This document shows, piece after piece, positions 1 through 46,279 of a stretch of 46,279 nucleotides of DNA. This DNA comes from a virus (Duplodnaviria; Caudoviricetes). Every line of letters begins with the position of its first letter. The first letter of the stretch is position 1. The stretch covers positions 1 to 46,279 of IMG/VR virus record IMGVR_UViG_3300046779_000472; one strand, given 5' to 3'. Under the pieces are notes generated by a model. That model had not been told where the DNA came from. It was given only the letters and a program-made list of their open reading frames with translations, and searched no databases. The position numbers were made by a program, and so were the translations under genes.

Positions 1-518
1 TAACTGGAGTAAATATTGATCTAAACAAAAACTCTCCAACAGACCAGCTAAAGCTAGCTTTCTCAGTGGTCAGCAAGGACGCTGACGGCACAGCCCCAGA
101 CTCAGTTAGAATATTGCTAGAGTTCTCATCCTCTGATGTACATAATGACTCTAATGGTCAATATGCCAGGTTCGAGGTTAACCTAGATAACGGAACTGAT
201 CCTGGAGAACATGACTTTGATGCAAGCAGATATGTCATTGTAGCTAAAGACCTTAAGGATCTTTACAAGAGCTCAGGATTTACTTGGAACACTGTAGATG
301 TGATAAAGGTATATGTTTCAGTAATTAAAAATGGTGCAGTGTCAGAAGACTTCTATGTATTCCTTGACGCACTAAGATTAGATAACACTTCTGTAGTTAA
401 TTCACTATACGGCCTAACTGGATATTCTGTTATTAGAAACACTGACTCTAAGACTGTAACTAAACTAGCAAACACTACAAACTTTATGGAGTTTAGATTT
501 GCAATGGATGTGCAATAA
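1..518 (+). CDS. Hypothetical virion/tail-associated protein, 5' partial
   Basis: Frame is open from the window edge (nt 3) to TAA 518; beta-rich composition; TAATG coupling to the next gene. Confidence 0.55.
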   Translation, partial: TGVNIDLNKNSPTDQLKLAFSVVSKDADGTAPDSVRILLEFSSSDVHNDSNGQYARFEVNLDNGTDPGEHDFDASRYVIVAKDLKDLYKSSGFTWNTVDVIKVYVSVIKNGAVSEDFYVFLDALRLDNTSVVNSLYGLTGYSVIRNTDSKTVTKLANTTNFMEFRFAMDVQ

Positions 519-1036
519 TGGCAGATGCTGGAATTAAAAAGGTAACAATTCTCAACGAAGACTTACCAATAATAAATTCTGAAATTGCTGGATATGGTGT
601 CAGATACAGGATAGTATCTGAGGACCGTAACCGAGTTTCTCAATGGTCACCCACATACTATCTAGATGCTGGATATTCTTATGTTAATGGCAAGCCAATT
701 CCAGACCCAACCAAAGTCGGAGATGCCATCTCAATAGTTTGGGATAGAGTAGAAGTAAAAAGTGGCGATGTTTCAATAGGCAAGATCCGTGACTATGAAA
801 TCTGGGTAAGATGGGATAGGGGCGATGGTGGAGACTGGATATATGAGGGCAAGGTGCAAACAAACTCAGCCATACTATTTCAGCCAGATAAATATTACAA
901 AACTGTCAATGGGATTCCAGTCGAGCAATCTTTGGCACCAAACAAGATTTCAGTAGAAATATACCTAGAAAGTGTTCCAGCCGTAAGAAGCTCTGGAGAT
1001 CTTCTTAGATATCAGATAACTAACCACACGGTTTAA
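518..1036 (+). CDS. Hypothetical virion protein (fibronectin/Ig-like beta sandwich suspected)
   Basis: 172 aa ORF; YRIVSED...SQWSP and YEIWVRW resemble FN3-type strands. Confidence 0.5.
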   Translation: MADAGIKKVTILNEDLPIINSEIAGYGVRYRIVSEDRNRVSQWSPTYYLDAGYSYVNGKPIPDPTKVGDAISIVWDRVEVKSGDVSIGKIRDYEIWVRWDRGDGGDWIYEGKVQTNSAILFQPDKYYKTVNGIPVEQSLAPNKISVEIYLESVPAVRSSGDLLRYQITNHTV

Positions 1037-1050
1037 TGGTATAATAAAAT

Positions 1051-1497
1051 ATGGCTAAAATTCCACTACCACAACGAGGGCAACCAATTGACCTGACATA
1101 CATATCAGACGTTGCCAATGCAGTAAATAATCTTGCAGCACAGGTTTCTCCATCATCTTATAAGTATGTTACCATTGACACAGATGGATCTAAGCAGAGT
1201 GTTAAGGCCTCAGAGGCTAGAATTATTGCTGGGTATGTTACTGTAAAATCTGGAGCTACTGTAACCAGTGGAACTGAAGAGTCATTCTCCTATTCATTTA
1301 CTGGTGGAGAATTTAAGTATGTCCCAATTGTAACTGCAACTCCTGTAATTGTTGGTAATGCCACTGAAGCTGGAAAGAATGTTACCGTAGTAATTAAGAA
1401 TGTAACCACCTCCAAAGTAGATGGTATTGTCAAGTTTAACTCATCTGGAGATCTGTCACTAGCAGTAAATCTAGTTATTATCGGTATTCCAAACTAA
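1051..1497 (+). CDS. Hypothetical virion/tail protein
   Basis: 148 aa, Thr/Ser/Val-rich; ATG 5 nt after TGGTATAAT (leaderless). Confidence 0.55.
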   Translation: MAKIPLPQRGQPIDLTYISDVANAVNNLAAQVSPSSYKYVTIDTDGSKQSVKASEARIIAGYVTVKSGATVTSGTEESFSYSFTGGEFKYVPIVTATPVIVGNATEAGKNVTVVIKNVTTSKVDGIVKFNSSGDLSLAVNLVIIGIPN

Positions 1498-1505
1498 GAG
1501 GTATT

Positions 1506-2048
1506 ATGTCTATCAAAAAGGGTAGCATAGAGAATGAAGGATACAACTCACTGCCAGTAATTCCTGGCAATAAGAAGGTCTGGTTCTTAAATGGTGACTT
1601 AGTAAGAGTTCATCATCTAAATAAATCAAATGGCATAATGTCTGTTTATAATATTACAAAAGATCAGATCGAAAGTTGTTTAATTAATGACTTTAAGAAA
1701 AATCGTGAAAGAGCTTTTACTGTAGGAGAAACTGCAGATCTGGTTAACAGACACAAGAAGTACATGCCTTCCCTGATGAAAAGAGGCATTATCCCATTTC
1801 CAATGGGTAGCCAAAAAGGTGGGGCACGAGGCTGGCAGGTAAGATCTTATTACTCAGAATCACAAGTAAGAGAAATTCGTGATATACTTGCTTCCTACCA
1901 CATGGGTAGACCAAGAAAAGATAAGTTGATTACCAACGATATAACTCCCTCATCACAAGAGTTGACACGACGTATGGGCGATGGTATACTGACTTATACA
2001 AGAACTGAAGATGGAAGATTTATCCCGATTTGGGGCGAATCAATTTAA
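1506..2048 (+). CDS. Putative MerR-like HTH DNA-binding protein
   Basis: FTVGETADLVNR...RSYYSESQVREIR resembles the MerR-type wHTH pattern; SD GAGG. Confidence 0.5.
   Translation: MSIKKGSIENEGYNSLPVIPGNKKVWFLNGDLVRVHHLNKSNGIMSVYNITKDQIESCLINDFKKNRERAFTVGETADLVNRHKKYMPSLMKRGIIPFPMGSQKGGARGWQVRSYYSESQVREIRDILASYHMGRPRKDKLITNDITPSSQELTRRMGDGILTYTRTEDGRFIPIWGESI
1962..1990 (+). promoter_or_regulatory. Sigma70/SigA-type promoter for the replication operon, inside the upstream CDS
   Basis: TTGACA 1962-1967, 17 nt spacer, TG-G-TATACT 1982-1990. Confidence 0.7.
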
Positions 2049-2057
2049 TTAAGAGGT

Positions 2058-2255
2058 ATGGGTATGGACGAAACAAAAGTAAAGGTATCTCTAGGGTATA
2101 CACTAAACCTAGGTAATTTCCAATCGCTACGCATTGATATTGGCGTAGAAGACTCCAAGCGAGATGGAGAAATGACTAACGATGCCTTTGAGCGTGTCTA
2201 CAAGTATGTAGAAGCAAAGCTGGCTGAAAAGATTGCTGAGAGCCAGGAAGACTAA
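2058..2255 (+). CDS. Conserved small phage protein
   Basis: 65 aa; TLNLGNFQSLRIDIGVE; coupled to the next ORF. Confidence 0.6.
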   Translation: MGMDETKVKVSLGYTLNLGNFQSLRIDIGVEDSKRDGEMTNDAFERVYKYVEAKLAEKIAESQED

Positions 2256-2566
2256 TGGCTGTAGAACGCAAAGACCGAATGGCTTTGCTTTCACGCTATA
2301 GCAAGTTCCATACTGCTAGGTATGAAGAGAAGCCATTATTAAATTTGAACGTAGAGCAGTGGGCTGCAGACGCACTCATTGAATCCTACACTTTACCTTT
2401 TTGCTACGATCTGCTAGAATATTACTTTAGCACTGCACAGACTCCTACATGGAAGTACTTTGCTAACTATGCTGACAAGATTGTTGAAGCAAGAGAAGAC
2501 TATAAACGAGACCTAGAGGAGAGAGCTGAGCGTCGTAAGGCAGCTAGAGCGTGGCTAAATGAATAA
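2255..2566 (+). CDS. Hypothetical protein upstream of helicase (possible loader)
   Basis: 103 aa, overlaps the helicase start; function inferred from position only. Confidence 0.55.
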   Translation: MAVERKDRMALLSRYSKFHTARYEEKPLLNLNVEQWAADALIESYTLPFCYDLLEYYFSTAQTPTWKYFANYADKIVEAREDYKRDLEERAERRKAARAWLNE

Positions 2567-3779
2567 TACAGAATCAAAACTAATATCTGCAGTTCTTGCA
2601 GACAAACAAATCCACGTTCTGCTTCAGGCAAACGTAGAGACGCTTCTCCGTACTCACAATGATATCTGGACATTCATCAGAAACTATTCTGAAAACAATG
2701 GCACTGTCCCACCACTAAACCTTGTTGTAGATAAGTTCCGTGACTTTCACCCAGTCGATGGAGTTGGTGCAACCAAGCACCACCTAGAAGAGTTGCAGGT
2801 AGAGTATCTAAACGATAGCCTAAAAGATATTCTAAGATCTGCTGCATCAGAAGTTCAGGGTGGAGAGGGAACCAAGGCACTAGAGCAACTAATTACAAAG
2901 ACGTCAGAGCTAAAGAAGAACACCTCAACAATTCGTGACATTGATGCAACTGACCTAGAGTCAGCAGTTCAGTATTACGAGAATGTCCAAAAGCAAAAAG
3001 AGCTTGGCTCTATTGGAATTAAGACTGGTCTAGCTGGATTTGACAACTACCTGCCTGCAGGAATTATGCCAGGACAGCTTGGCGTATTCTTGGCCTACCC
3101 AGGTATTGGTAAATCTTGGATGGCACTTTACTTTGCGGTACAGGCATGGAAGCAGGGCAAGTCACCACTAATTATCTCACTTGAAATGAGTGAGACAGAA
3201 GTTCGCAACCGTGTATTTACTATTATGGGTGAGGGCCTGTGGTCTCACCGTAAACTAAGTGATGGGCAGATTGATGTAGAGGATCTAAAGCGTTGGCACA
3301 AGAAGGACCTCGCTGGCAAGCCAGAGTTCCACATTATCTCTAATGACTCTGGCGGTGAAGTAACCCCATCTGTTATTCGTGGCAAGATTGACCAGTACAA
3401 GCCAGACCTAATTATCGTAGACTACCTACAGCTAATGAGCCCAAACCAGAAGTCCGATAACGAAACCGTTCGCATGAAGAACCTTTCTCGTGAACTTAAG
3501 CTAATGGCTATTGGTGAAGAGATGCCCATCATTGCAATCTCCTCAGCGACCCCAGATGACGTTAATAAATTGGATACTGTTCCTACCCTAGGTCAGACTG
3601 CCTGGTCCCGTCAGATCGCCTATGACGCTGACTGGGTGCTAGCTCTGGGCCGTGGTACCAACTCAGATATCATTGAGTGCGTATTCCGTAAGAACCGTAA
3701 TGGTTTTATGGGTGAGTTCCTAGTTCAGGCAGACTTTGATAAGGGCTGGTACAAGTACAAGGACTTTGAAGATAAGTAG
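2559..3779 (+). CDS. dnaB: DnaB-like (SF4) replicative helicase
   Basis: Walker A AYPGIGKS, SLEM, Walker B IIVDYLQLM, KNRNG motif. Confidence 0.9.
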   Translation: MNNTESKLISAVLADKQIHVLLQANVETLLRTHNDIWTFIRNYSENNGTVPPLNLVVDKFRDFHPVDGVGATKHHLEELQVEYLNDSLKDILRSAASEVQGGEGTKALEQLITKTSELKKNTSTIRDIDATDLESAVQYYENVQKQKELGSIGIKTGLAGFDNYLPAGIMPGQLGVFLAYPGIGKSWMALYFAVQAWKQGKSPLIISLEMSETEVRNRVFTIMGEGLWSHRKLSDGQIDVEDLKRWHKKDLAGKPEFHIISNDSGGEVTPSVIRGKIDQYKPDLIIVDYLQLMSPNQKSDNETVRMKNLSRELKLMAIGEEMPIIAISSATPDDVNKLDTVPTLGQTAWSRQIAYDADWVLALGRGTNSDIIECVFRKNRNGFMGEFLVQADFDKGWYKYKDFEDK

Positions 3780-3791
3780 TTATAATTGCTT

Positions 3792-4136
3792 ATGGCTAAT
3801 TTACACCATAAGCCAATTAAAAGGTTTGGCATAGATGGAATCATTCACGATGATTCAGCTATTGCCAGGCTTAAAATTGAATACATAAGGCTTGTGTTGC
3901 TGGAAATGCGTCTATCTGGACATGTTCCAAGATTAGATATTGATCCAGACTTCACAATAAGCTATAATGAACATACTGAATACTTTGAATTTACATTATC
4001 AATATACGGGACATACATAGGGAAAAGAAAAAACGAATGCATACTGGGAATAGACGGAACAACGGTAATATATACACAACAGAGCAAATCAAGCGAGTCA
4101 TCGCAGGATCAGGGATCTCGGTTGAATCAGAAGTAG
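3792..4136 (+). CDS. Hypothetical protein
   Basis: ATG 3792 lies 5 nt after TATAAT; overlaps the primase start region. Confidence 0.55.
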   Translation: MANLHHKPIKRFGIDGIIHDDSAIARLKIEYIRLVLLEMRLSGHVPRLDIDPDFTISYNEHTEYFEFTLSIYGTYIGKRKNECILGIDGTTVIYTQQSKSSESSQDQGSRLNQK

Positions 4137-4981
4137 ATTCTGACTATATTATCTTTTGTCCATTCCACAATAATTCTCGTTCCCCTGCTGGAGAAGTTGA
4201 TAAGTTCAACGGCACATTCTTTTGCTTTTCATGTCAGCATGTAGCCAACCTTGTAGAGTTGGTAATGCACACTTCTGCCAGATCGTATTTTGAGGCGGTA
4301 CGCTTTATTAAAAGTAAGGAAACTGAATCAGACCTTACACAAGAAATCAACAAGCAGCTTTACGTTAAGCCAGAGTTTACCCAGTATGACCAGGTTTTGA
4401 TTAAGAGATTAAACCAACAAGCATTAGAGTCTCCACGTGCTATGCGTTACTATTCTGGAAGATTGATTACAGAAGACTCAGTTAAAAAGTTTGCACTAGG
4501 TTTTTCTGAGAAGCAGGATATGGTAACTATTCCAGTTCATTCGCCAGATGGAATGGAGATTGGTTTCGTTGGTCGCTCAATCGAGGGCAAAGAGTTTAAG
4601 AACACCCCAGGCCTACCAAAGAGTAAAACTTTATTCAACCTTAACCGTGTTAAGACAGCTGATCGTGTGTATGTGGTAGAATCATCCTTTGATGCTATTC
4701 GCCTAGATCAGTGTGGATTTCCAGCGGTAGCAACATTGGGTGCAAACGTATCCAATATACAAACAGACCTACTACAAAAATACTTCAATAACGTTATTGT
4801 TATTGCAGACAATGATGAAGCAGGCGGTAATATGAAAGACAAGATTGTTGAACGTCTTGGCTCTCGTGTTAGCGTAATTAAATTAGATAAACAATACAAG
4901 GATATTGGCGACATGCCAGACGAAGCAATCAAGAATCTTGACCTATCGTTTGACAAGTCAATTGCCAGTATGCTACAATAA
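4037..4981 (+). CDS. dnaG: DNA primase (Zn finger plus TOPRIM)
   Basis: CPFH...CFSC zinc finger; TOPRIM VVESSFDAI and IADNDEAG; KDIGD. Confidence 0.88.
   Translation: MHTGNRRNNGNIYTTEQIKRVIAGSGISVESEVDSDYIIFCPFHNNSRSPAGEVDKFNGTFFCFSCQHVANLVELVMHTSARSYFEAVRFIKSKETESDLTQEINKQLYVKPEFTQYDQVLIKRLNQQALESPRAMRYYSGRLITEDSVKKFALGFSEKQDMVTIPVHSPDGMEIGFVGRSIEGKEFKNTPGLPKSKTLFNLNRVKTADRVYVVESSFDAIRLDQCGFPAVATLGANVSNIQTDLLQKYFNNVIVIADNDEAGGNMKDKIVERLGSRVSVIKLDKQYKDIGDMPDEAIKNLDLSFDKSIASMLQ
4950..4979 (+). promoter_or_regulatory. Promoter for ssb
   Basis: TTGACA 4950-4955, 18 nt spacer, TG-C-TACAAT 4971-4979. Confidence 0.6.
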
Positions 4982-5009
4982 TAAACCATTATAAAAACAA
5001 GGAGAAATA

Positions 5010-5666
5010 ATGAGCGTAATTAGAGGGCTAAAAGATATCGGTGCACTAGTCGATAAGCCAAAATATGAAAGCACAGGAGCAAAGGTTCGTTGGGTCAAGT
5101 TGGCAGACGGACAGTCAGCAAAGATTCGTTTTGTTGAAGAGCTGGACTCAGATTCAGCAAGCTATTCAGAAGACCGTGGTCTTTCTGTAGTAATTTCAGA
5201 GCACACTAACCCAAAGGACTTTAAGCGTAAGGCTGCATGTACCGTAGATTCAGAGGGTCGTTGCTTTGGTTGTGAGATGGCTCGCAAGGAGCCAAAGTCA
5301 GGATGGCGTTCACGCCTACGTTTCTACTGCAACGTGCTAGTAGATGACGGCACTGAGGATCCATACATTGCTGTTTGGTCACAGGGTATTTCAAAGCAGT
5401 CTGCATTTAACAACATTCGTGAGTATGCACTAGACACTGGCTCAATCTCAAACCTTGAGTGGAAGCTAAAGCGTAATGGTCAGGGAACTGAGACCAACTA
5501 CACCTTGCTACCAAGCAAGCCAGACACTGAGCCATTCACCTGGGGAGAGCACGAGTTCTTCAACCTCGAAAAGGTTGTTCGTGAAGTTCCTTACTCAGAG
5601 CAGGAAGCCTTCTACTTTGGCTTCGATGGACCTTCGTCTATCACCTCAACCAATACCGATTGGTAA
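5010..5666 (+). CDS. Single-stranded DNA-binding protein (gp32-like)
   Basis: KLADGQSAKIRF, Zn ligands H..C..C..C, KRNGQGTETNY, acidic/aromatic tail; strong SD AAGGAG; lies between primase and polymerase. Confidence 0.7.
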   Translation: MSVIRGLKDIGALVDKPKYESTGAKVRWVKLADGQSAKIRFVEELDSDSASYSEDRGLSVVISEHTNPKDFKRKAACTVDSEGRCFGCEMARKEPKSGWRSRLRFYCNVLVDDGTEDPYIAVWSQGISKQSAFNNIREYALDTGSISNLEWKLKRNGQGTETNYTLLPSKPDTEPFTWGEHEFFNLEKVVREVPYSEQEAFYFGFDGPSSITSTNTDW

Positions 5667-5677
5667 TATAAGGCTTG

Positions 5678-5712
5678 TGGGGGTATCTATAAACGGTACC
5701 CCCATTTGCTTT
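5678..5712 (+). terminator. Intrinsic terminator after ssb
   Basis: TGGGGGTATC-N7-GGTACCCCCA followed by TTTGCTTT. Confidence 0.7.
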
Positions 5713-5719
5713 ACACGTA

Positions 5720-5748
5720 TTGACAACGTGTCAAAAATATGTCATAAT
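5720..5748 (+). promoter_or_regulatory. dnaE promoter with a palindrome over the -35
   Basis: TTGACA, 17 nt, CATAAT; TTGACA-ACG-TGTCAA inverted repeat. Confidence 0.65.
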
Positions 5749-5782
5749 CTTTACACATTATAAAAACAACATTAAGGATAAT

Positions 5783-8700
5783 ATGAGTTACGCAGGGCTT
5801 CACGTTCACACGCACTACAGTTTGTTTGACGGAATCGCCACTCCACAAGAATATGTGGATCGTGCAGTACAGCTAGGAATGCCAGCTATTGCAATTACTG
5901 ACCATGGATCTCTATCTGGTCACCGTGAAATGTATCGTGCTGCCAAGGAGGCAGGCATTAAGCCAATTCTAGGAATTGAGGGATACATCACCAAGGATCG
6001 CCTAGATCACACAGACAAGAAAGAGAAGAACGATCTTCTCGACCTAAACTATAACCACCTAATCATTCTAGCCAAGAATGCTAAGGGACTAGAAAATCTT
6101 AACAAGCTAAACGAACTGGCCTGGACTGATGGATTCTATAAGAAGCCACGAATTGACTGGGGTATTCTAGAGCAGTACAAAGAAGGCCTAGTTATAACCT
6201 CTGGATGTCTTTCTGGATTCTTAGCTAAAGCAATTGAGGCAGAAAACCTTGCAGTGGCCAAAGAGCACATTCAGTGGGCCAAGAAAACTTTTGGTGACGA
6301 TTACTACATTGAGGTAATGCCACACAATCCTGCAGAGGTAAACAAGCTTTTGCTAGAACTTGCAGATGAGTTTGGCGTAAAGCCAGTAGTAACTCCAGAC
6401 TGCCACCACTCTGACCCATCGCAGAAAGAGATTCAAGAGCTAAAGCTTATTCTAAACTCTTACTCAAATAAGGTAGACAAGGAGTCTACATACGAGGGTT
6501 CACTAGATTACGACAACCTTATGGACAAGCTAGATTATCTTTATGGTGAAGATCGTCAGATGTCATTTAATAAGTTTGAGATTCACTTGCTATCAGACGA
6601 AGAGATGCACAATGCCATGAAGGTCCAGGGTATCGATCGTGAAGATATGTATGAAAATACTATTGAGATTGTTAACAAGATTGAAGACTATGAGATTAAG
6701 GATCACCAAGACCTACTTCCTGTGCAGTACCAAGATCCAGACAAGGAGCTTTTGGAGCTTGCTACACAAGGTCTAAAGGATCGTGGGGTATATACAGAAG
6801 AATATATCGCACGTCTTGAAGAAGAGTTGAGAATTATCAAGGATAAGAACTTTGGTCCATACTTCCTAGTTGTACGCTCAATGATTGCATGGGCTAAAAA
6901 GGAAGATATCATGGTTGGTCCTGGTCGTGGTTCTGCAGCTGGCTCGCTACTCTGCTATGCTCTAGGTATTACAGACATCGACCCTATCGTTCACGGGCTG
7001 CTATTCTTCCGCTTTATTAATCCAGAGCGTAATGACTTTCCAGATATCGATACAGATATTCAGGACTCACGTCGTGAAGAGGTAAAGGATTATCTAGTTC
7101 GTCAGTATCGCCACGTAGCGTCCATTGCGACATTCCTTGAGTTTAAGGATAAGGGTGTTGTTCGTGACATTGCTCGTGTTCTAAACATTCCACTAGCAGA
7201 TGTTAACAAGGTGCTAAAGCTTGTAGACACATGGGATGAATATTGCATGTCAAAGTCTACAGAAGAGTTCCGTGAAAAGTATCCAGAGATTGAGCTTTAT
7301 GGTGAGCAACTTCGTGGACGTATTCGTGGTACTGGTATTCACGCTGCAGGTGTTGTAACTTCGAAGGAGCCAATCTTTAAGTTTGCTCCACTAGAAACTC
7401 GTACTGCCCCAGGTTCACAGGAGCGTATCCCAGTTGTTGCGGTAGACATGACAGAAGCAGAGCGTATTGGTCTTATTAAGATTGACGCACTTGGTCTGAA
7501 GACTCTGTCCGTATTGCAGGATACCCTAAAAATTATTGAGAAGCGTGAGGGCAACAAGCGTATCGACCTACTTAAGGTCAACATGGAAGATGCAAACATT
7601 TATAAGATGTTGTCAGAAGGCTACACAAAGGGCGTGTTCCAGTGTGAAGCTACTCCATACACCAATTTGCTAGTTAAAATGGGTGTCAAGAACTTTGCCG
7701 AACTTGCTGCATCTAACGCTCTTGTTCGCCCAGGTGCTGCTAATACTATTGGTAAGGATTATATTGCCCGTAAGCACGGCAAGCAGAACATCTCCTACCA
7801 CCACCAGGTAATGAAGGCGTTTACTGCCGAGACTTATGGATGTATTCTATACCAGGAACAGGTTATGCAGGCATGTACTGAACTTGGTGGAATGACCATG
7901 GCGGATGCTGACAAGGTTCGTAAGATCATTGGTAAGAAGAAAGACGCTCGTGAGTTTGACGCATACCGTGACCAGTTCGTTAAGGGTGCATCAAGATTCC
8001 TACGCCCAGAGGTCGCAGAAGAGCTGTGGACGGACTTTGAGGCCCACGCTGGGTACTCTTTCAACAAGTCTCACGCCGTGGCCTACTCAACGCTCTCATA
8101 CTGGACTGCATGGTTGAAGTACTACTACCCAATCGAGTTCATGTACTCTCTTCTAAAGAACGAGAAGGACAAGGATGCCCGTACAGAGTATCTAATTGAG
8201 GCCAAGCGTATGGGTATCTCCATCAAGCTTCCTCACATCAATGACTCAGACATTGACTTCAAGATTGAGGGTAAGGGTATTCGATTTGGGCTATCTGCAA
8301 TCAAGTACATCTCTGACAATATTGCACAGAAGTACATGGCTGCTCGTCCGTTCAACTCATACGCTGAACTAGAAGAGTTTACCTTTACAAAGGGTAGCGG
8401 AGTGAATAGTCGTGCCCTACAGGCTCTCCGTGCTATTGGTGCAGCAACCTTTGAGGATAATCCTCGTAATGACGATGAGATTAGAGAGAATCTGTATGAG
8501 TACCTAAACTTACCAGAGTTTAACATGTCTGTTCCTGCACATTACCATGCATTCATTAATGATGTTGAAGAGTTTGAGGAAAAGGGTTCGTTCATTCTTA
8601 TGGGAATGGTCAAGGGTATTAAGCGTGGCAAGGGCTGGAGTCGTGTAGAGATTCTAGATAAGACTGGTTCCGTGGGAATCTTTGATGAAGAAGAAACTAA

Positions 8701-9061
8701 GATTGAAGCTGGACGAACATATATTCTTCTTGCTAGCGATAACAGGATCGTTTCTGCTGTTCCAGTAGATGAGATTAAAACTTCAACTGCTGGATTCCTA
8801 AAGTTCCTAAACTACAGAATGTTGCCATACAAGGATGACCAGAAATTTGTGGTATCATTTAAGCCACGCATTACTAAGGCAGGCAAGAAGATGGCATCGC
8901 TAGTTCTAGCAGATACAGATCGTGACCTACACTCTGTAACAGTGTTCCCTACATCATTTGCCAAGGCATACATGAAGATTGAAGAGGGTAATGCATACAA
9001 CTTTACATTTGGACAAACTAAGGATGGCACTGTCATCATGGAGGATGTTGAAAGTGTTTAA
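5783..9061 (+). CDS. dnaE: DNA polymerase III alpha subunit (family C)
   Basis: PHP motif HVHTHYSLFDG and TDHG; GRGSAAGS; PDIDTD; HAAG; KIDALGL; YSFNKSH. Start moved to ATG 5783 after SD AAGGA. Confidence 0.95.
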   Translation: MSYAGLHVHTHYSLFDGIATPQEYVDRAVQLGMPAIAITDHGSLSGHREMYRAAKEAGIKPILGIEGYITKDRLDHTDKKEKNDLLDLNYNHLIILAKNAKGLENLNKLNELAWTDGFYKKPRIDWGILEQYKEGLVITSGCLSGFLAKAIEAENLAVAKEHIQWAKKTFGDDYYIEVMPHNPAEVNKLLLELADEFGVKPVVTPDCHHSDPSQKEIQELKLILNSYSNKVDKESTYEGSLDYDNLMDKLDYLYGEDRQMSFNKFEIHLLSDEEMHNAMKVQGIDREDMYENTIEIVNKIEDYEIKDHQDLLPVQYQDPDKELLELATQGLKDRGVYTEEYIARLEEELRIIKDKNFGPYFLVVRSMIAWAKKEDIMVGPGRGSAAGSLLCYALGITDIDPIVHGLLFFRFINPERNDFPDIDTDIQDSRREEVKDYLVRQYRHVASIATFLEFKDKGVVRDIARVLNIPLADVNKVLKLVDTWDEYCMSKSTEEFREKYPEIELYGEQLRGRIRGTGIHAAGVVTSKEPIFKFAPLETRTAPGSQERIPVVAVDMTEAERIGLIKIDALGLKTLSVLQDTLKIIEKREGNKRIDLLKVNMEDANIYKMLSEGYTKGVFQCEATPYTNLLVKMGVKNFAELAASNALVRPGAANTIGKDYIARKHGKQNISYHHQVMKAFTAETYGCILYQEQVMQACTELGGMTMADADKVRKIIGKKKDAREFDAYRDQFVKGASRFLRPEVAEELWTDFEAHAGYSFNKSHAVAYSTLSYWTAWLKYYYPIEFMYSLLKNEKDKDARTEYLIEAKRMGISIKLPHINDSDIDFKIEGKGIRFGLSAIKYISDNIAQKYMAARPFNSYAELEEFTFTKGSGVNSRALQALRAIGAATFEDNPRNDDEIRENLYEYLNLPEFNMSVPAHYHAFINDVEEFEEKGSFILMGMVKGIKRGKGWSRVEILDKTGSVGIFDEEETKIEAGRTYILLASDNRIVSAVPVDEIKTSTAGFLKFLNYRMLPYKDDQKFVVSFKPRITKAGKKMASLVLADTDRDLHSVTVFPTSFAKAYMKIEEGNAYNFTFGQTKDGTVIMEDVESV

Positions 9062-9091
9062 TAATTTAATAAGAAAAGGAGCAACAAAGTA

Positions 9092-9313
9092 ATGATTACT
9101 GTATATACAAAACCTGCTTGCGTACAATGCGAGCAAACCAAAAAGCTTTTGACTAAGAATGGTCTTGAGTTCGAGACTGTAGATATCACAGAAGATTCTG
9201 CAGCATATGACAAGGTGGTTGCTATGGGATTTAAGGCAGCACCAGTAGTCGTTACTGATAATGATGCTTGGGCAGGGTTTGATCCTACTAAGATTAATGG
9301 ATTGGTTGCCTAA
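9092..9313 (+). CDS. nrdH: NrdH-like glutaredoxin
   Basis: ITVYTKPACVQC...APVV...WAGF, the classic NrdH CVQC signature. Confidence 0.9.
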   Translation: MITVYTKPACVQCEQTKKLLTKNGLEFETVDITEDSAAYDKVVAMGFKAAPVVVTDNDAWAGFDPTKINGLVA

Positions 9314-10326
9314 TGACAACGATGGAAGAAGCTCTAGCAGCTCTAGACCCACGCATACGCAAGCGTTTATCTAATGGTGTAGGGTTCAAGACTGAGTATC
9401 AAAAGACTCCTAGTCATGGACTTAACCGTGCCCTAAACGGTGGACTACCTCTTGGTCGTCAGGTACTAATCTGGGGATCTAAGTCGTCTGCAAAGTCATC
9501 GCTATGCCTTCAGATGATTGGTGATGCCCAGGCAGAAGGAAAGCTTTGTGCATGGATTGATGCCGAGATGTCGTACTCAGAAGAGTGGGCTAAAAATCTT
9601 GGGGTAGACACAGACAAGCTAATCGTGTCACAAGCACGTACTATTAATGAGATGGTTGACGTAGGTACAGCATTGATGAATGCTGGAGTTGATATTATTG
9701 TGATCGACTCTATTACATCATTGCTACCTGCTATTTACTTTGAGAAGGGCACTGATGAACTTAAAGAACTTGAAAACACAAAGCAAATTGGAGCTGAGTC
9801 TAGAGACTTTAGTAACGCATGGAAGATGCTCAACTATGCCAATAACAAGGTTAAGCCTACGATGCTTGTTCTTATTAGTCAATCTCGTAACAATATTAGT
9901 GCTATGTATACAAGTCAGCAGCCTTCGGGTGGCCAGGCTACTAAGTTCTACAGCTCAACTGTTATCAAACTTTTCTCTTCTGAGTCAGACAACCAAGCAA
10001 TTAAAGGCAAGATTGCGGTGGGAGATAAGCTCATTGAAGAGAAGGTAGGACGTAAGGTTCGTTGGGAAGTCCAATTCTCAAAGACTTCTCCTGCATTCCA
10101 GTCTGGAGAATATGATTTTTACTTCAGAGGCGGTCTGCTGGGCATAGACAGTGTCGGAGACCTGGTTGATACTGCAGAGATGATGGGCATTGTAGAGCGT
10201 ACAGGAGCCTGGTATATCCTGCCAGATGGTTCTAAGATCCAGGGTAGGGAAGCATTTGTTAATCGTGTAAGAGAAGACGTAGATCTTCAGGATTCAATTA
10301 AGGCTAAGGTCAATGGCGAAGTATAA
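9313..10326 (+). CDS. recA: RecA/UvsX-like recombinase
   Basis: WIDAE, IIVIDSI, SGGQATKFYSS, GAWY; variant Walker A GSKSSAKS. Confidence 0.88.
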   Translation: MTTMEEALAALDPRIRKRLSNGVGFKTEYQKTPSHGLNRALNGGLPLGRQVLIWGSKSSAKSSLCLQMIGDAQAEGKLCAWIDAEMSYSEEWAKNLGVDTDKLIVSQARTINEMVDVGTALMNAGVDIIVIDSITSLLPAIYFEKGTDELKELENTKQIGAESRDFSNAWKMLNYANNKVKPTMLVLISQSRNNISAMYTSQQPSGGQATKFYSSTVIKLFSSESDNQAIKGKIAVGDKLIEEKVGRKVRWEVQFSKTSPAFQSGEYDFYFRGGLLGIDSVGDLVDTAEMMGIVERTGAWYILPDGSKIQGREAFVNRVREDVDLQDSIKAKVNGEV

Positions 10327-10498
10327 CATTTATCATGGTAAGTTTAGGTGTCAGGATTGTGGCAAAGAGGTAACATCTCTACGATCATATCCAGAGACCA
10401 AGGAGCTGACCTGGATGTGTCAGGACAAGCATATGAGCAAGGTAGATCTTAATACTAAGAAGAGCAAGAAGGACTATGAGCGAGAAGAGCGAGAGTAA
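10313..10498 (+). CDS. Small Zn-ribbon protein
   Basis: CQDC...C..H; overlaps both neighbouring genes. Confidence 0.55.
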   Translation: MAKYNIYHGKFRCQDCGKEVTSLRSYPETKELTWMCQDKHMSKVDLNTKKSKKDYEREERE

Positions 10499-10760
10499 GC
10501 GTTTAGGTGCTAAGCAGCACAAGAACTCTGGTCGTGGAACTCATAAAGGCGATGCATCTTGGGAAAACTTTACGGTTGACTTTAAAGAGGTTGGAAAATC
10601 ATTTACCCTTAATAAAGAGGTATGGGCTAAGGCCACCACTGACGCAATTAGGAACGGTAACGATCCAGCAATAGTTGTCGTCATTGGTGAGTCTGGCATC
10701 AAAACTAGGCTGGCCGTCATTGAGATGTCAATTTTAGAGCAGCTTATCGATGGTGTATAA
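10476..10760 (+). CDS. Putative PD-(D/E)XK Holliday junction resolvase
   Basis: NSG...KGD...VDFKE motif. Confidence 0.6.
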   Translation: MSEKSESKRLGAKQHKNSGRGTHKGDASWENFTVDFKEVGKSFTLNKEVWAKATTDAIRNGNDPAIVVVIGESGIKTRLAVIEMSILEQLIDGV

Positions 10761-10767
10761 TTAAACC

Positions 10768-11364
10768 ATGAAGTTTGATGAAAAAAATACAACAATAAAA
10801 GAAGTGCTCTCAAAAGAAGAAATTGAAGAGATTTACTGGCTTGTGGAGCAATCCTATAATAAATATTTGATGAGGACCTTTACCCAGACAGTATCAGACT
10901 TCGATCTGCCATATAGAATAGCTAAAAAAATAATCTCTCATGCAGAAGATATTTCTGGAGAGTGTGGCCTAGAGATCGAGTCTTATCAGTTTGCTAAGTA
11001 CAAGAAGCTTGTGGATGAGGATGGCGTAGTCCTAATGCCTAATCTAACACCACACTGCGACCTAACCTTTACCGAGCCAAGGTTCACCTTTGACTATCAA
11101 ATTGGAGGAAATACATCTTGGCCAATTTATGTGGAGGGCAGAGAGTACACTCTTGCTAACAATGAGGCTATAACTTTTAGTGGCACTCACCAGGTTCACT
11201 GGAGACAAAGAAAAACATTCTCTGACACAGATTACATAGATATGGTTTTCTTTCACCTAAAAAAGAGAACTGGTGTTCCGTATGAAGCATCAGTTGTTGA
11301 AAAGGTTCATGCAAAGATAGATGAATATACTAAGCTATATCAGAATGGAGAATACGATGAATGA
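10768..11364 (+). CDS. 2OG-Fe(II) oxygenase-like protein
   Basis: HxD (PHCD), distal H and R (QVHWR); leaderless. Confidence 0.65.
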   Translation: MKFDEKNTTIKEVLSKEEIEEIYWLVEQSYNKYLMRTFTQTVSDFDLPYRIAKKIISHAEDISGECGLEIESYQFAKYKKLVDEDGVVLMPNLTPHCDLTFTEPRFTFDYQIGGNTSWPIYVEGREYTLANNEAITFSGTHQVHWRQRKTFSDTDYIDMVFFHLKKRTGVPYEASVVEKVHAKIDEYTKLYQNGEYDE

Positions 11365-12133
11365 TGAAGTCCCAATGTGGAACTATCTTTCTGGTCTAGA
11401 CAAATACTCAGAGCCACTGCCGATCTATGTTGAAAAACCTTTCTCAGACTCTCAGGTAGATTCGTTAAAAAATATAATTAATGATAAGCTCTCTGTTTCT
11501 GCAAACTATTACTTGGTCCCTGGCGGCCAGGAAGAGTACAGGGGGGAAAACTGGCATGACCCTAAAAAGGTTGTTCATATGTCTAGAGAAATGGTTGAGT
11601 TCGATGCACCGCTAGATGTCGAGCTTACTATGGATGCTTATGTAAAACACCTATATCCAGAAGAAATCAAGCTATGTCACTACAGCTACATAGACTACGA
11701 TCCTCGTCATGGCGAGGGTAGATATGCTCCATCGCTGCCACCACACATAGACAACACAGAGACAATAGTTACATTTAACTATATGCTAGATGGAAATATT
11801 GATTGGGATATCTACATTGACAATAAGCCGTACAGCCTAAAGACTGGGGACGCCATTCTTTTTAGTGCGATTAATCAGGTTCACTGGAGACCAAAGAGAG
11901 CCTGGAAGGAGGGGGAGTTTGTTAAGATACTTACTTTTGACTACTCACCGCTCTCTGACTGGAGATTTACTGGTCAGCCATATCCACTAGATCCAGTTCT
12001 ATATCAGGATCGTGTGCAAAAGTATCTAGATAGACTTCACGACTTTCCGCAGATTCAAGATGCTTGGACCATGTATAATAAATTAGGATTAGAAAACAAT
12101 ATACCAGTAGACAAACACGGATTAATAGGTTAG
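11357..12133 (+). CDS. 2OG-Fe(II) oxygenase-like protein, paralog of the preceding gene
   Basis: PPHID...QVHWR; start moved to ATG 11357 after GGAG. Confidence 0.65.
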   Translation: MNDEVPMWNYLSGLDKYSEPLPIYVEKPFSDSQVDSLKNIINDKLSVSANYYLVPGGQEEYRGENWHDPKKVVHMSREMVEFDAPLDVELTMDAYVKHLYPEEIKLCHYSYIDYDPRHGEGRYAPSLPPHIDNTETIVTFNYMLDGNIDWDIYIDNKPYSLKTGDAILFSAINQVHWRPKRAWKEGEFVKILTFDYSPLSDWRFTGQPYPLDPVLYQDRVQKYLDRLHDFPQIQDAWTMYNKLGLENNIPVDKHGLIG

Positions 12134-12142
12134 AATATAAAG

Positions 12143-12448
12143 ATGGAACAAGAGAAAACAACAATAGAAATGGTCAACGGTCTGACAGAGATCGCTGACT
12201 TCATGAATGACGAAGAGCTGACCACAGCACTTACATTTATTGCAAAGATTATTATTAAGCCAGACATTCCGTTGAATGTCGCAACCGTAGAGATCGTTAG
12301 ACTGCAAGCAATTGCTGCCAAGATGGCCTTTAAGGCAACATGGTTGACTAACGTAGATAAGGGAGATAGAGCGAAGAAGAATATATACTATACTGCTGCA
12401 GAATCAATTAATCAATTGGTATCAGCTCTAAAGTATATTACTCGCTAG
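12143..12448 (+). CDS. Hypothetical protein
   Basis: 101 aa helical; ATG 6 nt after TAGAAT. Confidence 0.65.
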   Translation: MEQEKTTIEMVNGLTEIADFMNDEELTTALTFIAKIIIKPDIPLNVATVEIVRLQAIAAKMAFKATWLTNVDKGDRAKKNIYYTAAESINQLVSALKYITR

Positions 12449-12456
12449 GTGTTATT

Positions 12457-13272
12457 ATGGCAAAAAGTTTATTAAAAGAAGTAATGTTAAAGCCAGTTCA
12501 GAAGAAGATTGATTCATTTCTTGACACTGATCAGCTAATCGAAAAGATTAGAGAAGGCTATACAATTAAGCGTGAGGCAAAGTTTACAACAAAGAAGACA
12601 TTTGCTCCATCAACAATTGCATTCTCCCATGGGGAGTGTCCTCGTTATTGGTACCTAGCTTTTAATGGTGCAGTATTCGAAGACAATGCAGATGCTTATG
12701 GCGGTGCTAATATGACTGCTGGTACTAAGTCTCACGAGCGTATCCAGGAAGCTATGGGCAATGTCCCAAATCTTCTAGTCGATTCGGAATTTAAGATTAC
12801 ATACAATGACCCTCCAATTTTTGGTTACGGCGACGTAATGCTAAATTGGGAGGGAGAAGAGCTACTTGGCGAGATTAAGACTATGCCAAGTGAGGGATTC
12901 GAGTATAGAAAGAATCACGGTAAGCCAAAGACTGGCCACCTGATTCAGCTACTAATCTATATGAAAATCCTAAATAAGACAAAGGCAGTTCTTATATATG
13001 AGAATAAGAATAATCACGACTTGTTGATTCTGCCTGTCGAAGTAACTCCTGGTAGTTACTATGTTCAGTGGGTAAACCAAGCATTTGAATGGATGAAGAC
13101 AGTTAGAAAGGCCTGGGAAGATAAGACCTTGCCTGAGAAAAACTACCGTTCAAATTCTAAGATCTGCAAGACGTGTCCTCTTCAGGCTGCGTGTGCGGAT
13201 GCTGGTGAGGGACTATTAAAGATTAAATCTTTGGAGCCTCTAGATGAAAACCAAGCACTGCCAGTGGTGTGA
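12457..13272 (+). CDS. Cas4-like PD-(D/E)XK exonuclease
   Basis: ECPRYWY, GTKSH, GYGD...EIKT, QLLIY, C-terminal CKTC...C (Fe-S ligands). Confidence 0.8.
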   Translation: MAKSLLKEVMLKPVQKKIDSFLDTDQLIEKIREGYTIKREAKFTTKKTFAPSTIAFSHGECPRYWYLAFNGAVFEDNADAYGGANMTAGTKSHERIQEAMGNVPNLLVDSEFKITYNDPPIFGYGDVMLNWEGEELLGEIKTMPSEGFEYRKNHGKPKTGHLIQLLIYMKILNKTKAVLIYENKNNHDLLILPVEVTPGSYYVQWVNQAFEWMKTVRKAWEDKTLPEKNYRSNSKICKTCPLQAACADAGEGLLKIKSLEPLDENQALPVV

Positions 13273-13543
13273 CAATCACTTTGACACTGAAATATCATAT
13301 CAAATCTACTGTTCGGTAGGTTGCAGAGATTCTGCTACTAAAGAAAAAATAGCTGCACGATATCAAATATCACGCAGAAAGAAAAGGTTTGGCAAAACAA
13401 GGCCATGTGGTTCTTGTGGAGCCAACCTTTCTATTTATAATGATGATACGTTGTGTCAACAGTGCTTGGTAAATCCAAATGACGTAAATAAAATACTTAA
13501 AGAGATCAAGGGGTTTGCCAATGGTAAACATAAGGAAGATTAA
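13244..13543 (+). CDS. Cys-rich Zn-finger protein
   Basis: CQWC, YCSVGC, CGSC, CQQC. Confidence 0.6.
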   Translation: MKTKHCQWCDNHFDTEISYQIYCSVGCRDSATKEKIAARYQISRRKKRFGKTRPCGSCGANLSIYNDDTLCQQCLVNPNDVNKILKEIKGFANGKHKED

Positions 13544-14096
13544 TGAAAAGCCCAAAAATATTTGTGCTATCGATGCTAGTACTAATAGCCTTGCTTTTGC
13601 TATCTTTTCTGGTAATACCTTAGTAAAGTGTGGCAAAATTAGGTTCGACGGACTTAATGCCTATCAAAAGCTGGGGGATGCCGCTAGAAAGTCAATGCCG
13701 TTCTTCAAACAGTTTGAGATAGATGCCATCGTTATTGAGCATACAATATTTATCAACAGTCCAAAGACAGCATCTGACCTAGCACTGATTCAGGGTGCTC
13801 TATTGGGGGCAGCTAGAATTTCTGGGGTGCGTACAGCAGGATCTATTAATCCAATTACATGGCAAACATTTATTGGTAATGGTAAGCTGACCACAGCCGA
13901 GAAGCAAAAGATGATGCTAGATTTTCCAGGGAAGTCAAAGAACTGGTACCAGAACAAGTCTCGTGAAATAAGGAAGCAGCGAACAATTAAGTTTGTTAAT
14001 ACTTATTATGATAAACAAATAACTGATGATGATGTTGCAGATGCAATTGGCATTGGTCACTATGCAATTAATAATTGGGGAAAGATTGACAAATAA
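13521..14096 (+). CDS. RuvC-like Holliday junction resolvase
   Basis: AIDAST, IVIEH, DDVADAIGIG (RNase H-fold acidic residues). Confidence 0.75.
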   Translation: MVNIRKINEKPKNICAIDASTNSLAFAIFSGNTLVKCGKIRFDGLNAYQKLGDAARKSMPFFKQFEIDAIVIEHTIFINSPKTASDLALIQGALLGAARISGVRTAGSINPITWQTFIGNGKLTTAEKQKMMLDFPGKSKNWYQNKSREIRKQRTIKFVNTYYDKQITDDDVADAIGIGHYAINNWGKIDK

Positions 14097-14249
14097 ATGG
14101 CAAAACTATATACTAATGAAGCGTGGTTAAAGAAACGCTACTGGCTGGACAAAAAGAGTCCAGAAGAAATCGCAAAAGAATGTGGGACAAGCGTAGAAAC
14201 AATCTATGTTTATCTTGCAAAATTTAAGCTTAGGAGATCAAAGAGATGA
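14097..14249 (+). CDS. Small HTH DNA-binding protein (50 aa, below the ORF-track cutoff)
   Basis: MAKLYTNEAWLKKRYWLDKKSPEEIAKECGTSVETIYVYLAKFKL; ATGA overlap with the next gene. Confidence 0.7.
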   Translation: MAKLYTNEAWLKKRYWLDKKSPEEIAKECGTSVETIYVYLAKFKLRRSKR

Positions 14250-14461
14250 CCGATATGGTAGATCACCCAGTGCACTATACTTCAGATCCATCTGGGGTAG
14301 AATGCATAGACGTAACCCGTCACCGCAACTTTAATGTTGGAAACGCAATAAAGTATCTATGGAGAGCAGGACTAAAAAATGAAGACAAGCACATCGAAGA
14401 TCTTAAGAAAGCAATCTTTTATATTAATGACGAGATTAAACGACTTGAGGGAAAAGCCTAA
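14246..14461 (+). CDS. DUF3310 (SaV-like) protein
   Basis: DMVDHPVHY...ECID...GNAIKYLWRAGLK...EDLKKAIFY. Confidence 0.8.
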   Translation: MTDMVDHPVHYTSDPSGVECIDVTRHRNFNVGNAIKYLWRAGLKNEDKHIEDLKKAIFYINDEIKRLEGKA

Positions 14462-14703
14462 TGACCCAACTCCAAAAGGAAGCACAGCTAGTCCTGCCAG
14501 ACGGGAAGATAATCGTTAGAGGAGAAATCTTCAAGGTGTCTGGAGAGTACGGGCTTAAGTTTAAGTTCGACAGTCTAGTTAGACATGAGAATGGTGCCGA
14601 ATGGGTTGATTGCTTTGAGGTATTTCGTGGACAGGCTGGGGCATTTAGAAGCTTCAGATCTGATAGAATTAAACGTATACCAAAGAAAAGAGTAAAGAAA
14701 TAA
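14461..14703 (+). CDS. Hypothetical protein
   Basis: 80 aa with TAATG coupling at both ends. Confidence 0.6.
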   Translation: MTQLQKEAQLVLPDGKIIVRGEIFKVSGEYGLKFKFDSLVRHENGAEWVDCFEVFRGQAGAFRSFRSDRIKRIPKKRVKK

Positions 14704-15239
14704 TGTCAACAGAAGCAGATTTAGTAGCTCACCTAGATGAGGTAAACCGTGTAGTAGAAAAGTATCTGCAGGGTAATGAGCCTACCCAGATTTCAAAAGA
14801 GCTTGCTATGCCTAGACAAAAGGTTGTAGCACTTATTGATGAATGGCGTGGACTTGCTGCAGATAATGCGATTATCCGTGCACGTGCCAAGGAAGCCCTG
14901 GCAGGAGCAGATGCCCATTACAACAAGCTAATTCAAAAAGCATATGAGGTTATGGACGATGCCACTACAACTGCTAACCTAAATGCCAAGAATGCATCTA
15001 TTAAACTGGTTGTGGATATTGAAAAGACTAGAATTGATATGCTTCAAAAGGCTGGACTTCTTGAGAACAAGGAACTGGCCGAAGAGATGATGGAGATTGA
15101 ACGCAATCAGGATATCCTAAAGAACATCTTGCGTGACATTGCCACAGAGCACCCAGAAGTGCGTGACAAGATTATGCGTAGACTATCTGAGGTGTCTAAG
15201 GAAAAGGAAGTAGTAACAATTGTCCACGATGTTCAATGA
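14703..15239 (+). CDS. Putative terminase small subunit (HTH plus helical)
   Basis: N-terminal HTH-like segment; directly upstream of and overlapping TerL. Confidence 0.5.
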   Translation: MSTEADLVAHLDEVNRVVEKYLQGNEPTQISKELAMPRQKVVALIDEWRGLAADNAIIRARAKEALAGADAHYNKLIQKAYEVMDDATTTANLNAKNASIKLVVDIEKTRIDMLQKAGLLENKELAEEMMEIERNQDILKNILRDIATEHPEVRDKIMRRLSEVSKEKEVVTIVHDVQ

Positions 15240-17004
15240 GTTCTTTGAGGTACTTAAGGATAATAACTTTGCTGAAGTTCCAGTAGATGCTAAGACATTT
15301 GTGGAGGGTGAGGCATATCTAGGACAGCCACCGCTATCTCAGGTACAGTACGACATCGTAGAGGCCATGAGCCAGATCTACAAGCTAGAAGATCTGATAG
15401 ACTTGTTAGGTGAGGAAGAGGGCAGAAGATATTACAAGAAGTACACGAAGAATGAGGTTATCCTTCAGCTGGGCAAGGGATCTGGTAAAGACTTTACCTC
15501 TACCGTTGCTTGCTCCTATATTGTTTATAAGCTACTCTGCCTTAAAGACCCTGCTCGCTATTTTGGTAAGCCAAGCGGTGATGCTATTGACATCATTAAC
15601 GTGGCTATCAACGCCCAGCAGGCAAAGAACGTTTTCTTTAAAGGATTTAAATCAAAGATTGAAAGGTCTCCGTGGTTCGCTGGTAAGTTTAACGCCAAGG
15701 CTGAAAGTATTGAGTTTGATCATTCGATTACGGTCTACTCAGGTCACTCTGAAAGAGAATCGCATGAAGGTCTTAACCTTATACTCGCAGTTCTTGATGA
15801 GATATCTGGTTTTGCTCAAGAGATTGGCACAGGTAATGATCAAGGTAAGACTGCGGATAATATCTACAAAGCTTTCCGTGCGTCAGTAGACTCACGTTTC
15901 CCAGATCTTGGCAAGGTAGCACTGCTATCATTCCCACGTTATCCAGGAGACTTTATCTCCACACGCTATGACGATGTGATCGCAGAAAAAGAAGTTATTC
16001 ACAAGACTCACAAGTTTATTATGAATCCAGATCTGCCAGAAAATGCTGAGGGCAACTCTCTAGAAATCGAGTGGGATGAAGATACCATTATTTCCTACAA
16101 GTATCCAGGAATGTTTGCACTAAAGCGTCCAACCTGGGTAGTAAATCCAACCAGACAGATTGACGACTTCAAGCTTGCATTCTATACAGACATCGGAGAT
16201 GCTATGCAACGTTTTGCATGTGTTCCAACCTTCGCATCTGACGCATTCTTTAAGCAGCAGGACAAGGTACGTGCCTGTATGACCATCAGAAATCCGATAG
16301 ACAACTCTAAGAGATTTGATGAAACCTTTAAGCCAGATCCAAATAAGAAATATTACGTCCACGCTGACCTTGCACAGAAGCATGACAAGTGTGCTGTGGC
16401 AATTGCTCACGTAGAAAAGTGGGTATCTGTTCAGGTAATGAAAGATTACGAACAAGTAGTCCCTATGGTAATTGTAGATGCTGTGGTATACTGGGAGCCA
16501 AAGATTGAGGGACCTGTAAACCTTTCAGAGGTAAAGCAGTGGATTCAAAATCTACGTAGGCAGGGCTTTGATATCGGCATGGTATCATTTGACCGCTGGC
16601 AGTCATTCGATATTCAGAATGAGCTTAAGGCTGTAGGTATTCGTACTGAAACAGTTTCTGTTGCAAAGAAGCACTACGAGGACATGGCCATGCTAGTCTA
16701 TGAAGAGCGTCTGGCTATGCCTGCAATCGAGCTTCTATTTGAAGAGCTAACAGAGCTAAAGATCATGAAGAATAACCGTGTAGACCACCCTAGAAAGCTT
16801 TCTAAGGACCTTGCGGATGCTGTTTGTGGTGCTGTATTTGGTGCTATTAGCCACACTCCAAAAGATACCAACCTTGAAGTAGAGGTTCATACTTTTAGGG
16901 ATAGGCCAAAACAAGCACTTGACACGGACTCTAACAATGTGATAAAATATAAACCTATGCCCAAAGAGGTGCAAGACTATTTACAAAGATTTGATTTAAT
17001 ATAA
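15220..17004 (+). CDS. terL: Terminase large subunit
   Basis: Walker A LGKGSGKD, Walker B AVLDE, nuclease VHADLA, FDRWQS, DHP...SKDLADA. Confidence 0.85.
   Translation: MSTMFNEFFEVLKDNNFAEVPVDAKTFVEGEAYLGQPPLSQVQYDIVEAMSQIYKLEDLIDLLGEEEGRRYYKKYTKNEVILQLGKGSGKDFTSTVACSYIVYKLLCLKDPARYFGKPSGDAIDIINVAINAQQAKNVFFKGFKSKIERSPWFAGKFNAKAESIEFDHSITVYSGHSERESHEGLNLILAVLDEISGFAQEIGTGNDQGKTADNIYKAFRASVDSRFPDLGKVALLSFPRYPGDFISTRYDDVIAEKEVIHKTHKFIMNPDLPENAEGNSLEIEWDEDTIISYKYPGMFALKRPTWVVNPTRQIDDFKLAFYTDIGDAMQRFACVPTFASDAFFKQQDKVRACMTIRNPIDNSKRFDETFKPDPNKKYYVHADLAQKHDKCAVAIAHVEKWVSVQVMKDYEQVVPMVIVDAVVYWEPKIEGPVNLSEVKQWIQNLRRQGFDIGMVSFDRWQSFDIQNELKAVGIRTETVSVAKKHYEDMAMLVYEERLAMPAIELLFEELTELKIMKNNRVDHPRKLSKDLADAVCGAVFGAISHTPKDTNLEVEVHTFRDRPKQALDTDSNNVIKYKPMPKEVQDYLQRFDLI
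16919..16948 (+). promoter_or_regulatory. Promoter for the surface-protein gene
   Basis: TTGACA 16919-16924, 18 nt, TG-A-TAAAAT. Confidence 0.55.
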
Positions 17005-17037
17005 AATCAAAACAATAAAACAAGGAGAAAACAAACT

Positions 17038-17961
17038 ATGACTTCACTAAAGAAGCCACTAATTGCTATTGCCTCTGCAGTAGCACTTGTAACATCTGCT
17101 CTAGTAGCAGCTCCAGCTAATGCAGCTATTTCAGCAGCATTGACTGTTAACAACGTATCAGTTACTGCAGCTGCAACTACTGCTGACCCAGTGCTACTTC
17201 CAGTTCCTGCAGATAACTCTGTAGATGCTGCAGATGCACTTAAGGTTGTAGTTACCGTTGCTGCAAACACTACTGTTTCAGCTACTGCAACTGGTGTTAA
17301 GCTGGTATCAGCTCTTGCAACTGTATCTGCTCCAGTAGCAGCTTCAGCAGGTGCTGCAACATTCTCAGCTAACTCAGGTTCAGGAACTACTGTTACCTTC
17401 TACGCATTCACAACTTCGACTACTGCTGGTTCAGTTGTAGTTACCGTTGGTGGAGACACAACTACTTATGTTGTTAAGGGTACTGCAGGTGCTGCATACA
17501 ACCTAGTTGCATCAGTTCCAACTGTTGCTGGCCTAGGTCTAGATGTAGACTTCACTGCTACTGTAACTGACGTATTCGGTAACGCTGTAACTGGTGCTAC
17601 CATTACTACCTCAGTTCTTCGTGGTACAGTTAAGACTGCACTTACCTACGATGCAACAGACAAGCGTTACGAGGGTGTAATTACTACTCCTACTACCGCT
17701 GGTGCAGTTGCAGGTATCGCAAAGATCACTGCTACTGATGTTGCTGGACTAGCTAAGGCTACAACCGAGGTTGCATTCTCAATTGCTGCTGCAGACCTAG
17801 CTACTCAGGTAGTTACTCTTTCAGCCGATGTTGCTGCTAAGACTGCACAGCTTGCTGCAAAGGATGCAGAGATCAAGGCTCTAAAGGCTAAGTTCAATGC
17901 TCTTGCAAAGAAGTACAACACTAAGGTTGCAAAGAAGTACCAGGTTAAGCCAGTTAAGTAA
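17038..17961 (+). CDS. Secreted Ala/Thr/Val-rich Ig-like surface protein with C-terminal basic coiled coil
   Basis: Signal peptide MTSLKKPLIAIASAVALVTSALVAAPANA; VTDVFGNAV Ig-like motif; strong SD; highly biased codons. Confidence 0.75.
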   Translation: MTSLKKPLIAIASAVALVTSALVAAPANAAISAALTVNNVSVTAAATTADPVLLPVPADNSVDAADALKVVVTVAANTTVSATATGVKLVSALATVSAPVAASAGAATFSANSGSGTTVTFYAFTTSTTAGSVVVTVGGDTTTYVVKGTAGAAYNLVASVPTVAGLGLDVDFTATVTDVFGNAVTGATITTSVLRGTVKTALTYDATDKRYEGVITTPTTAGAVAGIAKITATDVAGLAKATTEVAFSIAAADLATQVVTLSADVAAKTAQLAAKDAEIKALKAKFNALAKKYNTKVAKKYQVKPVK

Positions 17962-17979
17962 ACTAATGCTTTACCGTTT

Positions 17980-18013
17980 GGGGAGGATCTGTTTGGGTCC
18001 TCCCCTTACTCTT
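17980..18013 (+). terminator. Intrinsic terminator
   Basis: GGGGAGGATC...GGTCCTCCCC followed by a pyrimidine tract. Confidence 0.65.
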
Positions 18014-18046
18014 CCCTAGATTTTAAAATGGGGTTAGAATAGATAT

Positions 18047-18089
18047 CCACCCAACTTGGTGGTACCAACCAATAAATTAAAAATGGTAC
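18047..18089 (+). promoter_or_regulatory. Structured nrdE leader (pseudoknot versus hairpin)
   Basis: TTGGT-G-GTACCA-ACCAA-TAAATTAAAAA-TGGTAC pseudoknot overlaps a CCACC/GGTGG hairpin; -10 TAGAAT at 18035. Confidence 0.4.
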
Positions 18090-18125
18090 ATTACTATTAA
18101 CAAAATAAGGAAGGCTAGTCTGCTA

Positions 18126-21199
<3,074 letters not shown>

Positions 21200-21211
21200 T
21201 TTAAAGATTTT

Positions 21212-21246
21212 GGGGGTTGGACAACTGTCTAGCCCCCTTTTTCTTT
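21212..21246 (+). terminator. Intrinsic terminator after nrdF
   Basis: GGGGGTTGGAC...GTCTAGCCCCC followed by TTTTTCTTT. Confidence 0.8.
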
Positions 21247-21303
21247 ATGTAAATAATGATATAATTAAATAGTTAGACATACCCCACTAACAAGGAGATC
21301 ATC

Positions 21304-23076
21304 ATTAAAACCCCTAGACTGTTCGCAGCAATCTCACTGGCTTTCCTGCCAATATTTTTTGCTACTCCAGCACATGCAGAAGATGTCGTAGACCCAGTTG
21401 TCGTGGTAGTTACTGAGCCAGTAGCACCCGTTGTTACCGTAGTGAATACGCCTGGTGGAGATGACTCATCCTATCAAATACCATTAACCACTACAGTAAC
21501 TTTTGACGGAGTTCAGTATAGCTCTGTTTATGCCACCACTAACTCTGTTATTACTTTTGGACAGCCAGATGGAACTTACTGGACCTATCCATCAACACCA
21601 TCTATATCTCTTTACTCAATGGACTGGGTTGTTTATCCAAACGCTCGTGCCGATGAGCATCTAACTATTGCTGCATCAGATGGTGGATTCCAGGTAGATA
21701 TTTCTGCTCGTCCTATCTGGCTTCAGAATGCTACAGAGCCAACTAATATTAATATTGTAGCTGCTATAAATACCGATGGAACAGTCTCTATCTCATATTC
21801 ACTTACTGGGCCAACTTACGAAGGGCAGACCAGAACAGGGGTTAGACTTACAAATGGAGATGTGGTTACTCTAGAACAGTATGGTGTAGTCCAGGTTGAG
21901 ACTCCTCCAGTACTAACGCCAGAGCCAGTATTGCCTACCCCTACGCCAACTCCAGAGCCAACGATAGAGCCTACACCTACCCCAACTCCTACAGTAGAAC
22001 CAACGCCAACGCCAGAACCAACTCCAACAATAACTCCACCATTTATTCCACAGGGTGCAACCCTACTTGGCGAGGGGTCAAGTGTTCAGGTAGTTGCACC
22101 AGAAGGTCAGAGAATAGTTAGTGTTACTGCTTGGTATGGTGATCCAAATGATGGTTCTCGTGGAGTTGAAGTCTCATCTACCTTGACACAACTAGCTTCT
22201 GGACAAACATCGATCACTATTGACTCATCAAATGTTTATGGTGATCCAGCCCCTGGAACAGTAAAGACCCTAATATTTGTAGTGGTATACGAGCAGATAC
22301 CTACACCTACCCCTACTCCAGAGCCAACCCCCACACCAGAACCGCAGCCAGAGCCTTCTCCAACACCAACTGAAACACCAGTTATAATAGTACCAACGCC
22401 TACACCAACAGAGGAGCCAGTTGTCCCTACACCAGAACCAACAGTGGATCCCGAGCCAACCACGCCACCTACGGAAGAGCCAACACCTACACCTACGCCG
22501 TCCGAGGAACCTGTTGAAGAGCCAACAACGCCTGAGCCACAGCCGATACCAGAGCCAGAGCCGCTACCAGCCCCAGAAGTACAGCCAGAACCTGAGCTAC
22601 CTGTAGCAGAGGATGAGGCAGTTGAAGAAATTGCTAGCCTTATTGAAGAAATTAAGCCAGAAGATCTAACAGATGCTCAGGTTGAGCAACTTGTTGAGGC
22701 AGCCTTAGTTGTCTTTGAGACTGCTGAGCAAGGCTCCCCAGCTTATGAGCAAGCACTGGAGGCCCTTGCAGTGGCAGCAGAGGCTGATGACCCAGAAATT
22801 TCTGAAGAGCTGGCAGCCATTCCATTGCTTGGAGATGCAGCAGGTGCAGCTCTTGAGGCACTTAATAATCTTGGTAACGTTGGTGCCGATATGGCTCCTG
22901 AAGTCCGTGAGGAAGCAGAAAAGACAGTTATCGCATCTGTTATTGCTACTGGAGCAGCCGTAAACGCAGTTGCCGCAGCTGCAACGGCAGCAACATCAAC
23001 AACCACAGGATCATCTGGAGGTGGAGCATCTGCAGGCTCTTCAGGTGGATCGGGATCAACAAGGAGAAAGTTATAA
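21304..23076 (+). CDS. Secreted Pro/Thr/Glu-rich surface protein with a SUEL/Gal-lectin-like domain; probable ATT start
   Basis: SD AAGGAG 21292-21297, then ATT AAA ACC... giving signal peptide (M)KTPRLFAAISLAFLPIFFATPAHA; YGDPAPGTVKTL lectin motif; PT/PE linkers; Ala-rich C-terminal segment. Confidence 0.7.
   Translation: MKTPRLFAAISLAFLPIFFATPAHAEDVVDPVVVVVTEPVAPVVTVVNTPGGDDSSYQIPLTTTVTFDGVQYSSVYATTNSVITFGQPDGTYWTYPSTPSISLYSMDWVVYPNARADEHLTIAASDGGFQVDISARPIWLQNATEPTNINIVAAINTDGTVSISYSLTGPTYEGQTRTGVRLTNGDVVTLEQYGVVQVETPPVLTPEPVLPTPTPTPEPTIEPTPTPTPTVEPTPTPEPTPTITPPFIPQGATLLGEGSSVQVVAPEGQRIVSVTAWYGDPNDGSRGVEVSSTLTQLASGQTSITIDSSNVYGDPAPGTVKTLIFVVVYEQIPTPTPTPEPTPTPEPQPEPSPTPTETPVIIVPTPTPTEEPVVPTPEPTVDPEPTTPPTEEPTPTPTPSEEPVEEPTTPEPQPIPEPEPLPAPEVQPEPELPVAEDEAVEEIASLIEEIKPEDLTDAQVEQLVEAALVVFETAEQGSPAYEQALEALAVAAEADDPEISEELAAIPLLGDAAGAALEALNNLGNVGADMAPEVREEAEKTVIASVIATGAAVNAVAAAATAATSTTTGSSGGGASAGSSGGSGSTRRKL
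21900..22600 (+). repeat. Low-complexity (PT/PE)n coding repeats in two blocks flanking the lectin-like domain
   Basis: Repeated PTPTPTPEP units in the translation; degenerate at DNA level. Confidence 0.7.
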
Positions 23077-23077
23077 A

Positions 23078-23245
23078 ATGAAGAAATTCTTAAATGATAT
23101 TTTAGGCCAAGCATGGACCCTATTGGGTATGTTTGTGGCCTGGGTAGTCCTAGAGGGGTCTGCAAAGACCATAGTGGGCTATTGCATCTTGGGTACGCTA
23201 GGCCTATGGGCGGTGACGTATCCATTGAGAAAGGACGGTGAATAA
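23078..23245 (+). CDS. Small two-TM membrane protein
   Basis: MKKFLNDILGQAWTLLGMFVAWVVL...; SD AAGGAG; start moved to 23078. Confidence 0.65.
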   Translation: MKKFLNDILGQAWTLLGMFVAWVVLEGSAKTIVGYCILGTLGLWAVTYPLRKDGE

Positions 23246-23319
23246 TAGTATGAATAATAACTATTACGAACCACTAGAAACAAACAGAAAGCTTGACACG
23301 TCAGCAGTGAGGTGCCAAG

Positions 23320-23532
23320 TTGAATAAGATAAAAAGAGTAATTAATTACATTAAGTACTCTATGGAACTAGACTCAAAGCAGCTAAATAAAGAAGCCTTG
23401 CAGTCTGCAAAAGAACACTTTCGTGGTGTTCCAAGATATGCAATATCAGTAGATCAGTGGATCAGATATCAGCAGTCTTACAAAAGCGTATATCGTCACG
23501 AATACGCAAAAAATAAACTAAAAACCATTTAG
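23320..23532 (+). CDS. Hypothetical protein
   Basis: 70 aa, TTG start, GAGG upstream. Confidence 0.4.
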   Translation: MNKIKRVINYIKYSMELDSKQLNKEALQSAKEHFRGVPRYAISVDQWIRYQQSYKSVYRHEYAKNKLKTI

Positions 23533-23562
23533 ATTTAAACCCCAAGTAGAAAGGAATCAAAA

Positions 23563-23838
23563 ATGGAAGAAGTAGAAACTGGTGTAGCAGGAGGGCTTGC
23601 TACTATCAAAAACGTAATCTGGAGAATCCTGGCTGTATTTGCAGCTTCAGGTCTATCAGTTCTAGGTGCTGGAGCAGTTGTAGGCGTAGACCTACTGTCA
23701 GCCGTATTTATGGCAGGTATCCTAGGTGTCGCAACTGTAGTAGAGAAGCTAGCAAGAGCATTCCTAGAGGATGGCAAGCTATCTATTGACGAGATCAATG
23801 CAGCCTTTGCTAAGGTAGACAAGAACTCAGAGCAGTAA
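23563..23838 (+). CDS. Membrane protein, holin-like, with an EF-hand-like tail
   Basis: Two hydrophobic helices; DGKLSIDEINAAF; SD AAGGA. Confidence 0.6.
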   Translation: MEEVETGVAGGLATIKNVIWRILAVFAASGLSVLGAGAVVGVDLLSAVFMAGILGVATVVEKLARAFLEDGKLSIDEINAAFAKVDKNSEQ

Positions 23839-23856
23839 AAAGACCAGTCCAACCCC

Positions 23857-23911
23857 TTGACGACCCCTTCTGGGTAGTGTATACTATAAGAAAACACTAT
23901 TTAGGAGGGGT
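23857..23911 (+). promoter_or_regulatory. Promoter embedded in an SD-sequestering hairpin
   Basis: TTGACG 23857, 17 nt, TATACT 23880; 23863-23880 pairs with 23894-23911, which contains AGGAGG. Confidence 0.6.
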
Positions 23912-23917
23912 TTTCTC

Positions 23918-24304
23918 ATGGCTACAAAATCAGTAAGGTACCCAAAAATGCCAACAAAGATTAAGATTGGTGCACAAGACTGGACAATTATTGAAAGAGA
24001 TCGTGGTGACGATGGTATTATTGCCGATGACTCCTATGGATACACTTTACAAAAAACTAATACTATTGTTTTGGATAAGCACTGCCCACCATCTCGCAAG
24101 CGTCAGACATTATTCCATGAGCTATTTCATGCTATTCGTTTCTCAAATGGTTCAAGTGGTATCAAACCAAATCTGGAAGACATTCAGCCAGATGAAGTAA
24201 TTTCTACTTGGGAACACTACTTTATTGCTATGTATGAAGACACTATGCTTTTAGTTCTACGTGAAAATCCAGCGGTAGCAGAATACCTCCTAAGCAACGA
24301 ATAA
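23918..24304 (+). CDS. HExxH metallopeptidase-like protein (ImmA/IrrE-like)
   Basis: YGYT...TIVLD...RQTLFHELFHAI. Confidence 0.65.
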   Translation: MATKSVRYPKMPTKIKIGAQDWTIIERDRGDDGIIADDSYGYTLQKTNTIVLDKHCPPSRKRQTLFHELFHAIRFSNGSSGIKPNLEDIQPDEVISTWEHYFIAMYEDTMLLVLRENPAVAEYLLSNE

Positions 24305-24307
24305 TAC

Positions 24308-24336
24308 TTGACAAATTCTAGGTCAGAGAGTAGAAT
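24308..24336 (+). promoter_or_regulatory. Promoter driving a leaderless gene
   Basis: TTGACA, 17 nt, TAGAAT, 6 nt, ATG. Confidence 0.7.
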
Positions 24337-24342
24337 ATATAC

Positions 24343-24531
24343 ATGAGCATAGATGAAAAAGATGTAAGAGAAGAAGTCTGGGAATGGCTTCAGGTCGGTA
24401 TAGACAAGGGCTGGGTAACTGAGCCATTCTGTTATACACATGACGGAGATCCGTACATGTCCGAAGAAGAAGAAAAAGAATGGGAAGACGGCGGAGACCC
24501 GTGTGCCCCAGTAATCAAAATTCTAGTATAA
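24343..24531 (+). CDS. Small acidic hypothetical protein
   Basis: 62 aa; CYTHDG...GGDPC. Confidence 0.65.
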   Translation: MSIDEKDVREEVWEWLQVGIDKGWVTEPFCYTHDGDPYMSEEEEKEWEDGGDPCAPVIKILV

Positions 24532-24543
24532 GAAAATAAGGGT

Positions 24544-25347
24544 ATGAAAAAAACAACAATTATTATTGGTGCAATTCTTGCATCACTATCACTAACTCCA
24601 GCATATGCAGAAGAAGTAAAGACTCTGGCTATTATTGATAGCTACTTTGATACATCCAAGCTTTCTGGAAACATTGAAACTGTTTGTGTCGCAACCACTG
24701 GCTGTGACCTAACACCAAATTATGTGTCGAAGTCTTTCTCTGACCCACTTAATCACGGTACTGCTATGGCAGAAATAGCCATTAAGCAAAACCCAAAGGT
24801 AAAGTTGTTGCTAATTCGTGCAGCGTCAGAAACAAAGAACGCACGAACAGGTGCAGTATCTATTGGATTAATTAATGGCAATGACTTTCTAAAGTCGCTA
24901 CAGCTGGTGTCAAATAGAAAAGATGTACAGGCCGTATCATTCTCATATAACCTATCTGGAAACAAGGCATGCTCCTTGTCCACAACTGGTGGAGTAAATG
25001 TTAGGCTGGTCGATCCACAAATTCAGTCTACAATCTCTGGCCTAAAGGCTAAGGGTGTTCCAGTATTTTCATCTACTGGAAATAAGGCAGGTGCTGCAGT
25101 AAATTATCCAGCATGTATTCAGGATGTAAATTCTGTGGGCATCGGTGACCTAAATAAAAATGGAGCAATTTCTAGTGTGTACACCTTTGATGCTAATACA
25201 GATTACTTTGCAACAGCATCAGTATCTAACTATACCTCAAAGGCGTTTGGACTAATTCCAAATACAACTTCTGCTGGTAATGTTGCAGTTGCTGCAAAGT
25301 ATTTGCTATCATCGCTTGACAACAAGTTTGTAAATGTGATACCATAG
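24544..25347 (+). CDS. Secreted subtilisin-like (S8) peptidase
   Basis: Signal peptide; AIIDS (Asp), NHGTAMA (His), STGN, YPA, TTSAG (Ser). Confidence 0.7.
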   Translation: MKKTTIIIGAILASLSLTPAYAEEVKTLAIIDSYFDTSKLSGNIETVCVATTGCDLTPNYVSKSFSDPLNHGTAMAEIAIKQNPKVKLLLIRAASETKNARTGAVSIGLINGNDFLKSLQLVSNRKDVQAVSFSYNLSGNKACSLSTTGGVNVRLVDPQIQSTISGLKAKGVPVFSSTGNKAGAAVNYPACIQDVNSVGIGDLNKNGAISSVYTFDANTDYFATASVSNYTSKAFGLIPNTTSAGNVAVAAKYLLSSLDNKFVNVIP

Positions 25348-25379
25348 TATTAAAGGAAGTCCATCCTTAAACGGACGAT

Positions 25380-25452
25380 TGGGACATAGCTCAGCTGGCA
25401 GAGCGTTCGACTGTTAATCGAAATGTCGCAGGTTCGATCCCTGCTGTCCCAG
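25380..25452 (+). tRNA. tRNA-Asn(GTT)
   Basis: Full cloverleaf, TGGGACA/TGTCCCA acceptor, anticodon loop CT-GTT-AA; CCA not encoded. Confidence 0.92.
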
Positions 25453-25504
25453 CTAATGGTTCCGCTTGCACCACTCCTCGGGTATAGGATAAAAGCAAGC
25501 AAGT

Positions 25505-25575
25505 GCGTATGTTGCATAGTGGTAGTGCCCTATCCTTCCAAGTTAGAGGTGCAGGTTCGATTCCTGTCATACGCT
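25505..25575 (+). tRNA. tRNA-Gly(TCC)
   Basis: GCGTATG/CATACGC acceptor, loop CT-TCC-AA, TTCGATT T-loop. Confidence 0.88.
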
Positions 25576-25576
25576 C

Positions 25577-25749
25577 TATAGGTTAATCACCTATACGTGT
25601 ACAAGTGCACGTAAAATTGTCAACACTTGTTGCTGTCCAGGCAGTAGTTAATCTGGCGTGTAAGCACCTCATGATATAGGTTCGGAGCTGGTCACTCGTC
25701 TTAGGAAACGACTCAGGGATATAGGTCTGATTAATCTGATATCCCACCA
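25577..25749 (+). ncRNA. Candidate structured ncRNA (tandem pseudoknots plus CCA-ended minihelix)
   Basis: See findings; several nested and crossing helices and a terminal GGGATAT/ATATCCC-ACCA. Confidence 0.5.
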
Positions 25750-25818
25750 GGATAGATAGTTTAATAGGCAAAACGGCGTTGATCAGCCAGATTGGAAGTT
25801 CGACTCTTCCTCTATCCA
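25750..25818 (+). ncRNA. tRNA-like RNA with a truncated anticodon arm
   Basis: GGATAGA/TCTATCC acceptor, GTTT/AAAC D-stem, GGAAG-TTCGACT-CTTCC T-arm; anticodon arm only GGC-GTTGATCA-GCC. Confidence 0.65.
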
Positions 25819-25919
25819 CGAACGACTTATAACTGCAGTTCGTAATTGTTCGGCACCCAGAAATGGGTTAAGCTATAAGCGTCCATCAAGGTTGGTCCAC
25901 CCTCGTACGAGAACGGCCA

Positions 25920-25987
25920 GGACTTGTATGGTAACTGGAAGCACTCCAGGTGAAGCCATGGCAAACGGTGCAAATCCGACAAGTCCA
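25920..25987 (+). ncRNA. tRNA-like mimic B
   Basis: GGACTTGT/ACAAGTCC stem, ATGGT/GCCAT arm capped by CTGGA/TCCAG, CGG-TGCAAAT-CCG T-like arm. Confidence 0.5.
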
Positions 25988-25988
25988 C

Positions 25989-26066
25989 GATTCTTGCTAG
26001 AGACGGTTGTGTATGCAGCCATTTCGTGCCTCTACAGCCAGTCACAAAGTCTGGCCAAGAATCACC
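25989..26066 (+). ncRNA. tRNA-like mimic C
   Basis: GATTCTTG/CAAGAATC-ACC stem, TAGAG/CTCTA arm capped by GGTTGT/GCAGCC, GCCAG/CTGGC arm stacked on the closing stem. Confidence 0.45.
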
Positions 26067-26067
26067 T

Positions 26068-26141
26068 GGTCTGTTAGCTCAGTTGGTTAGAGCACCACCC
26101 TGTCACGGTGGGGGTCGTGGGTTCAAGTCCCATACAGATCG
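26068..26141 (+). tRNA. tRNA-Asp(GTC)
   Basis: GGTCTGT/ACAGATC acceptor, CCACC-CT-GTC-AC-GGTGG. Confidence 0.92.
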
Positions 26142-26219
26142 CAAAAAGTGGTGAAGTGGAGTATGTTGCAACTAAACTCTTCGTAAGAAACCCAGTGATG
26201 CTGGACATCCACTTTTTAT

Positions 26220-26292
26220 GCCGCCTTAGCTCATCTGGTAGAGCGACGCACTTGTAATGCGTAGGTGGTCGGTTCGAGTCCGACAGGTGGCT
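26220..26292 (+). tRNA. tRNA-Thr(TGT)
   Basis: GCCGCCT/AGGTGGC acceptor, ACGCA-CT-TGT-AA-TGCGT. Confidence 0.92.
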
Positions 26293-26308
26293 CTGAAAGG
26301 GTATTGCT

Positions 26309-26959
26309 ATGCAAAGCAGTTTTAATGAAGACTATGACTTCAATATATGGCAGAACTCTATAGATCCTAAGTTTCTAGAAATATCTGCAAGATCTAAGAT
26401 ACCAGAGAAATGGTTGATCTATGGTGGACATGGCTATGAAGATTCACCAATAAAGCCAATAAATAGGTATGTAGAAAATCTATATCCTGGGCCAGAGCTT
26501 ATTAGCATAAATAATAATACCGTAGTTCTTAGGCAAAGAAATCACGCAGAGATATTTTTGTTAGATAATTCAGATGGCTTCAGGAATATCGATAGGCCAC
26601 ATATGAGACAGTATTATCAGTCTTCTATGTCGCTGCCATTAGACCCAGAGTGTTTTGATCCAGTCTATGCCTTCTACACTCCCTGGATACTAGACCACAA
26701 TGTATTGGTTGATATTGTCCAGCCATCGGAAGATGGACCGTTTTTGGTACACCACACAAAGGCAAGCTTCTTTGAGTTCCCAGATGTAGTTAATTTTATA
26801 GAGCCACAGTTTGTGCCATTTAGATTTAAGAAGAGTGGCGAACATATGGTGTCCCCAGGCTTTGGCAAGATTAAGATTGGATCCCCAATGTTCGACATGG
26901 TCTTTGAGGCAGATGATATACTTGTAGAAAAGATAAGGAAGTTCTATGAACAAGATTAA
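26309..26959 (+). CDS. Hypothetical protein, possibly distantly related to the next two ORFs
   Basis: 216 aa; C-terminal KIKIGSPMFDM resembles the neighbours' GTP(L/I)xQ segment. Confidence 0.55.
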   Translation: MQSSFNEDYDFNIWQNSIDPKFLEISARSKIPEKWLIYGGHGYEDSPIKPINRYVENLYPGPELISINNNTVVLRQRNHAEIFLLDNSDGFRNIDRPHMRQYYQSSMSLPLDPECFDPVYAFYTPWILDHNVLVDIVQPSEDGPFLVHHTKASFFEFPDVVNFIEPQFVPFRFKKSGEHMVSPGFGKIKIGSPMFDMVFEADDILVEKIRKFYEQD

Positions 26960-27668
26960 GTTTTATCCATTTAGTAGGGATACATCCCTATTTGCTCCAC
27001 CACCATTGCCAGCATCAAGATTTTTGCCAGATTGGTATAGGAGCCAGAAGGGTATAATTAATTACGAGCAGTCTATTCCTCACGGGGCAGTTAATGCCAC
27101 CGTTAAAAAGTGTATGCCAGTTTTTGACATACTCACTTCTGGATATATCATTGTGGCCCCATGTGATATTTATGTAGATGCTACTGATCCAGACAAGCTT
27201 ACCTACTCAGTGCCACTAACCATGAAGCAGTTTCAGTCTGATATATTTGCAACACATGCACCAGAACAATACTCAGACTATCCAATAGATGGATCAATCT
27301 ATCACAAGACTCTGTTCAGAGTTATGCCATTTTGGTCAGTGGGAACTCCATCAGGTTATAGTGCTATGTTCTGTCAGCCATTCCACAGAGAAGACACTGG
27401 ACTATTTGCTATGAGTGCAGTAGTAGACACAGACAAGTTTGTCACTGATGGTCACCTATCATTCCTCGTAAAGAAAGACTTTAAGGGTGTTATAAAGCAG
27501 GGTACACCACTCATCCAGGTAATACCTTTTAAGAGAGAAGACTGGGAATCAGAGTTGGTATCAGTAGACGAATCCTCTGCAGTAATATCTAAGCAAAGAC
27601 TTAGCGTTAGAAGTATGTTTGCAAATGGTTATAAAGATAAGTTCAGATCTAAGAAAGATTATAGGTAG
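26946..27668 (+). CDS. Hypothetical protein (DUF6065/dUTPase-like fold suspected)
   Basis: PDWY, TVKKCMPVFD..SGY, TPSGYS, GTPLIQVIPFKREDWE. Confidence 0.6.
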   Translation: MNKIKFYPFSRDTSLFAPPPLPASRFLPDWYRSQKGIINYEQSIPHGAVNATVKKCMPVFDILTSGYIIVAPCDIYVDATDPDKLTYSVPLTMKQFQSDIFATHAPEQYSDYPIDGSIYHKTLFRVMPFWSVGTPSGYSAMFCQPFHREDTGLFAMSAVVDTDKFVTDGHLSFLVKKDFKGVIKQGTPLIQVIPFKREDWESELVSVDESSAVISKQRLSVRSMFANGYKDKFRSKKDYR

Positions 27669-28414
27669 TGCAAGATCCACTAAAAATTAGTTTTACTCCA
27701 GCTTTTCGTGAGCCAGGAGAGATGCTGACTGCACCAATCCCTGCCTACAAGAATGTTCCAGAGTGGTATCGAGCTTTGGCTAAGTTTAAAGATTCTAACG
27801 ACGATATAACGCTAGATCCACAAAATAATCTTGGCACAGATGGAGCACAGGTTTCTACAAAAATGTGCATGCCATTCTTGGATGCAACCACTGCAGGGTA
27901 TCACTATGTTCTAGAGGATGATCTTCATGTAGAAATAGATACTGATGGCAAGCCAATCCTGTCTTGGGCTGGAGATGTAATGCTTGTAGATAAAAGACCA
28001 ATCATAGATTTGCCAGTACCGAACAACTGTCATCCAATACATTACGGATGGAGAATGAACTGGTACTACGAGACACCACCAGGATATTCAGTCCTGATCA
28101 CCCACCCAATGAATAGGTATGACCTACCATTTTATGTTCAGTCTGGAATAGTGGACTCAGATATCTGGGGACTACCAGTTTTCATCACATTCTTTTTACA
28201 AAAAGATTTCCAGGGAACCATTCCTAAAGGAACTCCAATCATGCAGATCGTACCATTTAAGCGTGACAACTGGGAGCTAGCAGTAGAGGATACTCAAGAG
28301 GCCCTAGACAAGCATGAGTTTATGGCAGAGAACAGACGATCAATGCTCTATGGGTATTACAAAAAGACCGCATGGAGAAAAAAGCTCTTTAGAATGTTTA
28401 GAAAAGATGAGTAG
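27668..28414 (+). CDS. Paralog of the preceding protein
   Basis: PEWY, TKMCMPFLDATTAGY, TPPGYS, GTPIMQIVPFKRDNWE. Confidence 0.6.
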   Translation: MQDPLKISFTPAFREPGEMLTAPIPAYKNVPEWYRALAKFKDSNDDITLDPQNNLGTDGAQVSTKMCMPFLDATTAGYHYVLEDDLHVEIDTDGKPILSWAGDVMLVDKRPIIDLPVPNNCHPIHYGWRMNWYYETPPGYSVLITHPMNRYDLPFYVQSGIVDSDIWGLPVFITFFLQKDFQGTIPKGTPIMQIVPFKRDNWELAVEDTQEALDKHEFMAENRRSMLYGYYKKTAWRKKLFRMFRKDE

Positions 28415-29238
28415 TGATGGCAACTATAGACATAATCTTATACTCATATAAAAATAAGAATCTAAAGTTAGTTGTAGACACCGTCTTAAAAAATACAAAG
28501 TCTGACTTTAGAATATTTTTGTTTGATCAAAATCCGATAAACAGGAAAGACCTGTTCCTAGATGACAGGATACTATACACTCACATTATATGGGATATAA
28601 TTCATAGTCCATGCGAGTATAAGGCTCACGCAATATACAATGACGTCCAGTCTGAGTACGTTCTACTTATGTCTGATGATATATTGCTTGATGATGGTTG
28701 GGATGTAGAGTCTATGGATCTTATTAGCTCTGGACATAATGTGCTCTCTGGTAATGGCAAGATCACGGTTTCAATGAAGAGTAAAAACTTTTTAGAGTCA
28801 GCCTATGATTCTAGCAATGTCCCAACCTTATCTAACTATATTGATAGAAACTTTATATTTACTAAGCTAGATACCTGGGAAAACGTTCCTTATCCATATT
28901 CTTTAAAGTACAATGGTGAACAAGAAATTCTTTCTATAAACTTTTTAAAGGCTGGGCAAAGCATATACTCAGTACCCACAAAGATATATTCAAGGCTTGG
29001 GCATAACACAATAGAAACTATCTATGTTCCATTTTCTATAAACCACAGATATAACGATGCAATAGAGGCTCTGAGATCACCAGACGGTCAAAGACTGCTT
29101 TCAATCTTTGGGATAGACAGCCAGGAACTGATGCCACTAACCTATCCTAAAGATGATGTTTTGTATAATCCCTACGAGCTAAAGTTTCAGGGCGTGGATG
29201 CCAGGAAGTTTATATCTAGAATAAAAGCAATTTATTGA
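28414..29238 (+). CDS. GT-A fold (GT2-like) glycosyltransferase
   Basis: IDIILYSYK N-terminus; YVLLMSDDILLDDGWD (DxD-type motif); YNGEQE. Confidence 0.55.
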   Translation: MMATIDIILYSYKNKNLKLVVDTVLKNTKSDFRIFLFDQNPINRKDLFLDDRILYTHIIWDIIHSPCEYKAHAIYNDVQSEYVLLMSDDILLDDGWDVESMDLISSGHNVLSGNGKITVSMKSKNFLESAYDSSNVPTLSNYIDRNFIFTKLDTWENVPYPYSLKYNGEQEILSINFLKAGQSIYSVPTKIYSRLGHNTIETIYVPFSINHRYNDAIEALRSPDGQRLLSIFGIDSQELMPLTYPKDDVLYNPYELKFQGVDARKFISRIKAIY

Positions 29239-29260
29239 TATACTTAATACAGGAGGAAAG

Positions 29261-29860
29261 ATGCACAGAATAAAAGTAATAGATAATTTTATAACACCAG
29301 AGGATGCCCAGACCTTAATAGATGAGCAAAAGAGTCCGTCTGAAATAAACCCATACCCAGATTATTACAAGAATAGGTACGGTGGCACAGCCTTTCCATA
29401 TAACAAGCGTGTAATGGACATTTTAATTAAGTATGGTATTAAGTCCAACGAGGTTCACAAGAGTGAGAGTGGATTTCTTAATCCAGTGTATGTGTTTAAA
29501 TCATTTGGCTCTTGGTGGCACCCAGGACAGAAGGGTGACCTACATCTAGACGCACAGGGTCCAGAACCATTCATTGAGTGGAGCACAATCATTTACTTAA
29601 ATAGTCCAGAAGATTATGACGGTGGGATTATCTACTTCCCAAACCAGGGGTTTGAATACAAGCCACGACAGTATTCTGCAGTATTCTTTCCATCAGCAGG
29701 GTCAGAATATATTCACGGCATCTCTGAGATCACCAGAGGAACTAGACATACCGCACTATATATGCACACAAGCATACCAGAACATGCAGATCCAGACTTT
29801 CATTCAGCTCAAGAGCGAAGCACCTGGATGGCATTAGAGCATCCATACAATAAGGGGTAG
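29261..29860 (+). CDS. 2OG-Fe(II) oxygenase (prolyl-hydroxylase-like)
   Basis: LHLD, IIYLN..DYDGG, FFPS...YIHG...GTR. Confidence 0.8.
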   Translation: MHRIKVIDNFITPEDAQTLIDEQKSPSEINPYPDYYKNRYGGTAFPYNKRVMDILIKYGIKSNEVHKSESGFLNPVYVFKSFGSWWHPGQKGDLHLDAQGPEPFIEWSTIIYLNSPEDYDGGIIYFPNQGFEYKPRQYSAVFFPSAGSEYIHGISEITRGTRHTALYMHTSIPEHADPDFHSAQERSTWMALEHPYNKG

Positions 29861-29861
29861 C

Positions 29862-31295
29862 ATGAAAATCCTGGGAATAAATGAGACTACCCATGATGCA
29901 TCCGCTACACTAATTGATGAGGGTAAGATTCTTTTTGCTGGTCATGCTGAGAGGTATAGTAAAACTAAGAATGATTGGTTTACTAATCCTCAGCTAATTA
30001 GAGATCTATATAAGTATGGTACTCCAGATAAGATTGCCTACTATGAGAAGCGTTGGCTAAAGAAGCTTAGAATATCTTTGCGTGGTGGCTTTGGTGGATC
30101 TAAGCCAGAGTATAAAAACATGTGGGTCTCAGAGTTGCCAGAAAAATCATTTGCTCATCACTACTCTCATGCAGCAGCTGGATACTATACCAGCCCATTT
30201 AAAGATGCTGTTATTGTCGTGCTTGATGCTATCGGTGAATTTACAACATCTAGTATTTGGGTGGGCAATGGAGACAGCATAACGCTCCATAAAAAGTGGA
30301 GTTACCCATTTAGTTTTGGACTCTTCTACTCTGCGTTTACACAGCTAATCGGGCTAAAGCCTAATGAAGAAGAATACATCATGATGGGGATGGCTGCATA
30401 TGGTGATCCAGATCTATACTTAGATAAAGTTTCTGAATATTTCCCTGCGGTATACAAGCAGAAATATAATTTTCATAAGGGAATATATGACTGGGGACAA
30501 GACATCACAGAGAATGACAAGTTTCATATTGCTGCAGCTGTTCAAAAGGTATACGAGGACAGACTTTGGGATTTTATGTACATAGCTCGACAAGAGCTAG
30601 ACAGTCCAAATCTAGTATTCATGGGTGGCTGTGCATTGAACAGTAAGGCAAACACTATGCTGTGGGACATATTCCCAGACGTTTGGATTATGCCTAACCC
30701 AGGAGATGCAGGAAGCTCTTTAGGGGCTGCTGCAGCCATGTCTGGCAAGCACCTAGATTGGCAAGGTCCCTATTTGGGACATGATCTTGGTGGGGAGTAC
30801 CCTGTTCAGGCCATATTCGATGAGATAATGAGCAATCAGATAGCTGCTGTTGCCTCTGGTAGAGCTGAGTACGGGCCACGTGCCCTGGGAAATAGAAGCA
30901 TTTTGGCTGACCCACGTGATCCAGAAATAAAGAATAAGGTTAATAAGATAAAGAAGCGTGAACTCTTTAGGCCATTTGCTCCTGTGGTAATGGAAGAATA
31001 TGCCTCTGAATGGTTCGATATGGACTATACAAGCCCTTACATGCAGTACACACCCAAATGCCTTAAGCCAGATCTAATTCCGTCAGTGGTCCACCACGAC
31101 GGCACTTCAAGGGTTCAGACTGTAAACAAAGATCAGCACCCAGGGCTTTACAAATTGCTAGAAATGTTCTATAATGAAACAGGTATTCCTATTCTACTTA
31201 ACACTAGCCTCAACATAAAGGGGCAGCCATTGCTAAATGACGAGGCTGATATAATTGAATGGGAAAAGACATATAAGACAAGGATTATCAGATGA
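29862..31295 (+). CDS. Carbamoyltransferase (NodU/CmcH family)
   Basis: ILGINETTHDASA, HHYSHAA, DAIGE, GGCALN, GDAGSSLG, EYGPRALGNRSILA, RPFAP, LNTSLN. Confidence 0.9.
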   Translation: MKILGINETTHDASATLIDEGKILFAGHAERYSKTKNDWFTNPQLIRDLYKYGTPDKIAYYEKRWLKKLRISLRGGFGGSKPEYKNMWVSELPEKSFAHHYSHAAAGYYTSPFKDAVIVVLDAIGEFTTSSIWVGNGDSITLHKKWSYPFSFGLFYSAFTQLIGLKPNEEEYIMMGMAAYGDPDLYLDKVSEYFPAVYKQKYNFHKGIYDWGQDITENDKFHIAAAVQKVYEDRLWDFMYIARQELDSPNLVFMGGCALNSKANTMLWDIFPDVWIMPNPGDAGSSLGAAAAMSGKHLDWQGPYLGHDLGGEYPVQAIFDEIMSNQIAAVASGRAEYGPRALGNRSILADPRDPEIKNKVNKIKKRELFRPFAPVVMEEYASEWFDMDYTSPYMQYTPKCLKPDLIPSVVHHDGTSRVQTVNKDQHPGLYKLLEMFYNETGIPILLNTSLNIKGQPLLNDEADIIEWEKTYKTRIIR

Positions 31296-31942
31296 GCTTA
31301 GACTACAGGGTGCTAGACCTAGGATTAGTATATTATAAAAATGCTATTCCAGATCCACAGTTTATCATAGACACTGTTAATGAAGTTGATAGAAGATTTA
31401 CTGCTGGTGAGCATGGCGACAATCCAACTGATGTAAAGTCTTGGAATGCTTGGACTTACGGAAATATGACGTTTAATTGGCAAAAGTTTTTCCCAGAGTC
31501 TAAGGACATCAGTCCAGATGACTATTACGGAAAAGAGATGAAGGCTGTTGCAGACATACTGTATTCATCCCTAGATAATGCTTTTGCTCATTATACTAAT
31601 GTCTTGTATCCGTTTGCAGCAAAAAACATAAAGAATCGTGAGGAAAGCATCCATTTGCTTAGATATGAACAGAATGGTCATTTGCCTGCACACCAAGATC
31701 AGGGTGTGAGCAGTCGTGTTTTATCTAGTGTAATGTATCTAAATGATAATTATGAGGGTGGGGAAATTGAGTTTATGCAGTCTGGCGTTAAGCTTAAGCC
31801 AGAAGCTGGAAGCGTTATCTTTTTCCCAGCAAACTTCTTGTACGTACATGAGGTTTACCCTATAACAAGTGGCTCAAGATATTCGATGCCACACTGGTAC
31901 CACAACATGAAACAAATGATTCACTCTAATGGTGACGAATAA
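31292..31942 (+). CDS. 2OG-Fe(II) oxygenase
   Basis: HQD, VMYLNDNYEGGE, FPANFLYVHEV...GSRY. Confidence 0.8.
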   Translation: MSLDYRVLDLGLVYYKNAIPDPQFIIDTVNEVDRRFTAGEHGDNPTDVKSWNAWTYGNMTFNWQKFFPESKDISPDDYYGKEMKAVADILYSSLDNAFAHYTNVLYPFAAKNIKNREESIHLLRYEQNGHLPAHQDQGVSSRVLSSVMYLNDNYEGGEIEFMQSGVKLKPEAGSVIFFPANFLYVHEVYPITSGSRYSMPHWYHNMKQMIHSNGDE

Positions 31943-31953
31943 AGGAGAAATAA

Positions 31954-32574
31954 ATGGCAAAGACACAGTTTCCAATTGATGGAAAGTTGGGTAAGCAATA
32001 CAAGGTTACGTCTGAGTATGGATGGCGTATTCACCCAGTAGAAAAGACAAAGAAGCACCACAATGGAGTAGACCTATGGGGTGCAGCAGCAACAATTTAT
32101 ATTGAGAACTTCCACGATGGTAAGGTTATTTTTGCTGGCCCATCAAGCAAGAAGAATCCAGATGGATCGGTTGGTGGCTTTGGCTACCACGTAATGGTTC
32201 AGCACAAGATTGACGGCAAGTTCTATGTATCTGTTTATGCTCACATGCGTAAGGGATCTCTAAAGGTTAAGGTTGGTCAGAAGATTGAGGCTGGAACAGT
32301 TCTGGGTATCATGGATGCCACTGGAATGGTTACTGGTAAGCACCTACATTGGGAGATCAACGTTGGAAAGAAGTATGTTTGGACTGGCAACGGTAAGGGA
32401 TATGTAAACCCAATGACCTTCACTAAGGCACTTATTGCAAAGGAGGCCGCATTGGCAGAAGCTGCAGTGGCTACACCAGAAGATGGCCCAACTGCTGCAG
32501 CACCAACACACGATGACGCTCAGGCTGACGCACTGGCAGCAGAACGCCAAGCCGCAAAGGCGGCTCTAGCATAA
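31954..32574 (+). CDS. M23 family peptidase (endolysin-like)
   Basis: TSEYGWR.HP, HHNGVD, YAHM, TGKHLHWEI. Confidence 0.85.
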   Translation: MAKTQFPIDGKLGKQYKVTSEYGWRIHPVEKTKKHHNGVDLWGAAATIYIENFHDGKVIFAGPSSKKNPDGSVGGFGYHVMVQHKIDGKFYVSVYAHMRKGSLKVKVGQKIEAGTVLGIMDATGMVTGKHLHWEINVGKKYVWTGNGKGYVNPMTFTKALIAKEAALAEAAVATPEDGPTAAAPTHDDAQADALAAERQAAKAALA

Positions 32575-32777
32575 TGGCAGATTCTAGAAAAAAGAGTCTA
32601 AAGAAAACCATTAGCTGGCAGATTGTTCACATGACGCTGGTTGCTGGAACCATCTACGTTCTGACTGGTGAGTGGGAAATTGCAGGCATTGCAGCCCTAA
32701 TGGAGCTGGTGTGGGAATCTATAGCGTTCTACTTCCACGAAAGAGCCTGGGCCAAGTGGGGTAAGAAGGTAAAGTAA
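32574..32777 (+). CDS. DUF2061-like membrane protein
   Basis: KKSLKKTISWQ...FYFHERAW. Confidence 0.7.
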   Translation: MADSRKKSLKKTISWQIVHMTLVAGTIYVLTGEWEIAGIAALMELVWESIAFYFHERAWAKWGKKVK

Positions 32778-32953
32778 TGGCAACATATGAATACACTTGC
32801 CGTGAATGTGAGACAACCAAAACTGTTTCTAGAGGCATTTCAGATCCAGATCCAGGATATTTTTGTGAGACTTGCGGAAATAGAATGAACAGGGTATACT
32901 CAATGAGTAACCCAGTGTTCAAGGGTAGTGGATTCTACAGAACGGATAAGTAG
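32777..32953 (+). CDS. FmdB-like Zn-ribbon protein (58 aa, below the ORF-track cutoff)
   Basis: MATYEYTCREC...CETCG...FKGSGFYRTDK. Confidence 0.8.
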   Translation: MATYEYTCRECETTKTVSRGISDPDPGYFCETCGNRMNRVYSMSNPVFKGSGFYRTDK

Positions 32954-33183
32954 TGACAGAGACATTAGAGTGGGTACTAACTGCTAATGATCGTTGTGAT
33001 AGTTGTGGGGCACAGGGGTATGTCCAAGTAACAGGAGTTACTGGAGACCTTGTGTTCTGTAACCATCACTACAATAAGATTATGGACAATACAACTGGGT
33101 ATGAAAAAATGATGAACTTCGCTTATAATATTTTGGATGAGCGAGATCGACTAGTTGAGAATAGATTGCAGGGAAAAGATTGA
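32953..33183 (+). CDS. Small Zn-binding actinobacterial-type protein
   Basis: LTANDRCDSCGAQ...LVFCNHH. Confidence 0.6.
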   Translation: MTETLEWVLTANDRCDSCGAQGYVQVTGVTGDLVFCNHHYNKIMDNTTGYEKMMNFAYNILDERDRLVENRLQGKD

Positions 33184-33947
33184 TAATTCAAATTATTGGT
33201 TTGCCAGGAAGTGGTAAAACTACAATAGCCGATGCACTAAGAGATAGAATTAATGGTTTGCATATCAATGCTGACGACGTTCGTAATGGAATTAATAAAG
33301 ATCTTGGTTTTTCAATAGAGGATAGAGTTGAGAATGCTAGAAGGCTGGGAGAGCTTGCTAGACTCATGGCTACTAAACAGGATAAACCAGTCATTGTAGA
33401 CTTTATAAATCCAACAGCCGCTACGAGAGAGGCCTTTGGTAAGGCAGACATTGTTGTTTGGATGGATACAATTACCGAGGGAAGATTCGAAGATACAAAT
33501 AAGCTTTGGGAGACTCCGCTACAGTACGATCATCGAATAACTGTAATCGGAAATGACTACGATGATTCTATCGCCACGAGAACCTTTAAGATAATTACAG
33601 ATTTTAACTTGTTTGATTGGAAAGCAGACTCAACGCTAATGCTTGGTCGCTACCAGCCTTGGCACGAAGGGCATAGGGCTTTATATGATGAGGCCAAGCC
33701 AAAGAATAAGCAAACTGTAATTGCAGTAAGGCATACTCAGGGGATGACGGAAAAAGATCCAATGTCGTTTGAGGATGTTAAGAGGAATATCTTGGCTGAC
33801 GTTCCAGACGCAATAGTAATTAAAGCACCAAACTTTAAGAGCATTGTTTACGGACGTGATGTTGGATATTCTATAGAACAGATCAACCTGTCACCAGAGC
33901 TTCAGGCTATATCGGCTACTCAGAAACGCAAAGAGATGGGCCTATGA
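33180..33947 (+). CDS. APS-kinase (CysC)-like P-loop kinase fused to an HxGH nucleotidyltransferase-like domain
   Basis: GLPGSGKTT, NADDVR..DLGFSIEDRVEN; GRYQPWHEGH. Confidence 0.75.
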   Translation: MIIQIIGLPGSGKTTIADALRDRINGLHINADDVRNGINKDLGFSIEDRVENARRLGELARLMATKQDKPVIVDFINPTAATREAFGKADIVVWMDTITEGRFEDTNKLWETPLQYDHRITVIGNDYDDSIATRTFKIITDFNLFDWKADSTLMLGRYQPWHEGHRALYDEAKPKNKQTVIAVRHTQGMTEKDPMSFEDVKRNILADVPDAIVIKAPNFKSIVYGRDVGYSIEQINLSPELQAISATQKRKEMGL

Positions 33948-34153
33948 AAGAAACAAATAAAAGATCAATAGTTAAGGCACTTACCTATAGATTTTGGCAA
34001 AGTTTAAATACTTTTATAATTTCTTTGGTAGTTACTGGTAAGCTAGATATGGCAGCTGCTATTGTTAGTATTGAAGTTGTAGTAAAGATAATTATCTACT
34101 TCTTCCACGAACGCATTTGGAGCAAAATTAGATGGGGCATGAAAAATGTTTGA
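33944..34153 (+). CDS. DUF2061-like membrane protein (second copy)
   Basis: RSIVKALTYR...YFFHERIW. Confidence 0.75.
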   Translation: MKETNKRSIVKALTYRFWQSLNTFIISLVVTGKLDMAAAIVSIEVVVKIIIYFFHERIWSKIRWGMKNV

Positions 34154-34553
34154 GTATTATGTAAAAGAAGTAACCAACGTAGTAGATGGAGACACCATCG
34201 ACGTTGTAATTGATTTAGGGTTTGATATTAGCTTTAGTTCACGTGTTCGTCTGGCTGGTATCGATACCCCAGAGTCACGCACTACTGACAAGGTAGAGAA
34301 GGTACTTGGGCTAGAGTCTAAAGAATACCTCAAGAAGGCCATTAAGGCCGCTAAGACTATTGTAATAAAGACTGAGAAGATGGATTCATCTGAGAAGTAT
34401 GGTCGAATTCTTGGATGGGTATATCTAGATGGATCTGGTAACTCTATTAACAATGAAATGATTGAGAAGGGCTACGCCTGGGGATATCTTGGCGACACAA
34501 AGGTAAAAGACTTCGATGCTCTTGCCAAGGCCCGTGCCAAAAGCTCTAAGTAA
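34146..34553 (+). CDS. Thermonuclease (SNase) family protein
   Basis: VVDGDTID, RVRLAGIDTPE, KYGRILG. Confidence 0.88.
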   Translation: MFEYYVKEVTNVVDGDTIDVVIDLGFDISFSSRVRLAGIDTPESRTTDKVEKVLGLESKEYLKKAIKAAKTIVIKTEKMDSSEKYGRILGWVYLDGSGNSINNEMIEKGYAWGYLGDTKVKDFDALAKARAKSSK

Positions 34554-34581
34554 AATTAAACTAAAGTAGTATAATTTTATT

Positions 34582-35019
34582 ATGGATTACTTAATAGGCT
34601 TCTTTGTTGGCACCACGCTAATGGTGGTTTTTTATAAATTTTTAATTAAAAATTCATTAAGAACTAATGACAAAGTAGCTATAAGATATAGTCAAAGCCA
34701 CATTTTTAATATAGTAAAGCCTTTCGCCAGCATAGTGTATAGCACACCAAAGCCAGCCATAAAGACACAAACTACGGAGTACGAAAAGTCTCAGACGGTT
34801 AGGGTTATTATGACTGATGGGCAGGCATATTGGATTAGGGATAATACCTTCTACACTGCTGATATAAATGAAGACTATTCTGTAGACAATGATTCTACCA
34901 GAGTAGTTGACACAATGAGTATGGATAAGGTACAATTAGATAAAATAATATTTATTGTAGATAGATTAACGGAGGATTCAGACAATGATGATAGCAATTC
35001 AAGGAACTCGTGGATTTAA
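34582..35019 (+). CDS. Hypothetical protein with N-terminal TM helix
   Basis: 145 aa; leaderless (TATAAT-6nt-ATG). Confidence 0.6.
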   Translation: MDYLIGFFVGTTLMVVFYKFLIKNSLRTNDKVAIRYSQSHIFNIVKPFASIVYSTPKPAIKTQTTEYEKSQTVRVIMTDGQAYWIRDNTFYTADINEDYSVDNDSTRVVDTMSMDKVQLDKIIFIVDRLTEDSDNDDSNSRNSWI

Positions 35020-35335
35020 TGATTACACGATCTTTCTAAGAGCTATGGGAACTGCTCTATCCTCAATGCTTGAAGACGATACAGAAATTCAAATATTTTC
35101 AGCTGGCCCAGCACATATAAATGATATGGCCACTGAGTTTACTAATGTTTCTGAAAGAGGTCTAAAGGCTCGTGGAAAGAAGATTAAGTTAATAAGAGTC
35201 CCACCAAGCTGGATTGAGAAGAACATTCACAGCATAGATTATTTTGCATTCTTTAGTAAGCCAAAGGAGCCAATGTCTCCACTAGTAGACCTGGCTGATG
35301 CAAAAGACGTCGAGGTTGGCGTATATAGATACTAA
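34985..35335 (+). CDS. SLOG/YspA-like protein
   Basis: IAIQGTRGFNDY N-terminal motif. Confidence 0.5.
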   Translation: MMIAIQGTRGFNDYTIFLRAMGTALSSMLEDDTEIQIFSAGPAHINDMATEFTNVSERGLKARGKKIKLIRVPPSWIEKNIHSIDYFAFFSKPKEPMSPLVDLADAKDVEVGVYRY

Positions 35336-35378
35336 ACCTAGTGTCTATCAAACAAATAAAAGCAATAGGGGTGTGATT

Positions 35379-35588
35379 ATGTTAATTAATTCACTTGAAA
35401 AGATGGAGCGTATTGTAGAAAACAATAGAGCTCTTGCCTGGGATGGCTGGACAGTAGTCGAAAGCAATTTCAAAGAAAATGGCGTCGTGTCAAAGGATGG
35501 GGCGTATGTTAATGGTAGATGGATCGTACAGAAGCGTTATGATGCCAATGCTAACGGCTGGGAGATACCAGACAAGTTTGCGAGGTAG
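35379..35588 (+). CDS. Hypothetical protein
   Basis: Start moved to ATG 35379 after AGGGG; Trp-rich. Confidence 0.55.
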   Translation: MLINSLEKMERIVENNRALAWDGWTVVESNFKENGVVSKDGAYVNGRWIVQKRYDANANGWEIPDKFAR

Positions 35589-35591
35589 CCC

Positions 35592-35873
35592 GTGAAGAAT
35601 GACTGGAAAGATAACGGTCTGTGCCATGGCTATGATACAAACTTCTTCTTTGATAAATATGAAGAAGATATTCCTCTTAGGTCTGCAATAGATGAATTAT
35701 GCTCTAGCTGTCCATTAGTTAGACATTGCTTTGCTGTTGGCATTTCACAAAAAGAGTGGGGTGTCTGGGGAGGTGTTTACCTAGAAAATGGTGGCATATC
35801 TAAAGAGTTTAATAAGCATAGAACCAAGGCTCAGTGGGCTGAAAAATGGAAAAACTTAACGATGGACAACTAA
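35592..35873 (+). CDS. whiB: WhiB family Fe-S transcription factor
   Basis: W...LC...FF...C..CP...C and the WGVWGG turn. Confidence 0.85.
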   Translation: MKNDWKDNGLCHGYDTNFFFDKYEEDIPLRSAIDELCSSCPLVRHCFAVGISQKEWGVWGGVYLENGGISKEFNKHRTKAQWAEKWKNLTMDN

Positions 35874-36448
35874 TGTATGAAAAAGAATTTAAAACGGACA
35901 TGGTCTTTGAAAATAAAAAAGTTTATGTTCTTAGAGACATCAAAGACATAGTGTCTAGATCAATAGGTCATAGACCTAATTTAGAGCAGGCCATGTTTGA
36001 GATAGTCTCTAGCAAGCTTCACGGACTAAGGGTCTCGCTTGATCCAGAACCTTCTTCAGAAAAGGTTATATGCTTAGTTCCAAAGGACCAGGCAACCGTG
36101 ACCAATCTGCATGACCGTGGGTCCGTGGATATTTATTTTGGAGACATCGTAATTGTTTCTGGAGATACTCCAATAGATGTTTCTGGCAATTGTCTGCTAT
36201 TTGATTTCTATGTATCTAGTGAACAAATTGTGTTCGGTGATGGATCGCTCAAGTTTGAGGTTACTGCACTAATTAATGACAAGTATACTGTAGTGGTTAA
36301 TGCGGATAGTCCAGAAGAGGCTATAAGTATTGCTAACGAAATTCCAATAAATAGCTGGCTGCATCCAACAATTGAGCCAGGATTGAAGGAAAGAAGAATA
36401 GTTAGATATGCAAGATGGGGAAACCTTTCTGCAACGGAGGTGCACTAA
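35873..36448 (+). CDS. Hypothetical protein
   Basis: TAATG-coupled start at 35873. Confidence 0.5.
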   Translation: MYEKEFKTDMVFENKKVYVLRDIKDIVSRSIGHRPNLEQAMFEIVSSKLHGLRVSLDPEPSSEKVICLVPKDQATVTNLHDRGSVDIYFGDIVIVSGDTPIDVSGNCLLFDFYVSSEQIVFGDGSLKFEVTALINDKYTVVVNADSPEEAISIANEIPINSWLHPTIEPGLKERRIVRYARWGNLSATEVH

Positions 36449-36684
36449 TGTATACTGACGCAATGAAGATGGCCTTTCACTCAATTACTCCACCACCAAA
36501 CTTTGGGGTACAGCTAATTGACAATGATAACTTTATTACTGTGAAGGCCAAGGAGGACATATTCATGAGACTGCTTGACGAAGAGAAGCGTAGTGCGATA
36601 GAATATATGATAAGGGTAAAGAAGGCGTTAGAGGATAATGGAGCTATCGTCTTAATAGTTAGAGAAGGCGGAAAAGAAGAATGA
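36448..36684 (+). CDS. Hypothetical protein
   Basis: SD GGAGG, TAATG coupling. Confidence 0.6.
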   Translation: MYTDAMKMAFHSITPPPNFGVQLIDNDNFITVKAKEDIFMRLLDEEKRSAIEYMIRVKKALEDNGAIVLIVREGGKEE

Positions 36685-37103
36685 TCTTAGACATAATTGC
36701 ATTAGTTGCTATATCGTCTATCTCTGTATTTCTATTAATACTACTAATCATTCAGCGTAAGCGTACGTTAGATGCTCTAGAGAAGTATATAGAGGCAGAA
36801 ATTGAAAAGGCAATAGTTCTAGAGAAGCTGGAAGAAGCCATAAAAGAGAATGAATTAAAGAGTATTGAGGGATCTGATGGGTTCCTTAAGTTCGTGTCTG
36901 ATTCTCGTGAGTGGGCCTTTAAATATATAGAGGATGTTCAGGAAGCTTTTGGCAAGTTCGATAAGACAATTATGCCAGACTTAGACTATGCAGATACCTA
37001 TGGGATTTTGAGCATGGATATGCCTAGCAAGGATGCCCTGGCTAGAATTAGCAAGGCATACAAAGAATTAAAGAAAATGCTTCCACAAGATATGGTAAAC
37101 TAA
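36681..37103 (+). CDS. Membrane-anchored coiled-coil protein
   Basis: N-terminal TM helix; FLKFVSDSREWAFKYIE. Confidence 0.6.
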   Translation: MILDIIALVAISSISVFLLILLIIQRKRTLDALEKYIEAEIEKAIVLEKLEEAIKENELKSIEGSDGFLKFVSDSREWAFKYIEDVQEAFGKFDKTIMPDLDYADTYGILSMDMPSKDALARISKAYKELKKMLPQDMVN

Positions 37104-37135
37104 TAGTCGGTCATTAGACCATAGGAGGAGATTAT

Positions 37136-37306
37136 ATGCTTGGAGTAAAAGACAACGCTGAGATTGACGACTATAGCTATAAGGTTTGTGAAATATCTGG
37201 TTGTGAAGAAGAGTCTACAGAAATTTATGAAGATGAATCAAAAGTCATAAATGTTTGTGACCAACACGATAGAATACTTAATGCCAATAAGTGGACATTA
37301 TGGTAA
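37136..37306 (+). CDS. Small acidic Cys/His protein (56 aa, below the ORF-track cutoff)
   Basis: Strong SD AGGAGG; CEISGC...VCDQH. Confidence 0.55.
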   Translation: MLGVKDNAEIDDYSYKVCEISGCEEESTEIYEDESKVINVCDQHDRILNANKWTLW

Positions 37307-37322
37307 AGATAAGGAAAATAAA

Positions 37323-37583
37323 ATGAATAAACAGTTGAAGGCACTACTTGCCTCATACGCACGATCAGTTTTGGGTGCAGGAACTACCCTGTATCTAGCA
37401 GGAGTTACTGATCCACTAGACCTAGCTTGGTCGCTAATCGGTGCAATCGCACCAGTAGCAATTCGCTATATCAATCCAAACGATGCCGCTTTTGGTCGTA
37501 CACCAAAGGCTGAAGAGGTTGAGGTTGCTCTAGCAAAGGCTACACCAAAGAAGGCACCAGTAAAGAAGACAACAAGGAAGTAA
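37323..37583 (+). CDS. Putative holin
   Basis: Two TM segments, RYINPNDAAFGR, Lys-rich C-tail; start 37323 after AAGGA. Confidence 0.55.
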   Translation: MNKQLKALLASYARSVLGAGTTLYLAGVTDPLDLAWSLIGAIAPVAIRYINPNDAAFGRTPKAEEVEVALAKATPKKAPVKKTTRK

Positions 37584-37598
37584 TATAGTTATATTTAG

Positions 37599-37631
37599 AG
37601 GGGTAGGCCATTTATTTGGTCTGCCCCTTTA
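37599..37631 (+). terminator. Intrinsic terminator
   Basis: AGGGGTAGGCCA-N6-TGGTCTGCCCCT followed by a short T run. Confidence 0.65.
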
Positions 37632-37661
37632 TGCTATAATTTAAACAAAGATAGGAATATA

Positions 37662-38360
37662 ATGCCAAGCAGACTCCCAATGCCGTGCCTTGGGCCAGAA
37701 GAAGTTAAATTTTTTCCAGATAACGAAATTGAAAGTAGTCGTGTACTGGACCAAAAACAATTAGATGGTGCCAAGATTTATTCTTCTAGAGAAGAGTATG
37801 CAAAAACTTTACCGCAGGGTATGAAGTGGATGGAGATTGGTGTAGCCTGGGGGTACTACTCAGAAATTGTATGCGACCTAGCGAACCCTAGATCAACAGA
37901 GCTAGTAGATCTATACGACAACGTATTGCAGTGCTGGTCAGACTTAAAGTTTGGCGAATGCAAATGCGACGGAATGAAGCACGAGAGACTATACGATGCA
38001 GAAACCCACGAGCAGTACATCATTGACAAGTTTACCAAGTATGCAAATGTAAAAACTATCAAGGGCACAGCACCACAGATATTGCCTAACGAATCTGACT
38101 ATGATTATGTCTACATAGATACCGAGAATGAGAGATTTCACATAAGAGAAATGATGAAGAAAGTTTCTGGCATGATCAAGGTTGGCGGACTAATGGGCCT
38201 TAATGACTACACATACTTTGACGGTGTAATCCTAGACATCCCGTATGGAACATATACATCTGTTAATGAGTTCCTTTGGCTTAACAAAAATTGGTCTGTC
38301 GATGCCATGGCTATGCACCAGGTTGGGTTCAACGACATCTACCTGAGAAGAAATGCATAA
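37662..38360 (+). CDS. Class I SAM-dependent methyltransferase
   Basis: MEIGVAWGYYS, VDLY, YDYVYID, IKVGGLMGLNDY. Confidence 0.75.
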   Translation: MPSRLPMPCLGPEEVKFFPDNEIESSRVLDQKQLDGAKIYSSREEYAKTLPQGMKWMEIGVAWGYYSEIVCDLANPRSTELVDLYDNVLQCWSDLKFGECKCDGMKHERLYDAETHEQYIIDKFTKYANVKTIKGTAPQILPNESDYDYVYIDTENERFHIREMMKKVSGMIKVGGLMGLNDYTYFDGVILDIPYGTYTSVNEFLWLNKNWSVDAMAMHQVGFNDIYLRRNA

Positions 38361-39259
38361 TGCCAAATCGTCGTGCTAATTTAAATCTTAGTTCTCTTAG
38401 ATCTAGTACATGCCTAGATGATGTATTTTTTAATGAGTTTGATCTTAGCTGGTTTAAGGGGGCTACCGAAAAGGTGCTGACCAGAGTCCCGTCTGAGCCA
38501 GAAGATGTTGATGATGGATCAGTGAGCTATGTGTACAACAATGAGTTTTTTAGGTCAGATGACTTTTCTACGAACCACCAGGGCTCTCATATTCTATTTG
38601 CTGGCTGTTCTCAGACTGAGGGCATAGGTAGTCCTCTGGAAACTGTGTGGTCTAAGATGCTTCACAAAGAGTTGTCTAAAGATAATGATGTAGATGGATT
38701 CTATAGCATTGCAAGATCTGGCTTTGGTTGGCAAAAAATAATATCTAACTTTATGGTTTATTGTAGCAAATATGGAAAGCCAGACTATCTATTTGTAATG
38801 GTGCCAGATCTCTGCAGATTCTTTGAGTGGCACGAAGAGCGTTCTGCCTGGGTATATCTTCAAAGAATTACTGGTGACGATGCTTGGGCTAAGGACAAGG
38901 CTGGAGACCCCATATTTTATCAGCAAGCTACGGAAAAAGAATATAGAAAAGCAATAATTGATTTTAAAATATCTTGGGACTTATTTGAGAAATACTGTGA
39001 GTCAATTGGGACTAGCATTCTTTGGGGTACATGGGAATACGAAGACTCTGTGGTTTACAGGGATCTAGTTAAATCACCTAACTATATAGACTTCTCCTAT
39101 GATGGCTTTCTGTCTTATGCCTCTTCCAATAGGCAAAATGCCAAGATGCTGCCAAATGACCTATTTCGTAGAGACGGACATTCTGGTGTACTACACCATG
39201 AGTACTGGTTAGATGGATTTAAGAAAGAGATTGCTAAAAGGGAGTGGTTTAATGTTTAA
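38360..39259 (+). CDS. SGNH/GDSL-like hydrolase or acyltransferase
   Basis: YVYNNEFFRSDDF, LFAGCSQTEG, C-terminal DGHSG; start moved to 38360. Confidence 0.5.
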   Translation: MPNRRANLNLSSLRSSTCLDDVFFNEFDLSWFKGATEKVLTRVPSEPEDVDDGSVSYVYNNEFFRSDDFSTNHQGSHILFAGCSQTEGIGSPLETVWSKMLHKELSKDNDVDGFYSIARSGFGWQKIISNFMVYCSKYGKPDYLFVMVPDLCRFFEWHEERSAWVYLQRITGDDAWAKDKAGDPIFYQQATEKEYRKAIIDFKISWDLFEKYCESIGTSILWGTWEYEDSVVYRDLVKSPNYIDFSYDGFLSYASSNRQNAKMLPNDLFRRDGHSGVLHHEYWLDGFKKEIAKREWFNV

Positions 39260-39332
39260 GAGAGTTATAAAGTGGTATAGGCTTAGAAAAATAAAGAAAC
39301 AGATTAAGCAGCCCAGAAATTTTATATATTAA
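39252..39332 (+). CDS. Very small basic peptide (26 aa)
   Basis: MFKRVIKWYRLRKIKKQIKQPRNFIY; GGAG upstream; overlaps the previous stop. Confidence 0.45.
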   Translation: MFKRVIKWYRLRKIKKQIKQPRNFIY

Positions 39333-39367
39333 TTATGATAGAATTATAGTTAAGATAGGATAGTTAA

Positions 39368-40072
39368 GTGTACATAGATAAAATAAATGACCAACTAAAT
39401 GGTGTCACCACAAGCACCAAGGGAAACAAGTATAGCTTTGAGTCCCCAATTCCTGGCGTACATATTTATGATAACGTGTGGCCAGACTCAATGGATTTCT
39501 TTAATAAGATTGAGACTGATCAGTATTGGCAGCAGAACAACTCTAATGGGAATCACCCGTGGGTACGTGAAGACTACCTAGATGAAGATACAGGAAAGAA
39601 AAGCAAAACATGTTGGATTTGGAATGACAACACTGTAAGAGAAAATCTATCAGATGTTGTTGATTCATATCTATTTCACTGGAACTTAGATCCTCGCAGC
39701 CGAGAGTCTCTTAGAATAACTAAATTTACTGGACCAGGAGAATTTTTTGGCTCTCACTCAGATGATTCTTTTGCAACACCAAGAACAGCGTCAATGGTTT
39801 ATTATCCCAATGATGACTATGAGGGTGGAGAGTTAGAGTTTATTCACTTTGGTGTAACCATAAAGCCAAAGGCTGGTCAGCTATTCCTATTCCCGTCTGG
39901 CTATAGTTACGAGCATAAAGTACATCCAGTTAAATCTGGAACAAGAATAACCATGGTCTCATTTTTTAATGAAATAACTCCAGAAGAGAGAGAGCATCGC
40001 AATACTCTGATTGATCAGTCTACTTACTATCAGCCAAAGCTAAAAAATGTTTTTGACGAAAACTTTGGTTAG
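39368..40072 (+). CDS. 2OG-Fe(II) oxygenase
   Basis: HSD, YYPNDDYEGGEL, FPSGYSYEHKV...GTR. Confidence 0.8.
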   Translation: MYIDKINDQLNGVTTSTKGNKYSFESPIPGVHIYDNVWPDSMDFFNKIETDQYWQQNNSNGNHPWVREDYLDEDTGKKSKTCWIWNDNTVRENLSDVVDSYLFHWNLDPRSRESLRITKFTGPGEFFGSHSDDSFATPRTASMVYYPNDDYEGGELEFIHFGVTIKPKAGQLFLFPSGYSYEHKVHPVKSGTRITMVSFFNEITPEEREHRNTLIDQSTYYQPKLKNVFDENFG

Positions 40073-40647
40073 TTATCAGTAAAAGAAATTGATACTGCAT
40101 TTCTTACAGACTTAGATTCAACGCTGTGATCAATCCCCTTTGGGATAAATAGCATATCCCCAGGCTCTACAAAAAACTCGTCAGTGCTGTCTTCGTAAAA
40201 TGCTCTCCAGATTGTCGTACCATTACACTGAATATAGAACCCATCTACTGGATCCGAGTGTCTGGCAGGGACTAATAGATTGAAATCAAATTCCTGGGGT
40301 ACTGTAGCAGGGTTTGAATTGAAAAATAGTCTAGAGAACTCTTCTGCCTCTTCTGGAACGGTATTGTCAGTAGCATTAAGCATATGAAATATTGATAGTG
40401 CAGCTATCTTCTTGCCATCGTGTAGGCTGGACACTAAGCCTATCAGATTATCTAAAGATTTGCTATAGTTTTCTGAATTGTCTACCGCAGAACTAGCAAA
40501 AGATTGAAACCTCACTAGATTTAATGCAAGTGCCCTATTGTAGATCTCCGTAAAGTCATCCCAAGTTGGCAAAGAGTCAACCGCTGACTTAATGAATATG
40601 ATCTTTTTCTGATTAATGGCATCATAAATAGACTGTTTATTTAACAT
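40069..40647 (-). CDS. Cupin/JmjC-like oxygenase
   Basis: RHSD...FYIQCNG..W...PGDMLFIPKGIDHSVES; leaderless start at 40647. Confidence 0.7.
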   Translation of the reverse strand: MLNKQSIYDAINQKKIIFIKSAVDSLPTWDDFTEIYNRALALNLVRFQSFASSAVDNSENYSKSLDNLIGLVSSLHDGKKIAALSIFHMLNATDNTVPEEAEEFSRLFFNSNPATVPQEFDFNLLVPARHSDPVDGFYIQCNGTTIWRAFYEDSTDEFFVEPGDMLFIPKGIDHSVESKSVRNAVSISFTDN

Positions 40648-40688
40648 ACAGTTAGTATAGCATGGGCGTATGCTATAATATACGTATG
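40645..40688. promoter_or_regulatory. Back-to-back divergent extended -10 promoters, both leaderless
   Basis: AGTATAGCAT-GGGCGT-ATGCTATAAT; TGcTATACT on - and TGcTATAAT on +, each 6 nt from an ATG. Confidence 0.65.
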
Positions 40689-41597
40689 CCATACAGTGTT
40701 GGAGAAAAAGGAAGCTACGGATGTAGCGGATACCCTGCCGTCAAAGAGGGTGGAGAAGTTATGGGCTGCCATGAAACTAAAGAGCAGGCAGCCGCACAAA
40801 TATATGCAATCAATCAATCTGAGGGCAATATAGATAAACAGTCACCTTGTTGGGATGGATATGTTCAGCGTGGAATGAAGCCAAAGAATGGCAAGATGGT
40901 TCCTAACTGTGTACCAGTAAGCAAAGCAGATCGTCCAATTATGGAGGGTGACTATGTTATGGGTGGCACATCCGAAGGAATTGTTGTCGGACAAGTAGAG
41001 CATGTTATGCGTGAGGGTGGGACTTATGGAACACCAGGAACAGAATACGCAATAGTATCTACTCCAGAAAATCCTGCTATGGCAGTAAGAATGTTTGAAC
41101 AAGAAGAAGACGGAAAGTTTTGTCCGACACCATACTCTATCGGTATGCTTTATAACGATGCAATTCCCGTAGATATTGAGATCGCTGAGGAAGATGATGA
41201 AGAAAAAATGTCTAAGGCTGATGGCTATTCCCCTCCTGCTGGTGCCAGGGCTGCTGCTCGTCGTGCTATTAAGTTTAAGGAAGACGGAAAAGCAACAGGA
41301 GCTGGAACTGCAGTTGGCTGGACAAGAGCTAGACAATTGGCTAATGGAGAGACACTCTCGCTTAGTACGGTAAAGAGAATGTACTCTTACTTCTCACGTC
41401 ACGAAGTAGACAAGAAGGGCAAGGACTGGGGCAACTCAGCTAACCCATCTAATGGCTACATTATGTGGCTAGCGTGGGGTGGAGATGCAGGATACTCTTG
41501 GTCACGCAGAATTGCACAACGTGAGACCGACAAGGCGATGTTTGCTGATTTCGGTAAAGACTATACAAAGTCTAGATCTATTGACTTAAACATCTAA
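40686..41597 (+). CDS. Multi-domain phage protein (possibly head-associated)
   Basis: CWDGY..GMK...VPNCVP module and RARQLANGETLSLSTVKRMYSYFSRH module. Confidence 0.6.
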   Translation: MPYSVGEKGSYGCSGYPAVKEGGEVMGCHETKEQAAAQIYAINQSEGNIDKQSPCWDGYVQRGMKPKNGKMVPNCVPVSKADRPIMEGDYVMGGTSEGIVVGQVEHVMREGGTYGTPGTEYAIVSTPENPAMAVRMFEQEEDGKFCPTPYSIGMLYNDAIPVDIEIAEEDDEEKMSKADGYSPPAGARAAARRAIKFKEDGKATGAGTAVGWTRARQLANGETLSLSTVKRMYSYFSRHEVDKKGKDWGNSANPSNGYIMWLAWGGDAGYSWSRRIAQRETDKAMFADFGKDYTKSRSIDLNI

Positions 41598-41617
41598 ATC
41601 TGATACCCTATATACCT

Positions 41618-41689
41618 GGCCCCATCGTTTAATGGTTAGGACACCAGGTTTTCATCCTGGCAATCGGAGTTCGATTCTCCGTGGGGTCA
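41618..41689 (+). tRNA. tRNA-Glu(TTC)
   Basis: GGCCCCA/TGGGGTC acceptor, CCAGG-TT-TTC-AT-CCTGG. Confidence 0.9.
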
Positions 41690-41762
41690 CAAAATGTTTC
41701 TTATTTTAAACATTTTTGTATAAATGTAAAGAATATGATACAATAAATATATGGAGATAACT

Positions 41763-41852
41763 ATGAAGTCAAACCAGCAATCGCATCAGCGATATAGCTT
41801 GGCCTACTCGTGGCAACATCAAGCCAGCCTCCAGAGCATTCGCTCACTATAA
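41763..41852 (+). CDS. Small ORF (29 aa) inside tRNA cluster 2
   Basis: TGATACAAT -10, GGAG SD, MKSNQQSHQRYSLAYSWQHQASLQSIRSL. Confidence 0.35.
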   Translation: MKSNQQSHQRYSLAYSWQHQASLQSIRSL

Positions 41853-41880
41853 ACCAAACAATCTATAACTTAATATTCAT

Positions 41881-41954
41881 ATCGCCTAAGTGTTACGGTA
41901 GCACATTAGTCTCCAAAACTAAGGGCATAGGTTCAACTCCTATAGGCGGTGCCA
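41881..41954 (+). tRNA. tRNA-Trp(CCA)
   Basis: ATCGCCT/AGGCGGT acceptor, TTAGT-CT-CCA-AA-ACTAA, encoded CCA. Confidence 0.88.
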
Positions 41955-41955
41955 T

Positions 41956-42030
41956 ACCAATATAGCTCAACGGAAGAGCATTTGCCTACGAAGCAAAGGG
42001 TTAAAGGTTCGAATCCTTTTATTGGTACCA
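41956..42030 (+). tRNA. tRNA-Arg(ACG)
   Basis: ACCAATA/TATTGGT acceptor, TTTGC-CT-ACG-AA-GCAAA, encoded CCA. Confidence 0.88.
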
Positions 42031-42031
42031 A

Positions 42032-42108
42032 GGCATGGCCGCTGGGACGGATACGGGACTGTAAATCCTGTGCAATTTGCTAGAAGGGTTCGATTCCCTG
42101 ACATGCCA
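42032..42108 (+). tRNA. tRNA-Tyr(GTA), atypical
   Basis: CGGGA-CT-GTA-AA-TCCTG, long variable arm, TTCGATT T-loop; weak D-arm and mismatches at the acceptor/T junction. Confidence 0.65.
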
Positions 42109-42110
42109 CT

Positions 42111-42184
42111 GTGTACGTAGTTCAATGGTAGAACGCTTGGTTGTGGTCCAAGGAATGGGGGTTCAATTCCCCTCGTACACCCCA
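42111..42184 (+). tRNA. tRNA-His(GTG)
   Basis: GTGTACG/CGTACAC acceptor, C73, encoded CCA; position -1 is T. Confidence 0.88.
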
Positions 42185-42185
42185 T

Positions 42186-42257
42186 ACTCCTATGGTGTAA
42201 TTGGCAACACCCCAGATTTTGGATCTGGTATTTTTGGTTCGAGTCCAGATAGGAGTG
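42186..42257 (+). tRNA. tRNA-Gln(TTG)
   Basis: ACTCCTA/TAGGAGT acceptor, CCAGA-TT-TTG-GA-TCTGG. Confidence 0.88.
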
Positions 42258-42258
42258 C

Positions 42259-42287
42259 TTGACAACATACACAGCTCGTGCTATAAT
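42259..42287 (+). promoter_or_regulatory. Consensus sigma70/SigA promoter for hsp20
   Basis: TTGACA, 17 nt, TATAAT with extended TG. Confidence 0.85.
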
Positions 42288-42291
42288 ATAT

Positions 42292-42334
42292 ATGCCTGCC
42301 AACTGGGGGCAATTAACTCGCTAAATATTAGGAG
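42292..42334 (+). promoter_or_regulatory. ROSE-like RNA thermometer
   Basis: CTC-G(bulge)-CTAA/ATA/TTAG-GAG hairpin pairs UCGCU with the SD; an upstream hairpin TGCCTGCC/GGGGGCA is present. Confidence 0.6.
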
Positions 42335-42343
42335 ATGATATAT

Positions 42344-42742
42344 ATGGTTATTTTTAATGACCCATTCATTGGAAACCTTGCTCAGGAATTTGAGAAGGTA
42401 TTCTTTACAGGACAGCCATCAAAGGCAACTTACCCACCATACAACATCAACAAGATTTCGGATGAACATCTGGTTCTTGAATTTGCTGTTGCTGGATTTA
42501 ATCAGCATGGCATTGATATCTCAGTAGAGAAGGATGTGCTAACCGTTAAGGGTGAGCGTCATGAGGACGAGGGAGCAAACTATATCCACAAGGGTATTGC
42601 AGGTCGCAAGTTTACTCGCTCATTCAATCTACCAGAATATTTTGAGGTAGATCGTGCAAGTATGATTGATGGAATTTTGTATATTGATCTATACAAGCGT
42701 GTTCCAGAAGATAAAAAGCCTAAGAAGATTACTATTAGCTAA
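42344..42742 (+). CDS. Small heat-shock protein (Hsp20, IbpA-like)
   Basis: YPPYNI, LEFAVAGF, YIHKGIAGRKFTRSF, DGIL, PKKITI. Confidence 0.92.
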   Translation: MVIFNDPFIGNLAQEFEKVFFTGQPSKATYPPYNINKISDEHLVLEFAVAGFNQHGIDISVEKDVLTVKGERHEDEGANYIHKGIAGRKFTRSFNLPEYFEVDRASMIDGILYIDLYKRVPEDKKPKKITIS

Positions 42743-42789
42743 TCTATTAGTCATGGTGTCCTGGGTATGACTTTAAACTGCCCAAACAC

Positions 42790-42818
42790 TTGACAAATAA
42801 ACTCAGAAAGAGTAAACT
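42790..42818 (+). promoter_or_regulatory. Promoter driving a leaderless gene
   Basis: TTGACA, 17 nt, TAAACT, 6 nt, ATG; resembles the 24308 promoter. Confidence 0.65.
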
Positions 42819-42824
42819 ATATCT

Positions 42825-43016
42825 ATGAATAGAATTCCAGATTTGGATGAGATTAATCCATGGGAGGATGGCCTTAGAACTGGGGCTGCCTCAATAATTG
42901 ATGCTATTGTTAGCATGCTAGAGCGAGAGCTATACAAAAACAAGGGTGAAGACGTTGTGTATGAATACGCAATTAAAGCCGTAATCCAAAAAGTTAAGGA
43001 CATGAAAATTGATTAA
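42825..43016 (+). CDS. Hypothetical protein
   Basis: 63 aa, leaderless. Confidence 0.55.
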   Translation: MNRIPDLDEINPWEDGLRTGAASIIDAIVSMLERELYKNKGEDVVYEYAIKAVIQKVKDMKID

Positions 43017-43299
43017 GCCGCTAGAAGATAAGGTAGTCCTAGAACTACCAAAGGCAGAGGAAAAGACCACACAGTTTGGTCTAATTATTGCAGGATCTGC
43101 TGAGGAGAAGCCACAGGAGGCCATTGTAGTTGCTGTTGGTCCAGGTGCAAAGTTTGCTGATGGAACTACCATGGAGCTTGCTGTAGAGGTTGGAGATAAG
43201 GTTATCTTCTCTAAGTACCAGGGCACAGAGATTGAGCACGATGGTAAGCAGTACCTGATCATCGCATACCGTGACATCTTTGCTGTAATCAATGACTAA
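43009..43299 (+). CDS. groES: Co-chaperonin GroES
   Basis: IKPLEDKV, GLII..SAEEKPQEA.VVAVGPG, VGDKVIFSKYQGTE. Confidence 0.92.
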   Translation: MIKPLEDKVVLELPKAEEKTTQFGLIIAGSAEEKPQEAIVVAVGPGAKFADGTTMELAVEVGDKVIFSKYQGTEIEHDGKQYLIIAYRDIFAVIND

Positions 43300-43477
43300 G
43301 CATAGAGCAGACTATAGACTGCTGAAATATCCATTAAGAATTTATCTTTACTATTGGAGGAATCAGTGGTATTATTTTACTAAGCCGAAAATCAAAGCAA
43401 AGATAGGAGAGACAATCAATGCTATTACACGGACCAGCCTATACAGAAATTGGGCAGATACTTTTAACAAACACTGA
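43292..43477 (+). CDS. Hypothetical protein
   Basis: 61 aa; overlaps the groES stop, and overlaps the next ORF by 59 nt. Confidence 0.35.
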   Translation: MTKHRADYRLLKYPLRIYLYYWRNQWYYFTKPKIKAKIGETINAITRTSLYRNWADTFNKH

Positions 43478-43835
43478 GACTCTTGATCACGAAGCTGATT
43501 GGGCTACAACTGGTCTAGACGCAATTGCAGAAGTAATTGCAGAACATCGTGGGTACAAACAGGATAAGTATGGATATGGCCCACTACTAACATCGAATGA
43601 GGGCGATGATGAATTTGACAACGAAACTTTTACTATGCGTACTTATTGTTGGTGCGATGGTCGTCTTAAAGGTCATGAAGATTCATGCCCCCCGAATTTT
43701 TATCACAAACCTACTGGTATTACTATTACTTGGTATAAACATTCTGGTAGAGGCATTACAGCAAACGTAGAGTGGATGCCAGCGTTAGCCTGGCACCGTA
43801 TTGTAAACGAATGTATAGAAAGCGTAGTTAAATAA
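43419..43835 (+). CDS. Hypothetical protein
   Basis: SD AGGAG; YCWC...C.PNF..K...ITWYKH.GR. Confidence 0.6.
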   Translation: MLLHGPAYTEIGQILLTNTETLDHEADWATTGLDAIAEVIAEHRGYKQDKYGYGPLLTSNEGDDEFDNETFTMRTYCWCDGRLKGHEDSCPPNFYHKPTGITITWYKHSGRGITANVEWMPALAWHRIVNECIESVVK

Positions 43836-44009
43836 ATGCACACTGACGAACTGTTTGAAGTAGTCTTTGGACTAGAGCACATGATTGCTGAATTCTTTTG
43901 GAACATTGTATTCTTTGTGGGGGTACTGATTGTTTCTAAGGCTAAGGCATTGCGTAAGATCCACAAGTACATCGATGATAAGCACGATGTAAAGCATGAG
44001 GAATACTAA
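43836..44009 (+). CDS. Small membrane protein (57 aa, below the ORF-track cutoff)
   Basis: MHTDELFEVVFGLEHMIAEFFWNIVFFVGVLIV...; His-rich tail; coupled. Confidence 0.55.
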   Translation: MHTDELFEVVFGLEHMIAEFFWNIVFFVGVLIVSKAKALRKIHKYIDDKHDVKHEEY

Positions 44010-44152
44010 TGATTAGTATTGATAAAGTTATTGACATACTACAGAGAAATGGGCTGTTATGTAAGTCCGAACACGAAGTATGTAGTATGTCGGAGCGAGG
44101 CCACGGATGCAACTGTGGCAAGGTATATAAAGAGCTTAGGAGAGAGCAATGA
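44009..44152 (+). CDS. Small Cys-rich protein (47 aa, below the ORF-track cutoff)
   Basis: TAATG and ATGA coupling at both ends. Confidence 0.5.
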   Translation: MISIDKVIDILQRNGLLCKSEHEVCSMSERGHGCNCGKVYKELRREQ

Positions 44153-44442
44153 GTGAACAACCAATTGAAGGCCAGCTACGTGGCATAGGACTTCGTCTAG
44201 ACCCACAGGGGATACTAATCGCACCACACACACAAGATGGTCTCACGTGGGGCTATACAATTATTGATAGGGACAAGGTTCCTACAATGTATATCAATGG
44301 TGAATGGCGTGATGTTGTTCCAGTAGGAGTTTGGTCACAAATGCTAGCAAACTGGGATGACATTGCTAAGTTTGCTAATGATCTATTTAGTGATTATCCA
44401 ACATACCTAGATTACCCAGAAGTAAGGAAGCTCTGTAGCTAA
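44149..44442 (+). CDS. Hypothetical protein
   Basis: 97 aa; SD AGGAG. Confidence 0.6.
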   Translation: MSEQPIEGQLRGIGLRLDPQGILIAPHTQDGLTWGYTIIDRDKVPTMYINGEWRDVVPVGVWSQMLANWDDIAKFANDLFSDYPTYLDYPEVRKLCS

Positions 44443-45141
44443 ATGAATAATAAGATTAATGTATTGGACAAAGGATATGTCAGACTGGTTGACACTCTTG
44501 GAAGTGACCTTAGCATTGTTAACGCTGCTCGTGTTAGTTATGATAAGGAAAGTAACGAATTCTCTGAACGAGATTCAAGACTCATTGAATTCCTTATTAG
44601 GGAGAAGCACACCAGTCCATTTAGACATGCTGCCCTCACATTCGAGGTGTATGCCCCATTGTTCGTTGCACGACAGTGGTGGAAGTATGCAGTAGGTTCT
44701 ACCCATGTGGATGACCAAAACGGATGGAACGAGTCATCACGTCGCTACATCACCGAGGATGAGGAATTTTATGTTCCGAGTGCATCCTCTTGGCGTAGCA
44801 AGCCTGAGAACTCTAAGCAGGGAAGTGGTGAGCCAATTCATTTTAGTAATGGTGCTCATTATACTAATAAGCTTCGTGAATCGATTGTCGAAGGCGTAAA
44901 GCTTTACCACGAGGCCATGGAGGACAATGTTGCTCCAGAGTTGGCACGTCTATTCCTACCTGCCTATGGCATGTATGTTCGTTGGCGTTGGACCACCTCA
45001 CTGCAGGGTGCTATCACATTCCTAGAGCAACGACTTGGACACGATGCCCAGGTGGAGATCCAGGATTATGCCAAGGCAGTCCAGAGTCTTACAGAGACAG
45101 CGTTTCCCAAAACAGTAAATGCATTTATAGCTGGTCTATAG
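44443..45141 (+). CDS. thyX: Flavin-dependent thymidylate synthase
   Basis: IVNAARVSY, HTSPFRH, PLFVARQW, NESSRRY, ELARLFLP, HDAQVEIQ. Confidence 0.9.
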   Translation: MNNKINVLDKGYVRLVDTLGSDLSIVNAARVSYDKESNEFSERDSRLIEFLIREKHTSPFRHAALTFEVYAPLFVARQWWKYAVGSTHVDDQNGWNESSRRYITEDEEFYVPSASSWRSKPENSKQGSGEPIHFSNGAHYTNKLRESIVEGVKLYHEAMEDNVAPELARLFLPAYGMYVRWRWTTSLQGAITFLEQRLGHDAQVEIQDYAKAVQSLTETAFPKTVNAFIAGL

Positions 45142-45147
45142 ATGTAT

Positions 45148-45221
45148 GGGGTGTTAGCTCAGCTGGTTAGAGCAACGGACTCATAATCCGTCGGTCGTGG
45201 GTTCAAGTCCCACACACCCCA
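45148..45221 (+). tRNA. tRNA-Met/Ile2(CAT)
   Basis: GGGGTGT/ACACCCC acceptor, ACGGA-CT-CAT-AA-TCCGT; elongator type. Confidence 0.88.
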
Positions 45222-45222
45222 C

Positions 45223-45296
45223 TCTGCGATATCCTAATAGGTCAAGGAACCACTCTTATAAGGTGGAATATCTGGGTTCAAGTCCCAGTCGCAGTA
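45223..45296 (+). tRNA. tRNA-Ile(TAT)
   Basis: CTGCGA/TCGCAG acceptor (T1-T72 mismatch), TCCT/AGGA D-stem, CCACT-CT-TAT-AA-GGTGG, CTGGG-TTCAAGT-CCCAG. Confidence 0.8.
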
Positions 45297-45297
45297 C

Positions 45298-45381
45298 GCT
45301 CTTGTGATGGAATGGCAGACATACTAGACTTAAAATCTGGAGACGAAAGTCGTGTGGGTTCGAGTCCCACCAGGAGTACCA
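45298..45381 (+). tRNA. tRNA-Leu(TAA)
   Basis: CTAGA-CT-TAA-AA-TCTGG, variable arm GAC-GAAA-GTC, encoded CCA. Confidence 0.9.
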
Positions 45382-45382
45382 C

Positions 45383-45455
45383 CCCCTCGTAGCTCAGTGG
45401 ATAGAGCGTCGGACTTCTAATCCGTGCGTCGTTGGTTCGATCCCAACCGAGGGGA
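45383..45455 (+). tRNA. tRNA-Arg(TCT)
   Basis: CCCCTCG/CGAGGGG acceptor, loop CT-TCT-AA. Confidence 0.9.
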
Positions 45456-45480
45456 CAAGTAGATATGGTAGAATTGAAAC

Positions 45481-46056
45481 ATGATTAACAATATAAAGGT
45501 AATAGAAAACTTTATGTCTGAAGAGGACATGAAGTTTTTTAGACATTACAACGACTATCTTTTAGAAAATAAGTATGATAAGTTTATAAAGTTTTATGAG
45601 GGCAAGCGTCCAGTATTATCTTTTGGAAAAGATCTGTATCACAAAGAAAGATCGCATCTCACCCTTGACGTAGTAAAAGAGAAAGAGGCAGAAATTAGAG
45701 GCTTGTTCTCAGACGTCACTAATAAGATAAAAGAAGTTTTTAATGATGAAGATGAACTATATGTTTGCTCACTTTGGATAGCAAAGCAAGAGCCAGGGGC
45801 AGAGGTAGAGATACATGAAGACACTGACGGTGGTGTAAACACACACTTTAAGTACAGCTGCATCCTTTATCTGAATACATTGTCTAGCGGTGGAGAACTA
45901 GTATTTACTGATTTAGATTATACATATAAGCCTAAAGCAGGCGATCTTGTAGTGTTTGAGTCTCAGACTACTGGTAGACATATGGTTCCAGAAATTCCAG
46001 AAGAGCGTTATACAATTCCAATGTGGATTACTGCAGACAAAGACTTTGCAATTTAG
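45481..46056 (+). CDS. 2OG-Fe(II) oxygenase
   Basis: IHED, ILYLN...GGEL, GRHMV...ERY; leaderless. Confidence 0.8.
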   Translation: MINNIKVIENFMSEEDMKFFRHYNDYLLENKYDKFIKFYEGKRPVLSFGKDLYHKERSHLTLDVVKEKEAEIRGLFSDVTNKIKEVFNDEDELYVCSLWIAKQEPGAEVEIHEDTDGGVNTHFKYSCILYLNTLSSGGELVFTDLDYTYKPKAGDLVVFESQTTGRHMVPEIPEERYTIPMWITADKDFAI

Positions 46057-46279
46057 TCTAATTCAAATTCTGTTTTGTCTGGAAACATGTCTGCAATGAT
46101 GTGAGATATCTCATTAAATGAATTATCTTCGGTAGACAGCAGGTAAGAGTCGCCATTGATGAAATCATACGATCTAGACATTAATCTTCCTTGGGAATAA
46201 ACCTTTACGTCATTTGTTAGGGTCCCACCAATACCAAAGATATTTCCATAGTTAGATCTTTCTAGGTATGGCATAGTGA
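46053..46279 (-). CDS. Hypothetical protein, probably partial at the window edge
   Basis: Convergent ORF whose stop overlaps the oxygenase stop; frame is open to the edge. Confidence 0.4.
   Translation of the reverse strand, partial: TMPYLERSNYGNIFGIGGTLTNDVKVYSQGRLMSRSYDFINGDSYLLSTEDNSFNEISHIIADMFPDKTEFELD

Follow-up and report, generated by a model that had tools for sequence, protein, structure and literature searches.

Conserved pseudoknotted RNA modules in the tRNA array of a likely actinobacterial phage

What is encoded between the tRNAs of a phage when the spacers are far wider than the tRNA genes require? The window, by which we mean the whole stretch of DNA analysed here, is a single linear virus record of 46,279 bases and about 40% complete. 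DnaB, DnaG, DnaE, RecA, a class Ib ribonucleotide reductase, ThyX, a large terminase and a WhiB-like protein are encoded in it. WhiB has been used in freshwater phages to assign hosts to Actinobacteria, at phylum level only (PMC6802176, PMC12143481), and this contig, whose source is described as a lake phage, likely comes from an actinobacterial phage. The array under study contains tRNA-Asn, tRNA-Gly, tRNA-Asp and tRNA-Thr (Table 1), a fifth tRNA-like match (mimic 1) and a sixth tRNA-like element (mimic 2) that is called by neither ARAGORN nor Rfam. ORFs spanning the array were rejected as genes; their reading frames are broken by indels in homologues. Downstream of the array (26309-33947) lie auxiliary genes for a carbamoyltransferase, a 2OG-Fe(II) oxygenase, an M23 peptidase and an APS-kinase-like protein. 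A 557-aa ORF at 21403-23076 contains a low-complexity repeat and lies in the sole G+C-rich, negatively skewed kilobase of the window.

A preliminary description had read the spacers of this array as about seven small H-type pseudoknots, possibly released by tRNA processing and acting as mimics of type III antitoxins, protein decoys or exonuclease blocks, and had set them against the tight packing of the other tRNA clusters. The packing is as described, with gaps of 0-1 nt and one exception, an 80-nt gap at 42031-42110. By eye this gap holds a sequence that resembles tRNA-Tyr(GUA), its D arm reduced; ARAGORN and Rfam miss it here, but it is called as Tyr in L122 and L160. A tRNA-Ile with the anticodon UAU, rare in bacteria, is found at 45223-45297. 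Directly upstream of tRNA-Trp, a 30-codon ORF (41763-41852) contains one Trp codon, and short ORFs with an SLAYSW core are seen by eye upstream of tRNA-Trp in L034 and L332 as well; the ORF is possibly a leader peptide controlling the second tRNA cluster.

Table 1. Features of the tRNA array, with the evidence on which each assignment is based.
Feature	Position	Strand	Evidence or remark
Predicted promoter (TTGACA, 18 nt, TG-extended TACCAT)	25316..25345	+	consensus match only
Element 1, 24-nt H-type pseudoknot in 5' leader	25353..25376	+	descriptor and five variants
tRNA-Asn(GUU)	25380..25452	+	tRNA calling (ARAGORN, Rfam)
Element 2, stand-alone pseudoknot with hairpin in loop 3	25457..25500	+	29-sequence covariation
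tRNA-Gly(UCC)	25505..25575	+	tRNA calling (ARAGORN, Rfam)
173-nt RNA: 5' hairpin, elements 3-6, 3' hairpin	25577..25749	+	homologue alignment, tiling
5' hairpin, 6 bp, 7-nt loop U-UAAUCA (predicted kissing loop 1)	25577..25595	+	stem varies between subtypes, stays paired
Element 3, pseudoknot 1 of 4	25596..25630	+	alignment, tiling
Element 4, pseudoknot 2 of 4	25631..25656	+	alignment, tiling
Element 5, pseudoknot 3 of 4	25657..25681	+	certainty lowest in diverged members
Element 6, pseudoknot 4 of 4	25685..25713	+	paired changes; stems replaced in L049, L322
3' hairpin, 11 bp, 7-nt loop C-UGAUUA (predicted kissing loop 2)	25716..25745	+	double changes in 4 of 11 pairs
tRNA mimic 1	25750..25818	+	acceptor, D and T arms; 2-3 bp anticodon stem
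Conserved folded module with GNRA hairpin	25820..25883	+	homologues L136, L168, L324; paired changes by eye
Element 7, pseudoknot with hairpin in loop 3	25890..25918	+	descriptor; homologues by eye
tRNA mimic 2	25920..25987	+	acceptor stem and T-arm with UGCAAAU loop, no cloverleaf
Closed folded module with eighth pseudoknot (26005-26029)	25989..26067	+	homologues L122, L324
tRNA-Asp(GUC)	26068..26141	+	tRNA calling (ARAGORN, Rfam)
Closed multi-hairpin module	26143..26219	+	homologues L136, L140, L029
tRNA-Thr(UGU)	26220..26292	+	tRNA calling (ARAGORN, Rfam)

All stem pairs of the seven proposed pseudoknots are present at their reported positions. A census of the four non-tRNA spacers (356 nt), made with a compact H-type descriptor, was compared with dinucleotide shuffles at five stringency settings. 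Between 4 and 7 pseudoknots are observed, against shuffle means of 0.3-2.1, and none of 150 shuffles reaches the observed count at any setting. The descriptor finds exactly the same seven elements in the spacers; against these seven the shuffles give 1-2, and the reverse complement of the spacers gives 0-1. The pseudoknot within the module ahead of tRNA-Asp is an eighth, beyond the original seven. However, the compact descriptor was written after the elements had been seen, and a loose descriptor is about equally productive on both strands, with 17 'pseudoknots' on the plus and 15 on the minus strand in 960 nt. The evidence from homologues therefore outweighs the count. The loose descriptor and the weak z-scores of nested folding, which is unremarkable (z = -0.99 for the 173-nt RNA), would suit chance folds in neutral spacer DNA. 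This reading does not survive the paired changes seen in element 2 and in the 173-nt RNA, and we give it virtually no weight.

Homologues were collected by one protein scan, seven pattern scans of viral contigs, and one scan each of metagenome contigs and species genomes; the counts are lower bounds for two of the pattern scans. In related phage contigs the pairing is preserved despite base changes, which bears out the structural part of the original proposal. From this comparison of sequences we conclude that the pseudoknots are real, conserved structure.

Element 2 is a mobile 50-nt module. In 29 distinct sequences its pairs are kept in 98.5% of 398 cells, and double changes are found in 10 of 14 pairs, including all 6 of stem 2. 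None of 500 shuffles matches the pairing or the covariation score, and slid controls pair at 34-48%. The pairing percentage is inflated because the descriptor that selected the sequences required pairing; the variety of pair types is unaffected. A GGU/ACC core, one C, one U-A pair and UAAA are invariant, and these bases would fit minor-groove packing. The position of the module is equally constrained. Of 38 distinct variants, 36 start 4 nt past the discriminator of a tRNA called by ARAGORN, and in the other two a mimic or a truncated tRNA lies upstream at the same distance. The identity of this upstream neighbour varies: Asn, Met, Gly, Asp or a mimic. On the 3' side a called tRNA follows at 1-5 nt in 33 of 38 variants; of the rest, two are followed by a truncated tRNA-Gly and three lack a tRNA directly downstream. 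Such fixed distances from tRNA ends fit the release by tRNA processing that had been proposed. The loose element-2 pattern occurs at no fewer than 119 viral loci, of which at least 24 score strongly, 2 weakly and 93 not at all. No second copy is found in the window, and in the one-genome-per-species set none of 5 pattern matches was confirmed by the model.

The neighbourhood of a tRNA 3' end recalls theta ribozymes, small pseudoknotted RNAs that likewise adjoin the 3' ends of phage tRNAs and are described as requiring a nested double pseudoknot and a J4/2 cytosine (PMC10879173). If some modules were self-cleaving ribozymes that make tRNA ends, element 2 would be the candidate, which starts no more than 5 nt from the 3' end of a tRNA and orders its helices P1, P2, P4 as in the HDV fold (PMC10879173). 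However, it has only three helices and lacks P3 and the nested second pseudoknot, the junction before its last strand is an invariant UAAA (29 of 29) with no catalytic cytosine, and no Rfam ribozyme matches. We regard such a ribozyme as highly improbable. The fixed 4-nt offset of element 2, and the location of element 1 at the predicted 5' end, could also reflect a purely cis-acting role, in which the pseudoknots keep tRNA folding insulated or hold up exonucleases where processing intermediates end; bacterial RNase J1, for instance, can be stopped by a viral xrRNA (PMC5760640). Against this, the modules follow different tRNAs in different arrays or are absent, and sister arrays with the same tRNA order then have gaps of 0-4 nt. 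Because these module-free arrays exist, tRNA maturation is independent of the modules, which are cargo. Four knots and a long-range kiss, as described below for the 173-nt RNA, would also be superfluous for a block in cis, and a role in cis only is quite improbable.

Element 1 lies about 7 nt past the predicted extended -10 promoter and ends 3-4 nt before tRNA-Asn (3 nt in the window). The promoter is a consensus match of a type of which shuffles yield 3.7 sites; the same motif is found upstream of element 1 in L002, L092, L140 and L161. Transcription would start at about 25351-25353. Among the five variants of element 1 there is one double change, in stem 2 (U-A to C-G in L057), the weakest covariation of the seven. 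Element 1 is probably real, though with the thinnest support of all. A role as stop-codon readthrough signal of the upstream gene was rejected because the distance from the -10 box and the upstream context vary.

Elements 3-6 are not free-standing units of about 35 nt but parts of one 173-nt RNA that fills the gap between tRNA-Gly and mimic 1. Elements 3, 4 and 5 follow the 5' hairpin with linkers of 0 nt; element 6 and the 3' hairpin are each preceded by 2-3 nt. The seven pseudoknots likely belong to four separate RNAs. The unit moves as a whole, after Gly, Asp or Asn, and is found in at least 27 other contigs, of which 22 are viral and 5 metagenomic. Homologues measure 173, 174 or 175 nt, a spread that breaks any reading frame. 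Against cultured phages the 173-nt RNA gave only chance matches, and the array matched at its tRNAs alone. An alignment of 20 close sequences has 98.9% of its 1138 cells paired, with double changes in 11 of 58 pairs. Within this set only one-sided changes are found in element 5 and in stem 2 of element 6. Element 6, previously labelled the weaker one, is better supported than that, since A-U is changed to G-C in 9 of the 20 and both L049 and L322 carry replaced stems. For element 5, stem 2 is replaced in L132; the element is missing from the L049 tiling and ambiguous in L322 and L324.

Of 11 representatives, 10 have the middle of the RNA tiled by four pseudoknots, among them subtypes whose sequences are unrelated; L161, L123 and L132 carry unrelated sequence at pseudoknot positions 3 and 4. 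The chain totals 30-38 bp across subtypes, and for each of the four sequences tested 0 of 40 shuffles score as well. In L049 no four-knot tiling was found, only three pseudoknots. An 11-bp duplex joining the RNA ends, which appears in the nested minimum-energy fold, was rejected; it is not conserved in other subtypes. In the modules the stems vary freely and the A-rich loops are conserved, and selection therefore appears to act on shape, not on antisense pairing.

This architecture bears directly on the proposed panel of antitoxin mimics. Type III antitoxins of the ToxI/AbiQ/CptI kind are tandem repeats with toxin-binding single-stranded tails, and escape through pseudo-ToxI RNA exists (PMC5086642). 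The array elements resemble them as small H-type folds of similar size with an A-rich loop 3, and elements 1, 6 and 7 have a short stem-2/AAC signature in common. However, four of the seven are fused by linkers of 0-3 nt (0 nt between elements 3, 4 and 5) and are therefore without the single-stranded tails that ToxI uses for toxin binding; elements 1, 2 and 7 are flanked by 1-4 nt. Near-identical tandem repeats and an adjacent toxin are also absent from the array. The contig, about 40% complete, yields no match to the toxin profile PF13958, but neither do the control genomes. At Rfam gathering scores the window matches tRNAs only, and in 25300-26320 no credible family, including antitoxins, GOLLD and ROOL, appears at E up to 10. 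Type III systems are described mainly from Firmicutes, Fusobacteria and Proteobacteria (PMC5086642), whereas the present phage carries WhiB; the available text of a survey of 722 TenpN sequences contains no word beginning with 'Actino' (PMC12283969). An antitoxin panel is thus hardly tenable.

The two hairpin loops of the 173-nt RNA, both of 7 nt, are complementary over six bases. The 3' loop is identical in 25 of 25 sequences compared, partly because two search patterns required it; a pattern without this requirement returned 18 contigs, all already in the set. Among the 20 close sequences the 5' loop pairs 6/6 in 18 and 5/6 in 2, and no double change is found. The informative sequences are L322 and L324, which were found by the scan for mimic 1 and not by the search for the 173-nt RNA. 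Their 169-nt spacer carries both hairpins and three clear pseudoknots in new sequence. Relative to the window, loop positions 2, 4 and 5 are changed together with their exact partners: A-U to U-A and U-A to C-G are restored, one pair is broken (U-C), and 5/6 are kept. This covariation represents one lineage, two contigs with identical loops, in a register that is defined by the hairpins and in which MAFFT did not align the 5' loop. On these grounds we hold the predicted kiss between the two end loops to be quite probable and no more certain than that. Pairing of the palindromic UGAUCA loop of mimic 1 with a 173-nt RNA loop was rejected, because the mimic loop is unchanged in L322 and L324 where the kissing loops changed and because L332 carries the mimic with no 173-nt RNA nearby.

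The kiss could form between molecules or within one. In the latter case a compact closed monomer would bind a specific host protein as a decoy or inhibitor. The covariation is the same for both geometries, and closure would be helped by bends at the 2-3 nt linkers; the loop-to-loop distance is steady at 132-146 nt across subtypes, and a 23-bp kissed rod beside the 30-38 bp pseudoknot chain could close. However, with zero-nt linkers the helices would tend to stack coaxially and turn the 5' loop away, and some ROOL kissing loops first read as tertiary proved quaternary (PMC12286853). We rank head-to-tail assembly between molecules ahead of the closed monomer, which appears unlikely.

Downstream of the 173-nt RNA the array continues with further modules. 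Mimic 1, with its conserved UGAUCA loop on a very short anticodon stem, is likely non-decoding. In the scan for it, 11 of 16 matches are true mimics, 10 of them accompanied by the 173-nt RNA. Element 7 closes a spacer of about 100 nt, 1 nt before mimic 2, and has the topology of element 2; by eye, in four sequences, stem 2 changes G-C to A-U in L324 and both stems are replaced in L168. Mimic 2, whose acceptor stem shows paired changes in L122, L130 and L114, is a second non-decoding tRNA mimic. The acceptor/T-arm surface kept by both mimics is what RNase P and RNase Z read, and they therefore likely serve as cut marks. No one- or two-piece tmRNA is called in the window, neither mimic has G3-U70, and the tmRNA combination of tRNA-Ala-like domain, tag reading frame and pseudoknot chain is not found in the array.

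Other arrays hold related material. In L136 and L141 other acceptor-plus-T-arm mimics with a UGCAA(A/C)U loop and unrelated interiors follow element 7 or the 173-nt RNA. A further spacer family combines a 5' hairpin, whose loop is CUGAACA, with a complementary stretch downstream, in spacers of 165-172 nt (L033, L034, L049, L055, L064, L079, L011, L132) or 149-156 nt (L160, L324); the members scanned have no Rfam match. L161 (1301-1471) and a 193-nt spacer of L332 represent a family starting with a 7-nt-loop hairpin that has a candidate partner loop. Protein genes lie inside the arrays of L122, L137, L140, L130, L056 and L073, some with HNH-like cysteine motifs by eye, and such inserted genes may drive module shuffling.

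Modules of relatives are covered by contigs from four freshwater RNA libraries. None of the 23 listed runs contains half of the words; four were examined, as contigs only. In window coordinates, two contigs of run X7 span 25588-25745 and 25590-25748, the latter extending into mimic 2; one of run X1 spans 25470-25684, taking in element 2, tRNA-Gly and element 3, and one of run X2 spans 25779-25880. Protein genes of relatives are likewise covered in these runs. No contig shows a discrete RNA end. Contigs that run across a module and a tRNA or mimic fit a precursor or DNA. DNA carry-over is possible, and uncovered flanks in these contigs prove nothing. In X7 the 173-nt contigs have depths of 43 and 5 and the listed protein-gene pieces 2.5-5.6, figures that cannot rank expression.

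How do these RNAs compare with known systems? The modules are real, structured phage RNAs in a tRNA array and as such of a known kind, sharing a conserved fold, tRNA flanks and the lack of a reading frame with GOLLD, ROOL and manA. GOLLD and ROOL are likewise structured phage RNAs near tRNA arrays with pseudoknots and kissing loops (PMC12286853, PMC5737381, PMC12990946), but are three to five times longer than the 173-nt RNA. Closer in size is manA, which is phage-borne and shorter than 200 nt (RF01745; PMC2864571) and forms cages, 8- to 60-mers, through intermolecular kissing loops (10.64898/2026.07.01.735769). It occurs in the same tRNA arrays, above the Rfam cut-off in seven sister arrays (L034, L140, L141, L160, L123, L322, L332) out of 28 loci scanned, with no RF01745 match in the window. 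Loop-loop kissing is predicted for the 173-nt RNA too; manA, however, is multibranched, whereas in the 173-nt RNA four pseudoknots follow one another in a line, with a single end-to-end kiss and an assembly that is only predicted. Complementary loops also join the phage RNA of phi29, pRNA, into rings; that RNA is built on a three-way junction and belongs to a packaging motor.

The tobamovirus upstream pseudoknot domain likewise places consecutive small pseudoknots directly upstream of a tRNA-like element, with structure counting more than sequence (PMC4683447). It is described as a cis element at the 3' end of a plant-virus mRNA, whereas the 173-nt RNA has four knots and capping hairpins and lies in the tRNA operon of a DNA phage. 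Elements 2 and 7 share with the preQ1-II riboswitch its topology, including the extra hairpin in the last loop (RF01054; PMC11625349). In element 2, however, loop 1 and stem 2 vary freely and there is no loop-2 base, tRNAs follow in place of a ribosome-binding site and a gene, RF01054 has no match in the window, and the conserved ligand-binding C and U are not found. A literature search by title and beginning of abstract, with subscription papers mostly outside its scope, returned no description of these RNAs. They may correspond to a published motif outside Rfam; the supplement of PMC5737381 diagrams 224 motifs. What appears new from the alignments is that four knots tile the RNA even in subtypes of unrelated sequence, and that the predicted kissing loops show compensating changes.

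The comparison of relatives documents folds with paired changes, fixed distances to tRNA ends, gain, loss and reordering of modules, and loop complementarity. As the best explanation we tentatively propose, at somewhat less than an even chance, that the modules are released and that the 173-nt RNA assembles head-to-tail into a protein-binding scaffold. One transcript would start at the predicted promoter. RNase P would cut before, and RNase Z/E after, each tRNA or mimic, leaving separate stable RNAs. The pseudoknots would be struts that matter by shape only and would also slow exonucleases. The 173-nt RNA would form a stiff four-pseudoknot chain, whose end loops pair between molecules to give rings or chains, and the purpose may be to sequester host RNA-binding proteins.

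Why phages keep structured RNAs in their tRNA arrays is an open question for GOLLD, ROOL and manA alike. The present locus suggests a further-reaching answer, which we consider rather doubtful: freshwater actinophages may carry an exchangeable, self-assembling RNA kit, in which the 173-nt strut would polymerise head-to-tail into protein-free rings or filaments that trap host RNA-binding proteins. Assembly and function are cheap to test, because the modules are short, variably present in close relatives and provided with natural loop-swap variants. If true, the head-to-tail strut would be an architecture distinct from the manA, ROOL and GOLLD cages, with kissing loops that are programmable, and a four-pseudoknot strut with an end-to-end kiss would be a new natural RNA architecture and a part for RNA design.

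Follow-up and report, generated by a model that had tools for sequence, protein, structure and literature searches.

Runs of H-type pseudoknots that lead into an acceptor-like helix, with a tail left unpaired, are known from tmRNA, which contains four pseudoknots and an acceptor-like end, and from the RNA ends of tobamo- and tymoviruses. In phage tRNA arrays there are RNAs whose purpose has been an open question ever since RNAC and RNAD of phage T4, small non-tRNA RNAs of no known role from the phage tRNA region (PMC3014915). ROOL, GOLLD, and manA have recently been shown to build protein-free cages. Variants of manA (RF01745; PMC2864571) form cages of 8 to 60 subunits via intermolecular kissing loops (bioRxiv 10.64898/2026.07.01.735769), and a covarying kiss in ROOL that was first taken as a tertiary contact proved to be intermolecular (PMC12286853). 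For a decoy role, the pseudo-ToxI decoys of phage PhiTE constitute a precedent (PMC3475682). The ncRNA family analysed here is small, supported by covariation, and of an unusually simple layout consisting of a hairpin, four pseudoknots, and a second hairpin.

The window, i.e., the whole stretch of DNA that was analysed, is an entire linear virus record of 46,279 bases with an estimated completeness of 40%. It encodes a DnaB-like helicase, DNA polymerase, recombinase, the large terminase subunit, ribonucleotide reductase, endolysin, Hsp20, GroES, and thymidylate synthase. A WhiB gene is located at 35604-35777 and was also detected in all four near-complete relatives (103-116 kb), the same search matching only Corynebacterium among 14 control genomes. 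WhiB is not known outside the Actinobacteria and their phages, and its presence in the window and in the relatives makes an actinobacterial host likely. The sequencing runs containing the stretch are by their record mostly of freshwater origin, and the carriers are uncultured phages of approximately 110 kb that likely infect freshwater Actinobacteria. ARAGORN identified 13 tRNAs in the window, among which a tRNA-Ile with the anticodon TAT (45223-45297) is unusual for bacteria. In all 14 tRNA or tRNA-like genes (25380-45455) a C directly follows the discriminator base, and the full CCA is encoded by only three of them; no gene for a CCA-adding enzyme was found in the five genomes searched. The ncRNA gene lies in this array, and its strand is set by G-U pairs on the plus strand. 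The features of the locus, including the predicted structural elements of the ncRNA, are as follows (all on the plus strand):

25316..25345: promoter-like site upstream of the tRNA array (sigma-70-type, 10/12, extended TG)
25380..25452: tRNA-Asn(GTT), first gene of the array
25505..25575: tRNA-Gly(TCC), upstream neighbour, with a single C (25576) between it and the ncRNA gene
25577..25749: ncRNA gene (5' hairpin, four H-type pseudoknots, 3' hairpin, 4-nt tail), supported by 31 distinct copies and covariation
25577..25595: 5' hairpin, 6-bp stem and 7-nt loop (25583-25589), kiss half 25584-25589
25596..25630: pseudoknot 1, stem 1 25596-25599/25608-25611, stem 2 25601-25607/25624-25630
25631..25656: pseudoknot 2, stem 1 25631-25635/25642-25646, stem 2 25637-25640/25653-25656 (covariation and blind chain)
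25657..25681: pseudoknot 3, stem 1 25657-25660/25670-25673, stem 2 25666-25669/25678-25681 (covariation and blind chain)
25685..25713: pseudoknot 4, stem 1 25685-25687/25695-25697, stem 2 25690-25693/25710-25713, A-rich loop 3
25716..25745: 3' hairpin, 7-bp acceptor-like stem, 1-nt bulge (25738), 4-bp stem, 7-nt loop (25727-25733), kiss half 25728-25733
25746..25749: 4-nt tail (ACCA in the window), doubling as leader of the next gene
25750..25818: downstream tRNA-like RNA (46.5 bits with the Rfam tRNA model, missed by ARAGORN with default settings; cloverleaf z = -2.52)

The two hairpins, the terminal ACCA, the copies of a 7-mer at 25577, 25675, and 25720, and the start of the unit after tRNA-Gly had already been described in an earlier note on this DNA, and the letters are all in place. 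The gene also ends flush with the tRNA-like gene at 25750-25818, a point absent from that note.

The family comprises 31 distinct copies in phages of approximately 110 kb. Most counts given below are based on 30 copies, the 31st being a second copy in the array of locus L199 that was found last, and since the copies are related, these counts represent sequences and not evolutionary events. A pattern from the middle of the element, which included neither end loop, retrieved 15 viral and 11 metagenome loci, all of which were homologous; together with the window and after removal of five duplicates, these yielded 22 distinct sequences. Loci were also fetched via a neighbouring gene, and searches of the best 80 of 131 such loci added L103, L122, and L128 (by a profile) as well as L111 and L148 (by the covariance model R1, with E values of 4e-4 and 8e-4). 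L110 was spotted by eye among the spacers; it is not detected by model R1 and was included by its likeness to L199 (E = 3e-4). Two further patterns contributed L197 (one new locus among nine matches) and L199 (one new among two). Model R1 assigns 46.7 bits to L197, 19.2 bits to L199, and 118 bits to the second L199 copy, the two unlike copies of this array being located at 466-633 and 856-1018 (minus strand). Patterns built on the end loops retrieved mostly chance matches, with 3 of 28, 0 of 6, 15 of 39, and 4 of 9 hits in related loci. Applied to 50 whole records, model R1 found no copy beyond the known places (seven of the 50, and three of the seven near-complete ones, carry one).

The ncRNA is an optional cassette. 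Among the best 80 of 131 loci, 52 reach tRNA-Asn and tRNA-Asp, and 14 of these 52 carry the ncRNA; in L037 tRNA-Gly is joined directly to tRNA-Asp and the ncRNA is missing as a clean block. The gene upstream of the 30 copies is a tRNA-Gly (n = 16), tRNA-Asn (n = 9), or tRNA-Asp (n = 3), with none called in two cases. On the downstream side, ARAGORN called a gene of any kind at gap 0 in 26 of 30 copies and the other four adjoin tRNA-like RNAs by eye, every copy being flush at its 3' side with a tRNA or tRNA-like gene.

No Rfam family matched the ncRNA in the window, in the region 25300-26350 at E values up to 10, or in 19 related loci, and blastn of the ncRNA against 50,697 annotated phage records (INPHARED) and 72,556 plasmid records gave no match; when the whole array was used as query, matches were obtained through the tRNAs only. 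The core pattern had no match in GTDB genomes. No description of the four-knot family was found in the openly accessible literature searched. A published set of 10,006 viral RNA candidates (PMC10690425) showed no match to four motifs in its supplements 3-6, and the four-knot RNA may be contained elsewhere in this set as an unnamed candidate. The proposal of a discrete, highly structured, and uncatalogued ncRNA with tandem pseudoknots and complementary end loops in the earlier note is supported.

An alignment of 22 sequences was used for the analysis of covariation, a check that the earlier note had suggested. Over the 58 proposed pairs, 94.4% of the cells are paired, compared to 87.9% in shuffles and 32-39% in slid controls, and two-sided changes occur in 27 of the 58 pairs, values reached in none of 500 shuffles. 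The result supports both end hairpins and a tandem arrangement of H-type pseudoknots, whose number, previously given as three or four, is corrected to four. In the 5' hairpin all six pairs show two-sided changes in the 22 sequences (z = -2.93), and in the 3' hairpin nine of 11 pairs do so, with 99% of the cells paired; the pair closing the 3' loop (25726-25734) covaries as well (UA in 16, CG in four, and UG in two of 22 sequences). Pseudoknot 1, which was also found blind, shows two-sided changes in two of four pairs of stem 1 and five of seven pairs of stem 2, and its sequence is swapped wholesale in other subfamilies. The weakest support for any stem 1 was obtained for pseudoknot 3 (no pair with two-sided change), and in L110, L199, L111, L148, and L197 this slot or the preceding one is occupied, as judged by eye, by a hairpin instead. 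Pseudoknot 4 represents the best conserved core: with stem partners located by patterns drawn up after the sequences had been seen, both stems are fully paired in all 30 members, and each stem occurs in five sequence types. As an alternative to pseudoknot 4, a local GUC/GAC hairpin was considered and rejected, as it fails in L110, L111, L148, L197, and L199, where the knot holds.

Since automatic alignment fails where pseudoknots 1 and 2 are replaced, a chain of four H-type pseudoknots was also sought blindly in each single sequence, using descriptor limits that were set after the fold of the window had been seen. For 29 of 30 members, including the window (which also beat 200 of 200 in an earlier run with 10 members), this chain scores better than every one of 100 dinucleotide shuffles, whereas the chain of L101 was equalled by 12 of 100 shuffles. 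The linkers between the pseudoknots amount to 0-3 nt in 27 of 30 members versus median sums of 4-10 nt in the shuffles, and short linkers were not rewarded by the procedure. Plain nested folding of the 173 nt results in a long mispaired hairpin with an unremarkable z of -0.99, as is to be expected with half of the helices in pseudoknots; this minimum-free-energy hairpin was set aside, as the method cannot draw pseudoknots. No reading frame is kept open across the members, and an open reading frame of 78 codons on the minus strand (25583-25819) was rejected as not conserved. Judged by these comparisons, the locus is very probably a selected RNA gene with the predicted secondary structure of hairpin, four pseudoknots, and hairpin.

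The loops of the two end hairpins had been reported to be exactly complementary over 7 nt. They are indeed complementary and kept, but the conserved kiss comprises 6 bp (25584-25589 with 25728-25733), because a seventh pair would open the covarying closing pair 25726-25734. All six pairs are of the Watson-Crick type in 24 of 30 members and at least five in all 30, and the 31st copy has five plus one G-U pair. A loss of loop complementarity in homologs, which the earlier note had named as an observation that would speak against it, was not seen (at least five of six pairs in 31 of 31 copies). Among 200,000 draws of two random 7-nt loops of the same composition, 0.1% gave a Watson-Crick run of at least 6 and 0.0075% a run of 7, and the loops stay complementary though the initial family search patterns contained neither of them. 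In L111 and L148, three positions that face each other in the kiss deviate from the common sequence in both loops; five of six pairs are kept, two of them by double change, next to one U-C mismatch, and crossing the common loops with those of L111/L148 leaves only three of six pairs. L111 and L148 are near-identical and form one lineage, so that this double swap, a rewriting of the loop code, is one evolutionary event, in register. In the main family the kiss never varies on both sides and five of its six pairs are invariant, and the near-invariant loops there point to selection, not to pairing as such. Because complementarity is conserved and one double swap occurred in register, it is quite probable that the two end loops pair with each other.

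Contigs of close relatives, from RNA libraries of four freshwater studies, cover all or part of the ncRNA. Those of three studies begin at 25588-25591, within the 5' hairpin, and one contig of 158 bases corresponds exactly to 25588-25745; four contigs run on into the next tRNA-like gene, one spans tRNA-Gly, and further genes of the phage likewise have coverage in these RNA runs. These data, which stem from RNA runs only (4 of 22 listed) and, being assembled contigs, are silent on ends, strand, and level, give a weak hint of ncRNA expression.

As the junctions with the neighbouring genes are flush, the ncRNA is likely to be co-transcribed with the tRNAs as one precursor and released by the processing of its neighbours. 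The neighbouring tRNAs are matured by RNase P and 3'-end trimming, and the host enzymes would free the ncRNA by 3'-end trimming of the upstream tRNA and by the RNase P cut at the downstream one. We infer that the promoter-like site at 25316-25345 may mark the start of this common precursor; its -35 box before tRNA-Asn is found at the same place in L036 and L200, but by count (one site found versus 2.0 expected by chance) such sites are no evidence. After release, the 6-bp kiss would clasp the ends and lead to a compact, nuclease-resistant RNA. Provided that the loops pair, a kiss within one molecule is slightly favoured, because the length of the ncRNA stays at 163-186 nt (as cut) while the inner pseudoknots are replaced, the sequences of pseudoknots 1 and 2 changing completely. 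In a crude length model with 2.8 Å per pair, pseudoknots 1-3 (~84 Å) would lie beside a rod formed by the 5' hairpin, the kiss, the 3' hairpin, and pseudoknot 4 (~87 Å), and the chain would fold back into a closed tile of two helices, i.e., two side-by-side rods. During infection, such an RNA would have a non-catalytic role, either structural or as a decoy. More tentatively, by analogy with the pseudo-ToxI decoys, it may be made to last and to bind or sequester a host factor, which it would contact through pseudoknot 4 and the conserved kiss, while pseudoknots 1-3 would form an exchangeable structured spacer. The reading as a whole, a processed, kiss-clasped, compact structural or decoy ncRNA freed from a tRNA precursor, is assigned a probability of roughly 0.5.

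The main rival to the clasp in cis, possible but of clearly lower likelihood, is a kiss between molecules, by which rods of approximately 54 bp of stacked pseudoknots with loops at opposite ends would assemble head-to-tail into protein-free rings, cages, or filaments. The short linkers favour coaxial stacking, which rules out closure in cis: with all three zero-linker junctions stacked, the same crude model requires 131-148 Å where ~61 Å are available. However, one complementary loop pair per molecule would give chains or rings and no cage by itself, and the narrow spacer length despite the turnover of its content fits the reach required in cis. With open hinges, a partner in cis also has a higher effective concentration than a partner in trans. 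Cross-compatible loops are kept by the two unlike copies of L199, in line with pairing between molecules. The same mode is used by manA, which occurs in the same arrays and builds cages by intermolecular kissing loops (bioRxiv 10.64898/2026.07.01.735769), and likewise by ROOL and GOLLD, located near tRNA islands (PMC12286853). The natural variants, which rewrite the loop code or swap whole pseudoknots, make a clasp in cis and intermolecular assembly distinguishable in vitro. In a speculative extension, the RNA might be regarded as a natural building block, in which four exchangeable pseudoknots stack into a stiff rod whose sticky ends are programmable. It would form a self-closing tile, comparable to RNA origami made from one strand, or protein-free head-to-tail rings or filaments in infected Actinobacteria and would be one of a set of swappable array RNAs. 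The four-knot RNA represents a ready-made modular part for RNA nanotechnology, and the present evidence implies no new enzyme or pathway.

A third reading, which has little probability, holds that the loops bind another partner, either a protein or a tRNA by codon-anticodon-like contact, and that their complementarity is incidental. This could account for two loops that are near-invariant across very different bodies and for the pyrimidine-U step that opens the 3' loop in 28 of 30 members, presumably a U-turn-like motif, but not for a 6-bp match with a chance of ~0.1% or for the changes of both loops at matching positions in L111/L148, where pairing is kept and the triplet at the anticodon position is lost. 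T-box-like decoys in which the loops display a codon and anticodon, here for isoleucine, were also considered and dropped, as the triplet is not kept in that lineage.

The earlier note had proposed a switch with two states, in which the kiss proceeds to a 13-bp duplex that opens both hairpins, together with a CCA-ended minihelix, which might be aminoacylated or mimic a tRNA. This combination now appears very improbable. The exchange duplex was scored in 25 members (L110, L111, and L148 were skipped, and L197 and L199 joined the set later). All six arm pairs are present in only two of these; five or six (G-U allowed) persist in the closest relatives, but at most two Watson-Crick pairs are left in nine of 25, without compensating change, and none of the six in L083 and L101. 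In the window the exchange duplex (-16.4 kcal/mol) is nearly isoenergetic with the two hairpins (-16.6 kcal/mol, kiss left out), and the hairpin state is predicted to be as stable as or more stable than the duplex even without the kiss. The triple 7-mer repeat, although present in the window, occurs in three copies in only one of 25 members. Similarly, the ACCA and the 7-bp acceptor-like stem exist in the window, but an ACCA is encoded in only two of 30 members, none of the 30 has a T-loop, and the G3-U70 pair is absent, the third stem pair being G-C or A-U in all 30. The tail always has four bases, with A in first place in 29 of 30, A then C in 22 of 30 as in the window tRNA genes without encoded CCA, and U in last place in 22 of 30. 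Since it is always 4 nt long and the next tRNA follows at gap 0 in 26 of 30, the tail is best interpreted as leader sequence belonging to the gene that follows; enzymatic addition of CCA is possible because only three of the 14 tRNA or tRNA-like genes in the window encode CCA either.

Equally doubtful is a role as processing aid, either as a self-cleaving ribozyme or as a folded spacer that helps to release the flanking tRNAs. Theta ribozymes reportedly sit at tRNA 3' ends (PMC10879173), and the ncRNA abuts the 3' end of a called upstream tRNA in 28 of 30 cases, but the part of it that is best conserved lies at the end remote from that tRNA, and relatives exist without the ncRNA between the same tRNAs. 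No Rfam ribozyme model matched the ncRNA, the hammerhead core CUGANGA is present in 0 of 30 members, and a loose theta/HDV-like descriptor, run without a positive control, matched one of 30; the covarying pseudoknots are arranged in tandem and not nested. Finally, a relic or piece of tmRNA, as might be imagined from the four consecutive pseudoknots and the acceptor-like terminus, is extremely unlikely in view of the lack of a tag frame, T-loop, and G3-U70 pair and of RF00023, for which none of five genomes exceeded the cut-off, sub-threshold matches falling on tRNAs and none on the ncRNA at E values up to 10.

Several further candidates were compared with the ncRNA. Permuted tmRNAs called by ARAGORN at a lowered threshold (six calls in five of 26 loci) have unrelated tags and were discarded as inconsistent. 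The sole match of the plant-virus tRNA-like model RF00233 fell on tRNA-Asp with 17.5 bits, compared to a cut-off of 40. A Y RNA was rejected, as Ro60/TROVE (PF05731) was found in none of five genomes (none of four near-complete ones) and the ncRNA lacks a T-loop and an Rfam match. Tandem direct repeats of the ToxI type were rejected likewise, the longest direct repeat measuring only 6-10 nt in all 30 members. The Rfam models of manA, ROOL, and GOLLD had no match on the ncRNA (E up to 10) or in nine further loci (E up to 1), and the manA model does detect manA in neighbouring positions of the same arrays.

This manA RNA (RF01745, 62-72 bits) was found in five of 10 loci scanned (L110, L111, L122, L124, and L131) and in L078:

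L110 8235-8416, L111 6163-6344, L122 8150-8331, L124 8789-8969, L131 8151-8333, L078 738-921: manA RNA

Lying flush among the tRNA genes of these WhiB-type phages, manA fits better as a stand-alone RNA than as the 5' UTR element under which it is listed. Other RNAs share these arrays as well. The RNA at 25750-25818 is a separate unit with a shortened anticodon arm, whose place is taken by other tRNAs in relatives. Similar tRNA-like RNAs (43-47 bits with the Rfam tRNA model) were observed in L077, L085, L087, L089, L092, L111, L122, and L148; their D and T arms are intact, and the anticodon arm consists of 2-3 bp and an 8-nt loop with a palindromic hexamer that is one base away from each kiss loop. 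Such RNAs might dimerise with one another or base-pair with the four-knot RNA at its 3' loop. At 25920-25988, the window contains a second tRNA-like RNA with a 7-bp acceptor-like stem, a T-arm-like hairpin, and no Rfam match, a type that directly follows the four-knot RNA in L082, L090, and the RNA-library contigs of X3 and X8. It is followed by a folded spacer at 25989-26067 (z = -3.35 for 25982-26067) with relatives in L148, L170, and L199, whose ends pair as an acceptor-like stem and which is succeeded by a 4-nt tail and tRNA-Asp. Conserved non-tRNA spacers at 25454-25504, 25820-25918, and 26143-26219 are common to L019 and other relatives, the last one being nearly identical in L019 though the flanking tRNAs differ.

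An uncatalogued family of 170-190 nt is located between tRNAs in L111 (6420-6590), L124 (9201-9393), L127 (7594-7786), L129 (5456-5648), and L103 (7849-8019); its members begin with a hairpin and end in an acceptor-like one, and the loop of the latter appears complementary to a loop in the interior. In a family of ~90 nt (L141 8435-8525, L153 8268-8357, L113, L150, and L170), the 3' hairpin loop looks complementary to the RNA's own 5' end, which would correspond to a smaller end-to-end clasp. Short protein-coding inserts in the tRNA arrays of L132 (7553-7992) and L170 (2142-2516) appear HNH endonuclease-like by eye and are a possible route for cassette exchange. A third uncatalogued family usually lies just after tRNA-Asp:

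L110 8727-8878, L122 8426-8574, L131 8480-8628, L141 8598-8748, L148 8265-8420, L149 4907-5078, L153 8432-8602, L129 5718-5888: RNA family of 150-170 nt

Compared with the known systems, the ncRNA shares with tmRNA and the tobamo- and tymovirus ends a run of pseudoknots, an acceptor-like helix, and an unpaired tail. The likeness pointed out in the earlier note holds for this layout and does not extend to membership, as the ncRNA lacks a tag frame, T-loop, G3-U70 pair, and conserved CCA, and its acceptor-like helix is, unlike in tmRNA and the plant-virus ends, a simple hairpin with a loop that likely pairs with the 5' end. Like ToxI and pseudo-ToxI, the ncRNA is phage-made and composed of tandem small pseudoknot-sized units; ToxI units, however, are direct repeats, whereas the four pseudoknots of the ncRNA are unrelated in sequence and framed by kissing hairpins. 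ROOL and GOLLD resemble it as phage RNAs near tRNA islands that are rich in pseudoknots and kisses (PMC12286853), but they comprise several hundred nucleotides, differ in layout, and have no Rfam match to the ncRNA. With manA, which assembles through kissing loops, the ncRNA has in common a size below 200 nt, the phage origin, and the location in the same tRNA arrays of relatives; manA, in contrast, is a multi-stem RNA with several kissing interfaces, whereas the ncRNA consists of consecutive H-type pseudoknots and has just one loop pair, between its two ends. To RNAC and RNAD of T4 the likeness is one of placement, a non-tRNA unit lying flush among phage tRNA genes, with no sequence match of the ncRNA in the phage records searched. 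The four-knot RNA is a new family with a layout not seen before and belongs to an established kind of molecule, that of structured RNAs carried in the tRNA arrays of phages.
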